Shown: positions 1 through 64,000, counted from the stretch's first letter. The stretch is 64,000 bases of DNA from a bacterium (GCA_965207065.1 OZ242260.1:3456001-3520000), one strand, 5' to 3'. Notes: generated from the sequence alone by a model not told the origin. Made by a program: numbers and translations.

Positions 1-2
1 AG

Positions 3-749
3 CCGCGCAGCACCCTGAGCCGTCTGGTGAGCCGGTTGCTTGAGATAAAAAGGAAATTCCGCCTCAGGCTCTCCTCCGTGGAGCCCGGGGAATTCACGCG
101 CGAACTCATCCGCGTTGTTGCGGGCGAGGCGTATGGCTCTGGTGGATCGAATGGGGGAAGATACGTCTGCCGCCATTTCCACATACCCGTCCAGAGCGGG
201 GACGATGAAACGCTCACGGCGATGAAGCGCAACTACACCGCCGAGCGCTGCGCGCGCCGGTTCGATGAAATTGCAAGAAAAATAGACGGGGCCTGTATCG
301 GAGGGGATTTCATCGTCGGTTTTCCCGGTGAGAGCAAAGAGGCGTTCGAGCGGACGATGGATTGGGTGCGGGAATCTCCGCTGGCCTATCTGCACGTTTT
401 CCCGTATTCGCCGCGCGAGGGTACGGCGGCCATCGAAATGCCGGAGCAGATTCCAAAAGCCGAGCAGAAAGCCCGCGCGCGCGCCTTACAGGAGTTGGGA
501 CGAAGGAAATGGGCGGCGTTCGTCTCCTCGCAAACGGGTAAGGAAACGGAAGTGTTGTTCGAGAGCAAACGTACTGAAGACGGGCTTCTCAACGGCTTGT
601 CGGACAATTACATCCGCGTGTTGGCGTCTGGTCCCGATGAGTGGATAGGGCGCACGGTCCCTGTACGGCTCGCTTCACTGCCCGAGACGAATGGATTTTC
701 CAGCGTCGCCGCAAGGTCGGAAGTCTTATGGGGAGAGTCAGCGTTATGA
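3..749 (+). CDS. mtaB: tRNA methylthiotransferase MtaB/MiaB family, C-terminal part (5' end outside window)
   Basis: Motifs RLRLSSVEP, HFHIPVQSGDD, DFIVGFPGE, LHVFPYSPREGT and a C-terminal GLSDNYIRV segment typical of MtaB; frame is open from the window edge. Confidence 0.8.
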   Translation, partial: PRSTLSRLVSRLLEIKRKFRLRLSSVEPGEFTRELIRVVAGEAYGSGGSNGGRYVCRHFHIPVQSGDDETLTAMKRNYTAERCARRFDEIARKIDGACIGGDFIVGFPGESKEAFERTMDWVRESPLAYLHVFPYSPREGTAAIEMPEQIPKAEQKARARALQELGRRKWAAFVSSQTGKETEVLFESKRTEDGLLNGLSDNYIRVLASGPDEWIGRTVPVRLASLPETNGFSSVAARSEVLWGESAL

Positions 750-1633
750 CGGACGATCAATCGCGCCCGAATCCTTTTCACGAGGGCGCGCCCGATTACG
801 AAGAGGAAAGCGGCGCGCAGCCGATCGTCACGCTCCTCACGGATTTCGGTAGCGATGAACACTATGTGGGAGTGATGAAGGGTGTCGTCCTGGCGATCAA
901 CCCGATGGCCCGGCTTGTGGACATCACCCACTCCGTAGCGCCTTACGACGTCAAGGCAGCGTCGTTGATTCTGGGATCCTCGGCGCATTACTTTCCGCGC
1001 GGCACGATTCATGTGGCGGTCGTGGACCCCGGCGTGGGAAGCAGCCGAAGGGGGGTTATAGCCGCCACGGAAAATTATTATTTCGTGGGGCCGGACAACG
1101 GCATGTTTTCCTGCGTGTATGACGACCCCCTCTACCTGTGGACGAGAGAGCTCGAAGAAGATGCGTTTTTCCTGAACGAGGTGAGTTCCACCTTCCACGG
1201 AAGGGATATTTTCGCGCCTGTCGCGGGGCATCTCTCCTATGGGGTTCCTCCGGAGGATTTCGGTTCCATCATCACCGATCCGGTTCGCTTCGATTTTCCC
1301 ACGGTGGAATTCGAGGACGCCGATACCATCACCGGCGAGGTTATCTACGTCGATCATTACGGTAACCTTGTGACGAACATCGACACCACGACTTTCTGGC
1401 GTTTCGATTATGGAGAGGACGATGCCGCGCATTTGCCGATCATCGAAATCGGCGGCCACGTGATTAACGGAGTGAGTGAATACTATCAGGCGGTGAAGGC
1501 GGGCGATCTCGGGGCGCAGTTCAACAGCTGGACGCGGCTCGAAATCTTCGTGCCCGAAGGAAACGCCGCGCAATTCCTGGAAGCGGGCATCGGCGAGAAG
1601 GTAAAGGTTCATATGAGGCACATGAGACTTTAG
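746..1633 (+). CDS. SAM hydroxide adenosyltransferase / DUF62 (chlorinase/fluorinase superfamily) protein
   Basis: IVTLLTDFG, VVDPGVGSSRR, GPDNG, STFHGRDIFAP and YVDHYGN motifs; ATG at 746 overlaps the upstream stop (ATGA). Confidence 0.85.
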   Translation: MTDDQSRPNPFHEGAPDYEEESGAQPIVTLLTDFGSDEHYVGVMKGVVLAINPMARLVDITHSVAPYDVKAASLILGSSAHYFPRGTIHVAVVDPGVGSSRRGVIAATENYYFVGPDNGMFSCVYDDPLYLWTRELEEDAFFLNEVSSTFHGRDIFAPVAGHLSYGVPPEDFGSIITDPVRFDFPTVEFEDADTITGEVIYVDHYGNLVTNIDTTTFWRFDYGEDDAAHLPIIEIGGHVINGVSEYYQAVKAGDLGAQFNSWTRLEIFVPEGNAAQFLEAGIGEKVKVHMRHMRL

Positions 1634-1688
1634 GTTGCCGTTCATCAGTCGGTTCCGGCGCATTCCACGGAGCCAAAGGAGAGAGATA

Positions 1689-2345
1689 ATGGAAAACGCC
1701 CCTGTGCGGTTCACGGTGTACAGCGATTTTTTGTGACCCTGGTGCTTCAACTCGGCCGTGCGCCTGAAAAAGATTAAAGAAGAATATGGAGATAAAGTCG
1801 ACATTCAGTACAGGGTATTCATGCTGAGGCCCGAGCCGGACCCCACGGCGGTATTCAACGATTACCGTAAAAACCACTGGACGAACGCGGATTCACAGCC
1901 AGATTCCGGCGATTTCACCTTGTGGGAGAGCGAAGAGGAATTCCCGAACTGCTCGATGCCGTCTGCGGAAGCCGGGCTGGCGGCGAGGTTCCAGGGCCCC
2001 GAAGAGTGGGAAAAATTCCACGATAATCTTCTGGCCGCCTTCTTCACGGAAAACAGGAACATCTCGAACCCCGAAGTGGTGAGCGACGTGGCGGAGAAAA
2101 GCGGTCTGGACATGGACAGGTACCGTGACACTCTCGAAAGCGGGGATTTGAAGGAAAAGGCCGTCAAGGAATACATGGAGGCCACGAACCTGGGGATAAC
2201 GGGCATTCCCTCCGTCGTCGTGAACGATCGGGCGGTCATGGTCGGCGCGGTGCCGGCGGAACAATACAAATACGTCATCGACAGCATCCTCGAAACCGGC
2301 GATTTGCCCGGCCGGGCGCCCGACGAACTGCCCGTCTCGGACTAG
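1689..2345 (+). CDS. DsbA/FrnE-family thioredoxin-fold protein, probable selenoprotein (in-frame UGA 1734-1736, motif UPWC)
   Basis: AAGGAG RBS then ATG at 1689 reads MENAPVRFTVYSDFL-TGA-PWCF, in frame with ORF 1758-2345; matches the FrnE YSDxxCPWC motif; downstream GITGIP cis-Pro loop. Confidence 0.85.
1746..1768 (+). promoter_or_regulatory. Putative SECIS-like hairpin downstream of the UGA
   Basis: UUCA/UGAA and GGC/GCC stems close a CGUGC loop; GUG lies at +22 from the UGA, the same as at 47207. Confidence 0.5.
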
Positions 2346-2385
2346 GCGAGTCGATGGATGCCCGAGGAAACGAGGAGTCTCTGTT

Positions 2386-3378
2386 CTGAATCTCTCTGAC
2401 CTCACAGGCTGCATAACCGACGTTCCGGGTTTTTATCTCGGGCACAATCACGATGAGGAAGCCAGAACGGGCGTCTCGGTGGTGCTATGCCCTCCCGGAA
2501 CCGTCGGGGCGTGCGAATTACGAGGCACGGCGACGGCGACGCGCGGCATGGATGCGCTGCGCGCCGAGCATCTGGTCGGCGGCGTGGACGCGATCGTCTT
2601 GACGGGAGGCAGCGCGTTCGGCCTGGCTTCCGCCGACGGCGTCATGGCCTTTCTCGAGGAGAAGGGCAGGGGGTTTCCCACAGGGCTCTTCAACGTGCCC
2701 ACGGTCGCTGGAGGCGTGTTGTTCGATCTGCATTTCGGTGACGGGCGGGTTCGCCCGGACGCCGCGATGGGGCGCGGCGCATGCGATGCGGCTTCGAACG
2801 CAGAAGGCCCCCAGGGGAGCGTGGGCGCAGGAGCGGGCGCCACGATCGGCAAACTCTTCGGCCAGGAACGCGCCATGAAAGGCGGCCTCGGCACGGCGAG
2901 CGTGAAACTGCCGAAAGATGGCGTCGTGGGCGCCGTCGCTGCCGTGAACGCCTTTGGGGGCGTATACGATCCGGAGACGGGGAAGCCCATCGCGGGACCC
3001 AGAGCGATGCCCCCCGAGCAGGGGATCGTGAATACGGAAGAGCACTTGAGAATCCACGGAAGACCATTTGAGGGGTTTTCCAACACTTCCCAGAACACGA
3101 CGCTGGTCGTTTTGGCGACGAATGCCCGCCTCACGAAAACCGAAACGCATAAACTCGCCCAGTTGGCGGCGAACGGACTCATCCGCACCGTTCGACCCTC
3201 CTATTCGACGGTGGATGGAGACATGGTTTTCGCCCTCTCCTGCGGGGAGCGCGAGGTGGCGCTCGACGTCGTGGGCGCAGCCGCGATCAAGGCCGTCGGC
3301 CATGCCATTTGCCGCGCGGTGATGGAGGCCGACGGTGGAGGCATGGTTCCCGCCTGGCGTGACCTTCCTGCTTCATAA
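2386..3378 (+). CDS. P1/S58 family peptidase (DmpA-like), probable CTG start
   Basis: Family N-terminal motif ITDVPGFYLGH lies in frame upstream of the GTG at 2479; LTGGSAFGL, GSVGAGAGAT, NTTL and DGDMVF motifs; GAGGAG ends 8 nt before CTG at 2386. Confidence 0.8.
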   Translation: MNLSDLTGCITDVPGFYLGHNHDEEARTGVSVVLCPPGTVGACELRGTATATRGMDALRAEHLVGGVDAIVLTGGSAFGLASADGVMAFLEEKGRGFPTGLFNVPTVAGGVLFDLHFGDGRVRPDAAMGRGACDAASNAEGPQGSVGAGAGATIGKLFGQERAMKGGLGTASVKLPKDGVVGAVAAVNAFGGVYDPETGKPIAGPRAMPPEQGIVNTEEHLRIHGRPFEGFSNTSQNTTLVVLATNARLTKTETHKLAQLAANGLIRTVRPSYSTVDGDMVFALSCGEREVALDVVGAAAIKAVGHAICRAVMEADGGGMVPAWRDLPAS

Positions 3379-4604
3379 TGACCTCCCATGCGCAAAAACC
3401 GGCCTGGAGACTCGGTGATTATTTCGATCTGAGCGTCATCGGCCTGACCCACGGGCTGAGCGACGGATTCTCCAACATGCTCGTTCCCGTTCTGGCGCTC
3501 ATCGTCATGGATCTCGACCTATCGCCCTTCGAAGTGGGAGTCCTGCTCAGCACTTTCAGTCTGGGGCAGATGATTTTCCAGTACCCCCTTTCCATATTGG
3601 CGGATAATACCGGCGCCAGAAAACGAATCCTTCTGATGGGCATGGGGCTCTCCGCCGCCTCTTTTATTGCGATGGTGTGGGTGAGCCGGTTCTTGCCGAT
3701 GTGCGCTCTGGCGTTTCTGGCGGGCGCGGGAAATTCCGTCTATCACCCGTGCGGTACGGCGCTGACTGCCAATCGCTTCGAGCGCGATCGCGCGTTCGCC
3801 ATTTCGTGGCACAGCCTGGGCGGCAACCTCGGAACCAGCATCCTCCCGCTGGCCCAGGCGGCCGTGGCGGCGGTGGCCGGTTGGCGCATGGCGGTCGGCG
3901 CTTGCGCTGCTCCCGCCATAGCGCTCCTGCCCATGGTGAACGCCCGGTTTCAGGATGGAAAGCATCAGGAAGAAGCTGAAACGGAGAAAAATTCAAACTT
4001 GAAGGTTATCACCATCATCTGGCGGGTCGTCGAGAACAAAAACATGGTGTGGCTGGCGGCGACCTACACCCTGCGCGGTATGTGCACCAAGGGAATGATA
4101 GGATTTCTGCCCCTGCTGGCGACCTCAAAGCTGGGGATGAGCACGGCGCAAATCGGCGTGGCCGTATCGCTGCACTTCGGATTCGGCATGCTGGCCAAAC
4201 CCTTGATGGGAATCCTGTATGACCGCTGGGGAGCGCGGGCGGCCCTGTTCTGGCCCTTGACGTTGCTGGGAGTCTTCGTTCTCGCTCTGCCGTTCATGGG
4301 GTGGCAAACGGGTTTTTATGTCCTGTCCGCATTGACGGGCGTCGTCGGTTTCGTGAGCCCGATTATACTCACAGCGGCGGCGGATTTCTCGGAAAAGGAT
4401 ATTCTCGCTTCATCCGTCGGATTCATTTATACCTGCCACGGCTTGAGTTTCCTCGCCCCATTGCTGGGCGGGTGGCTCGCCGAGCAGGTGAATCTGGATG
4501 CGAGCTATTTTTGTTTTGCGATCATGAGTTGGCTGGCCGTTTCGGCATCGGTGCAGTTAAGAGGCAAGAAAACGGAAACATCAAAACCCGGGGAGGCAAC
4601 ATGA
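3378..4604 (+). CDS. MFS transporter (Fsr-like)
   Basis: About 12 hydrophobic segments, GNSVYHP motif, GGNLG; TAATG coupling with the upstream gene. Confidence 0.85.
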   Translation: MTSHAQKPAWRLGDYFDLSVIGLTHGLSDGFSNMLVPVLALIVMDLDLSPFEVGVLLSTFSLGQMIFQYPLSILADNTGARKRILLMGMGLSAASFIAMVWVSRFLPMCALAFLAGAGNSVYHPCGTALTANRFERDRAFAISWHSLGGNLGTSILPLAQAAVAAVAGWRMAVGACAAPAIALLPMVNARFQDGKHQEEAETEKNSNLKVITIIWRVVENKNMVWLAATYTLRGMCTKGMIGFLPLLATSKLGMSTAQIGVAVSLHFGFGMLAKPLMGILYDRWGARAALFWPLTLLGVFVLALPFMGWQTGFYVLSALTGVVGFVSPIILTAAADFSEKDILASSVGFIYTCHGLSFLAPLLGGWLAEQVNLDASYFCFAIMSWLAVSASVQLRGKKTETSKPGEAT

Positions 4605-4996
4605 TGGCGCGCGAGTATTTCAAGGGCACCTGGCAGGAGGACCGCTCCTTTTCGCCTGCGGTGAAGACGAAAGGGGGCGAGCACATCTGGCTTGCCGGCG
4701 TAGGGATGTGGCGCGATGAGAGAGGGGACGTGCTGGCGGGAGATTTCGAAGCGCAGGTGCACGCCACGTTTCGCCAGATTGAGCGGACCCTGGAGCGGGC
4801 GGGCGGAAAACTTCAGGACATCGTGACGATGACTGTTTTCACTCTCAACGTCCAGTATGGGGATCGGTTCGTCGAACTCAGAAAGCAGTATTTCCCGGAT
4901 GGATATCCCGGCAGCGCCTTGATCACGGTGGCGGGTTTCGCAAAGCCGGAAATGATGGTGGAAATACAGGCCATCGCCGTCATCGGCGAGGAATAG
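4601..4996 (+). CDS. RidA family protein
   Basis: FSPAVK, LQDIVTMTVF, YPGSALITV and MVEIQAIA motifs; GGAGG RBS. Confidence 0.85.
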   Translation: MMAREYFKGTWQEDRSFSPAVKTKGGEHIWLAGVGMWRDERGDVLAGDFEAQVHATFRQIERTLERAGGKLQDIVTMTVFTLNVQYGDRFVELRKQYFPDGYPGSALITVAGFAKPEMMVEIQAIAVIGEE

Positions 4997-5206
4997 GGAA
5001 GGGGCAGCGGGAGCGAAACCCTATGTTTGCCGCCTTGGGTAAAGGGTGCTAGTCTCGCTCAACTATTGAATCGCTTCCGGGTGGTGAGCAAACGCCGCGT
5101 TTTTCATTATAAGTATGACCTGTGGCCCTCATTCTCGCGGTGAATCGTTTCTCCATCCGATCGAAGCGTATGGAGCCGCTTTTTCTCGACAGGAATCCTC
5201 GTATCC

Positions 5207-6016
5207 ATGTCTTCAACCGACAATGGCACGAATCCGACGCTGCGCCTCCAGGGCGTCGGGAAATGGTTCGGGTCCCTCCATGTGCTCGATGATATCGACA
5301 TCGACGTGAAGACGCAGGAAATACTGACGGTGCTGGGCCCCAGCGGCTGCGGGAAGACGACGCTTCTGCGCATCGTGAACGGACTCATTCTCTGCGAGAG
5401 GGGAGAGGTTTCCTTCAAGGGAGAACTGGTGGACGGCCCGAGGCCCGAGATGGCCATGGTGTTCCAGAACTTCGGGCTTTTCCCCTGGAAGCGCCTCGAT
5501 CAGAACATCGGCTACGCACTCAAAATACAGGGCAAGGAGAAGGGCGAAATCGACCGCCTGGTGAGCCACTACACGGAACTGGTGGGTCTGGGCGGTTTCG
5601 AGGCGAACTACCCCGCACAGCTCTCCGGCGGAATGCAGCAAAGAGCGGGCCTGGCGAGAGCGCTCGCCGCCCAGCCCGACGTCCTGCTGATGGATGAGCC
5701 TTTCGGCGCCCTCGATGCGCTTACGCGCGAAACGCTGCAGGAGGAATTGCTGCGCATCAACGAGGCGGAGCCCAAGGCGATGATATTCATCACCCACAGC
5801 ATCGATGAGGCGCTCTTGCTCGGAGACCGCGTACTGGTGATGACGCCCAGGCCCGGGAGAATACGCTTTCAGTTCGAGACCGGCTTCGGCCGCGGCAGGG
5901 ATCTCGAGGAACTCCGTGGCGGCAAGCGCTTTCAGGCGCTTCGCCATTACCTCTGGGAAGCCTTGCGCAACCCCGACGAAGAGCCGGAGCCCATTCCCGA
6001 ACTTATCGCTGAATAG
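5207..6016 (+). CDS. NitT/TauT-type ABC transporter ATP-binding protein
   Basis: GPSGCGKTT, LSGGMQQR, LLMDEPFGALD, FITHSIDEA. Confidence 0.92.
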   Translation: MSSTDNGTNPTLRLQGVGKWFGSLHVLDDIDIDVKTQEILTVLGPSGCGKTTLLRIVNGLILCERGEVSFKGELVDGPRPEMAMVFQNFGLFPWKRLDQNIGYALKIQGKEKGEIDRLVSHYTELVGLGGFEANYPAQLSGGMQQRAGLARALAAQPDVLLMDEPFGALDALTRETLQEELLRINEAEPKAMIFITHSIDEALLLGDRVLVMTPRPGRIRFQFETGFGRGRDLEELRGGKRFQALRHYLWEALRNPDEEPEPIPELIAE

Positions 6017-6030
6017 GAGGCACCAAACCT

Positions 6031-6855
6031 TTGGCTACCGACGCCCCGACGGCAGCAGGCGTATCGACGGCAGAAAAAGCATCCTGGGAGCGCATCAAGG
6101 AACCCGCCGTATACGTGCGCTTGATATCCCTTGTGGTCGTCATCGGCGGGTGGGAGCTGATGGGGTTGACCGGCAACATCGACCCGGTCACCTTCAGCTA
6201 CCCGAGCGCCATATCCGTCGCGTTCTGGGACTTGATCGCCAGCGGCCAGATGACGGCCGCCGCATACGAGAGCTCGCAAATCCTGGTGGCGGGCCTTCTC
6301 ATCGCGATTCCCTTAGGCATCGTTTTGGGGATTCTCATGGGGCGCTTCCGGACGTTCGAGTACGCCGTGGACACCTACGTGTTCGCACTCTACGCCACGC
6401 CGGTGGTCGCACTGGCGTTCCCGATAGCCATGGTGCTGGGCGTGGATTTCGTCGGTAAGACGACCATCGTCGTCTTCTTCGCCATCATGCCGATTATCGT
6501 GAACGTCTATCACGGGGTGCGGAACGTGGACCTCTCGCTCTTGGAAGTGACGCGCTCGTTCTGCTCCACGGAGAGCCAGCGGTGGCGGGACCTGATTTTC
6601 CCGAGCGTGGTCCCCTATCTCGTCGCGGGACTGGGCCTCGCGTGCGGGCGCGCGCTGGTGGGGATGGTCGTCGCGGAGTTCCTGATGAGCATCTCTGGGC
6701 TCGGCGCGCTGAGCCAGGACTACATCGGGGATCTGGAACTGGACAAAGGCCTGGCGCCTGTTGTCTTGTTGATGGCAGTCGGTATAGCTTTAACGAAAGT
6801 GGTGAACATCTGCGAGACGAAGTTCTCTTCCTGGAGGGTTCGGCAGGAGTCCTGA
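6031..6855 (+). CDS. NitT/TauT-type ABC transporter permease
   Basis: Hydrophobic, EAA-like loop, GMVVAEF motif; AGGAGG RBS before TTG. Confidence 0.9.
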   Translation: MATDAPTAAGVSTAEKASWERIKEPAVYVRLISLVVVIGGWELMGLTGNIDPVTFSYPSAISVAFWDLIASGQMTAAAYESSQILVAGLLIAIPLGIVLGILMGRFRTFEYAVDTYVFALYATPVVALAFPIAMVLGVDFVGKTTIVVFFAIMPIIVNVYHGVRNVDLSLLEVTRSFCSTESQRWRDLIFPSVVPYLVAGLGLACGRALVGMVVAEFLMSISGLGALSQDYIGDLELDKGLAPVVLLMAVGIALTKVVNICETKFSSWRVRQES

Positions 6856-6910
6856 CTGAGTGGGCGTCTTGTCGAGGCATGAATTTTCTATTCTTTTTAA
6901 GGAGCTTCAA

Positions 6911-7924
6911 ATGAAAAAGATGTGGATGGTATTGGTAGCGGCGTTCGTTCTCGCCGCAGCGATGTGGAGCGCGCCTGCGCAGTCCGTCGCCGCCGACAAG
7001 ATCGTGCTCGGCATGCCCGTGCGCCCGCCGGTGATGGTCCATCTGCCGGTGTTTTACGCGCTGGACAACGATATTTTCAAGAAACACGGCCTGGACGTCG
7101 AGATCAAATTCTTCCGGGGCGGCGTCGCCACGCACCGGGCGATAACGAGCAAGAAGAGCGGCCTGGACGCCGCCTGGGTGCCGGCCCCGATAGCGATGGT
7201 GGGGATCACCAAGGGCAGCGGCATGAAGTTCTTCCACTCCATGGCCTACCTGAACGAAGCGCAGATGGCCGGGAATGACCAGGTGAAAAAGCCGTCCGAC
7301 CTCAAGGGCAAGACCATCGGCATCGAGGGGCGCGGCGGATACAGCCACCTGGGCGCACTCGCCGTATTGTCGACCGCCGGTTTGACCGACAAGGACGTCA
7401 AATACATCAAGACCCCGCCGCCGGCGCGCGTTCCGTTTCTCTTGAAGGGCAAGGCCGACGCCGTGGTGATTCACGTCGAGCAGGTTCTCGTCGTCAAGAA
7501 GAGAAAACCCAGCTTCAACAATCTGATGGACTTGTGGAAAGCCATGCCGAACTTCTTCTACGGAGCGTTCATCGCGCCGTCCTCGAAGATCAACTCGAAC
7601 AAGGACGCCTACGTGCGCTTCGCCATGGCGATGATGCAGTCCAACCGCTCCATCTACAAGGACAAGGCGGGGTATCTCAAGTCGGCGAACAAATGGGTGC
7701 GCCCCGTTTACAAGAAAAACCCCGAGATCATGTCGAAGACGTATGACGTCTTCGTGGCGGAGAAGATCTGGGGCGTGAACAACGGCATTCCCAAGGCCTC
7801 GGTTGCCTTCACGGCGGACTACATGAAGCGCCTCGGGAAGATCAAGGGCAAGGTTCCCTCCTATGAGGACATCGTCGACACCAGCGTGACGAAGGCCGCG
7901 CTCGCCAAGGCCGGAAAAATTTAG
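6911..7924 (+). CDS. ABC transporter substrate-binding protein (NMT1/SsuA-like)
   Basis: AAGGAG RBS, signal peptide, FKKHGLDVE and DLKGKTIG motifs. Confidence 0.88.
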   Translation: MKKMWMVLVAAFVLAAAMWSAPAQSVAADKIVLGMPVRPPVMVHLPVFYALDNDIFKKHGLDVEIKFFRGGVATHRAITSKKSGLDAAWVPAPIAMVGITKGSGMKFFHSMAYLNEAQMAGNDQVKKPSDLKGKTIGIEGRGGYSHLGALAVLSTAGLTDKDVKYIKTPPPARVPFLLKGKADAVVIHVEQVLVVKKRKPSFNNLMDLWKAMPNFFYGAFIAPSSKINSNKDAYVRFAMAMMQSNRSIYKDKAGYLKSANKWVRPVYKKNPEIMSKTYDVFVAEKIWGVNNGIPKASVAFTADYMKRLGKIKGKVPSYEDIVDTSVTKAALAKAGKI

Positions 7925-7945
7925 ATTTTTGCTAAGTATGAATTC

Positions 7946-7985
7946 GGGCCGCCGCACTCATCGGGTGCGGCGGCCTTGTTCTTTT
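7946..7985 (+). terminator. Rho-independent terminator
   Basis: GGCCGCCGCAC...GTGCGGCGGCC hairpin followed by TTGTTCTTTT. Confidence 0.75.
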
Positions 7986-8008
7986 GATACCGGAAAGGGA
8001 ATAGCAAC

Positions 8009-8761
8009 GTGAAAATTGTTCTGTATTCCGACATCCACGCCCAGCTTGCGCCTCTGGATGCCGTGCAGGAAGCCGTAGCAAAGGAAAACGCGGACCGCGA
8101 GATCGTCATCGGCGATCTGGTGATGCTCGGCCCCGAACCCGTCGAGGTGGTCGAGCGCTTCATGGGGCGCAAGGACGTGGACGTCCTCGCCGGAAACCTC
8201 GACTGGTGGGTGTCGAAGCGAAAAGACGAGACGGACCCGCCCAAGAACGAACACCACGTATGGCTCTACGAGATGGTGAAGAAGACGCGCGAGCGCCTCT
8301 CCACCGAGCAGGTCGACTATCTCGACGGCCTCATGTGGTCGATGACGATCACGCCCGAGAAGGGGCATGATTTCTTCATCTTCCACGCGACGCCGGACGA
8401 CATCGAAGACGCGATTCCCCTGAGGTTCACCGACGAGGAAGTAAAGGAGAAGATCAAGGGAACAGATGCGGAGATCATGGCCTTCGGGCACGTGCACGGC
8501 CCCTACGTCCGCGAGGTGGACGGGCAGACCCTGGTCTGCACCGCCGCGGTCGGGATGAACTGGGACGGCGACTACCGCCCCGCCTATTCGGTCGTGGAAT
8601 ACGAGGGCGACGGCAAGTGGAACGTCGAGACCAAGCGGGTGGCGTACGACTGTGAAGCGCAGGCGAAGAAAAACGAGAACGGCTGGATGCCTCACGGGGA
8701 GCGAATCGCCAAAATGGTGCGGACCGGAGAGTTCTGGAATCCCGCCCACATGCCGCATTAG
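8009..8761 (+). CDS. Metallophosphoesterase family protein
   Basis: SDIHA, GDLV, GNLD, FHATP and FGHVH metal-binding motifs. Confidence 0.88.
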   Translation: MKIVLYSDIHAQLAPLDAVQEAVAKENADREIVIGDLVMLGPEPVEVVERFMGRKDVDVLAGNLDWWVSKRKDETDPPKNEHHVWLYEMVKKTRERLSTEQVDYLDGLMWSMTITPEKGHDFFIFHATPDDIEDAIPLRFTDEEVKEKIKGTDAEIMAFGHVHGPYVREVDGQTLVCTAAVGMNWDGDYRPAYSVVEYEGDGKWNVETKRVAYDCEAQAKKNENGWMPHGERIAKMVRTGEFWNPAHMPH

Positions 8762-8768
8762 GCGCGTC

Positions 8769-9518
8769 ATGCCCGTAACCGTTGATGGCGCGAAGCCGAA
8801 GGCGTGGGAGGAGCAGGTAAAATCCTTCGTCAGAAAGCGCTACGCCCATCTGGCCGAGGCGCATGCGTTTCCAGAGGGTGGCGCGGACAGGGCGCGGGGA
8901 GCGGGCTATCCCGCCTGCTTCATCGACGGACTACCCGAGCGGGTTTCGGGCTCTTATTGCGGTTGCGGGTACCTGCTCGATGGAGTCGAACTCACAGGCG
9001 TGCGTACGGCCGTCGAATTGGGATGCGGCGCAGGACTGGACGCGCGCCTCGTGAGCGAGAGACTCGATGCCGGCGCCAGATTGTTCGCCGTGGATTTCGC
9101 GACCCAGATGCTTCATCGGACGCGCGAGGCGTTCGTGGGAGTCCGTAGAGACGCGTGCGTGCATCTGCTGGCCGGGGACATGGAGAGCCTTCCACTCGCG
9201 GACGGCGTCGCCGACATTGTGCTGGCCAATGCCTCGTTCAACCTCACGGTGGACAAGAAAAAGGCGCTCGCCGAGGCGTACAGGATATTGAAGCCGGGCG
9301 GGCGTCTCATTGTCCGTGAACTGATACGCGAGGGTGCTTTGCCAGATGAAATCGCCCAGGACCCTCAGGCGTGGAACGCCTCGCTCGGCGGTGTTTGCGA
9401 GCAGGCTGAATGGGAATCATTGCTGGCGGGCGCCGGGTTTTGTGAAATTGAGATTTCCGGCCACGCTCCGTTTCGTCCGGTGGTTTCGGTTCGCATACAT
9501 GCCCGCAAGGATGATTGA
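8769..9518 (+). CDS. Class I SAM-dependent methyltransferase (ArsM-like)
   Basis: SYCGCG, VELGCGAGLD, GDMESLPL, RILKPGGRL. Confidence 0.75.
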   Translation: MPVTVDGAKPKAWEEQVKSFVRKRYAHLAEAHAFPEGGADRARGAGYPACFIDGLPERVSGSYCGCGYLLDGVELTGVRTAVELGCGAGLDARLVSERLDAGARLFAVDFATQMLHRTREAFVGVRRDACVHLLAGDMESLPLADGVADIVLANASFNLTVDKKKALAEAYRILKPGGRLIVRELIREGALPDEIAQDPQAWNASLGGVCEQAEWESLLAGAGFCEIEISGHAPFRPVVSVRIHARKDD

Positions 9519-9529
9519 GGAGAAGGAAA

Positions 9530-10615
9530 TTGAGTGAGTCTTCCGCCGATGCCCTCACGCAAGAAGCCCTCTCGCACTGGTACGTCCGCCTCCTGGCGAA
9601 CGGCGTCTCCTACTTCGACGCTTCGGAAGTGATACCCAGGGTAAGTTCCTGGCACGAGTGGTGCCGTCTCTGGATGGAGCGCGCGGCGGTTCGAGAACGC
9701 GAAGCCCGCGAGATGGAGGAAGCGGGCAGAAAGCTGAGCGCCGCCGAAGCCCACGTGCGGGCCTCTCTCGCCTACCATTTCGCCCAGTTCGTCTACCACG
9801 AGGACCTGGAGTTAAAGGCCGAGGCGCAAAAGAAAAAGGTGGCGGCCTACATGCGCGCCGCACCGCATCTGGACCCGCCTGCCGAGCGGGTGGAAATCCC
9901 CTGGCCGGGCGGGAGAGTTCTACCGGGCATCCTGCGGATTCCCGAGGGGGCGAAAGGGGAGGGCGGAGCACCTTGCGTCGTCCTAGTCGCCGGCCTCGAT
10001 TCCACGAAAGAGGAATTTTATACGCTCGAAGAAGTTCTCCACAGCCGGGGGATGGGGACTTTCGCCTTCGACGGCCCGGCGCAAGGGGAAAACGCCGACA
10101 TACAGATATACCCCGATTTCGAGCGCGTGATCTCGGTCGTCATGGATCATCTGGTGGAAGATGCGCGCCTGGATTCATCCCGCATCGGCGCCCTGGGGGT
10201 GAGCCTGGGCGGCTACTACGCGCCACGCAGCCTCGCCCTGGAACCACGCCTCAAGGCAGGAGTCGGCGTATGCGGACCATACGACATGGGGGAGATTTGG
10301 GAGGGTTTGCCCGCGCTGACGCGCCAGGGGGTATGCGTCTCCTTTCAGACTGACGATCAAGAGCAGGGCGCGCTCAAGTCGCAGGAGATTTCCCTGCGCG
10401 GTTGTCTGAGCGGGCTGGATCGCCCCTTGCTGATCATTCACGGCGGAAAAGACAGGCTGTGCCCCCTCACACAGGCCCACAAGATAGCGGCGGAGGCGGG
10501 CGATGCGTGCGAACTCGTGGTGTACGAGAAAGGCGTCCACGTATGCAACAACATTCCTTTCTTGTGGCGGCCTCTCGCGGCGGACTGGCTTGCGGAGAAA
10601 CTGGAGGTGGGTTGA
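9530..10615 (+). CDS. Alpha/beta hydrolase (2,6-dihydroxy-pseudooxynicotine hydrolase-like)
   Basis: GLDSTKEE, FDGPAQGE, GVSLGG nucleophile elbow, GVHVCNN. Confidence 0.8.
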   Translation: MSESSADALTQEALSHWYVRLLANGVSYFDASEVIPRVSSWHEWCRLWMERAAVREREAREMEEAGRKLSAAEAHVRASLAYHFAQFVYHEDLELKAEAQKKKVAAYMRAAPHLDPPAERVEIPWPGGRVLPGILRIPEGAKGEGGAPCVVLVAGLDSTKEEFYTLEEVLHSRGMGTFAFDGPAQGENADIQIYPDFERVISVVMDHLVEDARLDSSRIGALGVSLGGYYAPRSLALEPRLKAGVGVCGPYDMGEIWEGLPALTRQGVCVSFQTDDQEQGALKSQEISLRGCLSGLDRPLLIIHGGKDRLCPLTQAHKIAAEAGDACELVVYEKGVHVCNNIPFLWRPLAADWLAEKLEVG

Positions 10616-10649
10616 GCGGGAAAGATAAGACAGAAATGTCGTACGACTC

Positions 10650-10677
10650 TTGACTCTCGATGCCAGTCGGGTAAACT
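10650..10677 (+). promoter_or_regulatory. Sigma70-like promoter of tRNA-Gly
   Basis: TTGACT-N16-TAAACT immediately upstream of the tRNA. Confidence 0.5.
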
Positions 10678-10693
10678 TTTTGAGTTGTTTTTT

Positions 10694-10768
10694 GCGGGAA
10701 TAGCTCAGTGGTAGAGCACAACGTTGCCAACGTTGGGGTCGCGGGTTCAAATCCCGTTTCCCGCTCCA
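10694..10768 (+). tRNA. tRNA-Gly (GCC)
   Basis: Acceptor stem GCGGGAA/TTCCCGC, D-arm AGCTCAGTGGTAGAGC, anticodon arm CAACG-TTGCCAA-CGTTG, GGTTCAAATCC T-loop, encoded CCA. Confidence 0.97.
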
Positions 10769-10782
10769 TTTACCTATGACAA

Positions 10783-10811
10783 AGCGGGGATCGCCGAATG
10801 CGGTCCCCGCT
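10783..10811. terminator. Hairpin between the convergent tRNA and NIPSNAP genes
   Basis: AGCGGGGATCGC...GCGGTCCCCGCT inverted repeat. Confidence 0.55.
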
Positions 10812-11439
10812 ATTTCATGGGCGAATAATCCACCGGATACCAGATTTCAGAAGTCTCGCTCCTGAGATATGGTTTATAACCCTCATTCCAGGCGGGGAGA
10901 TTTTCCACCTCCTTTTGCACTTCGGCCCAGTGGTTCAGGTCCCGGTAGGGCCAGATGTGCAGAAACTCGTTCAGGATGCCGGTTTCGAACTCGCCCGCCG
11001 GGTTGGCGAACGCCGCCGCCAGGGGCGAGAGGCGCTCCCTTTCTGGCAGGTTCTTCTCCCACGCCGCGCTGATGTCCCTCATCTTTCCCGTGATAATCAC
11101 GTCGCTCCTGATCTCGTATACGCTCCCCATCTCGCCCGCCCTTGGTTTGGGACAAAACGGAGCGGCCCGCATGATGCGCGTCTGCTGGTAGAGGATTTTG
11201 TCCACCTTGAGCGGAGGCCACCAGGACTGGGCGAGGGCTTCGGCGCGAGCCGCCTCCCGGTGGGCGGAGTTTTCATACTCCCAGATATGCAAAATCCTGT
11301 TCAACCCCCCGATGGCGGAGATGAAAAAACCGATGAGTGGGGATATGGCGGTTCTTTTTTCAATGATCCTGCCGAAATCCTCCACGCCTTCCGAGGCGAA
11401 ACCCGAGGGGAACGTGTAAGCGCGAACTTCATAGATCAT
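10810..11439 (-). CDS. NIPSNAP family protein (two domains)
   Basis: MIYEVRAYT / VYEIRS repeats, GGLNRILHIWEYEN and ILNEFLHIWPYRDL; ends in PVDYSPMK. Confidence 0.85.
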   Translation of the reverse strand: MIYEVRAYTFPSGFASEGVEDFGRIIEKRTAISPLIGFFISAIGGLNRILHIWEYENSAHREAARAEALAQSWWPPLKVDKILYQQTRIMRAAPFCPKPRAGEMGSVYEIRSDVIITGKMRDISAAWEKNLPERERLSPLAAAFANPAGEFETGILNEFLHIWPYRDLNHWAEVQKEVENLPAWNEGYKPYLRSETSEIWYPVDYSPMK

Positions 11440-11637
11440 GGATGAATAAGCTCCAGGTTCTGGACGCGGACAGCGCTGCCAAATGAATGTCGGCAGGAGG
11501 CCTCGCATCATGAGATAGCGAAATGTGGGAATCCAATATACTTGACGCGCATCATTCCGTGAAGCATGTTGTTGCGTTGTATACACAAGCTTGGGATGTC
11601 TCTAAAACCCTGCAAGCGCTCAAGAGAGAGATGCCTG

Positions 11638-12063
11638 GTGAGCGACGATACTCCGCGATGGCGATACCGATTCGAAAACTACAGGCGCGCTTTTTCCCTG
11701 CTGCGCGAGGCCATCGAAATGATGGACGAAAGGGAACCAAGCCAGCTTGAAAAGGAAGGGATCATTCAGCGGTTCGAATATACCACCGAACTTGCCTGGA
11801 ACCTCATGAAGGATTATCTGGAGAGCGAAAACATCATCTTTGAGCAAGTGACTCCGAGAACCGTCATCCGCAAGGCCTTCGAGGCGAATTTACTGGAGGA
11901 TGGGCAGACGTGGATGGACGTTCTGGATGCGCGCAACAAAATGTCGCACAACTACGATCTGAAAATTTTCGAAACTGTCATCGAAGAGGTCCGGAAACAC
12001 TACCTTCGTGTATTCGACACTCTGCACTCAAAATTCCTCGAAAAAAGCGGGGGAAAGCCATGA
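11638..12063 (+). CDS. HI0074-family nucleotidyltransferase substrate-binding protein (HEPN toxin-like)
   Basis: RWRYRFENY, GIIQRFEYTTELAW, RNKMSH (RX4H). Confidence 0.88.
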   Translation: MSDDTPRWRYRFENYRRAFSLLREAIEMMDEREPSQLEKEGIIQRFEYTTELAWNLMKDYLESENIIFEQVTPRTVIRKAFEANLLEDGQTWMDVLDARNKMSHNYDLKIFETVIEEVRKHYLRVFDTLHSKFLEKSGGKP

Positions 12064-12407
12064 ATCACGGACTCTCTTACCGCCAACTCACGGTTTTGAA
12101 ACAAATTCTCTCGCTCTATGCCGAAGAAATTGACTCGGTCGATCTGTTCGGTTCACGGGCTACGGGCGACTATCGCCCCAATTCGGACATCGATCTGGTT
12201 GTGCGAGGCACCATCAAGGAAAAGCAGATCGATAGGCTCTGGACCATGTTCCACGAGAGCAATTTGCCATTCAGTGTGGATGTGAAGAGTTACGAACTAA
12301 CAACCTATCCGCCGCTCAAGGCGCACATGGACAAGGTCTGCAAGCACCTATTCACCCAGGAGGACTTGAAATCTGTGACTCGTAAGTCTGAGACATCGGG
12401 GGTGTAA
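12060..12407 (+). CDS. Minimal nucleotidyltransferase (MNT) antitoxin-like protein
   Basis: LFGSRATGDYRPNSDIDL motif; ATGA overlap with the HEPN gene. Confidence 0.88.
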   Translation: MNHGLSYRQLTVLKQILSLYAEEIDSVDLFGSRATGDYRPNSDIDLVVRGTIKEKQIDRLWTMFHESNLPFSVDVKSYELTTYPPLKAHMDKVCKHLFTQEDLKSVTRKSETSGV

Positions 12408-12478
12408 GGAGAGGCGACACAGACGACCTTCGAATTCTTTTCATTCGTCAATCATTCATCAGTAAACGGAGGCTGAGC

Positions 12479-13198
12479 ATGGACAGGGCGGTATGGGCGA
12501 TCATCTACGATTTGCCCGAGGAGGGGCGGGATGAGTACATGGATTGGTTTCACGGCGTACACATTCCCGAAAAACTTGCTCGTCCGGGCTATACCTGGGC
12601 TGCGCACTATGAGGTGAAACACCCCGGAGAGAAGTTCGAGAAGATTGCGGCGCGCCTGAACCGCACCGACGATCCAGAACTTGCGTCGGGCGCGGGGTTC
12701 ATCGCGCTCTTCGGCGGGGAATCCACCCGCGTTTTCTACGACCCCAGCCCTGCGCAGCTAAAAGAGCGCCAGAACGAAGAGACCCGCGCGATGACGGGGA
12801 TGCAGATCCAGGCTAAAGGGCTCATTCTCTGCGAGGAATGGCGGGTGGAAGGCCCGGACGCAGGGAAGAGGGAAGCCCCCGACGTCATGGCGCCCGCCAT
12901 CCAGATGGGCCGCTACGATGCGCAGGGCAACGATGAGGACCTCCAGGCATGGTACGCCCAGGAGCGCATGGCGCGGGTCGCGGACACGCCGGGCTGCATC
13001 GGCGCGAGAAAATACCTGGTGGCGACGGCCTGGCCCAAGCATTCCGTTTTGTATGAGTACACATCTTTAGAGGCGCGGGAGGCGAACTACATCGCGCTCG
13101 AAGAGACGGAAGGGACGAAGCGCGTGCACGGGTATCTGATCCATCCGCCCGGCTCTCCGCTGGCGGCAAGCCGCATCTGGCCGCCGCAGAACGCCTGA
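12479..13198 (+). CDS. Hypothetical protein, duplicated dimeric alpha-beta barrel (EthD/DUF4286-like)
   Basis: Two related halves (EYMDWFHGVHIPEKLARPG / DLQAWYAQERMARVADTPG); GGAGG RBS. Confidence 0.6.
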   Translation: MDRAVWAIIYDLPEEGRDEYMDWFHGVHIPEKLARPGYTWAAHYEVKHPGEKFEKIAARLNRTDDPELASGAGFIALFGGESTRVFYDPSPAQLKERQNEETRAMTGMQIQAKGLILCEEWRVEGPDAGKREAPDVMAPAIQMGRYDAQGNDEDLQAWYAQERMARVADTPGCIGARKYLVATAWPKHSVLYEYTSLEAREANYIALEETEGTKRVHGYLIHPPGSPLAASRIWPPQNA

Positions 13199-13252
13199 TA
13201 CGTGACTCATCGGTAATCCACACGCCATGAACCTCTCGGGAGGCAAGGTACC

Positions 13253-14290
13253 TTGAAATTTCATTTGGCCATCAACATGGAACGCATGACACCCGAGCAG
13301 GACATGACCGATGTCGAGCGCCATACGCTGGAGATGGTGCAGATGGCCGACGAGGGTGGCTTCGCAATCGCATGGGCCGCCGAGCACCATGCGCTGGAGA
13401 TGACCATCGCGCCCAATCCATTCCAGATACTGACCTGGTGGGCCGCCCATACGTCCCGCATCCGGCTCGGCTCGGCGGTGGTCGTGGCGGCGTACTGGCA
13501 TCCGCTCAAGGCCGCGGGCGAGGCTGCGCTGCTGGACCTGTACAGCGGCGGGCGCCTCGAGTTCGGCATCGGCTCCGGCGCCTACCAGCGCGAGTTCGAC
13601 CGCATGCATCCCGGCCTGCAGCGCAACGATGGATTCCGGTACATGTTCGAGATGCTGCCGGTGGTGAAGGCGTTATGGCGGGGCGACTGCGAGCACGAGG
13701 GCGAATTCTGGTCCTTTCCGGCAGCGACATCCGTGCCGAAGCCGTTGCAGAAGCCCCATCCCCCGCTCTGGATCGCGGCGCGTTCGCCAGACTCCTACGA
13801 CTTCGCAGTGAAGCACGAGTGCAACATCCTCTCCTGGCCCCTGACCCGCCCGATGTCGGAAGTCGAGCTCTACAAGGGGCGTCTGGAGACTGCGCTCGCT
13901 GACAACCCCGGCAAACCGCGGCCGATATTCGCCACCATGCGTCACACGGTGGTATACGACCGCAAAGAGGACTGGGAGACGCCGGTGAAGGCCGCGATAC
14001 GCCAGTTCGGCCAGTTCGAGAACCTGTTCAAGAACCTAGGAGACGTCGCCGACGGTTTTCCCCGGGCGGTCGAACTCTCGGAGTTGGAGAACCGGGACGA
14101 GTATGACCCGAAGATGCTTCACAACAACCTGCTGTTCGGCACCCCGGAAGAGGTGACCGGGAAGCTCAGGGCCTACGAGGCGCTCGGCGTCGACCATTTC
14201 ACCTACTACGCGAGCCTGGGTCTCGGGATGAAGGAGCAGAAGAGGTCGCTGGAACTGTTTATCAAGGAAGTGATGCCGGCGTTCGCGTGA
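13253..14290 (+). CDS. LLM class flavin-dependent oxidoreductase
   Basis: WAAEHH, IRLGSAV, SGGRLEFGIGSG, PKPLQKPHPPLW. Confidence 0.9.
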   Translation: MKFHLAINMERMTPEQDMTDVERHTLEMVQMADEGGFAIAWAAEHHALEMTIAPNPFQILTWWAAHTSRIRLGSAVVVAAYWHPLKAAGEAALLDLYSGGRLEFGIGSGAYQREFDRMHPGLQRNDGFRYMFEMLPVVKALWRGDCEHEGEFWSFPAATSVPKPLQKPHPPLWIAARSPDSYDFAVKHECNILSWPLTRPMSEVELYKGRLETALADNPGKPRPIFATMRHTVVYDRKEDWETPVKAAIRQFGQFENLFKNLGDVADGFPRAVELSELENRDEYDPKMLHNNLLFGTPEEVTGKLRAYEALGVDHFTYYASLGLGMKEQKRSLELFIKEVMPAFA

Positions 14291-14327
14291 TGAAACATAT
14301 ATATGCCTTCGCCCATGGACTGCACGC

Positions 14328-15128
14328 GTGAATCGCAGGGGCGGGGCGGGCGAATCAACCTGGGAGCTGCACGGAAGCGGGCCTGCGGTCGCACTGGTTC
14401 ACGGCTTCGGCCTGAACCGCGCGATGTGGCAGTGGCAGCTCCCGGCGCTCACGCCGCATTTCAGCGTGCTGACCTACGATCTGCTCGGACACGGAGAGAG
14501 CGCGGATCCATCGGGCACGCCTGACCTCGCCATGTTCTCCGGGCAACTGCTCCGAATCATGGACCGATGCGGGGTCGAGCGCGCTGCAGTGGCCGGCTTC
14601 TCGCTCGGCGGCATGATAGCGCGCCGATTCGCGCTGGATCATCCGGACCGGCTCTCTGCGCTCGCGATACTGCACTCGCCCCACGACCGCAGCCCGGCCG
14701 AACGCGACGCCGTTCGTGAGCGTGTGCGTCAGACACAGGTACAAGGACCTTCGGCGAACGTGGACTCCGCCCTCGAACGCTGGTTCACGCCGGCGTGCCG
14801 CACCCAGGCGCCGGAACTGATCGACCAGGTCCGCAGGTGGATCACGCGCAACGACCCGAAAGTCTATTCACGGATTTACCGGGTTCTCGCCGAGGGCGAC
14901 TCCGAGATCCTCCAGGGTCTTGAACGGATCGCCTGTCCGACGCTTGTGATGGCCGGTGAGGACGACCCGGGGAACACGCCCGCCATGGCGAGGGCCATGG
15001 CAGAGCTCATTCCCGGCGCCCGTCTCGTCGTATTGCCCGGACTCAGGCATATGGCGCTCGCCGAATCGCCGCCGGCGGTCAACGAGCCGCTGTGCGCGTT
15101 CCTCAAGGACGCGCTCGGGACGGTCTGA
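14328..15128 (+). CDS. Alpha/beta hydrolase (3-oxoadipate enol-lactonase-like)
   Basis: LVHGFG, YDLLGHGES, GFSLGG, GEDD, LRH; start codon uncertain. Confidence 0.8.
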   Translation: MNRRGGAGESTWELHGSGPAVALVHGFGLNRAMWQWQLPALTPHFSVLTYDLLGHGESADPSGTPDLAMFSGQLLRIMDRCGVERAAVAGFSLGGMIARRFALDHPDRLSALAILHSPHDRSPAERDAVRERVRQTQVQGPSANVDSALERWFTPACRTQAPELIDQVRRWITRNDPKVYSRIYRVLAEGDSEILQGLERIACPTLVMAGEDDPGNTPAMARAMAELIPGARLVVLPGLRHMALAESPPAVNEPLCAFLKDALGTV

Positions 15129-15260
15129 CTGTGAAACCGAATGGACGCTCGTTATCGAGAGAGATTATGTGTTAATTGAGCGGTGGCGCCCATTACCATA
15201 CAGCTTCTCTCCCCGCTTTGCGCTATAATCCTCAGAATTCCATGGTTCGAGGGATGGCGA

Positions 15261-16106
15261 ATGACAAAAAAATCAATCGGCATTTGGATACTCGTTCTCG
15301 TCTTCGCAGCGGCGGTTTTTGCAGAAACGGCCGGCTCCGCTTCCGCACCGAAGATGGGAAAGGGCAAGTACGCAGGGATGGTGCTCATTCCCGCAGGTCC
15401 CTTCACGATGGGGAGAAACGACGGCCCCGATGAGGAAAAACCCGCGCATCGCGTGTTTCTCCCCGCCTATTACATCGACCAAAACCTGGTGACCTGGGCG
15501 GATTACCTGCCCTTCATTCAGGAGAAAGGCCCGGCAGGGCCGCAGGGGGAGATGTATCTGGACACCGACGACCCCGACGCCAAGATCGTTCCCCAAGGCG
15601 ACACATGGGTCGTCGAGAAGGGTTTCGATAAATTCCCGGCGAGCGAAATGGCCTGGGGCGGGGCCCTGGCCTACTGCCGCTGGAAGAGGAAGCGGCTGCC
15701 CACCGAGGCGCAATGGGAAAAGGCGGCGCGCGGAGGCGATGGCCGACTCTATCCGTGGGGGAACCAGAAACCGTCTCCTGAATACCTGCTGTTAGGGGAT
15801 TTCAGGGGCCAGACGGCGGTCGTGGGCAGTTATCCAAAAGGCGCCAGCCCATACGGGGTGAACGACATGGCGGGGCAGGTGTGGGAGTGGTCGGCCTCGC
15901 TGGCGATGAACTATCCCTACAAACCCAAGGACGGGCGCGAGAACCTGAGCGCGGTGGATGCGCGCGTCGTGCGGGGCGGCAATTCCGCGAGCCTGCCCGA
16001 TGGCATGACGGCCACGAACCGGGAAGTCGTGATGCCCGGCAGGCAGGCGACGGGGCACGGCTACATCGGCTTCCGATGCGCCGCCCAGCCGCCTCATTCG
16101 ACTTGA
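15261..16106 (+). CDS. Exported SUMF1/EgtB/PvdO (FGE-sulfatase fold) protein
   Basis: Signal peptide, IPAGPFTMG, RLPTEAQWEKAARG, DMAGQVWEW, IGFRC. Confidence 0.88.
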   Translation: MTKKSIGIWILVLVFAAAVFAETAGSASAPKMGKGKYAGMVLIPAGPFTMGRNDGPDEEKPAHRVFLPAYYIDQNLVTWADYLPFIQEKGPAGPQGEMYLDTDDPDAKIVPQGDTWVVEKGFDKFPASEMAWGGALAYCRWKRKRLPTEAQWEKAARGGDGRLYPWGNQKPSPEYLLLGDFRGQTAVVGSYPKGASPYGVNDMAGQVWEWSASLAMNYPYKPKDGRENLSAVDARVVRGGNSASLPDGMTATNREVVMPGRQATGHGYIGFRCAAQPPHST

Positions 16107-16354
16107 TGGGAAAGTAATAATGAGCAATAAATCTCCTGATATCTGATTCCAATATCCTGTTCGGGCGGACGCCGCAATCGCGCCTCTGGTGTGAAGAGTC
16201 TCATCATCTGGGCGGCGTCAGTGCGCCATATCAATCAGTCATTGATTTCATTCAAGATTGCCTGCCTTGAATTTTTCTTGACTCCTCAACGCAAGATTAG
16301 AGAAGATTAGCGTACGCCACGGAAGACTAAATGATTCAGATGAGGGGAACTGAC

Positions 16355-17350
16355 GTGAAATACATTCCTGCGCTGCTCGTTATGTCGTTGTTGCTGACCG
16401 CCTGCATAGGAAGCGGCGGCAGCGGCCCGCCTGCCGAAGAGCGTATTCAGCTCGAGAGAAATACCGAGTTCGACGGTGAAAGCTTGCGGTTTTTCGTGAC
16501 GCTGGACGACGGAACCGAGGCTTCAGTCAACACGACAGACAATGTCATCCAGACGGCGCCCGGCGCAACGCCCATTCCCGGCCACCAGGCGCAGGCCTGG
16601 ACGTTCCTCAAGATTACGGATGACGCTACTTCGGTCGCCCACGCACTGGTGAGCTGGGACCCGGACGACCCGGCGGACTACCTCGTAGCCGGCTGGTGGG
16701 CGGAGTTCCCCGACCAGAAACCGCCGCTTTCGCTCAGGGGAGCGGAGCGGTACGCGATTATCGACGGGCCGGCGCTCGACCATAGCGTCGCGCCGCAATT
16801 GCCGGTCGACGGGACGGCCACTTACGCGGGCCCTGCCGGCGGTCTCTACGCATATGAGGCCGGGAGCGACTGGGGAGAGAATGAGGGCGAATTCGTGCTC
16901 GAGGAGTACCAGGGAACTATCACCCTCACCGCGGACTTCCAGGACGGCACCCTGAAAGGCTGCATCGGGTGCGTGGGCGACCTCGTAACGCAGCGCGGGC
17001 ATTTCGGCGTTTTCCTGGGCCAGGAGGTGAGCGACGTGCAGGGAATCGCGAAGGACTACGAACTCCACCTCGCAACGGCGATTATCAGGGAAGACGGCAA
17101 TTTCGTTCGCGACAGAGTGACGTTGAAACACCCGGACCGGAACGTCACGCTAGCGGAGGGGTACTGGGGCGGTTCCCTTTCCAGCCGCCAGGACACGGAC
17201 GGGAACCCCCGGCTCGTGGCGGGCTTCAACAACGTCTATTTCGAGGAGAGCGACGGCAGCGCGGGCTCGCTAGCCGGGTCGTTCGTGGCTCTGAGCGAGA
17301 CCTTCCGGAATGACGGGATATCTCGTTTCCCGCCCTCTGATGACAAATAG
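16355..17350 (+). CDS. Lipoprotein with TbpB/HupA-like C-terminal beta-barrel
   Basis: Lipobox LLLTAC, LPVDGTATYAGPAGG, ITLTADF, GSLAGSF. Confidence 0.6.
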   Translation: MKYIPALLVMSLLLTACIGSGGSGPPAEERIQLERNTEFDGESLRFFVTLDDGTEASVNTTDNVIQTAPGATPIPGHQAQAWTFLKITDDATSVAHALVSWDPDDPADYLVAGWWAEFPDQKPPLSLRGAERYAIIDGPALDHSVAPQLPVDGTATYAGPAGGLYAYEAGSDWGENEGEFVLEEYQGTITLTADFQDGTLKGCIGCVGDLVTQRGHFGVFLGQEVSDVQGIAKDYELHLATAIIREDGNFVRDRVTLKHPDRNVTLAEGYWGGSLSSRQDTDGNPRLVAGFNNVYFEESDGSAGSLAGSFVALSETFRNDGISRFPPSDDK

Positions 17351-17371
17351 CTGATTGCAAAACAGGCGTTT

Positions 17372-18103
17372 TCACCAGAGCGCGCGGGTGAGGTCGCTGA
17401 GCGAGCATTTCTGTTTTCCCTGGGCGTCGAAATTATCCGGCGCGAGCCAGCGGGCGTGCGCATCCGCGACGGCGGGCCATTCCTCCTGGGTGAGCGAGAA
17501 CCAGGCGGTATCGCGGCTGCGCCCCTTGACGATCATGTGGTTCAGGAAAATTCCCTCATAGCGGAAACCCAGTCGCAGGGCCGCGCTGCGGGATGCCGCG
17601 TTCAGGGCGTCGCACTTCCATTCCAGGCGGCGGTAGGCAAGAGTTTCCAGGGCGTGGCGCATCTTGAGCGTGAGGACCTCGGTGGCGCGGGCGTCGCGCT
17701 GCCAGTCGCGGCCGAACCAGATGTGGCCGATTTCGGCGACGCCAATGGCGGGCCTGATCTCCATGAAGCTGCCCATGCCGCCTAGGCGGCCCGTCTCATT
17801 GTCGCGGTAGACGACGAACACCGGGTCTTGTGACGCCTGGCGTTCGGCGAGCAGGGCATGCACCTGCTCCTTGTCGGTGAAGGGACCCACGTTCATGTAA
17901 TTGAATATGCGGTCGGTGTCTTCACCCTCGGTCGCAGCCCGGTAGATGTCGGCGGTATCGCGGTCCGCCACGACCGGCTCGAGAGAGGTTCCGGGGCCGG
18001 CGAGAGCCACGCCCTCGAAACCCTCCCAGGGCTTCGAGGCGACTTCCGCATTGCCGACGGGGCGCCTGTTCGCCGCACTCGCAAGCTCTTGTTCCGTCGC
18101 CAT
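17372..18103 (-). CDS. GNAT N-acetyltransferase (RimJ/RimL-like)
   Basis: EIGHIWFG, YRRLEWKCDALNAASRSAALRLGFRYEG, KGRSRDTAWFS. Confidence 0.9.
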   Translation of the reverse strand: MATEQELASAANRRPVGNAEVASKPWEGFEGVALAGPGTSLEPVVADRDTADIYRAATEGEDTDRIFNYMNVGPFTDKEQVHALLAERQASQDPVFVVYRDNETGRLGGMGSFMEIRPAIGVAEIGHIWFGRDWQRDARATEVLTLKMRHALETLAYRRLEWKCDALNAASRSAALRLGFRYEGIFLNHMIVKGRSRDTAWFSLTQEEWPAVADAHARWLAPDNFDAQGKQKCSLSDLTRALW

Positions 18104-18227
18104 GTAGAGCCCTCATCATTTCCGAATAATTCGATAAATTTGGATAAATTCACGGGGTAAAAAGAGAAATTAAAACGGCTTGAATATATCTCATATATCA
18201 CATTAACTATGCGCCACAACCGACAGA

Positions 18228-18731
18228 TTAAAAACCCTTGTTCAGCGCTAATCCAAAGAATATCGCGAACAGGGCGAGGACCGCGTTCCCGAGATTCACA
18301 TGCTCGAGCGTCTTGAGCAATCTGATGCGCTCATCCGTCGTATCGCCCAGGGGACGCCCGTTCCCGGCGGGTCCCGTCCCCCGCGTGAGCCTAAGGCCCA
18401 CCGCGAAGAACTGAAAGCTGATCCCCATCATCATGAGGAAAACAGTGAGTAATTTCAGCCCCAGCGGCACGAAGAGTTTCCCGAATGCGGGGCCCATCGC
18501 CATCTTGAGGCCCGTGAGATACCACGCGCCCGTCATGATGAGCACGCCCATGCAAATAAGCACGAAGGGGTGGTAGAAACGCAGGATGGAGATAATCTCG
18601 CCCGCGTATTCCTCAGGTTCAAGCCTGCGCCTCAAGTGTCCCATTAGGAGCCAGAAGAAAACGAGCGCGCCCTCGTACAGACATGCCGCCAGTATATGGA
18701 CGTACAGAAGCCAGAAATAAGTGTTCGACAT
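18228..18731 (-). CDS. Four-helix membrane protein (CopD-like)
   Basis: Four hydrophobic segments, HILA and LGLKLL; family uncertain. Confidence 0.55.
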   Translation of the reverse strand: MSNTYFWLLYVHILAACLYEGALVFFWLLMGHLRRRLEPEEYAGEIISILRFYHPFVLICMGVLIMTGAWYLTGLKMAMGPAFGKLFVPLGLKLLTVFLMMMGISFQFFAVGLRLTRGTGPAGNGRPLGDTTDERIRLLKTLEHVNLGNAVLALFAIFFGLALNKGF

Positions 18732-18803
18732 TCGTATCTTCTAGGAGAAAATTTCAGTGTGAAAAACACCCCCCGGAGCACTCTCCGGAGGGTGCATGCT
18801 TTA

Positions 18804-19661
18804 TTAGCTGGCCGCGCCTTCTTTTGGGAAGAACTTGTCATACAATTCAGGCCTTTGCCACTGTTTCAGCACACCGGCCTTGGCCGCGTTTTGCCCCGAT
18901 GAGGTCACCTCGTCGTTTTGCTCGCGGAGTTCGCGCATTCGCTCCAGATCCACGTCGACCATGAACATGCCGGCCTTCGTGCTCTCGAAGATGACTTCTT
19001 CGGGCGTCGCCACCATCGCCAGGCCGCGCTGGCTCTTATCAAAAAGGTTCTGCGTGGTGATGACAATCGCCAGGTTTTCTATCGCGCGTGACCAGATGAG
19101 GTTCCGCCAGGTGCCCCACAGCCTCTTTTTGTCCACGCCTGCGGGCAGGAAGATGATCTCCGCCCCACGCAGCGAGAGTGCGCGCGTCACTTCCGGCATA
19201 TAGACTTCGCTGCACATCGCCATGCCGACCTGGCCGTACTGGGTCTCGAAAACGGGGTATTCGTTCCCCGCGACGTACTGGAACTCCCATGTACCTCCGC
19301 CGGTATATATCCAGGGTCCGGGTGGATGGGTCCTGCGGTAACGACCCGAAGGGCCACCTGCAGGCCGGGCGAGGTTCAGCAGGTTGTGGGCCGTTTTCTT
19401 CTCGTTATCCAACGGTTCCAAGGTCCCGTACTGAACGTAAACGCCGCAGCGCTTTGCCACTTCCTCCATCGCCCCGGTCGGGTCAAAAGTCGCCGGCATC
19501 CGCCAGGGACCTGGATATGATTCGGGGAATGCGACGAAATCGGCCTCCTGCGCGGCTGCGTCTTCGACGTATCGAACCGCGTCGGCCACGTTTTTTTCAT
19601 CCTCGGGTGGTGGATATCCCATCGGCTGCACGAGTGCGAGCCTGAAATTATCGGCGCTCAT
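18804..19661 (-). CDS. Carbon-nitrogen hydrolase family protein
   Basis: FVAFPE, YRRTH, MCSEVYMPE, RAIEN. Confidence 0.85.
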   Translation of the reverse strand: MSADNFRLALVQPMGYPPPEDEKNVADAVRYVEDAAAQEADFVAFPESYPGPWRMPATFDPTGAMEEVAKRCGVYVQYGTLEPLDNEKKTAHNLLNLARPAGGPSGRYRRTHPPGPWIYTGGGTWEFQYVAGNEYPVFETQYGQVGMAMCSEVYMPEVTRALSLRGAEIIFLPAGVDKKRLWGTWRNLIWSRAIENLAIVITTQNLFDKSQRGLAMVATPEEVIFESTKAGMFMVDVDLERMRELREQNDEVTSSGQNAAKAGVLKQWQRPELYDKFFPKEGAAS

Positions 19662-19694
19662 CTCAATCCCTCCTCAGTTATAGGATTCCCGATG

Positions 19695-19880
19695 CTATCG
19701 GTCTTCGAAGAGAGTACCACCCGCCGCCCAGGAGTCCGTGCCGACGTCTTGAAATATGACCGTGATGACGTCTTTCGGGGCGCCTGAATGCTTGTGGACC
19801 GTCTCGGTAATCTCATCCGCCATCGCGCTTTTCTGCTCTTTGGATCTTCCTGACAGCAGGCTTACCTGAACAACCGGCAT
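19695..19880 (-). CDS. 4-oxalocrotonate tautomerase family protein
   Basis: 61 aa, N-terminal Pro, GRSKEQK, WAAGG; AAGGAGG RBS. Confidence 0.9.
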   Translation of the reverse strand: MPVVQVSLLSGRSKEQKSAMADEITETVHKHSGAPKDVITVIFQDVGTDSWAAGGTLFEDR

Positions 19881-19928
19881 CGGAATACCTCCTTGTGTAT
19901 GGGGAGTGAATATATCTGGTATAAATCC

Positions 19929-21563
19929 CTAGATTTGGGGACCGGCCGCCGCGACATCCGGCGTCACCCGATCCGCGAACTGCTCGAAATTCTCCTGGAA
20001 CGCTCCCGCGAGTTCGCGTATTTTATCGTCGTATTTCTCGGCACTCGCCCAAAGATTTCTTGGAATCATGTATTCCTGCGGCACTCCAGTGCAGCTTGTC
20101 GGAACGTGGAGGTCGAATATAGGCACGTCCTGAGTGGTACTCTTGGCGAGTTCGCCCGTCAGCGCGGCCGTCAAAAGAGCGCGCGTATGATGCAGCGGCA
20201 TTCTGTCGACCTCACCGGCGGCCCCACCAATCCATCCCGTGTTGACGAGCCAGACCTGCGCGTCGTGCTTCTTCAGCTTATCCCGGAGCATCTCTCCGTA
20301 TTCGGCGGGGTGTAACGCCAGGAAAGGCGCGCCGAAACAACTACTGAACGTGGCCATCGGCTCATCGACGCCCGCTTCGGTGCCGGCCACTTTCGCCGTA
20401 TAGCCCGAGAGGAAATGATAGACAGCCTGCTCGGGCGTGAGCTTACTGATGGGAGGCAGGACGCCGAATGCGTCGCATGTGAGAAAAAAGATGTTCTTCG
20501 GATGACCACCCATCCCCGATAGCACGCAATTGTCTATGAAATGGTTGGGGTAGGTTGCGCGCGTATTTTCGGTCAGCGACATATCGTCATAATCAATTTC
20601 TCGCGTAAGCGGGTCGACGATGACGTTCTCCAGAACGGAGCCGAAGCGAATCGCATCCCAAATCTGAGGTTCTTTCTCTCTCGTCAAGTTAATGGTTTTT
20701 GCGTAGCAACCGCCTTCGAAATTGAAGATGCCTGAATCAGACCACCCGTGTTCGTCGTCGCCGATGAGCTTCCGATTCGGGTCTGCGGACAATGTGGTCT
20801 TTCCCGTGCCGGATAGACCGAAGAATAGAGCCGTGTCCCCGCCGTGGCCCATATTCGCCGAACAATGCATCGGGAAGACGCCTTTTTGCGGCAGCAGATA
20901 ATTCATGATGAAAAAGGCGGATTTCTTCATCTCGCCGGCGTATTCCGAGCCGCCGATGAGCGCCATGTTTTTCTCGAAATTCACGAGCGTGAAATTATTT
21001 TGGCGGAGTCCCTCGGCCGGGCCTGCACCCAGGAACCTGCCCATATCGATGACTGTAAAGGGGTCTATATGGTTGTTGAGCTCACCGGGTTCGGGGCGCA
21101 CGAGCAGCGTCTGGCAGAACATGGAATGCCACGCGAGTTCGGAGATGACGCGCACGGGGAGTTTGTATCTCGGGTCGTTGCCCACGAAACCGTCGAAGAT
21201 GAAAAGGTCTCGCTTTTTAGCGTAGCCGGCGATTTTCTGAAGAATGCTGTCCCAGTTTTCGGTCGATATCTTCTGGTTGATGGGTCCCCACCATATCTTC
21301 TTGTTGGAAGGGTCCTGGTCCACTGTGAACTTGTCCTTGGGCGAGCGGCCGGAGAATTTTCCAGTATGGACCACGAGTGCGCCGTTGGGTGCGAGGAATC
21401 CTTCGCCTCGCGCGACCGCCATTTCATTGAGTGTGGGAATGGGGAGATTCCTGTACACCTTCCCTACGTTCTTAAGGCCTAATTTATGGAGGCCGAATGT
21501 CTTTTCCGTCCCTATTTTCGCAGGTGAGGAGGAGGCCTTTCCCCCCTCATTGGCTTGTGCCAT
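19929..21563 (-). CDS. pckA: Phosphoenolpyruvate carboxykinase (ATP)
   Basis: GRSPKDK, YAGEMKK, MHCSAN, FFGLSGTGKTTLS, IGDDEHGW, FNFEGGCYAK. Confidence 0.97.
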   Translation of the reverse strand: MAQANEGGKASSSPAKIGTEKTFGLHKLGLKNVGKVYRNLPIPTLNEMAVARGEGFLAPNGALVVHTGKFSGRSPKDKFTVDQDPSNKKIWWGPINQKISTENWDSILQKIAGYAKKRDLFIFDGFVGNDPRYKLPVRVISELAWHSMFCQTLLVRPEPGELNNHIDPFTVIDMGRFLGAGPAEGLRQNNFTLVNFEKNMALIGGSEYAGEMKKSAFFIMNYLLPQKGVFPMHCSANMGHGGDTALFFGLSGTGKTTLSADPNRKLIGDDEHGWSDSGIFNFEGGCYAKTINLTREKEPQIWDAIRFGSVLENVIVDPLTREIDYDDMSLTENTRATYPNHFIDNCVLSGMGGHPKNIFFLTCDAFGVLPPISKLTPEQAVYHFLSGYTAKVAGTEAGVDEPMATFSSCFGAPFLALHPAEYGEMLRDKLKKHDAQVWLVNTGWIGGAAGEVDRMPLHHTRALLTAALTGELAKSTTQDVPIFDLHVPTSCTGVPQEYMIPRNLWASAEKYDDKIRELAGAFQENFEQFADRVTPDVAAAGPQI

Positions 21564-21770
21564 GTGCTGCTACCTCCCGGGAATCGATGCTTCCTGAAGC
21601 GCGAGATTCTTCCGTGGCTGAACGTGCGCCTGAATTAATTGCGAATTCCTTAAAATTCGCCCAAAGAAGGCCGCAATATGCCTCGCGTAATGATAGAAGT
21701 CAAAAGCGAACCGAGGTAGTTTTCACCTCATTTGCCGAGCAGATTTATGTGCTTTTTCGATTCCTCCGGC

Positions 21771-22847
21771 TCATCGGATGACTTCACTTTCTTTCCGGTA
21801 AAAGGGGAGACTTTCGACTGTCGCCTTCGCTTCGTCGCCCCGGCAATCGACCCTTACTTCGCTGCCCGGCTCCATCCGGGCGCGGGGCAGATACGAAAAA
21901 GCCAAGACGGCGCCGACCGTGGGGCACCACGCGGAGCGGGTGATGGAGCCGATGCTTTTCTCATCGGAATAGACGGCGGCTCCCGCTTCAGGCGTAATTT
22001 TTCCGTTGACCCTGAGCCCTACGAGGCCCCGGTTAATTTGACCCAGATACTTGATCTTGGCGATGACCTCCTGGCCGATATAACAGCCCTTGTCGAAGTC
22101 GACAGCTTTTTCTTCCAGACCCGCCTGCATGGGGTTGACAGCCGAATTCATGTCTTTGCCGAAGAGCGGCACGCCCGCTTCGAGCGTGAGAGAATCGAAC
22201 GCAGTGATGCCCGCCGGTTTTGCCCCCGCTTCCAGCAACGTCCGCCAGATGGATTCCGCCTCACCGCGAGGACCTATGAGAAGGTAGCCGTCTTCGCCTG
22301 TCCATATTTCGCGCGCTATCGTCACGTTGCCCGAAGTCGTATGACCGTGTTCCTCGGGAGAAGGATCGCCCATGCCCGACTTGGCGATGATCTCTCGCGC
22401 ATCGGGACCGAAAAGGCCTATGCAAAACGAAGTTTCCGTCTCGTTCGCCACTTCCACCTGATCCATAATAATGAAACTGTCGATTTCCTCGGCGAGAGTA
22501 TCCGCCATTCCCGGAGCCACCGAGGCGAGAATGTAAGTATCGCCTTTGTACATATACATATCGGAGATAAACTTTCCCTGGCGCGTGAGGAAGGTGTTGT
22601 ACACGCCCTCTCCGGGTTTCAGTTCTTTTACCCGGTTGGAGAGCATGCGGTGGAGAAACTCTCCGGTGTCCGGACCGCTGAAGCGCAGACAGCCCCTGTG
22701 GGACAGGTCGACGACGATGGCGCTTTCGCGGCACGCAAGGTGCTCGGACGCCGCATCTCCATAAGATGCGGGGGTCCGCCAGGCGGCATCATCAGTCAAC
22801 AGTGCGTTGGCTGCCTGGTGCAAGGCGAGCAGGGGGGTGGCTGACAT
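21771..22847 (-). CDS. ygfZ: YgfZ/GcvT-family folate-binding protein
   Basis: KGCYIGQEV YgfZ signature plus GcvT-like N- and C-terminal regions. Confidence 0.8.
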   Translation of the reverse strand: MSATPLLALHQAANALLTDDAAWRTPASYGDAASEHLACRESAIVVDLSHRGCLRFSGPDTGEFLHRMLSNRVKELKPGEGVYNTFLTRQGKFISDMYMYKGDTYILASVAPGMADTLAEEIDSFIIMDQVEVANETETSFCIGLFGPDAREIIAKSGMGDPSPEEHGHTTSGNVTIAREIWTGEDGYLLIGPRGEAESIWRTLLEAGAKPAGITAFDSLTLEAGVPLFGKDMNSAVNPMQAGLEEKAVDFDKGCYIGQEVIAKIKYLGQINRGLVGLRVNGKITPEAGAAVYSDEKSIGSITRSAWCPTVGAVLAFSYLPRARMEPGSEVRVDCRGDEAKATVESLPFYRKESEVIR

Positions 22848-23005
22848 GGGTCTCCTCTCCGGAACATTATCCGATCGCAAGACGAAAAACGATTGATCGG
22901 GAATTCATCTCAACATTTGTGTATTCTACGCTCTCACCGGGAGTGAAGTGAACTGATTTAACGAATTCTATCTTATTCTATCCATGCCGGGAGGCGAGAC
23001 GAAAC

Positions 23006-23881
23006 ATGGGCGAGAAACTCGGATTCATCGGTCTGGGCAAGATGGGAACACCCTTGACCCGGAACCTGATAGCGGATGGTCACAAGGTGTCAGGGTTCGA
23101 CATCGACACGGCCCGTATGGATCAGTTGACAGAAGCAGGCGGAACCCCGTGCGCGAACGCAAAGGAGGTGGCCGAGCACTCGGATGTGGTTTTCACCATG
23201 CTGCTCAAGCCCGAACACATCGAGATGAACACCATCGGGCCGCAAGGAGTCGCCGCTGCGGGGAAAGAGGGTCTCATCCTGATCGAGATGAGCACGATGA
23301 ATCCGACCTGGTCGGCGGATTTGGCGGGGAAGCTCGAAGCCAGGGGCGTAGAGATGGTCGACGCTCCCGTCTCGGGAACCGTGCCGCACGTGGAGTCGAG
23401 GACGCTGGCTTATATGGTGGGCGGGAAGAAGGAGATTTTCGAACGCATCAAGCCTATCATCGAACCGCTGGCAAAGAGCGTCCTCCATACCGGACCCAAC
23501 GGCACGGGGTGTTCCATGAAGCTGGTGACGAACTTGATCGTGAATGCGGGCGTTGCCCTGCTGACGGAGGGTTTGCTCCTGGGCGAGCGTTCAGGCTTGT
23601 CGCACGACACAATCATGTCCTGCCTTCGCTCAGGAGCGGCGGCGGGTGTTCTTCTGGATTTGAAAGGAGAGAAGATTCTCGCGCGCGATTTCACGCCCCA
23701 TGGCGCCCTGAGCATATACGTGAAAGATCTCGGCCTTTGCGTTGACCTCGCAAGAGAAAAAGGATTTGATGCGTCTATGGCAGCAACTGGACTGGAGATG
23801 TTCCGGCGCGCGCAAGAAGCGGGTTGGGCCGAAGATGATTGCGCGCGCGTAGTGGATGTATATGAGGGGAAGAATTGTTAA
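23006..23881 (+). CDS. NAD(P)-dependent oxidoreductase (3-hydroxyisobutyrate dehydrogenase family)
   Basis: GFIGLGKMG, DAPVSG, MKLVTN, KDLGL. Confidence 0.9.
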   Translation: MGEKLGFIGLGKMGTPLTRNLIADGHKVSGFDIDTARMDQLTEAGGTPCANAKEVAEHSDVVFTMLLKPEHIEMNTIGPQGVAAAGKEGLILIEMSTMNPTWSADLAGKLEARGVEMVDAPVSGTVPHVESRTLAYMVGGKKEIFERIKPIIEPLAKSVLHTGPNGTGCSMKLVTNLIVNAGVALLTEGLLLGERSGLSHDTIMSCLRSGAAAGVLLDLKGEKILARDFTPHGALSIYVKDLGLCVDLAREKGFDASMAATGLEMFRRAQEAGWAEDDCARVVDVYEGKNC

Positions 23882-23922
23882 GTTTATAGCTGGTTTCATG
23901 GCGACTGCACAGGAGACGGAAA

Positions 23923-25104
23923 ATGGCGAAAGGGGCACCGGCTGAATCGAAGAATTTCAGACTTGTCGGGCACGACCCGGATGCGGCATGGGGCGGTGGC
24001 AGCCTCGTAGAGGTCAAAAACGGATTCGCCTACGTGGGCGCGGTGGGGACGGCGAGCTATGACGGACCCGAGGGCTGGACCGTCCACGACGTATCGGATC
24101 CAAGCAACCCCAGGCGCATCGCCGAGGTGTTCGCGCCTCCCGGTCTGCACAACCATAAGGTGCGTATCGTGGGAGACGACCTGCTCTACGTGAATCACGA
24201 GCGCCTCAAGACCCCGGAAGGAGAGGCGGCGCGGGCGGGCCTGTGTATTTTCGATATCTCAAATCCGGCAGAGCCCAAAGAAGTCGGCTTTTTCGATCTG
24301 CCCGGCACGGGGCCTCACAGGTTTGGCGTAGACAACGAGCGCGGACTCGCATTCTTGCCGAACCATGCCGAAGGGTGGCGAAACCGGGTCATGTGGACAC
24401 TGGACATCACGAACCCCCTGAAGCCCGAGGTACTGAACATCGTCGGTCTCCCGCAACAGGATTTGAGCCTCGATTACGAGTACGAAGAACCCGAAGATTT
24501 CGAGCGTTCGTGGACGTGCCACGGACCGGCCACCATTCGCGGGGACCGGATGTACTGCGGTTTCTGGGGAGCCGGAATGGGAATTTTCGATTGCGCGGAT
24601 TTACGCAACATCAAATGCGTGGGGCACCTTTGCTGGTCGCCGCCCTTCGTCGGCTCCACGCATACCGTGTGGCCGCTCGGCGACAGGCCGTATGTAGTGG
24701 TGACGGACGAGGCGCGCGCGCAGGTGAACTACGAGAGCAGCCAGTTCATGTGGGTGGTGGACATCCGGGACGAGACCAACCCGATTCCCATCTCGACCTA
24801 CATCCCCGACAGGGAAGAGAACATGAACCGGGGAGGGCGATTCGGCGCGCACAATATTCTCGAATATCTTCCTGTGGACGGCCCCTGGAAGGACATCGTC
24901 TTCCTCACGTACTTCAATTCGGGTTTGCGGGCCATCGATCTGTCGGACCCCTTCAAGCCCAGGGAAGTGGGGCACTACGTCCCCGAACTCAACTTCGAGA
25001 AGGACTACGCCCAGTCGAACGACATCGGCATGGACGAGAACGGCCTACTATACCTGATCGACCGCAACGGGGCGGGCATGCACATCCTTGAGTATACCGG
25101 ATAA
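23923..25104 (+). CDS. LVIVD-repeat beta-propeller protein
   Basis: Repeated DVSDPSNP / DISNPAEP / DITNPLKP / DLSDPFKP units; His motifs (HNHK, PHR, CHG, THT, GAHN). Confidence 0.75.
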   Translation: MAKGAPAESKNFRLVGHDPDAAWGGGSLVEVKNGFAYVGAVGTASYDGPEGWTVHDVSDPSNPRRIAEVFAPPGLHNHKVRIVGDDLLYVNHERLKTPEGEAARAGLCIFDISNPAEPKEVGFFDLPGTGPHRFGVDNERGLAFLPNHAEGWRNRVMWTLDITNPLKPEVLNIVGLPQQDLSLDYEYEEPEDFERSWTCHGPATIRGDRMYCGFWGAGMGIFDCADLRNIKCVGHLCWSPPFVGSTHTVWPLGDRPYVVVTDEARAQVNYESSQFMWVVDIRDETNPIPISTYIPDREENMNRGGRFGAHNILEYLPVDGPWKDIVFLTYFNSGLRAIDLSDPFKPREVGHYVPELNFEKDYAQSNDIGMDENGLLYLIDRNGAGMHILEYTG

Positions 25105-25168
25105 GCGGCGCGGGGAGCGCCTGTGCTCCGCTCCTGTGAGGCGGATTCCCTGAAGCGAGGAGCGTTAT

Positions 25169-25606
25169 ATGAACCCGGGTGAATTTTTCGTGGTCTGCGC
25201 CGCTTCTTTCCTGGCCACCTACGCGCATCTGGTTTTCGCCCTGATCGCGGACAAGATAGGCATGGTGAAGCTCGACTTCGGCAAGGGGATCTCGATGCTC
25301 CTGTTCGGAGAGGCGTACGAGGGGAATCCACCCTATACGCTCGGCTTCATCGCCGTGCACTTGAACGGGATCATCTTCGGCCTGATATACGCGACCTGGG
25401 CGGCGGGGTGTCTCCCCGGGGCGCCCGTGGCGCGGGGATTGATCTGGGGCGGGGCGCTCCTGATCTTCTCGCAATGCGTCTTCAACCCGCTCATCACGGG
25501 GCACGGCTTTTTCAGCCGCAAGATGCACCCGAGAGCCTGGCAGACAGCCGTGATCGCCCACGCCATCTACGGAGGCCTGCTGGGCTGGCTCTCCCCGATA
25601 CTGTGA
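25169..25606 (+). CDS. Small integral membrane protein
   Basis: Four hydrophobic segments with HLNG and AHAIYG motifs; GAGGAG RBS. Confidence 0.65.
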   Translation: MNPGEFFVVCAASFLATYAHLVFALIADKIGMVKLDFGKGISMLLFGEAYEGNPPYTLGFIAVHLNGIIFGLIYATWAAGCLPGAPVARGLIWGGALLIFSQCVFNPLITGHGFFSRKMHPRAWQTAVIAHAIYGGLLGWLSPIL

Positions 25607-25620
25607 GAGCCGGCTGATTC

Positions 25621-26460
25621 CTACCTTCTCGCTCCTCTCGCCCTGGGGGCCTTTCTTTGTGACGCCCAGCATTTCGCCACGTCGACAGGCGCGGCGATCC
25701 AGGCGTCACCCTTCGCCAGTATGTGCTGAATCATCCTCTCCAGCATCCGCATCCGGTGGTGCTGGCCGATGATCTGGGGATGGCACATGATGTTGATGTA
25801 CCCGCCTTCCTCGTACGTGCCCTCGAACTCCTCGACCCATATCGAATAGACCGATTCGGGGTCGCGGATGCCGTGGCCGAGCGGCGGGTTCGTGCTGTGG
25901 GCGAAGAAGATGAAATCATCGAGGCTCCACTTGGTGGGCAACTCAACGAGGCCGCAGTCGTGATAATAGGGCCAGTCGTCGTCCATCATGTTCGAGTGGT
26001 ACAGAAGCCCGTGCTTTTTCAAGAGTCCCATGGTGTGGACGCTCGGGTCCGCCGAGGGGGTGCGTGAGCCGAGGATCTCCTGACCCGTATCGCGCTTGAG
26101 TATCTCTAGTGCGCGCACGAGCAGTTCTTCTTCTCGCTCGGCGTCGCACATCTGGTAGGGTTTTTCGTGAATATGGCCATGGTGGCCGATTTCGTGCCCC
26201 GCCTTCACGATGGATTCCGTCATTTTCGGCCATTTCTCCACCGTCCAGCTCGGGATGTAGAACGCGCCGGGCAGGCTGTATTTCTTGAGGAGCCTGAGTA
26301 TCCGCGGGATCCCCACCTTGGGGCCGTAGGCGCCCATGGAATTGTGGATGGGACGCCCCCCCAGCGAGGGATCACGGCCCATCCAGACCGTCTCGCCGTC
26401 CACGTCGAAAGTCAGACACACGGCGCATCGCGCCCCGTTTTCCCATTTCACCCTAGGCAT
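25621..26460 (-). CDS. Polysaccharide deacetylase family protein (PuuE/HpPgdA-like)
   Basis: LTFDVD, YGPKVGIPRIL, HEIGHHGHIH, CHPQIIG. Confidence 0.85.
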   Translation of the reverse strand: MPRVKWENGARCAVCLTFDVDGETVWMGRDPSLGGRPIHNSMGAYGPKVGIPRILRLLKKYSLPGAFYIPSWTVEKWPKMTESIVKAGHEIGHHGHIHEKPYQMCDAEREEELLVRALEILKRDTGQEILGSRTPSADPSVHTMGLLKKHGLLYHSNMMDDDWPYYHDCGLVELPTKWSLDDFIFFAHSTNPPLGHGIRDPESVYSIWVEEFEGTYEEGGYINIMCHPQIIGQHHRMRMLERMIQHILAKGDAWIAAPVDVAKCWASQRKAPRARGARR

Positions 26461-26499
26461 TCGTTTCCCCTCATCCTCGCTGTGTGGAAAGTATTCCGC

Positions 26500-27723
26500 T
26501 CAAGAATCCGCCATTTTCACCAATGCGCGCGCCAGGACGTCGCATCCCCGGTACGCGTCTTCCCAGTCCATGTCCTCTTCTTCCGAGTGGCTCTTCCCGG
26601 CGACGCAGGGCACGAAAATCATGGCCGCGGGCCCCAAGTCGGCCGCATAGCGGGCGTCATGGCCGGCGGCGCTCCACATCGAGCGGTGGCTGAAGCCAGA
26701 ATGCTCGCACACTTTTCTGACGGCCTGCGCGACCCCGGCGTCGAACGCGGTGGGGGTGGAGGAGCCGACGTCCTGAATCTCGACTTCGAGGTTTTCCCTT
26801 TCTGCTTCGCGGTGCACAGCCTCCTCGACGAGATTCCGTGCTTCATTCATCAGTTCCGGCTGGCTGTGCCTGAAATCGACCGAGAACGTCACCTCATCGG
26901 GTATGACGTTAATGGCGCCTGGCGAGAGGGAGAGTTCGCCCACCGTGGCGACGAATTCGGGATGCAGTTTCTCGGGAATTTCCCGAATGGCCGCTATTGT
27001 GCGCGCGGCGCCCACCAGGGCGTCGCGCCGCAAGTGCATGGGCGTGGGGCCGGCGTGGTCGCGCTCTCCTTTCATGGTGACCCGAAGCCAGGTGAGGCCG
27101 AAGATTCCCTCCACGATCCCTACCTGAACTCCCTCATTCACAAGAACAGGGCCTTGCTCGATGTGCAGTTCGAGATACGACCCGATGGGGCGGGGAGTGC
27201 AGGGCGCATCTCCTCTGTAGCCGATTCGCTCGAGTTCATCCAGGAACCTCGCGCCCTCGGAGTCTCTCGTCTCATAGGCGGCCTCGAGGGGTATCGCGCC
27301 TGCGAACACGCCGCTTCCGACCATGGATGGCGGAAAGCGGGGGCCTTCTTCGTTCGTCCAGTTCACGATCTCTATCGGGCGTCTCGTGACTATGGACTCA
27401 TCGTTGAGCGTCCGGACGGCTTCCAGAGCGGCCAGCACGCCCAATGAGCCATCGAAGCGGCCTCCATTGGGCACAGAGTCCAGGTGGCTGCCCGCCATGG
27501 CGGGCGGGGCGTCGTCTTCCCGGCCGGAGCGCCTGGCGAACATGTTTCCCATCTCGTCGACCCGCAGATCGAGATCGGCGTCGCCCGCCCAGAGGGCGAA
27601 TAAATCTCTGGCTTCCTTGTCGGCGTCGGTGAGTGTGAGACGGTTTACACCGCCACCTTTCGTCGCTCCAACCCGGGCCATCTCCTCCATGGACTGGCGA
27701 AATCGAACAGGATTTATTGGCAT
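26500..27723 (-). CDS. Zn-dependent M20 hydrolase (allantoate amidohydrolase / N-carbamoylase family)
   Basis: GSHLDSVPNGGRFDG, WTNEEG, ELHIEQGP, HAGPTPM, AGHDA, SHSEEE. Confidence 0.92.
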   Translation of the reverse strand: MPINPVRFRQSMEEMARVGATKGGGVNRLTLTDADKEARDLFALWAGDADLDLRVDEMGNMFARRSGREDDAPPAMAGSHLDSVPNGGRFDGSLGVLAALEAVRTLNDESIVTRRPIEIVNWTNEEGPRFPPSMVGSGVFAGAIPLEAAYETRDSEGARFLDELERIGYRGDAPCTPRPIGSYLELHIEQGPVLVNEGVQVGIVEGIFGLTWLRVTMKGERDHAGPTPMHLRRDALVGAARTIAAIREIPEKLHPEFVATVGELSLSPGAINVIPDEVTFSVDFRHSQPELMNEARNLVEEAVHREAERENLEVEIQDVGSSTPTAFDAGVAQAVRKVCEHSGFSHRSMWSAAGHDARYAADLGPAAMIFVPCVAGKSHSEEEDMDWEDAYRGCDVLARALVKMADS

Positions 27724-27795
27724 TTCGAACCCTCTGGCCTGGATTGTGCGAAATGGATTGTGCGGGGACGTCCGGCCTGGGACTCCCGCCGGGTA

Positions 27796-30700
27796 TCACG
27801 TGTCCGCAACTACGATTTTCTCGTACACTGCTCTTACGTCTTCTGTATTTTTCTCGAATTGGGCCAGCAGCTTGGCGTTGGCGCTACCGTCTATATCATC
27901 CACGAAACTCATCCGCCGCGCCAGCATGTTCATGGCGTGTCTCGTTTTCAAGAAGATATTAATCGACTGCGCGTTCCCGATACGGAGACGGTTCTCGACG
28001 AGTCGCAAGAAGCGGTACCCAGCGAGCAGCGCGTCGGCGTCCTCGTCCGAAAGCAAACCCGCCTCCTTCAAGGCCTGCAATGCGAGGTAGGTGTTCGGAA
28101 CCCGGATTTCCGGATGCGCTCCGCCATTTTGAATCAGAAGATACTGCGTCAGGAACTCGATGTCGATGATCCCCCCGCGCCCGAGCTTGATGTCGGCGAT
28201 TCCTTCATCCTCACGGGAAAGCTCGTTTTCGATGCGTCCACGCATGTGACGCACCTGTTGGATGAGGTCAGCGGGCGCTTCGCGCTCATATACGAATTCA
28301 TTGACATGCGTCATGAATTGCGCACCGAACCCTTCGCATCCCGCGACGTGCTTTGATCTTGTAAGAGCTTGTCTTTCCCATGTTTCAGCCCGATTGTTAA
28401 AGTAATCTATAAATACATCCAGCGGCGCGGCCAAAGCGCCTTTCTCTCCTTCGGGCCGAAGGCGCAAATCCATTTCATATGTCCGATCCCGGGTAGCCGA
28501 GGCTGTGAGGCCGTCGCGCAGGAACGTAGCGACCTTGATATAGAATTCATGGTTCGAGACGGGTCGGTACTCGGCAGGTTTGCCGTTGATTTGGCCGCTC
28601 GTATTCCCGGAGGCGCTGTAGACGAAAATCAGATCCAGATCCGATCCGTAGTTCATCTCCATGCTTCCCATTTTGCCGAGTCCGATGATGGCGAACCGGG
28701 CTTCCGCCCCTGTCTCCTCCTCCATCGGGGCGCCGTAGAGTTTCAGCATTCTCTCGCGAGCTATCTCGTAGCCGCTTCTCAAGGTAGTTTCCGCGAGGAG
28801 GGAGAGGGAGGAGAGGGTTTCGAGTATGTCCGCAGCCCCGAGAATGCTTCTGATGCCTATCGCGAGCTCCTCGCTTTTTTTGAGCAGGTGCAGGCGATTG
28901 AATTTTTCTTCCGTCGAGACTTGCGCGTCTGTTATTTTTTTCATTTCCCCGCCGAGCATGACCCCGGAACGCGGCTCGGAGAGGGTTTCCCTCTGAAAGA
29001 GCGTTTCGAGGAGTCCAGGCTGTTCGATCAGCACCTCGGCCAGATAATTGCTCGAAGCAAAAAGCTTGAGGATGATCTCCAGCGATTCTTCCTGCTCGGC
29101 CATGAACCCCAGAATGGATTCGCGGCCGCCTCCTCGCTCAACGAATTTGTTGAGGTGCGCAATGGCCCTGTCCGGCTCAGGGAGGTCCAGCGTTTGATAA
29201 AGCAGGCGGGGGAGGAGTTCATCGAATATCCGTTTCGCCTTGGCGCTGACGTGCTCGAGCGATGCGCCGTTTCTCAGGAGTTTGAGGTGCGTGCTCACGC
29301 CTTCGGGGTCCACGAAGCTGTACGAAGCCAGATCCTCGGCGGATAGCGAGTCCTCCAGGGTAAGCGCCGGGGTGGGCGGGCCGCTCGCCGATTCCGTTTC
29401 TTCGTCCCCGTTTTCGCTTCGGAACATGTTTTCAAAAATCCTGGATACGTTGTTCTGGTGATACGCCAGGCGGTTTTTCAGTTCAGCGCTTCCCTCACAG
29501 TCCATCTTGCGCGCCAGCACGTTCAGACTCTTCTCATCCGCCGGGACCTCATGTGTCTGGAGTCCGTGCGTGACTTGCACGCGGTGCTCGACGTCTCTCA
29601 GAAACACGTATGCGTTCGAGAGTTGGTCGCAATCGTGGGCGGGCAGAAGGCCGAGCGCCTCGATGATGGAGAGGCCCTCCAGCGTGCTCGGGTTCTGGAG
29701 AAGCGTTTCCCGGCCGCCGTAGATGAGTTGCAAAGCCTGGGTGATGAATTCAATCTCTCGAATGCCGCCTTCGCCAAGCTTCACGTTTCGCGTCGCGGCA
29801 TCCGCGCCTTTCAGGTTTTCGTTGATGCGGCCCTTGATGCGGCCGATCTCCTCGAGCACGCTGATGTCCATCGTCCGGCGGTACACGAAAGGGCGTATCA
29901 TTTCCATGAAGTCACTGCTCAAGGCGGCGGAACCCGCGCAGTGCCGGGATTTAATAAGGGCCTGTCTCTCCCACGTCTCGCCCCAGGATTCGTAGTAGAC
30001 CTCGCAGCTTCTCAGCGAATAGGCCAATGCGCCTTGCGAACCTTCGGGCCTGAGGCGCGTGTCAATCCGGAACACATGGCCCTCTTCAGTATTCGTCGCC
30101 ATCAGGGAGATGAGACGCCTGGACAAATGGGCGAAAAACTCATGGTTGGAGATGATTCTCTTCGTTCGGCCTGTAATCGCGTCTTTCACGCCGGTCGTCT
30201 CTCCCTCATCCGATGAATACACGAAGATGAGATCGATGTCAGAACTGAAATTGAGTTCCAGTCCGCCGAGCTTGCCCATTCCGATAACGCTGAATTCGGT
30301 ACTGCGCCACCTGCCGTCCGCGCCCTTGTGGCGGGGCTTCCCGTATTTGAGTTCGAGTTCGGCCCTGGCGATACGGACCGCTGCCTCCAGACAGGCGTCC
30401 GCAAGGTAGGAAAGGTTGGAGGTGATTTCCATGAGAGACGCCTGCCGCATCAAATCGAGTACAGCGATTCTCAGGTATTCGCGTTGGCGGAACCGACGCA
30501 TCGCGTTTTCCGGTCCATTGGGCGCATCCCGATTCTCCCGCACCCATTTCCATAGCTCGGAGACCATTTTTTCTTTCGTGCGGGTGGCTCTCAACGTGCT
30601 GGGCCGCAGGAGCCAGTCGAGAAAATTCGGATGCCGCAGAATCGTTTCGATCAAAAACTGGCTCCCGCCCGCGAGGGCGAAGAACTCCGCCCTGCGCTCA

Positions 30701-31011
30701 TCCGAGTGGGTGAGGGCTCTCAAGAGCAGGTCCGGCTTCTCGCGGGTGCCCAGAATACGCTCGAAGTTGCTCAGAGCGCGCTCCGGGTCGAACGTATCGC
30801 GCAGGGAAGAGAGCAACTGGAGCAGAAACTCGGAATTGTTGCGCGGAAACGCGGGGTGCAAGGCCAGGGACTGGAGATTTCTGGTCACGCCTACCTGATC
30901 GCTGACACCGATCAAGGCGAGAAGGTCTTTCGCCGCGGGTGTGGGGGCTCCTCCGGGCAAGAGTTTTTCGATATGGGAAAATCCCGGGTGCTCTTCAATC
31001 CGAACGCTCAT
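27796..31011 (-). CDS. glnE: Bifunctional glutamine synthetase adenylyltransferase/deadenylase
   Basis: Two NT domains (GMGKLGGLELNFSSDIDL; GLGKMGSMEMNYGSDLDL), RLRPEG, WERQAL and KLGxGGIxxIEF each present twice. Confidence 0.95.
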   Translation of the reverse strand: MSVRIEEHPGFSHIEKLLPGGAPTPAAKDLLALIGVSDQVGVTRNLQSLALHPAFPRNNSEFLLQLLSSLRDTFDPERALSNFERILGTREKPDLLLRALTHSDERRAEFFALAGGSQFLIETILRHPNFLDWLLRPSTLRATRTKEKMVSELWKWVRENRDAPNGPENAMRRFRQREYLRIAVLDLMRQASLMEITSNLSYLADACLEAAVRIARAELELKYGKPRHKGADGRWRSTEFSVIGMGKLGGLELNFSSDIDLIFVYSSDEGETTGVKDAITGRTKRIISNHEFFAHLSRRLISLMATNTEEGHVFRIDTRLRPEGSQGALAYSLRSCEVYYESWGETWERQALIKSRHCAGSAALSSDFMEMIRPFVYRRTMDISVLEEIGRIKGRINENLKGADAATRNVKLGEGGIREIEFITQALQLIYGGRETLLQNPSTLEGLSIIEALGLLPAHDCDQLSNAYVFLRDVEHRVQVTHGLQTHEVPADEKSLNVLARKMDCEGSAELKNRLAYHQNNVSRIFENMFRSENGDEETESASGPPTPALTLEDSLSAEDLASYSFVDPEGVSTHLKLLRNGASLEHVSAKAKRIFDELLPRLLYQTLDLPEPDRAIAHLNKFVERGGGRESILGFMAEQEESLEIILKLFASSNYLAEVLIEQPGLLETLFQRETLSEPRSGVMLGGEMKKITDAQVSTEEKFNRLHLLKKSEELAIGIRSILGAADILETLSSLSLLAETTLRSGYEIARERMLKLYGAPMEEETGAEARFAIIGLGKMGSMEMNYGSDLDLIFVYSASGNTSGQINGKPAEYRPVSNHEFYIKVATFLRDGLTASATRDRTYEMDLRLRPEGEKGALAAPLDVFIDYFNNRAETWERQALTRSKHVAGCEGFGAQFMTHVNEFVYEREAPADLIQQVRHMRGRIENELSREDEGIADIKLGRGGIIDIEFLTQYLLIQNGGAHPEIRVPNTYLALQALKEAGLLSDEDADALLAGYRFLRLVENRLRIGNAQSINIFLKTRHAMNMLARRMSFVDDIDGSANAKLLAQFEKNTEDVRAVYEKIVVADT

Positions 31012-31041
31012 ATGACATCCCCCCGCAAAACCCATGAAGGA

Positions 31042-32256
31042 CTAGCGCATAGGATCTCCCGGATTCGCCGCCGTCTGGTGAAGGGCCGAATTCTCCTCCG
31101 TTCTGGGCAGCCATGAGAAAGCGACCAGACTTCCCAGACACGCGATGCCGATTGCTCCAAAAACGAATTCCAACCCGTATGCGTCCGCCAGTATACCCAG
31201 AAAAAACAAGCCAAGGCCAACAAAAATCTGGTTCGCCGTGAAAATAACGCCGACGACGCTTCCAGCCAGTTGAGGCGGGCTGATCTCGAAGCCGTATGCG
31301 AAAATCGCCGAGCGCATGGAGATGAGAAAAACGCCGACCGACGCGACGCAGACGTAGAGGAAAACTCCCGTGCCCGCGTGGGGAATCAGGAACAGCGCGA
31401 TTCCGCCGCCGGTGATCCCGATGAAGAGGATCAATTTTCGGGAAATCCTGTCGGAAAGATAGCCGACGATCGTTTCGGGAAATATGGAAGCCGCCGAATA
31501 CACGCCGAGCGCAAGGCCCAGGGTGCTCGGCCCCACGCCGTATTTTCTCACCAGCAGTATGGCCAGAAAAATCGAGACCACATTGTGCGCCAGCGTCCGC
31601 ACGCCCGAGAAGACGCAAGCTCCCATCATCCCCGGATTTTTAATGAGCGCATCCACGAAATTACCGGTGGTGACCGAGGAGCCGGGCTTTTGTTTTCCGC
31701 TAATCTGAAAAGGTTCCAGGAAAACCCACAAGAGAATCGCGGTGAGGAAAAGAGGAATCGTGTTCGCCAGCAGGACGCCCCGCCAGGTCATGACGAGGAG
31801 CAGATATCCCGCGATAATGGGCGCCAGGGTCTGCCCCAGGTTTGCGCCCGTGCCGTGTACGCCCAGAGCGAATCCCTTGCGGTTATCGAAGCGCATGCCC
31901 AGCAGACCCATGGAGGGAGGATGCCATGTATGCGTGGCCAGGCCGCTCAGCCAGATGATGGGGGCCAGCGTGATGAACCCCGTCGCGAATCCCGCCCCGC
32001 CGTAGAACAGCGCGGCCGAAGCCATGCAGCCGACCAGCAGCCATTTCCCCCCGCCGTAGGAGTCGATGATGTAGCCCGTCCCCACGCTGCTGAAAGCGCT
32101 CATCACCGCTCTGCCCGTAAAAAGAAGTCCTACCTGGGTGAGCGTGAGGCCCAGATCCGCCGTCAAGTAAGGGAGTACGGGGCCCAGAACACCCTGGAAC
32201 CAGTGTTCACAGGCGTGACCGGTAGTGAGCAGGGCAAGGAGTTGCCATTTCTTCAA
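31042..32256 (-). CDS. MFS transporter
   Basis: About 12 TM segments, WHPP, GANLG, GYLSDRISRK. Confidence 0.85.
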   Translation of the reverse strand: MKKWQLLALLTTGHACEHWFQGVLGPVLPYLTADLGLTLTQVGLLFTGRAVMSAFSSVGTGYIIDSYGGGKWLLVGCMASAALFYGGAGFATGFITLAPIIWLSGLATHTWHPPSMGLLGMRFDNRKGFALGVHGTGANLGQTLAPIIAGYLLLVMTWRGVLLANTIPLFLTAILLWVFLEPFQISGKQKPGSSVTTGNFVDALIKNPGMMGACVFSGVRTLAHNVVSIFLAILLVRKYGVGPSTLGLALGVYSAASIFPETIVGYLSDRISRKLILFIGITGGGIALFLIPHAGTGVFLYVCVASVGVFLISMRSAIFAYGFEISPPQLAGSVVGVIFTANQIFVGLGLFFLGILADAYGLEFVFGAIGIACLGSLVAFSWLPRTEENSALHQTAANPGDPMR

Positions 32257-32552
32257 GGTTTAGTGTCTTTCATGGCAATCAAATCATTCGATACCGAGAT
32301 GAACAATCCTAGCATTTTGACAAGAGCAGGCATAGGTGAGGAACAGCCACAAGCAACCCTTTCACGAAAACGGGCTTTTCAGTGCAGATGTTTTTTCCGG
32401 CCCTGTGACAGAGGTGAACCATTCGGTTCAATAAATATGCCAAAACAATATGACTGAATCCTGAATTCCAATAAAAAAATGAAAATAAACCCCAAATCTT
32501 TCGATTTTCATGTATTCTTATCCCCAAATGACGTATTTTCCCTTATTTGCTG

Positions 32553-32606
32553 TTGACTCCCAGAAACAACAGACGTAATCTCACTGGTAGGACAATCCTA
32601 CAACCA
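32553..32606 (+). promoter_or_regulatory. Sigma70 promoter with downstream FadR/GntR-type operator
   Basis: TTGACT-N17-TAATCT (32553-32581), then TGGTAGGACAATCCTACAACCA containing the palindrome GTAGGA-caa-TCCTAC. Confidence 0.6.
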
Positions 32607-32665
32607 CCAAAGTTGGAACTGGGGTAACAGTCGATCTGAAGAAAACCGAATCTGGAGAACCTGCT

Positions 32666-33373
32666 GTGGCCATCAGCGACAGACTGCAGACGGTAAAGAA
32701 GACGCGCGTCTACGAGGCAATCGTCGCACAGCTCACTTCCTTGATCCTGGAAGGCGAGATCAAGCCGGGCGAGAAACTGCCGTCGGAGCGCGAGTTGTGC
32801 GAGCAATTCGGCGTGGGGCGTAATTCCGTCCGCGAAGCAACGCGCTCTCTTGAATCCGCCAGGCTGGTGGAGACGAGGCAAGGGGAGGGCACGTTCGTCA
32901 CGGCGCATCCGGAATCCATGGTTCATGTAATTTCCGCAAAAGTCACCTCAGATGCGGAAAGCGGCATCAACCATCTTTTCGAGGCGCGCATGGTTCTTGA
33001 GCCTCAAATCGCCGCCCTGGCCGCCGAGCGTGCAACGCCCGCGGAACTCGAGGAACTCGAGGACTCGCTCCGCCGACAGCATGGCGCAGTAGAAGGTGGC
33101 GGCCTGGGCCTCGAAGAAGATACCCAGTTCCACCTGGGACTCGCAGAGGCCGCCAAGAATCAATTCCTTCACCATCTGCTCAGTAGCCTGCTCAATTCTC
33201 TGAGCGAGATGCGCGAACGCTCGCTCGGTCGTGACGAAAGCGCTCGCTTCCGCTCTTGGGAAGCGCACCAGAAGATACTCGATGCCGTCAGCAACAAAGA
33301 CCAGAACAAGGCCGTGGCGGGCATGATCAGCCACCTGGTCGATATTAAAGGCAGTGAGGTCGTATCCAGGTGA
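32666..33373 (+). CDS. FadR/GntR family transcriptional regulator
   Basis: PGEKLPSERELCEQFGVGRNSVREA HTH, GEGTFV, FCD domain (DTQFH, H). Confidence 0.93.
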   Translation: MAISDRLQTVKKTRVYEAIVAQLTSLILEGEIKPGEKLPSERELCEQFGVGRNSVREATRSLESARLVETRQGEGTFVTAHPESMVHVISAKVTSDAESGINHLFEARMVLEPQIAALAAERATPAELEELEDSLRRQHGAVEGGGLGLEEDTQFHLGLAEAAKNQFLHHLLSSLLNSLSEMRERSLGRDESARFRSWEAHQKILDAVSNKDQNKAVAGMISHLVDIKGSEVVSR

Positions 33374-33480
33374 AACCGGAATATCGGGGAAAATGGAATT
33401 CTTGTGAACCGAATTTGAGGAAATACCGCCTTTAGGTTAAAAAGTCAGCTTCTTCAACTCCAAAGTGGGGGGTACCGAAT

Positions 33481-34668
33481 GTGAGTGTCATATCGTTTGA
33501 AGTGATTTACAGAGGAATATTTCAGAAAAGCCTTGCGGTGAAAATTTCGCGGACGTTGATTCTCGCGGCCGTGAAAGAAGGGAAGCCGGGCATCTCCTTC
33601 GGGCGCTACAGCGACTCGCCCGAGCGCAACGGGATTCCGGCCAAGCAGTTCGGCTACATCGCGGACAACGAGGAAGAGCTCGAGACCGTGGCGGCGCAAT
33701 ACGAGCCCAAACAGGTGGACATCTCCATCTGCGTGGACGACACGCTGTGCAAGGGCGTGGAATCGTGGGCATGGTACGGGCTTCAGCCCATCAACGCCGT
33801 CACCAAGCCCGGCGGCACGCTTATCGTCACGTCCAACCAGAAAGAAGACGAACTCGTCCAGCACATCCACCGCAGAGAAACGCCCTACAAACTCGCCATC
33901 ATCCCCGGTGAGGCGAGTTTTGCGGGTCTTTGGGTCTACAAGGACGACGGCACCGACGCGCGCTGTCTGGCCGCGGCGCTCAAGGCCGAGCCCACCATGT
34001 GTTCGATAGCCTCTCTGGAATCGGCCATCCGCGAGAACATCGGTTCTGAAACGCACGTCGAAGCCGCGAGAGAAGTTTATGAAGACCTGCGTCCGGTCGA
34101 GATAGAGCCGGGCCAGGGCAACGATGAAGTTCCCTTCACGTTCGAACTCCTCAAATGGCACGAAATGCGCCAGGGCGTCGTCATCGACGGCGTGGGCGGC
34201 CACGAGGGCTTCCGAGGCGGCGAGGGCGGCTACGAGCCGGGGCGAAACCCCTACTTCAAGAAGTGGTCGACCCGCACCATGCGTCCGGTCGTCTCGTTCG
34301 AAAAATGCACGAAGTGCACGCTGTGCTGGGTTGCATGCCCGGACACCTGTTTCGACGTCACTCCGGACGGCTTCTTCGATGCCAACATGGAGGCCTGCTG
34401 CGGCTGCGGCGTGTGCGAGGCCATCTGCCCCGTCAAGGACTGCATCACGATGGTGAACGAAGTCGTTTTTGATGAGCGCGAGAGCCAGTGGCAGATGTGG
34501 CAGGAGAACAAGGAAGATTACGACAAGTACATGGACGAGAAAATCACCACCGGCAAGATAGACGGTCGTCATCCGATCACCGGCCTTGCGGGAGCATTCT
34601 CGGGCATAGGCCTCGAAACAGGTCACAATCCCGAAACGGCGAAAATCAAACCTCTAAAAGATCTTTAA
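33481..34668 (+). CDS. 2-oxoacid:ferredoxin oxidoreductase gamma-delta fusion subunit (oxalate oxidoreductase delta-like)
   Basis: N-terminal gamma-type domain (YSDSPERNGIP) plus two 4Fe-4S motifs CTKCTLCWVACP and CCGCGVCEAICP. Confidence 0.85.
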   Translation: MSVISFEVIYRGIFQKSLAVKISRTLILAAVKEGKPGISFGRYSDSPERNGIPAKQFGYIADNEEELETVAAQYEPKQVDISICVDDTLCKGVESWAWYGLQPINAVTKPGGTLIVTSNQKEDELVQHIHRRETPYKLAIIPGEASFAGLWVYKDDGTDARCLAAALKAEPTMCSIASLESAIRENIGSETHVEAAREVYEDLRPVEIEPGQGNDEVPFTFELLKWHEMRQGVVIDGVGGHEGFRGGEGGYEPGRNPYFKKWSTRTMRPVVSFEKCTKCTLCWVACPDTCFDVTPDGFFDANMEACCGCGVCEAICPVKDCITMVNEVVFDERESQWQMWQENKEDYDKYMDEKITTGKIDGRHPITGLAGAFSGIGLETGHNPETAKIKPLKDL

Positions 34669-34681
34669 CAGGAGCTAAAAG

Positions 34682-35899
34682 ATGGCGACAGCAACCGAAC
34701 AACAACAAGGTGCGGGAGTTCATCTCCTCACCGGGAGCGAGGTCATGGCGCATATCTGCCGCCTCGCCGACGTCGATGTCATCACGGCCTATCCCATTCG
34801 GCCGTATGACACCGTGATGCAGTACGTTTCCAAGTTCATCGCCGAGGGCGATTTCGACGCCGACTATATTCCGGCGGAAAGCGAACACGGCCAGTTCGAG
34901 ATCGTCAAACACGCCTCGGCCTGCGGAGCGCGCGTGTTCACCGGTTCGAGCGGCGTGGGCTGGCTCTATGCGATGGAGCCGCTCGCCGTTACGGCCGGCC
35001 TGAGACTGCCCATGGTGGCCCTTGTCGGCTGCCGCGCACTCGATGACCCCGGCGCATTCGGCACCGAACACAACGACGCCATGCTCGTCCGTGATCTGGG
35101 CTGGATGATCAATTTCCCGGACACGGCGCAGGAAGTCATCGAACTCGGTCTTCTGGCGTATCGCGTTGCCGAGGACCCGAGAGTCTATCTGCCGTGCGCC
35201 ATCGCAATGGACGGCGCGTTCCTGACGCACAGCCAGGCGACGGTGCGGCTGCCGGGCCAGGATGAAGTCAACGCGTTCCTGCCTCCCTACGACAGGGGAG
35301 ACCTGCTGCTTCATCCGGACAACCCCATCACCATCGCGCCACAAGCCAACGAGGACTGGCTCATGGAAGTGAGACGCCAAAGCAGCGAGGCGGCGAAAAA
35401 CTCCTACACCGTGCTCAAGGAAGCCCACGCAGATTTCAGTAAAATTTTCGGTACAAACACGAACCCCTTCCTCGATGAGTATATGACCGAGGATGCCGAC
35501 GTCGTGCTGTGCGGCGTAGGAACACTGAGTCTGCCAGTGAAAGTCGCCATTCGCGAAATGCGCAAGGAAGGCAAGAAAGTCGGTATGGTTCGCCTGAAAT
35601 GGTTCCGCCCCTTCCCGACGGAAGAGTTGCGCGAATCGCTCTCGCGCTTCAAGGCGGTGGGCGTCATCGACCGGGACTATTCCTTTGGTTCACCCTATCA
35701 CGGTGGTATCGTGTATAATGAAATTAAAGCCGCCATGTACGGGGCGGACAAGGTGCCTCACATGAAAGGATTCGTCTGCGGCCTCGGGGGCCGTGAGGTG
35801 CTGCTCGAAGACGTCAAACAGATGGCCGACAAGGTCATTTCCATGGGTCAGAACGATGCGGCCGACAACGAAGTCGACTGGATCGGCGTGAGGGGATAA
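34682..35899 (+). CDS. 2-oxoacid:ferredoxin oxidoreductase alpha subunit (oxalate oxidoreductase-like)
   Basis: YPIRP, ESEH, GARVFTGSSGVG, FRPFP, GLGGR. Confidence 0.9.
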   Translation: MATATEQQQGAGVHLLTGSEVMAHICRLADVDVITAYPIRPYDTVMQYVSKFIAEGDFDADYIPAESEHGQFEIVKHASACGARVFTGSSGVGWLYAMEPLAVTAGLRLPMVALVGCRALDDPGAFGTEHNDAMLVRDLGWMINFPDTAQEVIELGLLAYRVAEDPRVYLPCAIAMDGAFLTHSQATVRLPGQDEVNAFLPPYDRGDLLLHPDNPITIAPQANEDWLMEVRRQSSEAAKNSYTVLKEAHADFSKIFGTNTNPFLDEYMTEDADVVLCGVGTLSLPVKVAIREMRKEGKKVGMVRLKWFRPFPTEELRESLSRFKAVGVIDRDYSFGSPYHGGIVYNEIKAAMYGADKVPHMKGFVCGLGGREVLLEDVKQMADKVISMGQNDAADNEVDWIGVRG

Positions 35900-35901
35900 T
35901 C

Positions 35902-36930
35902 ATGGCAGAAACCTCAGAATACAACATCGGAACACAGGAACTTCCCTTGATGGGGAAGGTGAACGCCATTCCCGAGAAAGCGGTGGAAGAGTATTTCACC
36001 AGCGGGCACAGGACGTGCCAAGGCTGTGAGAGCGCCCTCATCATGCGCCTCATGGCCAAGGCGGCCGGCCCTCGCTCCATCATCCTGGGCAGCACGGGCT
36101 GTATGTACGTGGCGAACACCACCTACTACAGCACCCCCTGGGTGGTGCCGTGGATGCACACGCAGCTCGGTTCTTCGGGGTCTGCGGCCACGGGGACGGC
36201 GGCGGCGCTGCGCGCGCTGATGCGCAAGGGCAAGATGAAGGAAGAGCCGATCAACGTCATCGCCTTCTGCGGAGACGGCGGCGGCATCGACATGGGCGTC
36301 TCGTCCATATCGGCGGCGCTCATGCACGCGAAGTACAACCTGGCGATCATCTGCTACGACAACGAGTCGTACGCGAACACCGACATCCAGATTTCGGGCG
36401 CATCCCCCTGGGGCGCGAACACGACGTTCACGCCTCCGGGCAAGAAGTTCCGCATCATGCACGATTGCTGGAAGAAGAACATCGCCGCCATGTATGCGGT
36501 CGGCCATACGCGCTGCAACTACGTGGCCACGGCGGACGCTTCCTACCCGGCGGACCTGATCGACAAGGTGCGCAAGGCGCTGGCCGTGAAGGGACCTGCG
36601 TTCGTGCACACGCTGGACCCGTGCCCGAAGGGGTGGGACTACGACCCGTTCTACTCCCATAAGCTGGGCGAGCTGGCCGTGGAAACGGGTCTCTTCCCGC
36701 TATGGGAGATGACGGACGGGGCCCTCACCTACACGGGCATCTCCGCCCGACAGGTGTACGGCAAGCGTGGCCGCAAGCCGGTGCGAGAATACCTGGAAAC
36801 GCAGGGCCGCTTCCACCACTTCGTAGAGGAAGACTACGAATACTTCCAGAGCGAAGTGGACAAGATGTGGGACGACTGGATGGTGCCCGGCGTGATCCCC
36901 TTCAAGGTGAACGACCCGAGCAAGAAGTAG
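35902..36930 (+). CDS. 2-oxoacid:ferredoxin oxidoreductase beta (TPP-binding) subunit
   Basis: GHRTCQGC, TGC, GDGG...YDNESYANT TPP motif, PCPKGW. Confidence 0.9.
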   Translation: MAETSEYNIGTQELPLMGKVNAIPEKAVEEYFTSGHRTCQGCESALIMRLMAKAAGPRSIILGSTGCMYVANTTYYSTPWVVPWMHTQLGSSGSAATGTAAALRALMRKGKMKEEPINVIAFCGDGGGIDMGVSSISAALMHAKYNLAIICYDNESYANTDIQISGASPWGANTTFTPPGKKFRIMHDCWKKNIAAMYAVGHTRCNYVATADASYPADLIDKVRKALAVKGPAFVHTLDPCPKGWDYDPFYSHKLGELAVETGLFPLWEMTDGALTYTGISARQVYGKRGRKPVREYLETQGRFHHFVEEDYEYFQSEVDKMWDDWMVPGVIPFKVNDPSKK

Positions 36931-36965
36931 GGATTCAGGGAGCAAGTTTTCGGCAAGTTTCTTGG

Positions 36966-36994
36966 CGGGGCCTTTCGGGGCCCCGCTCTTTTTC
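36966..36994 (+). terminator. Rho-independent terminator
   Basis: GCGGGGCC-TTTCGG-GGCCCCGC hairpin followed by TCTTTTT. Confidence 0.8.
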
Positions 36995-37030
36995 GCTCAT
37001 GCCTGAGCGTATGAATCCAAAGAGACGAAG

Positions 37031-37930
37031 ATGAATGAAGTGACGGAAACAAAAAGAGGGAAGGACGAAGCCGCGATGGTGTTCGTGCCCGCCGGGTCCT
37101 TCCTGATGGGTTCCGAGACCGGAAACGCGGATGAGCGCCCCCAGCGCGAAGTCACGCTCGATGCTTTCTGGATCGACAAATACTGCGTGACGAACGCGCA
37201 GTACCGCGCCTTCCTGGAGGAGACCGAGGCGTTTCCCCCGCCTCCCTCATTCACGAGGGATGATTTCGTGGGGCCGGAGCAGCCCATCGTCAGCATCAGC
37301 TGGGAGGAGGCGGACGCCTACGCCAAGTGGGTGGGCAAGCGCCTGCCGACCGAGGCGGAATGGGAAAAGGCTGCCCGCGGGACGGATGGCCGAAAGTATC
37401 CATGGGGGGAGGAGGAGCCCTCTCACGCGCGAGCCGTCTATGCGAGCACGGAGAAGGATATTAGCCGCCCCAGCAATGTGAGCGATTTCGATGAAAGCGC
37501 ATCCCCTTACAATTGCGTGCAGATGGCCGGGAACGTTTTCGAGTGGGTGGCGGACTGGTTTGACGGGTTTTATTACCAGACGGGTCCGGCGGAGAATCCG
37601 AAAGGACTCGAAAAGCCTACGTTCGAGGTGGCGATGGCGAAAGTGCCCGTGTTCGCCGTGCCGGGCGGGGGAAACCTGAGCCTGGGCGAAGTAAAACGCG
37701 GCGAGCGCTACGAAATCCTGCTGCGAGACGAGGACAGCTACAAGATTCGCTTCGGGAACACCGAGGGCTGGCTCCCGCGCAGGGCAGGGTACGCCTGGAC
37801 CGCCAAGGTCGCCCGGGGCTGTGGGTGGGATTACATAGAGGACAGTCTCAGGTGTTCGGCCAGAGAAGGTTTCGAGCCCTGGTATAAGAATTTCAACATC
37901 GGTTTCCGCTGCGCGGTAGACTCCGAATAA
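37031..37930 (+). CDS. SUMF1/FGE-fold protein with inserted SH3b-like segment
   Basis: VPAGSFLMG, RLPTEAEWEKAARG, MAGNVFEW, IGFRC; insert LGEVKRGERYEIL...YKIRFGNTEGWL. Confidence 0.82.
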   Translation: MNEVTETKRGKDEAAMVFVPAGSFLMGSETGNADERPQREVTLDAFWIDKYCVTNAQYRAFLEETEAFPPPPSFTRDDFVGPEQPIVSISWEEADAYAKWVGKRLPTEAEWEKAARGTDGRKYPWGEEEPSHARAVYASTEKDISRPSNVSDFDESASPYNCVQMAGNVFEWVADWFDGFYYQTGPAENPKGLEKPTFEVAMAKVPVFAVPGGGNLSLGEVKRGERYEILLRDEDSYKIRFGNTEGWLPRRAGYAWTAKVARGCGWDYIEDSLRCSAREGFEPWYKNFNIGFRCAVDSE

Positions 37931-38082
37931 TCCATTCCTGTTTCGACAACCAAGGCAACGCTCCGATTTTGCAGATCACTCCGGCGTCCTGAGGGGTCGG
38001 GCGTCCCGAGGGGAATGCCCGATGAAAAAGCCGGAATATGACCTCTACAAACATCTCTCTCCATCAAGGAGAATTTTAAATC

Positions 38083-38284
38083 CACTCCCCCTCAAGGGGT
38101 TGTTGAAAAAGTCTAATGCGAGAGAGTTTCGATTGTTGCAGGGACAGGTCGCGACCTGTCCCTACAGTTAGCGGCGTTCTCTTCTCGTGACCCACGACGA
38201 ATTAGGTTTTGTTCGTCATTCCGGCGTTACTACTGCTCCTGTTGTAGGGGTCGCATGTATGTCGGACATATATGTCCGACATAC
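38083..38284. repeat. Cluster of REP-like palindromes and a partial MITE end
   Basis: CACTCCCCCTCAAGGGG-TTGTTGAAAAA (38083-38110), GCAGGGACAGGTCGCGACCTGTCCCTAC (38138-38165), GTCATTCCGGCG, and the perfect 28-bp palindrome GTATGTCGGACATATATGTCCGACATAC (38257-38284). Confidence 0.75.
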
Positions 38285-38495
38285 ACACAAATTGACATCC
38301 TGACCAACAAGGGGCGTGTCGAAGCCCGATAGGAGGACAGGCACGGAGGCCTCGAACAGGCGCAGGGGGCTGTCCGCTACAAAACCATCGAACCCACCCG
38401 CGCCGCTCGGAATTCCTCTCAGCAGCCGCTCGAACCTCCATACCGCACGGAGCCGAAACAGGCTCTTCGAACAACACCCCAGACGAACGATTCGA

Positions 38496-40022
38496 TCAGG
38501 CGGAAGTGCCTGCGCGGGAAACCTTGAATTTGAAGATCATCGGCACGAGCGGCAGGACGAACAAGACGGCGGAAAGCATCATCAAAGCCGCGGCTATCGG
38601 GTGGCCTGCGAAATCGAAAAAGATTCCGGGGCTCCCGTGGCTCATGATCATGCTCTGGCGGAAGGTGCGTTCCGTCAAACCTCCGAGGACCAAAGCCAGC
38701 ACCATCGGGGCGAGGGGATAGTCGAGCTTGCGGAAAATGTAGCCGACAGCACCGAATATGAACATCAGATATACGTCGAACATATCCTGCGTCGGCGAGA
38801 AACCGCCCACCGCGCAGACGACCAAAATGATCGGGGCGAGAATCGTCATGGGCATCCGGAGCATCCAGATGAAGAGGGGAACGGCGAAAATGGCGACGAT
38901 GACCGCCATCGTGTTCGCGATGTAGAGGCTCCCCGTAAGGCCCCAGACGAACTCCGCGTTTTCGACGAACAGCCGGGGACCCGGCACGAGTCCCCATACG
39001 AACAAGGCGCCGAGCATCACCGCCGTGGTCGGGGAACCGGGAATGCCCAGCGTCAGCATGGGGAGCATGGAGCCCGTGCTCGCCGCGTTGTTGGCGCACT
39101 CGGGCGCGGCGACCCCCTCGATGGTTCCCTTGCCGAATTCCTCCGGTTTTTTCGCAAACCGCTTCGCGATGCTGTAGCTCATGAAACTCGCAGGCGTGGC
39201 GCCCGCGGCGGGGAGCATGCCGACGAAAAATCCCAGGAAAGAACCTCGCAAAATGGTGGGGGTGTATTGCGTGAGGTTCTTGAGTGTCGCGAAGATTTCT
39301 TTGATGCCGAGTTTCGCCTGGTATCTCTCTTTCGTCTTGAACCCTTCTTCGAGGGTGTAGAAAATTTCCCCGACGCCGTAGATGCCGATGGCCAGCACGA
39401 GGAAATTGATGCCGTGATAGAAGCCCGTGATGCCCCCGAAAATCAGGCGCGGCGAGCCGCTCACGATGTCGGTGCCCACGGTGGACATGAGGAGGCCGAT
39501 CATGGTGGCGATAATGGTTTTGAGGGGGCTTTCCCCGCCCAGTCCCGCGAAGGTGGCGTACGCCAGCAGCACGACGGCGAATTCTTCGGGCGGGCCGAAA
39601 CGCAAGGCGAACTCGGCCAGGGGCGGGGCGAAGAAGGTAAACAGGACGATGGATATCGTCCCGCCGATGAAACTGGCCACCGCGGCCGTCACAAGGGCAT
39701 CGGCGGCTTTCCCCCTTCTCGCCAGCGGGTAACCGTCGAAAGTGGTCGCGACGGCCGTGGAGGCTCCCGGAATATTCAGCGTGATGGAGCTGATGGCGCC
39801 GCCGTACATGGCGCCGTAATAGATGGCGGCCAGGAAGATGATGGCGCTCGTGGGTGGAACGGCGAACGTGATGGGCAGGAGGATGGCGACGCCGTTCACC
39901 GAACCCAGCCCGGGCATCGCGCCGATGGCGACGCCCAGGACGACGCCGAACAGCGCCATCAAGAGATTTTGCGGCGAGAGCGCAATGCCCAGCCCGTAGA
40001 ATAGATTACCGAGAATTTCCAA
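38496..40022 (-). CDS. tctA: Tripartite tricarboxylate transporter permease TctA
   Basis: GAMPGLG, YGAMYGG, NIPG, TTFDGYP, APECANNA, LTLGIPGS. Confidence 0.93.
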   Translation of the reverse strand: MEILGNLFYGLGIALSPQNLLMALFGVVLGVAIGAMPGLGSVNGVAILLPITFAVPPTSAIIFLAAIYYGAMYGGAISSITLNIPGASTAVATTFDGYPLARRGKAADALVTAAVASFIGGTISIVLFTFFAPPLAEFALRFGPPEEFAVVLLAYATFAGLGGESPLKTIIATMIGLLMSTVGTDIVSGSPRLIFGGITGFYHGINFLVLAIGIYGVGEIFYTLEEGFKTKERYQAKLGIKEIFATLKNLTQYTPTILRGSFLGFFVGMLPAAGATPASFMSYSIAKRFAKKPEEFGKGTIEGVAAPECANNAASTGSMLPMLTLGIPGSPTTAVMLGALFVWGLVPGPRLFVENAEFVWGLTGSLYIANTMAVIVAIFAVPLFIWMLRMPMTILAPIILVVCAVGGFSPTQDMFDVYLMFIFGAVGYIFRKLDYPLAPMVLALVLGGLTERTFRQSMIMSHGSPGIFFDFAGHPIAAALMMLSAVLFVLPLVPMIFKFKVSRAGTSA

Positions 40023-40103
40023 TGTATTCGGCCCTTAGGACGAAACTTGCCCCCACGACTACAGCAATTTCCCTGAACTATGGGCAAAGTAAACGGTGAA
40101 TAA

Positions 40104-40595
40104 TCAGTTCCAGTAAAACAGAAACTCCGCATACCCCTTCGGCAAAGGGATAATCAGGAATTTCTCGAAAATGTAATACACCACGACCGGGACGCCTACC
40201 GATACGCCGACGCTCGTTCTGAGATTGTGCCCCCCGACCAGGAACAAACAATAAAAGATGAAAAGAGCCGCCGAGAAATACACCGAGATAATGCCGATCA
40301 AGAGAATCATGATCATGCCGGGCAGGCCGACCCGCAAGAGATCGCCCAGACCCTCCCGGCTCATGAAGACCCCTGCATCACTGGCAGATGATTTATCCCG
40401 ACGAGCGGAAACCAGCGACTGAATCAATACCATCAACGACACGACGGCGATTCCCAAAGAGAGCCAGAAGGGGAGGAATCCCCCTCCTGGCCCTTCTTTC
40501 GGTAGAATGCCGACAGGCAGTTCCGTAGATTTCCAGGCGACGCCGAGACTGACGAGAATCAGCCCGATGGCGACTATCCTATCCGCCCGCTGCAT
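40104..40595 (-). CDS. tctB: Tripartite tricarboxylate transporter TctB
   Basis: Four TM segments, GPGGGFLP, FEKFLIIPLPKG; lies between tctC and tctA. Confidence 0.85.
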   Translation of the reverse strand: MQRADRIVAIGLILVSLGVAWKSTELPVGILPKEGPGGGFLPFWLSLGIAVVSLMVLIQSLVSARRDKSSASDAGVFMSREGLGDLLRVGLPGMIMILLIGIISVYFSAALFIFYCLFLVGGHNLRTSVGVSVGVPVVVYYIFEKFLIIPLPKGYAEFLFYWN

Positions 40596-40612
40596 CTAAA
40601 TTCTTCTCCAGG

Positions 40613-41617
40613 CTAATTCTTCAGCAAACCCATACCCATGAGCAGCTTCTTGTGCTTGGCGTCCTCGGAGGCGAAGAACTTGCCCAGCGGGGAGCCAGTC
40701 AGACAAGCGCGATTCAGCGCCTTCTTTTGCGTATAGGTTTTCCATTCCCCGGAAGCGCACAACTTGGAGAATAAATCGCTATACCATTTCAGGGCATCCT
40801 TGGGGATGCCGCCGGGCGCGGTGATGCTGCGCTGCATGAAATACACGAGTTGCGGCTGGCCCATTTCCTTGAAAGTGGGCACTTCCTTGAAAGCGGGGAT
40901 CCGCTCAGGCGTCAGCGCGGCTATCGGCCGCATTTTGCCGGGATAGTGCGGCAGACCCTCGGAGGGGTTGTTTACCGTCGAGTCGACGTGTCCGCCGGCG
41001 AGGTTTTTCGCCACGGTGCCGCCGCCCCGGAAGGGAACGTAGGTGATCATGCCTTTCAGGCCGTAGGCCTGCATGAGCATATTTGTGACGAGCTGGTCTT
41101 CCTGCATTTTGCCCGTGCCGCCCATGGTCCACTTGCCCTTTTTGGCTTTCACGGCCTTCACGAAATCCTCCATGTTCTTGATTCCCGATTTCGGATTGAC
41201 CCAAAGCAGGAACGTGTCCATGGCTAGGCGGTAGACCGGCGTGAGTTTCGTATAGTTCACCGGAAGTTTCCGCAGGGCGGGCGTGGTGAAGAAGCTGTTG
41301 AGCGTCACGAGAATGACGTGGGGATTTCCTTTTTTCGAGAGCAGGTAGAGCATCGCCTCGGCGCCCGAGCCGCCTTTCTTGTTGATCGGCACGAGGGGCT
41401 GCGGCGACCATTTGTTCTGGGTGACGATTTTCTGCATGAGGCGGGCGATGCGGTCCGCGCCGCCTCCTTTACCCGCCATGATGACGAACTCGATCGGCCG
41501 CGTCGGCTTCCATGCAGCAAGGGCCTGTGTGGTCCCCAGCGCAACGACGATAAACAAAGTCAGCGCGAGGGTGAGGAACGGAATAGCGCGTCTTGATGCT
41601 TTCAGCGATTTCATCAT
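40613..41617 (-). CDS. tctC: Tripartite tricarboxylate transporter substrate-binding protein (TctC/Bug)
   Basis: Signal peptide, PTRPIEFV, GGGADR, NKKGGSG, VPFRGGG. Confidence 0.9.
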   Translation of the reverse strand: MMKSLKASRRAIPFLTLALTLFIVVALGTTQALAAWKPTRPIEFVIMAGKGGGADRIARLMQKIVTQNKWSPQPLVPINKKGGSGAEAMLYLLSKKGNPHVILVTLNSFFTTPALRKLPVNYTKLTPVYRLAMDTFLLWVNPKSGIKNMEDFVKAVKAKKGKWTMGGTGKMQEDQLVTNMLMQAYGLKGMITYVPFRGGGTVAKNLAGGHVDSTVNNPSEGLPHYPGKMRPIAALTPERIPAFKEVPTFKEMGQPQLVYFMQRSITAPGGIPKDALKWYSDLFSKLCASGEWKTYTQKKALNRACLTGSPLGKFFASEDAKHKKLLMGMGLLKN

Positions 41618-41877
41618 ATTCCCTCCTTTTTGTGCTGCGGAATGTTGTGCCTGTTACAGCGAAAACGATTCCATCATCAGTTGATGACTGAAAAAAACGA
41701 TTTCACCACTCTTGCCAACGGCGGAACTTCTCGAAAAGCAATCTTTCATTACGGCTGTGAATCCATGAATATTACCACGAAGCAACACGCTTCTCAATAA
41801 TACGATTTTCGCCCATGGGCGGGAAATTGGAGGAAATTGCATTATTCGCGCCGTATGAAGCGGAAAATGGACAGCCA

Positions 41878-42321
41878 TCAGATTTCTTCGATATCTTCTC
41901 TCGACTCGAAATCCCGGACGGCGCGGCGGATGTAGGGAGGCACGCGGACGGGCTTCTGCGTTTCCTTGTCGATGATCACATAGGCCGTCTGCGACCTGGC
42001 GACGAAGCGTTCCGACTCGGCCTCGTAGATCTCGTAATCCATCCTGATGCTCGAGTTCCCGATCTCGTAAATGCGCGCGTAGACTTCCAGCACCTCGTCG
42101 AAATGCGCAGGCGCCAGAAACTGGAGCGAGGCATCGACGATGACGATGTCGTACCCCCGCTCGAGCATGTCGAAATACGGAACGCCGATGGTGCGCAGGT
42201 AATCCATCTGCGCGGTGTCGACGTAGAGGAGGTAGTTGGCGTTGAACACCACGCCCTGGAGGTCCGTCTCGCCGAAGCGCACGCGCATTTCACTCTTGTA
42301 GTTGTACTGGTCTTTCGGCAT
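41878..42321 (-). CDS. Acyl-CoA thioesterase (YbgC/FadM family)
   Basis: RVRFGETDLQGVVFNANY hot-dog motif. Confidence 0.9.
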   Translation of the reverse strand: MPKDQYNYKSEMRVRFGETDLQGVVFNANYLLYVDTAQMDYLRTIGVPYFDMLERGYDIVIVDASLQFLAPAHFDEVLEVYARIYEIGNSSIRMDYEIYEAESERFVARSQTAYVIIDKETQKPVRVPPYIRRAVRDFESREDIEEI

Positions 42322-42461
42322 AGGGCATTTCTAATGAAAAAAACTGATATTCGCAAACCCGCGCTTGCCAATTGATGCCGCCCTCGGCTTGTTCCCTGAT
42401 TGGCGTCGGTTATAATGGCGTCCGTGATGGCGAGCCCAGCTTCAAGCATTCGGAGTCGTTG

Positions 42462-43730
42462 ATGATCAGCGTGGAAGACGCACAGAATTCGATACTGGAG
42501 ATGATTCACCCGATGGGACGCGAGCGGGTGGGCCTGCTCGATTGCCCGGGCAGGGTGCTGGCCGAGGACGTGCAATCCCCGCGTCCCGTCCCGCCATGGA
42601 ACAACTCGGCGATGGACGGCTACGCCCTTCGCACGGAAGACGTCCGCGGCGCGAGCCGGGAGACGCCCAAAACGCTGAAAGTGATCGAGGAGATTCAGGC
42701 GGGCGTCATGGCGAGCCGCACGCTGGGTCCTGGCGAGGCCATCAAGATCATGACGGGCGCGCCCATTCCAGATGGCGCGGACGCCGTCGTGCTGGTCGAG
42801 GAGACGGAGAGAACCTCCGAGGAGGATGTCCAGATATTCCTCGCCGTGCGCGAGGGAGAAGCCATCCGTCTCGCGGGTGAAGACGTGAAGCCGGGCGAAA
42901 CCGTTCTCTCACACGGCATCCGCCTGGGTGCGGCTTCCGCAGGCATGCTGGCGAACATCGGCCGGGCGAGGGTGTACGTCTATCAAAAACCGAAGGTGGC
43001 CATCCTCGCGACCGGAGAGGAACTGGTTGACCTGGGCGACGCCCCCGGCGTCGGGCAGATTTTCAACTCTAATTCCTACGCCCTGGCCGCACAGGTGCAG
43101 GAAGCCGGCGGAGAGCCGATTCTCCTGGGCATCGCCCGCGACAACGCCGAAGACCTGACCCGCCACATCAACGACGGGCTGGCCGCCGATTTGCTCATCA
43201 CGAGTGGCGGAGTGTCGGTGGGTGATTTCGACCTGGTGAAGTCCACGCTGGGCGGGCTGGGGAACGATATGCGCTTCTGGCGCGTGCGCATGAAGCCGGG
43301 CAAACCGATGGCGTTCGGCGTCCTGAACGGCAAGCCCGTGTTCGGCCTGCCGGGGAATCCCGTCTCCACGATGGTGAGTTTCGAGTTGTTCGTGCGGCCA
43401 TCGCTCCTGAAGATGCAGGGCCATGAAAATCTCTTCCGCACGACCGTGGAGGCGCGCCTCCTGCACCCGCTCACGAAATCCCCCGAGCGGCGCCACTACG
43501 TCCGCGCAATCGTCCACCGCGACGGGGACGAATGGACCGTCCAGGCCATAGAGGCCCAAGGCTCCAACATCCTGCATTCCATGGTGCGGGCGAACGCCCT
43601 GGTCGTGTTCCCCGAATACGAGACCGAACTCGCCGCCGGGAGCCGCGTAAAAGTCATCCTGCTGGGGGAGACGCCCTCGGAAAAACCCGAGCACATCGAG
43701 GCGGCTACCCCGGAACGGGTGCACTCCTGA
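42462..43730 (+). CDS. moeA: Molybdopterin molybdotransferase
   Basis: SAMDGYA, IMTGAPIPDGADAV, SGGVSVGDFD, MKPGKP, LPGNPVS. Confidence 0.96.
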   Translation: MISVEDAQNSILEMIHPMGRERVGLLDCPGRVLAEDVQSPRPVPPWNNSAMDGYALRTEDVRGASRETPKTLKVIEEIQAGVMASRTLGPGEAIKIMTGAPIPDGADAVVLVEETERTSEEDVQIFLAVREGEAIRLAGEDVKPGETVLSHGIRLGAASAGMLANIGRARVYVYQKPKVAILATGEELVDLGDAPGVGQIFNSNSYALAAQVQEAGGEPILLGIARDNAEDLTRHINDGLAADLLITSGGVSVGDFDLVKSTLGGLGNDMRFWRVRMKPGKPMAFGVLNGKPVFGLPGNPVSTMVSFELFVRPSLLKMQGHENLFRTTVEARLLHPLTKSPERRHYVRAIVHRDGDEWTVQAIEAQGSNILHSMVRANALVVFPEYETELAAGSRVKVILLGETPSEKPEHIEAATPERVHS

Positions 43731-43773
43731 ACAATCAGCTTCCTGACTATCGCTTCTTCCCGGGGCATTACGC

Positions 43774-44397
43774 GTGAGCAACGAAGCAGCGACCAAGCTG
43801 CCGTATTCCGCCGCCATCCTGGCGGGCGGCAGAAGCCGCCGCATGGGCCGGGACAAATCCATGATGGAGATAGGCGGAGCTCCAATTATCAGGCGCATCG
43901 CGGACACTCTAGGCGATATTTTTCCTGAAATCCTCATTATCGCGAACGAAAAAGAACAGTATGAGCGGATGGGTCTCGACGTGGTCGGAGATATCCATCC
44001 CGGCAATGACTCGCTGGGCGGCCTGCATACGGCCGTTGCGAAAGCGCAAGGCCCGCACGTTTTCGTGGCGGGATGCGACATGCCGCTGCTCAGGCCCGAA
44101 CTCATTAACGGCCTCGCCTCGATGGTGGAGGACTGGGACGTGGTGATACCCATCAAGGACGATTACCCCGAGCCGCTTTGCGCTTTCTACGGAAAACAAT
44201 GCGAGCTTCCCGTCTTAGAGTCCATTTCGGCTGGGCGTCTCAAGATGATAGGGTTTCACGAACACGTGCGCGTGAGGCGGGTGGAAGAGGCGGCCTGGAG
44301 GGCTTGGGATCCCGAGGGAGCGTCTTTTCTGAACGCGAACACACCGGAAGAATTCGAAAAAATAAAAACCATCTCGATGAGGGGAGAGCCGAAATGA
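43774..44397 (+). CDS. mobA: Molybdenum cofactor guanylyltransferase
   Basis: ILAGGRSRRMGRDK, CDMP, EPLCAFY, NANTPEE. Confidence 0.93.
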   Translation: MSNEAATKLPYSAAILAGGRSRRMGRDKSMMEIGGAPIIRRIADTLGDIFPEILIIANEKEQYERMGLDVVGDIHPGNDSLGGLHTAVAKAQGPHVFVAGCDMPLLRPELINGLASMVEDWDVVIPIKDDYPEPLCAFYGKQCELPVLESISAGRLKMIGFHEHVRVRRVEEAAWRAWDPEGASFLNANTPEEFEKIKTISMRGEPK

Positions 44398-44852
44398 GCA
44401 TCGCCGAGCGAATGAGTGAACTGGGAATCGAATTGCCCGATGCGCCCGCACCCGTCGGGGCGTACGTGCCATACGTCATATCCGGATCCCTGATGTTCAT
44501 ATCGGGCCAGATTCCCATCAGGGACGGCGCGATGATTTATGAGGGGAAAGTGCCGCTCGACGTCTCCATCGAGCAGGGGCAGGAATGCGCCGCGCTCTGT
44601 TTTCTGAACGCCATCGCTCAGGCGAAAGCGGCCCTGGGCGATCTGGAGCGCGTGGAGAGAATCGTGCGGATGACGGGCTACGTTGCCGTTGCGGCCGATT
44701 TCACGGCTCAACCGCTCGTCGTGAACGGGGCGTCCAATCTGGCCGCCGAGATTTTCGGGGACAAGGGCTTGCACGCCAGAGTAGCGGTGGGCGTGGCGGA
44801 GTTGCCATTAGGAGCGCCGGTTGAGCTCGAAGCGATACTCGAGGTGAAGTGA
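44394..44852 (+). CDS. RidA family protein (YjgF-like)
   Basis: PVGAYVP, ISGQIP, VNGASNL, HARVAVGVAELPLGAPVE. Confidence 0.9.
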   Translation: MSIAERMSELGIELPDAPAPVGAYVPYVISGSLMFISGQIPIRDGAMIYEGKVPLDVSIEQGQECAALCFLNAIAQAKAALGDLERVERIVRMTGYVAVAADFTAQPLVVNGASNLAAEIFGDKGLHARVAVGVAELPLGAPVELEAILEVK

Positions 44853-44896
44853 GCCGTAAAGCGATGGATGGGACGAATATTTCGCCGACAGTGGGA

Positions 44897-45165
44897 GAGT
44901 TGTTGAAAAAGCCCTTACGGATCGCGCCAAACCATTCTCCCCTTGCAGAGCCCCCCAACAACCACTCCCCCCTTGAGGGGGAGTCGAGGAGGCCGAGCGG
45001 TTTATGCGAAGGCCGATTCGGTGGGGGGTGAATCGCGTTTTATCGCCACTCCGAGTTATACCCCCCATCGAATCGCTTTCGGGCTTACGCCCTCAGCTCT
45101 TCGACTCCCCCTCAAGGGGGGAGTGAAATTCACAGCGCTCCTTTGGTGAGGTTTTTCAACAGCCC
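44897..45165. mobile_element. Non-autonomous MITE/REPIN-like palindromic element
   Basis: Perfect 25-bp inverted repeats at 44963-44987 and 45101-45125, inner near-perfect arms (CGATTCGGTGGGGGGT / ACCCCCCATCGAATCG), outer TGTTGAAAAA...TTTTTCAACA ends; no transposase. Confidence 0.65.
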
Positions 45166-45432
45166 CAGAGGGGGGGGGGAATTGTTGAAAAAGTTCTGAT
45201 TTCGTGATTTGGCACATGGAGGTGACAGGGGAGAGGGCGGGCACGGAGGCTTTTCCTTACACCCCTTGCGGCTTTCGCCGGAATGACGGCAGTGGTCAAT
45301 TCCGAACGAGGATAGGTTTTCCAACAGCTAAAACCGAGAAGCAAATATCTACTCACGCTTACAAAGACCGGGCTTCTCTGTATAATCTTGCAGGATAACA
45401 AGTCGCCTGCGAAACAAAATGGTGGGGATTCA

Positions 45433-46854
45433 ATGAATAATCGCTTCATCCTGTCGATGCTGTTGATGTTGCTCATGGGTACCGCCGCGCCTGCGCAGGC
45501 GAGCCTTGGCATCGACTATATGCGAAAGATCGAGGGGGCGTTCACGCAGATCGCGGAAAGCGTGAAGCCGACGGTGGTAAGCATACGAGCGGAGAGAAAA
45601 AAGGGAACAATCCAGCAGACGCCCCGGTCGCCCCATCCAAACATGCCGCTGTTCTCCTCCGGGTCAGGCGTCATCATCGACCCGGCCGGATATATTCTCA
45701 CGAACAACCACGTGGTCAGTAATACGCGGAGACTGCGCGTGCGCCTTTGGGATGAGTCCGCCCATTGGGCGAAAGTCGTCGGCACGGATCGCTATACCGA
45801 TCTCGCGCTGATCAAAATCAACCCGCACCGCAAGCTGCCGGTGGCGAAGTTCGGGGATTCCGACAAGGTGAAAGTGGGCCAGTGGTCGATAGCCGTGGGT
45901 GATCCTTTCGGCATTACGAGAACGTTCACGGTAGGCGTCGTGAGCGGGATGGGGCGCAGCGGCGTCGGCGTCGCGCGGTATGAGCATTTCATCCAGACGG
46001 ACGCCGCCATCAACCGGGGCAACAGCGGCGGGCCCCTTGTGAATATCGACGGGCAGGTCATCGGCATCAACACGGCGATTCCGGCTCCCGGCAGTGGGCT
46101 CGGGTTCGCCATTCCCGTCAACATGGCGAAAGACGTCATCAAATACCTGAGGAGAAGCGGAAATTTCCCGCGCGGTTATCTAGGCGTGAGCATTCAGCCG
46201 GTGAGTCAGGACATGGCCTACCTGCTGGGGCTCTCCGGAGCGAAAGGCGCGCTCGTGGGTTCTCTGCTGAAAGACGGCCCGGCGGAGGGAGCGGGCATCC
46301 GCATGGGCGACGTGATCGTCCGCCTCGGCGGAACGCGCGTCGTGGATACGGCACATCTCCAGCGTCTCGTGGGCTGGACGCCGCCGGGAGATGCCGTGGC
46401 GGTGGAAGTCGTGCGAAACGCCCAGAGAAAAAAATTCATGGTCAAGCTGGTCCGTCTGCCAGAGCAGGAAACGGCCAACGCAAAGGCGCAGCCGAGCGAA
46501 ATCGATGAACCCGAGACCAGGAAGAATTACGGCGTGGCACTTGAGAACCTGACCGACGAGTTGAAGGAGAAAGGCAAGCTGGAGACGGACGGCGGCGTAT
46601 ACATCAGCGACGTGGAAGAGGGCAGCAGGGCCTATTACGACGGCTTGCGCGAGGGCATGGTGATACGCGGACTGACCTATCGTCTGCCCGGAAACGGGAA
46701 AACGCCCATCCGCGTCTCGATAGAAAAACTCGAAGACGTCGAAGCATTGCTGAAAAAAATTCCCGCGGGCGCGAACGTCCTGGGACAGGTCGTGCGCGGG
46801 ACAGACCGCGGGGAGCGGACTTTCTTTGCCGTCCTCCACGGATTTCGACGCTAG
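45433..46854 (+). CDS. DegP/DegQ (HtrA) serine endoprotease
   Basis: Signal peptide, GSGVII, TNNHVV, DLAL, QTDAAINRGNSGGPL, two PDZ regions. Confidence 0.93.
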   Translation: MNNRFILSMLLMLLMGTAAPAQASLGIDYMRKIEGAFTQIAESVKPTVVSIRAERKKGTIQQTPRSPHPNMPLFSSGSGVIIDPAGYILTNNHVVSNTRRLRVRLWDESAHWAKVVGTDRYTDLALIKINPHRKLPVAKFGDSDKVKVGQWSIAVGDPFGITRTFTVGVVSGMGRSGVGVARYEHFIQTDAAINRGNSGGPLVNIDGQVIGINTAIPAPGSGLGFAIPVNMAKDVIKYLRRSGNFPRGYLGVSIQPVSQDMAYLLGLSGAKGALVGSLLKDGPAEGAGIRMGDVIVRLGGTRVVDTAHLQRLVGWTPPGDAVAVEVVRNAQRKKFMVKLVRLPEQETANAKAQPSEIDEPETRKNYGVALENLTDELKEKGKLETDGGVYISDVEEGSRAYYDGLREGMVIRGLTYRLPGNGKTPIRVSIEKLEDVEALLKKIPAGANVLGQVVRGTDRGERTFFAVLHGFRR

Positions 46855-46891
46855 CCCCAACGGGTTCTGGCCGCCAGAGGAGAGCGCTTTC

Positions 46892-47974
46892 ATGCCTCAG
46901 ATGAGAAGCATTCTTGTCGCCTTACTGGTCCTTGCCTTTCCGGTTCTCTCGGGCGCGAGCCCTGAAACCGAGATTCGCACACTGCTGCCGAAAGACGGCA
47001 TACCCGCCATCGATGCGCCGGAATACGCGAGCGTGAAAGACGCCAAGAGGTTCATGCAGCCGGACGAGATGGTGATCGGCATCAACATCAAGGGGGAGAA
47101 GCGGGCCTATTCCGTCCCCCTGCTCAGCTCGCACGAGATCGTGAACGACGTGGTGGGCGGGAGCGCCGTCTCCGTCACCTGGTGACCGCTCTGCTATTCG
47201 GCCATCGTGTATGACCGGAACATGGACGGGGAAAAACTCAGCTTCGGCGTTTCGGGAAAACTCTGGAAGAACGTGCTCATCATGTACGACCGCCAGACGG
47301 ATACGCTCTGGAGCCATCTGACGGGAGAGGGCCTCATCGGCCCGCTCAAGGGCAAGCGCCTGAAGACGTTCCCCGCCGCCATGATGCGCTATTCCGAATG
47401 GACGCAGCTCTATCCTGATACCCTGGTGCTGAAGAAGAAGTTGAAGGGCATGGGGGGCATGTTCCGCAGCTCCTCCCGGGACCCGTATGAGGGGTATTAC
47501 TACAGTTCGCAGACGGGCGTGATCCCCGAGAAATACCGCGACAATCGCCTGCACCCGAAAACCCTGCTGGTGGCCCTTGCGCTCGATTCCCCGAAAGAGA
47601 AAGGGGAGCAAGTATCCAAGGTGTATCCCTTCGCGGATTTGAACCGCGCGGGCGTCGTGAACGACCGCTTCGCCGGCCGGGACGTTCTGGTCACCTACTG
47701 CGAGGGGGCGGGTACGGGGGTCGTTTTCGACCGCGTCCTGAAGGGCAAGACGCTGGAGTTCGAACTCATTGCGAGCGAGGGCGCCAAAGGCGCCGCCGCC
47801 TGCCGGTTCATGAAGGACAAGAAGACCGGTTCGCGCTGGCAGCGCCTGACAGGCATGGCCGTCGATGGGCCGATGAAGGGCGCCAAGTTGAACCAGCTAT
47901 CCACGACGCTCGCGTTCTGGTTCGGCTGGAAGGATTATTATCCAAAGAGCGAGATATACCGCCACCCGAAATAA
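46892..47974 (+). CDS. Exported DUF3179-family protein, probable selenoprotein (in-frame UGA 47183-47185, motif UPLC)
   Basis: ORFs 46826-47185 and 47207-47974 share a frame; join reads KDGIPAID...HEIVNDVVGG.AVSVTW-TGA-PLCYS...FGVSGKL...MYDRQTDTLWS, matching the DUF3179 VTYCPLC motif; GAGGAG RBS and signal peptide. Confidence 0.87.
47197..47219 (+). promoter_or_regulatory. Putative SECIS-like hairpin downstream of the UGA
   Basis: UUCGG/CCGGA and CAU/AUG stems close a CGUGU loop; GUG at +22 from the UGA. Confidence 0.55.
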
Positions 47975-48074
47975 CCGGATGGATTTGAGAACACCGAGCA
48001 GGAGTCAAGCTGCGCCTTTTACGTCAAAAGAACGGGAACGCCGCCCGCCGCCACATGGTTAAGGAATCAGAGAT

Positions 48075-48851
48075 TTGAGCCCCGTCATATTCGAAATCGG
48101 ACCGTTCGCGCTGCGCTGGTATGGACTCATGTACGTCACCGCCGTGCTGGCCGGCGTCTGGCTGGTGAGGCGAGAAGTAGCGCGCAAGGGGATGCCCATT
48201 ACGCCCGATGAGGTGATGAACTTCGGGCTCCTCGTCATGTTCGCAGGCATCCTGGGCGGCAGAATTTATTATGTTCTCTTCAATTGGGAATTCTACCAGG
48301 GCGCAATGTGGGAGGTCTTCGCCATCTGGAAAGGGGGCCTCGCCATACACGGCGGGCTCATCGGTGGGGCGCTGGCGGGCTATCTGTATCTCAAGAACCA
48401 CGCCGTTTCCACCTGGGAGTTCGCCGACGCGGTGGCGCCCGCCATCATGCTCGGCCAGGTGTTCGGGCGGTTCGGCAACTTCATGAACGGCGACGCGCAC
48501 GGCGTGCCGACGACGATGCCCTGGGGCGTGGAGTTTCCGATGACCTCCATCGCGGGCCGGGAATTCCCCGGTCAGGCGACGCACCCCGTGATGATATACG
48601 AGCTTCTCCTGAACCTCGTCTGGTTCTTCATCCTGAGAAGATTGAGGCTTACGAACCACAAGCCGGGCTTCATCTTCTGCCTCTACTTCGTCCTCTACTC
48701 CTTCGGACGCGCCGCTGTGAGCGGCTTCCGCGCGGACAGCCTGTGGTTCGGCCCAATGCGCGCCGCATATCTCGCAAGCGCCGTGCTCATCGTCGTTTTC
48801 GGCGCGGTTATCGTGCGGTGGCGGATGTGGGAGAGGGAGGGGAGCGAGTAA
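48075..48851 (+). CDS. lgt: Prolipoprotein diacylglyceryl transferase
   Basis: RWYGLMY, GGRIYYV, GGLAIHGG, GRFGNFMN, HPVMIYE. Confidence 0.95.
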   Translation: MSPVIFEIGPFALRWYGLMYVTAVLAGVWLVRREVARKGMPITPDEVMNFGLLVMFAGILGGRIYYVLFNWEFYQGAMWEVFAIWKGGLAIHGGLIGGALAGYLYLKNHAVSTWEFADAVAPAIMLGQVFGRFGNFMNGDAHGVPTTMPWGVEFPMTSIAGREFPGQATHPVMIYELLLNLVWFFILRRLRLTNHKPGFIFCLYFVLYSFGRAAVSGFRADSLWFGPMRAAYLASAVLIVVFGAVIVRWRMWEREGSE

Positions 48852-48895
48852 GGTAATACGGTATCTCCGTGGTTCTCCTTTCAGGATAATATTCA

Positions 48896-49378
48896 ATGAC
48901 CCAGATGGCTCATGACATTCATTGTATGGCGTTAAGGCAACTTAAAACCGCCCTTTACCTATACTTTGAACGAGAGGATTACTATTCCGTTATCACGTTG
49001 GCGGGTGCTTCGGAGGAGGTGTTCGGAAAGCTCCTGAAGGAAGATAATCCCGAAAACGCTTTGGATGCCATTAAAAAAGGTGGGGCGGCGATACACGAGG
49101 CGCTTTTTGAAGAAGACATCCCTGAAAAGGAGATTAGCGACAGGGCAAACTGGGCACGGAATTTACTCAAGCATTGGAGTCCGGGTCAGCCTAAAGTTTT
49201 CGAGTTCGATGCACCGGAGGAAGCCAAGGATATGCTGAATCGCGCCATCGACAACTACTATGATCTGACAGGAAATCTCACGCCTGCGATGCAGCAGTTT
49301 CAAGATATGCACGTTCAAGATAACCCACAGATTCGTCCATGTTCTGCAAGCGATGAGGAATCTTCCGCAACACAATAA
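48896..49378 (+). CDS. Hypothetical protein with RX4H motif (HEPN-like)
   Basis: QLKTALYLYF...SVITLAGASEE helical N-terminus and RNLLKH; more AT-rich than its neighbours. Confidence 0.6.
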   Translation: MTQMAHDIHCMALRQLKTALYLYFEREDYYSVITLAGASEEVFGKLLKEDNPENALDAIKKGGAAIHEALFEEDIPEKEISDRANWARNLLKHWSPGQPKVFEFDAPEEAKDMLNRAIDNYYDLTGNLTPAMQQFQDMHVQDNPQIRPCSASDEESSATQ

Positions 49379-49460
49379 TTGAACGAGTTTTGGTTCATTT
49401 TCGCTGACAGAATTACACGTTTTTCACTAGAATCTTGCCCTCACAGTGAGCGAAGATCCC

Positions 49461-49707
49461 CTGGATTCCGGCATTCGCCGGAATGACGACGATGCAGAAC
49501 TCAATTGTAGGGACAGGTCGCGACCTGTCCCTACGGGTTCGTTATATTGCCGGGATGTTCACAGGGGCGTCGCCTTTCCCCAAGGTTGACCCTGCGCGGT
49601 CAGGCGAAAGGCTTCGGACAGGCACAGGGACCTGTCCCTACGATTCCCGCAATCCTCCCTTACGGAAAATTTTCACGTTTCGGGCGGGCACAGAGGCCCG
49701 CTCCAAC
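49461..49707. repeat. REP-like palindrome cluster
   Basis: CTGGATTCCGGCATTCGCCGGAATGAC, GTAGGGACAGGTCGCGACCTGTCCCTAC (49507-49534), GGACAGGCACAGGGACCTGTCCCTAC, GGGCGGGCACAGAGGCCCGCTCCAAC. Confidence 0.75.
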
Positions 49708-49833
49708 GCAAAGCGGCAATCCATTTCAAGGAAAATTTTCACCCGGTGCCGGGAGATTTATGGAGCGCTCTCGGGTAGAATCGCGCCATTCAACTTTCGA
49801 CCAATCACTCGATTTAAAGTGGAGAGCAAAGAC

Positions 49834-50550
49834 ATGGGAATTCGCATCGTGGATCTGTCGCAGGAGATTTATGACGGGATGCCCGTTTATCCGGGCCACC
49901 AGCGGACGGGGGTTTTCCCGAACAAAACGCACGCCGAGACGGCCAAGGCGTATGCGAATTCGCCATCGGGCCATACCTCGACGACGAACTGCCTCGTGAT
50001 GAGCGACCACGGCCCCACACACGTGGACGCCTTTTACCACATCGACAAGGACGGGGAGACGATCGACCAGTTGGGCCTCGAGTGGTTCTACAACGAGGCG
50101 ATCTGCCTTGACCTCTCCAAATTCTGCAACACCGAGGACTGGATGGAGCCGGCGGACCTGGAAGATGCGTGCGAGAAGGCGGGACTGGAAGTGCCGGATA
50201 AGGGAAGCGTCCTCATCTGGACGGGCCACTACGAGGCGAATTACGGCGGCGATTTTCATACCTGGCTGCACGTCTACCCCGGGCTGAGCGAGGCCGCGAC
50301 GATATGGCTGGCGGACAGGGGCTGCATTAACGTCGGCATCGATTCGCCGAGCGTGGATTCCTCCCAGGCCTTCCGCGACAAGGGCTACTGGGCGCACAAG
50401 GCTTGCCGGGAGCGCAAGGTGCTGAACGTGGAGAACCTAGCGAATTTGAAGGAAGTGGTGAACACGAAGTTCTTCTTCTCGTGCCTGCCGCTCAACATAC
50501 GAGGCGGAACGGGCTCTCCCGTGCGCGCCGTGGCGATTTACCACGAGTAG
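49834..50550 (+). CDS. Cyclase family protein (kynurenine formamidase-like metallohydrolase)
   Basis: IVDLSQEI, HGPTHVDAFYH, VGIDSPSVD, VENL, GTGSPVRAVA. Confidence 0.9.
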   Translation: MGIRIVDLSQEIYDGMPVYPGHQRTGVFPNKTHAETAKAYANSPSGHTSTTNCLVMSDHGPTHVDAFYHIDKDGETIDQLGLEWFYNEAICLDLSKFCNTEDWMEPADLEDACEKAGLEVPDKGSVLIWTGHYEANYGGDFHTWLHVYPGLSEAATIWLADRGCINVGIDSPSVDSSQAFRDKGYWAHKACRERKVLNVENLANLKEVVNTKFFFSCLPLNIRGGTGSPVRAVAIYHE

Positions 50551-50577
50551 GGGAGGTACAACGAGCAAGGGCAAGTA

Positions 50578-50673
50578 GTAATGACAACCCTTCCGGGTTG
50601 TCACTGCCCCCGTGGTTGTCCGAACCCTGGGTTGTCCCAATTCGTAAGGACAGGTACAGGGGCCTGTCCCTAC
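50578..50673. repeat. REP-like palindrome cluster
   Basis: GACAACCC...GGGTTGTC repeats and GTAAGGACAGGTACAGGGGCCTGTCCCTAC (50644-50673). Confidence 0.65.
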
Positions 50674-51431
50674 GTTCGAATCGAATTCCAAGCTTTTGGG
50701 CGGCTATCCCTGTCAAGATCGCTCTGGAGCCGCAACCCCGTACGGCCTCTGCCGCGCATTTCCCCGCATTTTCGAGGATTCTTTGCTGCGGCCCCGCGCT
50801 ATCCTCCAGAAAACCCCTCCAAGAAAGCAGGTGGAGGGGGCAGGGTGGTCGGAGCTGGCGAATCCGCGCAGTCTTCATGAGGAACAAGTGATGGGAAAGG
50901 CGATTTCAGGCGTTGATTTCATCAATACGAAACGGGCGAATTTCTCGCGCTATCCGTACGCCGGCAACGCGGATATGGCGGCAAAGCTCTCAGGCCCCCT
51001 CGCTGAAGCGACAACGGCAATCGCTCCTTCACCAGTCGCGATTGAACTGAAAAATAAGATAAATTCAGATAAATATCGATAAATTCCCGAAAATGTTTAT
51101 GGATCAACAAATTGTGTATACACCATATTATTAGAACAATATCACGATATCTTAAAGTAACACATTAGATAATTATCGAAATTTATCGAATTAAAAAAGT
51201 TTTAGGCGACCACGCAATTGCCCGCATTTGAGCGCACCGAAGTCCTCGCCTCACACGCATCCATCCGGCTGCCCGGCGGGTGGCTCTCCTCCAGAACCAA
51301 GGCGCCGCCTCCCGATTGCACGCTCCGCTTCGAGGGGATACTATCCGGTGCACATCATAGCGGCTCGATACGGATCCAGGGCTCCGGGGCTACCCTTGCC
51401 TGGCGGCGCGGCACATCAACAGGGGATGTAT

Positions 51432-52607
51432 ATGGACTTCACACTCACTCCCGAACAGGAACAGCTCCAGAAGACGGCGCACGACTTCGCCGCGCAGGAA
51501 ATACGCCCCGTCGCGGCGGCGCTCGACAGGGAACCCGACCCGATGAAGCGTTTCCCCTGGGAGGTGCTGGAGAAAGCCAGCAAGCTGGGTCTGAGGACCC
51601 TGGCGCTTCCCGAGGATATGGGCGGGCCGGGATGCGACACCCTCACGCTGTGCCTCGTGGGCGAGGAACTCGCCTGGGGCGACATGGGCACGGCCATCAC
51701 CCTCGATCAGGACTGGAAAATCACCCATCTGTTCGAGAAACTGGCGAATGAAGAACAGAAGGCGCGATTCCGGAAATCCTTCCAGGAAGACCACCAGTTT
51801 CACCTGGCCGTCGGGATGACGGAGGAAACCGCCGGTTCGGACAACATCATCCCCTACAACAGCCCCGACGCCGGCGTGCGTACGTCCGCCGTGCGCGAGG
51901 GCGATGGCTGGATAGCCAACGGGAAGAAGCGTTACATCAGCAACGGGGGGATCGCGAAACTCTGCATCGTCGCCATGCGGACGGACCCGACGAAAGGCGT
52001 GGCGGAAGGCATGACGTATTTCATCATCACGCCGGATATGGAAGGTTTCCGCTACGGAAAAATTCACGACAAAATGGGGCAGCGGTTGTCCCTGAACGCG
52101 GAACTCATTTTTGAGAATTGCAGGATTCCGGATGAAAACCGCGTCACGGAAGTGAACCGCGCCATGGAGGCGCGCCGGTTGTTCTTCCCCGGCTCGAACA
52201 TCGAAGCCGCCGCCACCGTTCTCGGCACCGCCAGAGCGGCCTATGAAGACGCCTTGACGCACGCCCGGAGCCGGGTTCAGGGGGGCAAGCCGATCATCGA
52301 GCATCAGGCGATAGGCTTTATGCTGGCCGATTGTTTCGCCGAGTACGAAGCGAGCAAGCGCTTGCTCCACTACGCCGCCTGGACAATGGGCCAGAAGGGC
52401 CTTTATGACCCCAAGATGGGTTTCATGACCAAGTGTTTCGTGTCCGAATCCTCCTACCGGGTCGCAACGCGCGCACTGGAGGTCTGGGGCGGCACCGGTT
52501 ACATGACGGATGCGCCGATGGAGAAATACCTGAGAGATGTGACCAGTTTCCTGCATTCCGACGGGACGAACCAGGTGATGCGCATTCGTTCCATGAAGTT
52601 TTTATAG
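51432..52607 (+). CDS. Acyl-CoA dehydrogenase family protein
   Basis: MDFTLTPEQ, MTEETAGSD, NGKKRYISNG, RVQGGKPI, GGTGYM. Confidence 0.92.
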   Translation: MDFTLTPEQEQLQKTAHDFAAQEIRPVAAALDREPDPMKRFPWEVLEKASKLGLRTLALPEDMGGPGCDTLTLCLVGEELAWGDMGTAITLDQDWKITHLFEKLANEEQKARFRKSFQEDHQFHLAVGMTEETAGSDNIIPYNSPDAGVRTSAVREGDGWIANGKKRYISNGGIAKLCIVAMRTDPTKGVAEGMTYFIITPDMEGFRYGKIHDKMGQRLSLNAELIFENCRIPDENRVTEVNRAMEARRLFFPGSNIEAAATVLGTARAAYEDALTHARSRVQGGKPIIEHQAIGFMLADCFAEYEASKRLLHYAAWTMGQKGLYDPKMGFMTKCFVSESSYRVATRALEVWGGTGYMTDAPMEKYLRDVTSFLHSDGTNQVMRIRSMKFL

Positions 52608-52617
52608 CGGAGACGAA

Positions 52618-53706
52618 ATGACGAAATTAGCCATACGCGCACTGGAGGCGATACCTCTCAAAGTACCCCTCAAAAAAACTTTTCAAAGCTCGCTCGGCGT
52701 GTATACCCACCTCGACGTCGTGGTGGTGCATATTCACACGGAAGACGGCCCGAGCGGCACGGGATTCACGATGGGGCTGGGGGGTGAAGGCGGCGTCGCC
52801 ATGCTGCCTTATATCGAAAAAGAATTGGCGCCACTGGCTATCGGGCAAGACGCCCTGGCCCCCGAAGCGCTTTGGAATCGTATGTGGGCGCCGAACAAGG
52901 CGAGGATGCGCGGTGGCTTGGGCTTGTATTCTCTCTCCGCGGTGGACATCGCCTGCTGGGATATCGTGGCGAAGTTTGCCGGTCTGCCGCTAAACCGCCT
53001 GTTGGGCGGATTTCGCCAAAAAGTGCCCGTTTACGGGAGCGGAGGCTGGCATACGCTCCCGGATTCGGAACTGCTCGAAGAAGCCCAGGAGGCCGCCTCG
53101 CTCGGCATGAGCGGCTATAAACTCAAAATCGGCACGCCCCGCGACCCTGAGCGTCTCGAATTCTTAAGAAAAAATATGGGCGATGATTTCATTCTCTATT
53201 GCGACGCGAACCAGAAATACAACGTGCGCGAGGCGGTGGAGGTTTCATCCATGCTGGCGGAATACGGCGTTGCCTGGTTCGAAGAACCCGTGCTGGCCGA
53301 TTGCGTTGATGATCTCGCAGAGGTGGCGGAGAAAAGCATGGTGCCCACCGCGGCGGGTGAAAACGCCTACATGCGCTGGGGATTCCGAGAAATATGCGAG
53401 CGGCGGGCGGTGGGTTTTTTGCAGCCCGATGTTTGCCGCTGCGGCGGGGTGACGGAGTTCATTAAAATTGCGCATCTCGCCGATGCCTTCAATATTTCGC
53501 TGAGTAGTCATCTGGCCCATGAGTTGTCGGTCAGCCTCGTGGGCGCAACGCCCAGGGGCTATATGGTGGAATACATGGAATTCTTCTCACCTGATGATTT
53601 TACGCAAGATTTCACCGTGCGCGATGGGTACATCAATGTCCCCGAGGCGCCCGGCCACGGAGTGGAATTCACACCGGATGCCATAGAGCGCTACAAAGTT
53701 TCCTGA
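52618..53706 (+). CDS. Mandelate racemase/muconate lactonizing enzyme family protein
   Basis: DIACWD, KLKIG, DANQ, WFEEP, AGEN, QPD, PGHGVE. Confidence 0.92.
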   Translation: MTKLAIRALEAIPLKVPLKKTFQSSLGVYTHLDVVVVHIHTEDGPSGTGFTMGLGGEGGVAMLPYIEKELAPLAIGQDALAPEALWNRMWAPNKARMRGGLGLYSLSAVDIACWDIVAKFAGLPLNRLLGGFRQKVPVYGSGGWHTLPDSELLEEAQEAASLGMSGYKLKIGTPRDPERLEFLRKNMGDDFILYCDANQKYNVREAVEVSSMLAEYGVAWFEEPVLADCVDDLAEVAEKSMVPTAAGENAYMRWGFREICERRAVGFLQPDVCRCGGVTEFIKIAHLADAFNISLSSHLAHELSVSLVGATPRGYMVEYMEFFSPDDFTQDFTVRDGYINVPEAPGHGVEFTPDAIERYKVS

Positions 53707-53739
53707 ATTTCCAAGAATCATTTTTGCTAGGAGATAGGC

Positions 53740-54666
53740 ATGAGACTGTTGTCATACGAATACAGAGGGCTTGAGAGAGTCGGCGTGTACGTTGGGGAGA
53801 AAATTACTCACCTGTCGCGTCTGGCTGGCATATTAGGCAAAAAAGAACTTGCTTTCGGCAGTATGATAGCACTCATAAACGCATGGGAAACGCATAGCCC
53901 TGCGTTACATGATTTGATTGAACAGGCCGAAGCGAATGCGGGAGATTTGGCGCCCGTCCTCATGGCGCCCGAAGATGTGCATCACATATCCCCGATTCCC
54001 CATCCTCCCAAACATGTTCTCTGCATGGGTCTCAATTATCAGGATCATGTAAACGAGGGATTGCAAGCAAAGGATGTGCAAACGGCAAGGGTTGAACTCG
54101 ACCATCCCATATTCTTCACCAAGGCCCAGAGCACTCTCATCGGACACAATGAAGGCATACCGGCACATCGGGTGACGGAAAAGCTCGATTATGAAGCTGA
54201 AATCGCTGTCATCATCGGCAAAAAGGGAAAAAACATACCTCAAGACAAGGCCTACGAACACGTTTTCGGCTATTGCTGCGCTAACGATATCTCAGCGAGA
54301 GATATTCAAAGGCGCCACAAGCAGATATTCAAAGGCAAGACCCTCGACGGCACATGTCCGCTTGGGCCATACATCGTCCCCAAAGAGGACTATGGTGACC
54401 CGATGAACCAGACCATAAAAAGCTGGGTAAATGGCGAAGCACGCCAGGATTCAAACACGAATATGATGATTCACGATATTCCGTCAATGATCTCGGTACT
54501 TTCAGAAGGTTTCACCCTGGAGCCGGGCGATATCTTTTTGACAGGCACGCCTTCAGGCGTAGGCTACGCACGTGCAACGCCTTCGTTTCTCACGCCGGGT
54601 GATGTGGTGGAAGTGGAAGTCGGTGGACTCGGCCGACTGCGCAACGAAATTATAGAAGCGGACTAG
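53740..54666 (+). CDS. Fumarylacetoacetate hydrolase family protein
   Basis: CMGLNYQDH, DYEAE, NDISARD, GKTLD, TGTPSGVG. Confidence 0.93.
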   Translation: MRLLSYEYRGLERVGVYVGEKITHLSRLAGILGKKELAFGSMIALINAWETHSPALHDLIEQAEANAGDLAPVLMAPEDVHHISPIPHPPKHVLCMGLNYQDHVNEGLQAKDVQTARVELDHPIFFTKAQSTLIGHNEGIPAHRVTEKLDYEAEIAVIIGKKGKNIPQDKAYEHVFGYCCANDISARDIQRRHKQIFKGKTLDGTCPLGPYIVPKEDYGDPMNQTIKSWVNGEARQDSNTNMMIHDIPSMISVLSEGFTLEPGDIFLTGTPSGVGYARATPSFLTPGDVVEVEVGGLGRLRNEIIEAD

Positions 54667-54700
54667 CTGATTTTGGGCGTTATCCCTGGGAGAATGAGTG

Positions 54701-55096
54701 ATGAGCGAAGAGTTTTACCCACCAGCAATTCGGCGCGGCGATACACAATACGGAGAAGGTTACACGGAAAAACTATTTGGTCGGTTGAATAAACTCGACC
54801 CTGACTTCTCCATGATGTTCCAGCGTTTCGTTCACGGGGGGCTGTATGATCGCGATGTTCTCCCACACAAGACGAGAGAATTTTGTGCTTTGGCGGCGTT
54901 ATGTGTTACTGGCCGTTTCAACCAGATGCGTTCTCATTTCACGGCTGCGAGAAGCTACGGTGCAACAGACAAAGAAATCATGGAAGTGATTTTCCAAATG
55001 TCGCCATATAGTGGTGTTCCCGCCGTCCTGGAAAGCCTCCGGGTGTTTGAGGATTGGTTGGAATCGGGAGGTGCGATGACAGGGTATGGGAAGTAA
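54701..55096 (+). CDS. Carboxymuconolactone decarboxylase family protein
   Basis: LPHKTRE, H...GAT..EI.EV, YSGVP. Confidence 0.85.
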   Translation: MSEEFYPPAIRRGDTQYGEGYTEKLFGRLNKLDPDFSMMFQRFVHGGLYDRDVLPHKTREFCALAALCVTGRFNQMRSHFTAARSYGATDKEIMEVIFQMSPYSGVPAVLESLRVFEDWLESGGAMTGYGK

Positions 55097-55099
55097 GCG

Positions 55100-55930
55100 A
55101 TGCTTTCACCTTTGGCAAGGGAACGCGGCCTTAAAGGGAGGGTAGCGCTCATCACAGGCGCTGGAGGTGGAATAGGTCGAGGAATCGCTCGATGCCTAGC
55201 GGAAGAGGGTGTCCATTTAGCACTAGCCGATATTTCAAAATCCGGTGCTGAGGCAGCAGCAGAAGAAATAAGAAAATTCGACGTGAACATCATTCCATAC
55301 GTCCTTGATGTGACAGATAAGAGTCAATGCGCAGACATCGTAGATGCAACCAATAATGAAATGGGCAGCTTAGATATTGTGATCAACAATGCAGGTGTCA
55401 TAGGCGGAGCAGATTTCAAGCTAGGTATGCCTCTATCCGATATCAATGAAGACGACTGGGATGACACCTATAACGTCAACGTCAAAGGTGTCTTTTTGCT
55501 GTGTCAAGCATCGCTTGAAAAGATGAAGGGGAAAGGTTGGGGACGTATCATCAATATTTCCTCGCGAGCTGGACGTGATGGCCGCGAAACCATACCCCAT
55601 TACAGCGCGAGCAAAGCGGCGGTAATTATTTTTACCCAAGCGCTCGCGCGCGAAGTAGCTCGAGCAGGAATTACGGTGAACGCTGTTTGTCCAGGTCTGA
55701 TTTGGAGCGCAATGTGGGAACAGTTGGCCGGTAAGTTCAGAATAAAATTTCCAATTTTCAAAGGAAAAACTGCCAGAGAAGTTTTCGAGCATTTTGTGGA
55801 ACAAACACCTATGGGAGTCGAACAATCGACTGAAGATATCGGGCGTGCGGTCGCCTTTTTAGCGAGCGATGATGCGAAAACTATTACAGGCCAAGCTATT
55901 CTGGTCGACTCAGGAGCTGTCATGCGTTGA
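55100..55930 (+). CDS. SDR family oxidoreductase
   Basis: TGAGGGIG, NNAG, YSASK, NAVCPG, ITGQ. Confidence 0.93.
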   Translation: MLSPLARERGLKGRVALITGAGGGIGRGIARCLAEEGVHLALADISKSGAEAAAEEIRKFDVNIIPYVLDVTDKSQCADIVDATNNEMGSLDIVINNAGVIGGADFKLGMPLSDINEDDWDDTYNVNVKGVFLLCQASLEKMKGKGWGRIINISSRAGRDGRETIPHYSASKAAVIIFTQALAREVARAGITVNAVCPGLIWSAMWEQLAGKFRIKFPIFKGKTAREVFEHFVEQTPMGVEQSTEDIGRAVAFLASDDAKTITGQAILVDSGAVMR

Positions 55931-55975
55931 ATTTGATTTATTTGATTTCAACTGCTTCTCGTTCTAAATTTTAGT

Positions 55976-56004
55976 TTGACTTGTTTCCGCAGCCTTGTTA
56001 ATTT
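55976..56004 (+). promoter_or_regulatory. Sigma70-like promoter upstream of the M23 peptidase
   Basis: TTGACT-N17-TAATTT with TG at the extended -10 position. Confidence 0.45.
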
Positions 56005-56093
56005 GTTTTATCTATTACAAGTGAGTGACTGGGGTAACACTTGCTTTCATTTACAAAATAAACATGTCAGCAAGTTCCTGGGAGGTGTACCCC

Positions 56094-56999
56094 ATGCGCA
56101 AGAAGTACACCATTGTGGTGATACCAAGCAATTCCAGCAAAACCCGTCGCCTCAGTATCACGAGGGCAATGTTGATCCTGTTGGTTTTTGGGCTTTGTTC
56201 TCTCGCAGGAACAACGCTTTACCTAGCACAAGAGAGAGTTCATACAGCAAGGCATTTGGCTAAACTCTCCCCTCTGGAAAATCAAAACCAAACACAAAAA
56301 GAACTTCTCGAAAAATTCAATGCCAAGCTCCAGTCCCTAGACAACAACCTGATACAACTCAAACAACAAGAAGAAAAACTTCGAATCATGGCCTCGCTGA
56401 AACCGGGCAAAGAAAAAGACGACTTGGGAGTAGGAGGTGTCTCAAAAGATGCGCTTCCTGAAGGTTTGGAGAAACTTGCCCCGTCTGAACAAAGATTTAT
56501 TCGGAGATTAAATCGTCAATTCCAGGACATCGAAAAGCGTACCGCCGAACAGGAAAGCGCGTTCAAAGACCTATTGAGAGCGTTCCGCGACAGAAGTATC
56601 TTGCTTGCACACACACCTTCCATATGGCCTGTGAAGGGTTGGCTTTCATCCAGCTTTGGCTACAGGCGCTCTCCATTTACAAATCGACGAGAATTTCATG
56701 CTGGAATTGATATCGTCGCAAGGGAAGGAACCTCCATATTCGCCCCAGCAGATGGCGTTGTTATTAGCGATAGAAGAGCGGTAGGTTATGGCAAAATTCT
56801 TAAAATTCAGCACATGCAGGGTATCGTTACTACATTTGCTCACAATAGCGTGCATTTAGTGAAAGTCGGGCAACGCATACGGAGAGGCGACATCATTGCC
56901 AAAGTCGGTTCCACAGGCAGGTCCACAGGACCACATCTTCACTATGAAGTTAGAATAAATGGAGTCGCAGTCAATCCAAGACTATATATTGTCGAGTAA
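56094..56999 (+). CDS. M23 family metallopeptidase
   Basis: GGAGGT RBS, N-terminal TM and coiled coil, PSIWP, HAGID, STGPHLHYEV. Confidence 0.93.
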   Translation: MRKKYTIVVIPSNSSKTRRLSITRAMLILLVFGLCSLAGTTLYLAQERVHTARHLAKLSPLENQNQTQKELLEKFNAKLQSLDNNLIQLKQQEEKLRIMASLKPGKEKDDLGVGGVSKDALPEGLEKLAPSEQRFIRRLNRQFQDIEKRTAEQESAFKDLLRAFRDRSILLAHTPSIWPVKGWLSSSFGYRRSPFTNRREFHAGIDIVAREGTSIFAPADGVVISDRRAVGYGKILKIQHMQGIVTTFAHNSVHLVKVGQRIRRGDIIAKVGSTGRSTGPHLHYEVRINGVAVNPRLYIVE

Positions 57000-57113
57000 A
57001 TAAAATCCCAGCAACCAGCCTGAAGATTCAGCTTTTTCTCCCTAATACAGCATGGTAGTCTATATATGCGCAAAGGTAGCTTGTACGCCTTCATCCCAAT
57101 GGAGATGTGATTG

Positions 57114-59933
<2,820 letters not shown>

Positions 59934-60048
59934 CGCTTACATCTACAGAATTGGCATGTAACAACTAATGTTTCCATTCAGGCGATGGATTCGTTAGCTT
60001 GCGTCCAATAGAGAATGAAACATTTTCTCCAATCGTGAAGGTACAACC

Positions 60049-61062
60049 ATGAAATTCGGCATCATGCTCAGAGGTCAATTCACCTTGGAAGATGATATGC
60101 GATCTCGGTTCCATGAATTGATGGAACAAGCAAGAAGAGCCCAAGAATTAGGATTTGTTTCGATTACCAAAGGAAACCACTATAGCGCATATCCACTTCA
60201 GGATTTCCAGCAATTACCTTTTCTCGCTCGTATCAGTGCTGAAGCGCCAAAACTGCGTCTCAATGCCGGCATTGTACTCCTGTCTCTCCACAAGCCAATG
60301 GATATCGCCGAGCAGTTGGCAACCATTGACGTGATGTCAAGCGGGAAGCTCATATTTGGTGCCGGGCTTGGCTATCGTGAAGTGGAATTCAGGGGATTCG
60401 GCACAACGCAAAAGGAGAGGGTAAAGCGACTCGAGGAAAACCTGGAGGCCATCAAGCGACTATGGTCAGAAGAGAAAGTGTCGATGAAAGGATCACACTT
60501 CGAGCTCATCGAAGCATCTTGTCCTATGAAACCTGTTCAGAAACCACATCCGCCCATCTGGATCGGAGCGAACAGCGACGCTGGCATACGCCGTGCAGCC
60601 AGGCTAGGGGATTGTTATTACGTAAATCCACACAATCGCCTCGACACCACAAAGCGCCAGATAGAGCTTTACCGCCAGACTCTCGATAAAATCGGGAAAC
60701 CCTTCCCTGAAGAATTTCCGATGCGTCGTGAGGTGTTCGTCGCAAAAGACCGTTCAGAAGCCATTCGGCTCAGCAGGCCTTTTCTCGAGATAAAATATCG
60801 GGAATACCACCGTTGGGGCCAAGACAAGGCCATGCCCAAAGGAGATGACGATCTGGGGCAGCAGTTCGATGATTTATTGGAGGACAGGTTCATCCTTGGT
60901 TCGCCAGACGAAGTGGCAGAAGGGATATTGGAACTGGCAGATCTCGGTATTAATCACCTCATCATGAGCATTCAATGGCCGGGGATGCCTCAATCTCTCG
61001 TTTTGGAAACGATGCAGATGATGGCAGAAGAAGTGTATCCAAAAGTTCTGCAGGGAGTATAG
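60049..61062 (+). CDS. LLM class flavin-dependent oxidoreductase
   Basis: MKFGI, GLGYREVEF, PVQKPHPPIWIG, RRAARLGD. Confidence 0.9.
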   Translation: MKFGIMLRGQFTLEDDMRSRFHELMEQARRAQELGFVSITKGNHYSAYPLQDFQQLPFLARISAEAPKLRLNAGIVLLSLHKPMDIAEQLATIDVMSSGKLIFGAGLGYREVEFRGFGTTQKERVKRLEENLEAIKRLWSEEKVSMKGSHFELIEASCPMKPVQKPHPPIWIGANSDAGIRRAARLGDCYYVNPHNRLDTTKRQIELYRQTLDKIGKPFPEEFPMRREVFVAKDRSEAIRLSRPFLEIKYREYHRWGQDKAMPKGDDDLGQQFDDLLEDRFILGSPDEVAEGILELADLGINHLIMSIQWPGMPQSLVLETMQMMAEEVYPKVLQGV

Positions 61063-61066
61063 TGAA

Positions 61067-62524
61067 GTGTCACCAACGCCTAGTGAAACATTGTGCCAAT
61101 TTTCCCATGACTTGGCATTTTATGACATCCCTACCGCAGTGGTTCACAAAGCGAAATTATTGATCCTTGATTTTCTAGGGATTGCTCTTGCAGCTTGTTC
61201 CATGGAAATTGACAAACCCTTGCGTGCAATGGCGATAGCTATGACGGGGAATATTCCGGCCACAGAAAACACCTCTTATGATTCGGGACCTTGCAGCACT
61301 ATAGGAGAGAAGTATCGAATGCCCGCGGCCACCGCAGCTTTTTTGAATGGTGCTCTGGGTCATTCACTCGATTTTGACGATACACACGCAAAATCAATCA
61401 TTCACACAGCAGCGCCTGTCGTGCCAGCGGCTTTTGCAGGAGCAGAAGTATTCCAGAAAAAAGGACAAGATATGATTCGAGCATGCGCGGCCGGGTTCGA
61501 ATCAGAAATTAGAATAGGGTTAGCTGCTCCAGGTAAATTTCATGCCCGTGGTTTCCATATGACCGCAATAGCCGGTACTTTTGGCGCCGCCATAGCCTAT
61601 GCGCTTCAAAGTGGGCTGAGCGCCGAAAGAATGAACTGGTCACTTGGTATATGTGGAAGCATGGCTGCCGGGCTCTTTGAATATTTGGAAAACGGGAGTC
61701 CAGTAAAGGCGCTTCATCCCGGTTGGGCGGCGCATGGCGGTATTTGTTCCACGATTCTCGCAGACAATGACTTCTCCGGTCCACAAACTGTTCTTGAGGG
61801 CAGATTCGGCTTGCTGAAGAGCCACTTAGGTGATGAAGAATTCGAAGTAGAAGCACTTACACGAGGGCTGGGTGAAATCTGGGAAACCTTGGCCACAGGC
61901 TTCAAACCCTATCCTTGCGGCCATGTGATTCATTCGTTTTTGGATGCCGGATTGCGCCTCAAAGAACGTGAAAAAATACATCACGCCAAAATTAAAAACA
62001 TCGTTTGTCATGCAGCCAAGGGGGCAATCGACCTGGTGCTTGATCCGATAGAGGTAAAGCGAAAACCTCGTGGTGAATACGACGCAAAATTCTCTTTGCC
62101 TTATTGTTTGGCGAGTATTTTTGTGAGGGGTAGGTGTGGAGTAGAAGATTTCGATAAACGCGCGATTGAAGACTCCACAGTATTAGCACTGTCGAATAAG
62201 GTTTCCTTTGCTCAAGATGATTCACAGGATTTTCCGAGATTTTTCCCCGGGGTTGTTGAAGTTCGTCTTGATGATGGGAGCACGTTTTTCGAGGAGGAAA
62301 AACATCAAAGAGGGTGCCCAGAAAATCCATTCACTGACGATGATGTTTATGAGAAATTCAAGGACAATGCCCAGCGCAGTCTCTCATCTGTAGAGGCAGA
62401 TAATTTGAAGGCGATGGTGATGAGCCTCGAGGATTTGGAAGACGTAAATGGTATAGGTGAATTGTTAAGAAGTGCAACTAATCATAGAGTGGATCCTCGA
62501 TCACTGTTACAAAATCCGGCATAA
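61067..62524 (+). CDS. MmgE/PrpD family protein
   Basis: HSLDFDDTH, GFH, KPYPC, AKFSLPY, GCPENP. Confidence 0.9.
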   Translation: MSPTPSETLCQFSHDLAFYDIPTAVVHKAKLLILDFLGIALAACSMEIDKPLRAMAIAMTGNIPATENTSYDSGPCSTIGEKYRMPAATAAFLNGALGHSLDFDDTHAKSIIHTAAPVVPAAFAGAEVFQKKGQDMIRACAAGFESEIRIGLAAPGKFHARGFHMTAIAGTFGAAIAYALQSGLSAERMNWSLGICGSMAAGLFEYLENGSPVKALHPGWAAHGGICSTILADNDFSGPQTVLEGRFGLLKSHLGDEEFEVEALTRGLGEIWETLATGFKPYPCGHVIHSFLDAGLRLKEREKIHHAKIKNIVCHAAKGAIDLVLDPIEVKRKPRGEYDAKFSLPYCLASIFVRGRCGVEDFDKRAIEDSTVLALSNKVSFAQDDSQDFPRFFPGVVEVRLDDGSTFFEEEKHQRGCPENPFTDDDVYEKFKDNAQRSLSSVEADNLKAMVMSLEDLEDVNGIGELLRSATNHRVDPRSLLQNPA

Positions 62525-63551
62525 TGCGGAACCTGATCTCTTCACCTACATCTACCCTTAGATTAGGGTGTACACGCATTTTCAGCCGGTGTCCCTTGCC
62601 TATTTCATCGATTATTTCGACTTCCAACAAGATTGATTGTCCCACATAGCGAATAGTACAAACCTTCGCCCCAAAGGGACCGTTTTGGTCGATTTCAAAA
62701 CTCTCGGGCCTGACGGATATAAAAGCATCCGTGCCGAATTCGAGGTTTCGCATGGAGAGACAAGGAACTGGCCCAATGCTCGTCATCACCTCATCATAAC
62801 CGGCCGATAAAACGATACCTTGTAAAATATTTGTCTGTCCGACAAAACGAGCAGCGAATTCCGTAGCGGGGAATTGGTAAATTTCACGAGGCGAGCCGCC
62901 TTGTTCAACTTTTCCATTTCGCATGATTAAAATATGGTCCGCCATATACATCGCTTCTTGCGGATCATGAGTGACCATTAACGTGGTAACACCCATTTGC
63001 TTAATCAATTTCAGCGTATCTTCGCGCACCTGGACTCGCAGGTTGATGTCAAGCCCGGAAAATGGTTCATCCAAAAGCAGAAGCCGAGGGAGAGGCGCCA
63101 ATGCCCGAAGCAGGGCAACGCGCTGTTGCTGGCCTCCTGAAAGGGTATGGGGGTAAGCATCTGTTAATTCTACGATATCCATTTGGATCATGGTTCTTTG
63201 TATTTCAGCCATTATTTCTGGTGAAGGCTTATTGAAGCCGAAGGTGATGTTTTGCAATACATTCAAGTGGGGGAAGAGGGCATAATCCTGAAACATGAAC
63301 CCCACATTTCTGATTTCCGGAGGCGTCTCAATTCCACTTGCGGGATCGGATATCACAATTTTGTCGAGGCGAATCCTTCCAGATTGCAGAGAAGTCAGCC
63401 CAGCCACCAAACGCAATAATGTCGTCTTGCCACATCCAGAAGGCCCCAGCAGGCACGCAACCTCACCCTCTTCGACAGTCAAGGATAAGTTTTCGATTAC
63501 TCCTTTGTCGCCATATGAATGTGAAATTTTTTCAATATCGAGTTTGGCCAT
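62478..63551 (-). CDS. Fe3+ ABC transporter ATP-binding protein (FbpC-like)
   Basis: GPSGCGKTT, FQDYALFPHL, LSGGQQQR, LLDEPFSGLD, C-terminal TOBE-like region. Confidence 0.9.
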   Translation of the reverse strand: MAKLDIEKISHSYGDKGVIENLSLTVEEGEVACLLGPSGCGKTTLLRLVAGLTSLQSGRIRLDKIVISDPASGIETPPEIRNVGFMFQDYALFPHLNVLQNITFGFNKPSPEIMAEIQRTMIQMDIVELTDAYPHTLSGGQQQRVALLRALAPLPRLLLLDEPFSGLDINLRVQVREDTLKLIKQMGVTTLMVTHDPQEAMYMADHILIMRNGKVEQGGSPREIYQFPATEFAARFVGQTNILQGIVLSAGYDEVMTSIGPVPCLSMRNLEFGTDAFISVRPESFEIDQNGPFGAKVCTIRYVGQSILLEVEIIDEIGKGHRLKMRVHPNLRVDVGEEIRFRIMPDFVTVIEDPLYD

Positions 63552-63565
63552 TTAGAGCATGAACC

Positions 63566-64000
63566 TCATTTTCCAGCTCCAGGGCGCGCGTCTCGAATGG
63601 TGCGGCTCAAATAAACGACGGGCAATAACCCTGCCGCAACGATACTCAAAGAGCCAAGAGCGCTTTCTTCTAATAGTTCATCTGTGGCCAGTTGGTGGAC
63701 TTGCGTTGCCAGCGTTTCAAAATTAAACGGACGCAATATGATCGTCATTGGGAGTTCTTTCATCGTATCAACAAAAACCAAAATCGCTGCCGCCAGGATA
63801 CCCCCACGGATCATAGGTATGTGAATACGCTTGAGGGTTCTAGCAGGCCCCAGACCCAGCGTTCGAGCGGCGCCATCCATGTTGGGCGTAATTCTCATCA
63901 GGCTGGCTTCCATCGTGCCGTAGGATAGCGCCAAAAACCGCGCCAGATATCCGTAACTGACGGCTGCGATCGTGCCGCTAAAGAACAAGCCTGATGAGAT
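63566..64000 (-). CDS. Fe3+ ABC transporter permease (FbpB-like), C-terminal part (5' end outside window)
   Basis: AARTLG, LVFVDTMKELP, RPFNFETLA. Confidence 0.88.
   Translation of the reverse strand: MSSGLFFSGTIAAVSYGYLARFLALSYGTMEASLMRITPNMDGAARTLGLGPARTLKRIHIPMIRGGILAAAILVFVDTMKELPMTIILRPFNFETLATQVHQLATDELLEESALGSLSIVAAGLLPVVYLSRTIRDARPGAGK

Follow-up and report, generated by a model that had tools for sequence, protein, structure and literature searches.

Two selenocysteine codons of one bacterium precede near-identical apical RNA loops, most probably by coincidence

Background

In bacteria, a UGA codon that is read as selenocysteine (Sec) needs a SECIS element directly downstream. The element of the Escherichia coli gene fdhF has G23 and U24 in its loop (counted from the U of UGA) and a bulged U17, and SelB binds it through its C-terminal winged-helix domain. 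The window that we analyzed, which is the whole stretch of 64,000 nucleotides of a bacterial genome (GCA_965207065.1 OZ242260.1:3456001-3520000), hosts two unrelated genes that are each interrupted by an in-frame UGA. An earlier note on this DNA observed that both UGAs are followed at the same distance by a GUG, which can be drawn in a loop of five nucleotides in both genes. It proposed that C-GUG-Y at exactly +21 to +25 after the UGA is a lineage-specific SECIS consensus, which could be used to mine the whole selenoproteome. The two sites therefore raise the question of whether their likeness reflects a rule of this bacterium. In the following, we refer to the site in the DUF3179 gene as site A and to that in the DsbA-like gene as site B. 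Positions are counted from the first letter of the window and positions with a plus sign from the UGA (Table 1).

Table 1. Coordinates of the two genes, their UGA codons and the hairpins that follow them
Feature	Position	Strand	Description
DUF3179 selenoprotein gene	46892..47974	+	360 aa; likely signal peptide; motif W-U-P-L-C, U98
Sec-encoding UGA, DUF3179 gene	47183..47185	+	in frame; coding potential on both sides
Core of probable SECIS hairpin, site A	47199..47217 (+14..+32)	+	CGG-C-CAU [CGUGU] AUG-A-CCG
Apical loop CGUGU, site A	47206..47210	+	G at +22, U at +23
DsbA-like selenoprotein gene	1689..2345	+	218 aa; motif L-U-P-W-C, U16
Sec-encoding UGA, DsbA-like gene	1734..1736	+	in frame; conserved; Pfam domain across
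Probable minimal SECIS hairpin, site B	1752..1767 (+16..+31)	+	UC-GGC [CGUGC] GCC-(bulged U)-GA
Apical loop CGUGC, site B	1757..1761	+	G at +22, U at +23

Evidence that both UGA codons encode selenocysteine

The genome consists of one contig of 4.48 Mb with 59.5% G+C. It contains a tRNA-SeC (690478-690574), selB (386 bits, compared to a curated cut-off of 242) and SelD, which is itself a Sec-containing protein. With the TGA translated as U, Pfam domains span the TGA of both genes: PF11376 in the DUF3179 gene (E 6e-91) and PF01323 in the DsbA-like gene (E 2.9e-23). For the DUF3179 gene, we chose the ATG at 46892 as the start, although the TTG at 46826 is open too. Its one in-frame TGA is kept in 22 of 22 genomes of the same genus as well as in other genera of the family, and at the aligned position class-level homologues of about 40% identity carry Cys (F-C-P-L-C). 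The in-frame TGA of the DsbA-like gene is conserved out to class-level relatives, which share 44-50% identity. Taken together, the machinery, the domains and the conservation across genomes show that the UGAs at 47183 and 1734 are genuine Sec codons, in agreement with the earlier note.

Both DUF3179 (PF11376, motif UxxC/T) and DsbA-like form 1 (PF01323, motif UxxC) appear among the selenoprotein families in Table 1 of the 2026 review PMC13188914. In the DUF3179 gene the PF11376 domain is present, U is the first position of UxxC/T and homologues carry Cys, while the DsbA-like gene combines the PF01323 domain with the UxxC motif. The Pfam families and the UxxC motif are the same as in the table of the review, with no notable difference. 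The two genes are thus further members of the DUF3179 and DsbA-like selenoproteins, and represent a known mechanism in known families.

More distant groups of DUF3179 paralogs also have an in-frame TGA (loci L138-L140 in genomes G029, G023 and G040, with motifs Y-U-T-L-C and T-U-E-R-C). Their hairpins, as read by eye, have GGG or GGGUCUG loops at approximately +10 to +17, unlike site A. In the sequences compared, the use of Sec looks widespread within the DUF3179 family, and the SECIS elements look unrelated between groups of paralogs.

The selenocysteine genes of the genome

We looked for TGAs that are flanked on both sides by coding signal in their own frame, relying on a frame-specific Markov coding model that was trained on the genome and retrained iteratively until 98% of the frames were correct. 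Two previous versions had been dropped, namely a codon-usage model that separated coding from non-coding sequence poorly, and a first Markov model built on all long ORFs, which was contaminated by shadow ORFs and returned only 63% of correct frames. Strict filters retained 112 TGAs and relaxed filters 27 more, for a total of 139. Sixty of these, picked by visual inspection because of a redox-like motif or a high score, were scanned against Pfam with the TGA translated as U.

In 39 of the 60 candidates, a domain extends across the TGA and belongs to families of the kinds known for selenoproteins: 13 CMD/AhpD-like, 8 AhpC-TSA/Redoxin, 5 OsmC, 4 DsbA, 3 UGSC, 2 rhodanese, 2 glutaredoxin, and one each of thioredoxin, DsrE, GrdA, PF04273 (phosphatase-like) and DUF3179. 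Four more candidates are GrdB-like, with the Pfam model stopping just before the TGA, and one is SelD. The resulting set of 44 Sec genes (39 + 4 + 1) is a lower bound and a biased sample, as it was hand-picked in part. Two other candidates also have a domain across the TGA and were held apart from the set, a CoA-transferase and an MMPL protein. The remaining 14 were rejected (L013, L017, L025, L026, L035, L045, L049, L051-L056 and L060), mostly because they have domains on separate sides of the TGA, as expected of adjacent genes, and otherwise because no family was found.

The MMPL-family TGA (locus L050, G000:C1:767115, + strand) was left out since no SECIS-like hairpin follows it. An MMPL/RND-type transporter domain does lie across this TGA (E 3e-6), and a pseudogene, a pair of genes or a sequencing error could explain the locus. 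Three Sec genes were added later, namely a fourth UGSC gene, a second PF04273 gene and the CoA-transferase, which extended the set to 47. The genome therefore has at least 47 Sec-recoded genes, and its selenoproteome is almost entirely of the thiol-redox type. It is also devoid of Sec formate dehydrogenase, which PMC13188914 calls the most widespread bacterial selenoprotein: none of the 11 PF00384 matches in the genome contains a stop. Similarly, PF02662 (FlpD/MvhD) has no match in the genome.

Among the Sec genes of the set, C-GUG-Y is confined to the two sites

The GUG does lie at +22 to +24 after both UGAs, as the note had it. At site A the TGA is followed by ...UUCGGCCAUCGUGUAUGACCGGA..., with the GUG at 47207-47209, and at site B by ...UUCAACUCGGCCGUGCGCCUGAA..., with the GUG at 1758-1760. 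In both genes this triplet is the in-frame codon +8 and encodes Val. The ORF list also begins at this GTG in the two genes (47207..47974 and 1758..2345), which is a mechanical effect because the first start codon after a stop is taken.

To be a rule of this lineage, the motif should recur in other Sec genes of the same genome. Instead, only 2 of the 44 have GTG at +22 to +24 and only 2 of the 44 have CGTGY at +21 to +25, and in both cases these are sites A and B. The other 42 genes, including three of the DsbA family, all lack CGTGY at these positions, which is the very observation that the note had named as speaking against its consensus. Extending the set to 47 genes leaves two with CGTGY and adds one to those with GTG, a UGSC gene whose loop AGUGU lies at +19 to +23.

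We compared these frequencies with those in the rest of the genome. After in-frame Cys codons, GTG occupies codon +8 in 319 out of 9,747 cases (3.3%) and CGTGY starts at +21 in 47 (0.48%). CGTGY is found at +21 after 3 of 1,293 true TGA stops, and after 135 of 132,637 TGAs when all those on both strands are considered. At the coding background rate, two or more GTGs in 44 genes correspond to the chance level (P = 0.42). For CGTGY, the comparison of 2 out of 44 with the background of 0.48% returns a nominal P of 0.019, which is a circular result, as it was from these very genes that the pattern had been derived. Sharing of this kind is not rare: 7.8% of 200,000 random pairs of post-Cys sequences have a 4-mer in common at the same offset within +15 to +30, and so do 81 out of 848 pairs of Sec genes from different families.

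The motif also performs poorly as a mining tool. Among the 135 matches to TGA-N20-CGTGY in the genome, none but the two known sites is a confirmed Sec codon. Three more matches have coding signal on both sides; one of them resembles a stop codon ahead of a ribosome-binding site and an ATG, and a redox motif is absent from the other two. The C-GUG-Y identity of the two loops is a coincidence and not a rule of this bacterium. A motif of five nucleotides at fixed spacing cannot mine the selenoproteome of this organism, and a tempting false shortcut is thereby removed.

What the Sec genes have in common

The bSECIS model of Zhang and Gladyshev (2005), as summarised in the legend of Fig. 2 of PMC13188914, is composed of a loop of 3-9 nt and an upper stem of 4-16 bp, with a G in the first two loop positions that is usually followed by G or U. 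It further limits the spacing between UGA and loop to 16-37 nt and the minimum free energy (MFE) to -7.5 kcal/mol or lower. The same 2026 review states that some bSECIS elements do not fit the model. A search with Rfam at the gathering threshold over the whole window returned no SECIS family, the sole match being a tRNA at 10694-10765 (+).

For each UGA, we enumerated the hairpins of the following 55 nt with a procedure of our own, which allows for at most one to two interruptions per stem. Most of the hairpins at Sec sites have energies between -8 and -15 kcal/mol, and their loops are of the G-first type: GGUC in eight genes (AhpD-like, at +22 to +25), GUA in five, GGC in four, AGGU(A) in three, and GGG, GUU and others in the rest. 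A hairpin of -7 kcal/mol or lower, with the loop starting at +15 to +26 and a G in its first two positions, follows 36 of the 44 Sec codons, compared to 391 of 1,500 Cys codons, 135 of 457 CxxC sites and 186 of 1,200 true TGA stops. When the published bSECIS constraints are applied in our own implementation, 38 of the 44 Sec sites pass, and so do 305 of 1,000 Cys codons and 215 of 1,000 true stops. The published rule is enriched at Sec sites and yet far from specific, as 22-31% of the control sites pass. Of the 38 Sec genes that follow the published model, 36 have a loop that begins 16-25 nt downstream of the UGA, and the spacing is therefore a window rather than a fixed point. The feature that the Sec genes have in common is the published bSECIS model, with its small G-first apical loop. 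Beyond this, the sequences of the 44 hairpins are too dissimilar for a common structure to be carried by a MAFFT alignment.

A family-level loop is present elsewhere in the genome. At least 8 of the 13 CMD/AhpD-like Sec paralogs have the same GGUC tetraloop at +22 to +25, on stems of 5-8 bp that differ in sequence (for example L004, L015, L021, L032-L034 and L058). This tetraloop is a SECIS signature of the AhpD-like genes at the level of the family, which a search for shared loops would find here.

The hairpin at site B

All 37 distinct orthologue rows of the DsbA-like gene can form a hairpin with G22-U23 in a loop of 4-5 nt, although this count, like the other counts of orthologue rows reported here, overstates independence because orthologues are related. 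Three registers are used. In 28 rows, GGC [CGUGC] GCC is followed by the bulged U29 and by two to three more pairs; in six, the register is shifted by one to GCC [GUNC] GGC and the bulged U is retained; in the last three, a continuous stem of 7 bp carries a GUUC loop. The switch between registers tracks correlated synonymous changes at +18 and +27 (UCG...CGC vs UCC or UCA...CGG). Synonymous diversity is lowered at codons +6 to +12, where it ranges from 0.00 to 0.32, compared to roughly 0.3-0.7 in most flanking codons. Covariation is not significant at site B, with changes on both sides of one pair only, in three related rows.

The note had combined a loop of 5 nt with a stem of 3 bp and an irregularity, and this arrangement is possible at both sites. 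Its outer and lower stems did not hold. At site B, the pairs C17-G30 and U16-A31 form a better lower stem than UUCA/UGAA with a 4-nt bulge, as originally drawn for 1746-1768. The local hairpin has an energy of -3.6 to -3.9 kcal/mol (-3.9 for the fold of the note), and site B is no more stable than shuffled sequence (z = +0.1 to +0.9). The small hairpin corresponds neither to the MFE structure of RNAfold nor to the consensus of RNAalifold, and the folds that the two programs prefer are different and equally weak. Folding programs consequently back the note at site A, as described below, and favor other folds at site B.

It is on these grounds that another fold might be the working SECIS of site B, with the CGUGC hairpin being incidental. 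The best example is GGUGC (+5 to +9) paired with GCGCC (+24 to +28) around a loop of 14 nt, which is both the MFE and the centroid structure of RNAfold at -7.0 kcal/mol, whereas the small hairpin does not appear in the RNAalifold output at all. We regard this possibility as unlikely. In nine divergent rows of the alignment, as we read it, the 5-bp stem is broken by G at +27 and in some by U at +24, and the same nine rows keep a local hairpin around G22-U23 with energies of -5.9 to -10.8 kcal/mol. Moreover, a loop of 14 nt is outside the published range of 3-9 nt (PMC13188914, Fig. 2 legend). The comparison of orthologues thus favors the small G22-U23 hairpin of site B, which is probably a real SECIS element, with thinner evidence than at site A.

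The hairpin at site A

The hairpin drawn by the note at site A (47197-47219) is both the MFE and the centroid structure of a stretch of 40 nt, with an energy of -5.8 kcal/mol (RNAfold), and its core is the RNAalifold consensus of the DUF3179 orthologues. The two outer pairs of this version are not maintained across orthologues. As at site B, the hairpin is no more stable than shuffled sequence (z = +1.0). The loop CGUGU is identical in 33 of 34 orthologue rows, and all six core pairs can form in 32 of the 34. At both sites, G22 and U23 open a conserved Val codon, and their constancy alone is therefore inseparable from protein constraint.

More informative are the synonymous sites around it. 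In 33 orthologous sequences, which reach down to approximately 57-68% protein identity, codons +5 to +10 (ACG, GCC, ATC, GTG, TAT and GAC; nt +13 to +30) have zero synonymous diversity. All 21 other degenerate codons with n >= 25 do vary synonymously (for example CCG/CCC/CCA, CTC/CTT, CGG/CGT/CGC/CGA, and TAT/TAC at the Tyr codon +4). The probability that six invariant codons are contiguous among 27 by chance is approximately 7e-5, and the invariant block from +14 to +32 coincides with the extent of the core hairpin. No significant covariation is detectable in the alignment of DUF3179 orthologues, since the pairs hardly ever vary.

Other pairings are conceivable in this region. A longer irregular stem reaches -12.4 kcal/mol in 58 nt, and it is not conserved in all orthologues. 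A competing hairpin, in which CGUGU would be part of the stem rather than the loop, pairs UAUACG (+10 to +15) with CGUGUA (+21 to +26) around the loop GCCAU. This loop begins with G, and the hairpin can form in 21 of the 34 rows; when the MFE is computed for each row, 14 contain the favored hairpin, 9 the competitor and 11 neither of the two. That the competitor is the working element seems very improbable to us. It has a U-U mismatch in the sequence of the window itself, its 5' arm varies at +10 to +13, and its loop follows the UGA at a distance of 15 nt, slightly short of the published spacing of 16-37 nt (PMC13188914, Fig. 2 legend). It would also leave the conservation of +27 to +32 unexplained, while the invariant block from +14 to +32 fits the favored hairpin exactly. 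From the pattern of conservation, the hairpin with the CGUGU loop is probably a real SECIS element.

Two weak, probable examples of an ordinary element

Sites A and B are among the six of the 44 Sec sites that fail the published bSECIS constraints. They agree with the model in loop size (5 nt, CGUGU and CGUGC), in the position of the G (second in the loop, with U next) and in spacing (20 nt each). The discrepancy is in the upper stem, which has 3 uninterrupted bp, ended by a 1x1 mismatch at site A and by a bulged U at site B, and which reaches the required 4-16 bp only if interruptions are allowed, and in the energy of the local hairpins, which is -5.8 kcal/mol at site A and -3.6 to -3.9 kcal/mol at site B instead of -7.5 kcal/mol or lower. 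Because of these short stems and weak energies, a scan with the thresholds of the model would miss both sites. They are unusually weak examples of SECIS, which lie below the published search thresholds. Like the elements described by the bSECIS model in PMC13188914, they are hairpins in coding sequence, just 3' of the Sec UGA.

We consider it most probable that the two hairpins are the apical parts of ordinary bacterial SECIS elements in known selenoprotein families, and that the identity of their loops is coincidental. One could argue instead for a distinct minimal subclass of SECIS, composed of a C-GUG-Y pentaloop on a 3-bp stem with an irregularity, with G-U fixed at +22/+23 and read efficiently by SelB. 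The presence of both sites among the six that fail the thresholds would fit such a subclass, and so would the mismatch or bulge that follows 3 bp of upper stem in both, their strong conservation at the nucleotide level, and the statement of PMC13188914 that some bSECIS elements do not fit the model. If it were true, SECIS-based tools would undercount selenoproteomes. The subclass is nevertheless quite improbable, since it has two examples only, whose stems share no common sequence, since the other four failing Sec sites have no such loop, and since DsbA-like relatives use tetraloops in a shifted register.

It is even less probable that neither site has a functional RNA structure and that protein constraint and codon preference account for the conservation. 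The amino acids of both stretches are conserved, the energies of the hairpins are no better than those of shuffles, and GCC, ATC, GTG and GAC may be codons that a genome with 59.5% G+C would favor. Against this, the six contiguous codons without synonymous change include TAT, whereas the Tyr codon at +4 varies between TAT and TAC, and the codons that flank the invariant DUF3179 block vary freely. Homologues with Cys in place of Sec do vary at the matching third positions, in 5 + 6 distant sequences only. In addition, a Sec UGA in bacteria requires a SECIS directly downstream.

The idea with which the analysis started, that SelB of this organism reads C-GUG-Y at exactly +21 to +25 as a lineage consensus usable for mining, retains next to no probability, because the other Sec genes of the same genome lack the motif, and what favors it is limited to its presence in two unrelated genes and to a nominal enrichment defined on the same two, while deeper orthologues of the DsbA-like gene itself carry GUUC or GUGC tetraloops instead.

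For the ordinary elements that we favor, the E. coli fdhF SECIS provides an analogy. As in fdhF, sites A and B present G-U in a small apical loop that lies some 20 nt downstream of the UGA and have an irregularity by the short upper stem (the 1x1 mismatch in A and the bulged U in B). They differ from fdhF in that G-U lies at +22/+23 after the UGA rather than at +20/+21, that the bulge of site B is on the 3' side, and that both stems are much shorter. As in the established bacterial system, SelB carrying Sec-tRNA(Sec) would bind the small loop that presents G-U, and the UGA in the ribosomal A site would then be read as selenocysteine and not as a stop. We infer both the binding of SelB and the exact stem that it uses, above all at site B; the selB and tRNA-Sec genes of the genome and the conservation of the nucleotides support the binding indirectly. 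Conserved and apparently functional SECIS elements can sit well below the usual thresholds of stem and energy, and for this reason homology-based searches, which rely on Sec/Cys pairs, are safer in such genomes.

Other loci with an in-frame TGA

Three Sec genes outside the window belong to the CoA-transferase and PF04273 families. The CoA-transferase gene (PF01144; L042, G000:C1:3021315-3022055, - strand) has an in-frame TGA at 3021707 with the domain across it. This TGA is shared by 20 of 22 genomes of the same genus (G016 and G018 gave no match to the query used) and by three other genera. In the closest paralog of this genome, the aligned residue is Cys (EHA-C-S vs EHA-U-A), and a strong SECIS-like hairpin lies downstream (-16.6 kcal/mol, 9-bp stem, GGC loop, spacing of 23). 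Neither 'CoA transferase' nor 'PF01144' occurs in the 2026 selenoproteome review PMC13188914, and the gene may represent an uncatalogued selenoprotein family.

The other two are the paralogous PF04273 genes (phosphatase-like, DUF442-type), located at G000:C1:1354407-1354856 (+ strand, L014) and G000:C1:4140402-4140842 (- strand). In both, U replaces the catalytic Cys of the H-C-x5-R loop (H-U-K-A-T-G-R and H-U-K-G-V-G-R), and the TGA is retained throughout the genus as well as in three further genera. The terms 'PF04273' and 'phosphatase' are not found in PMC13188914.

Two of the rejected candidates, L013 (G000:C1:2343154-2343846, + strand) and L017 (3195938-3196630, - strand), are closely similar to each other. 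In both, an ORF ends in TGA and TraL (PF07178) follows in frame, which makes them false positives of the Sec scan and suggests that the genome hosts two copies of a conjugative transfer region.
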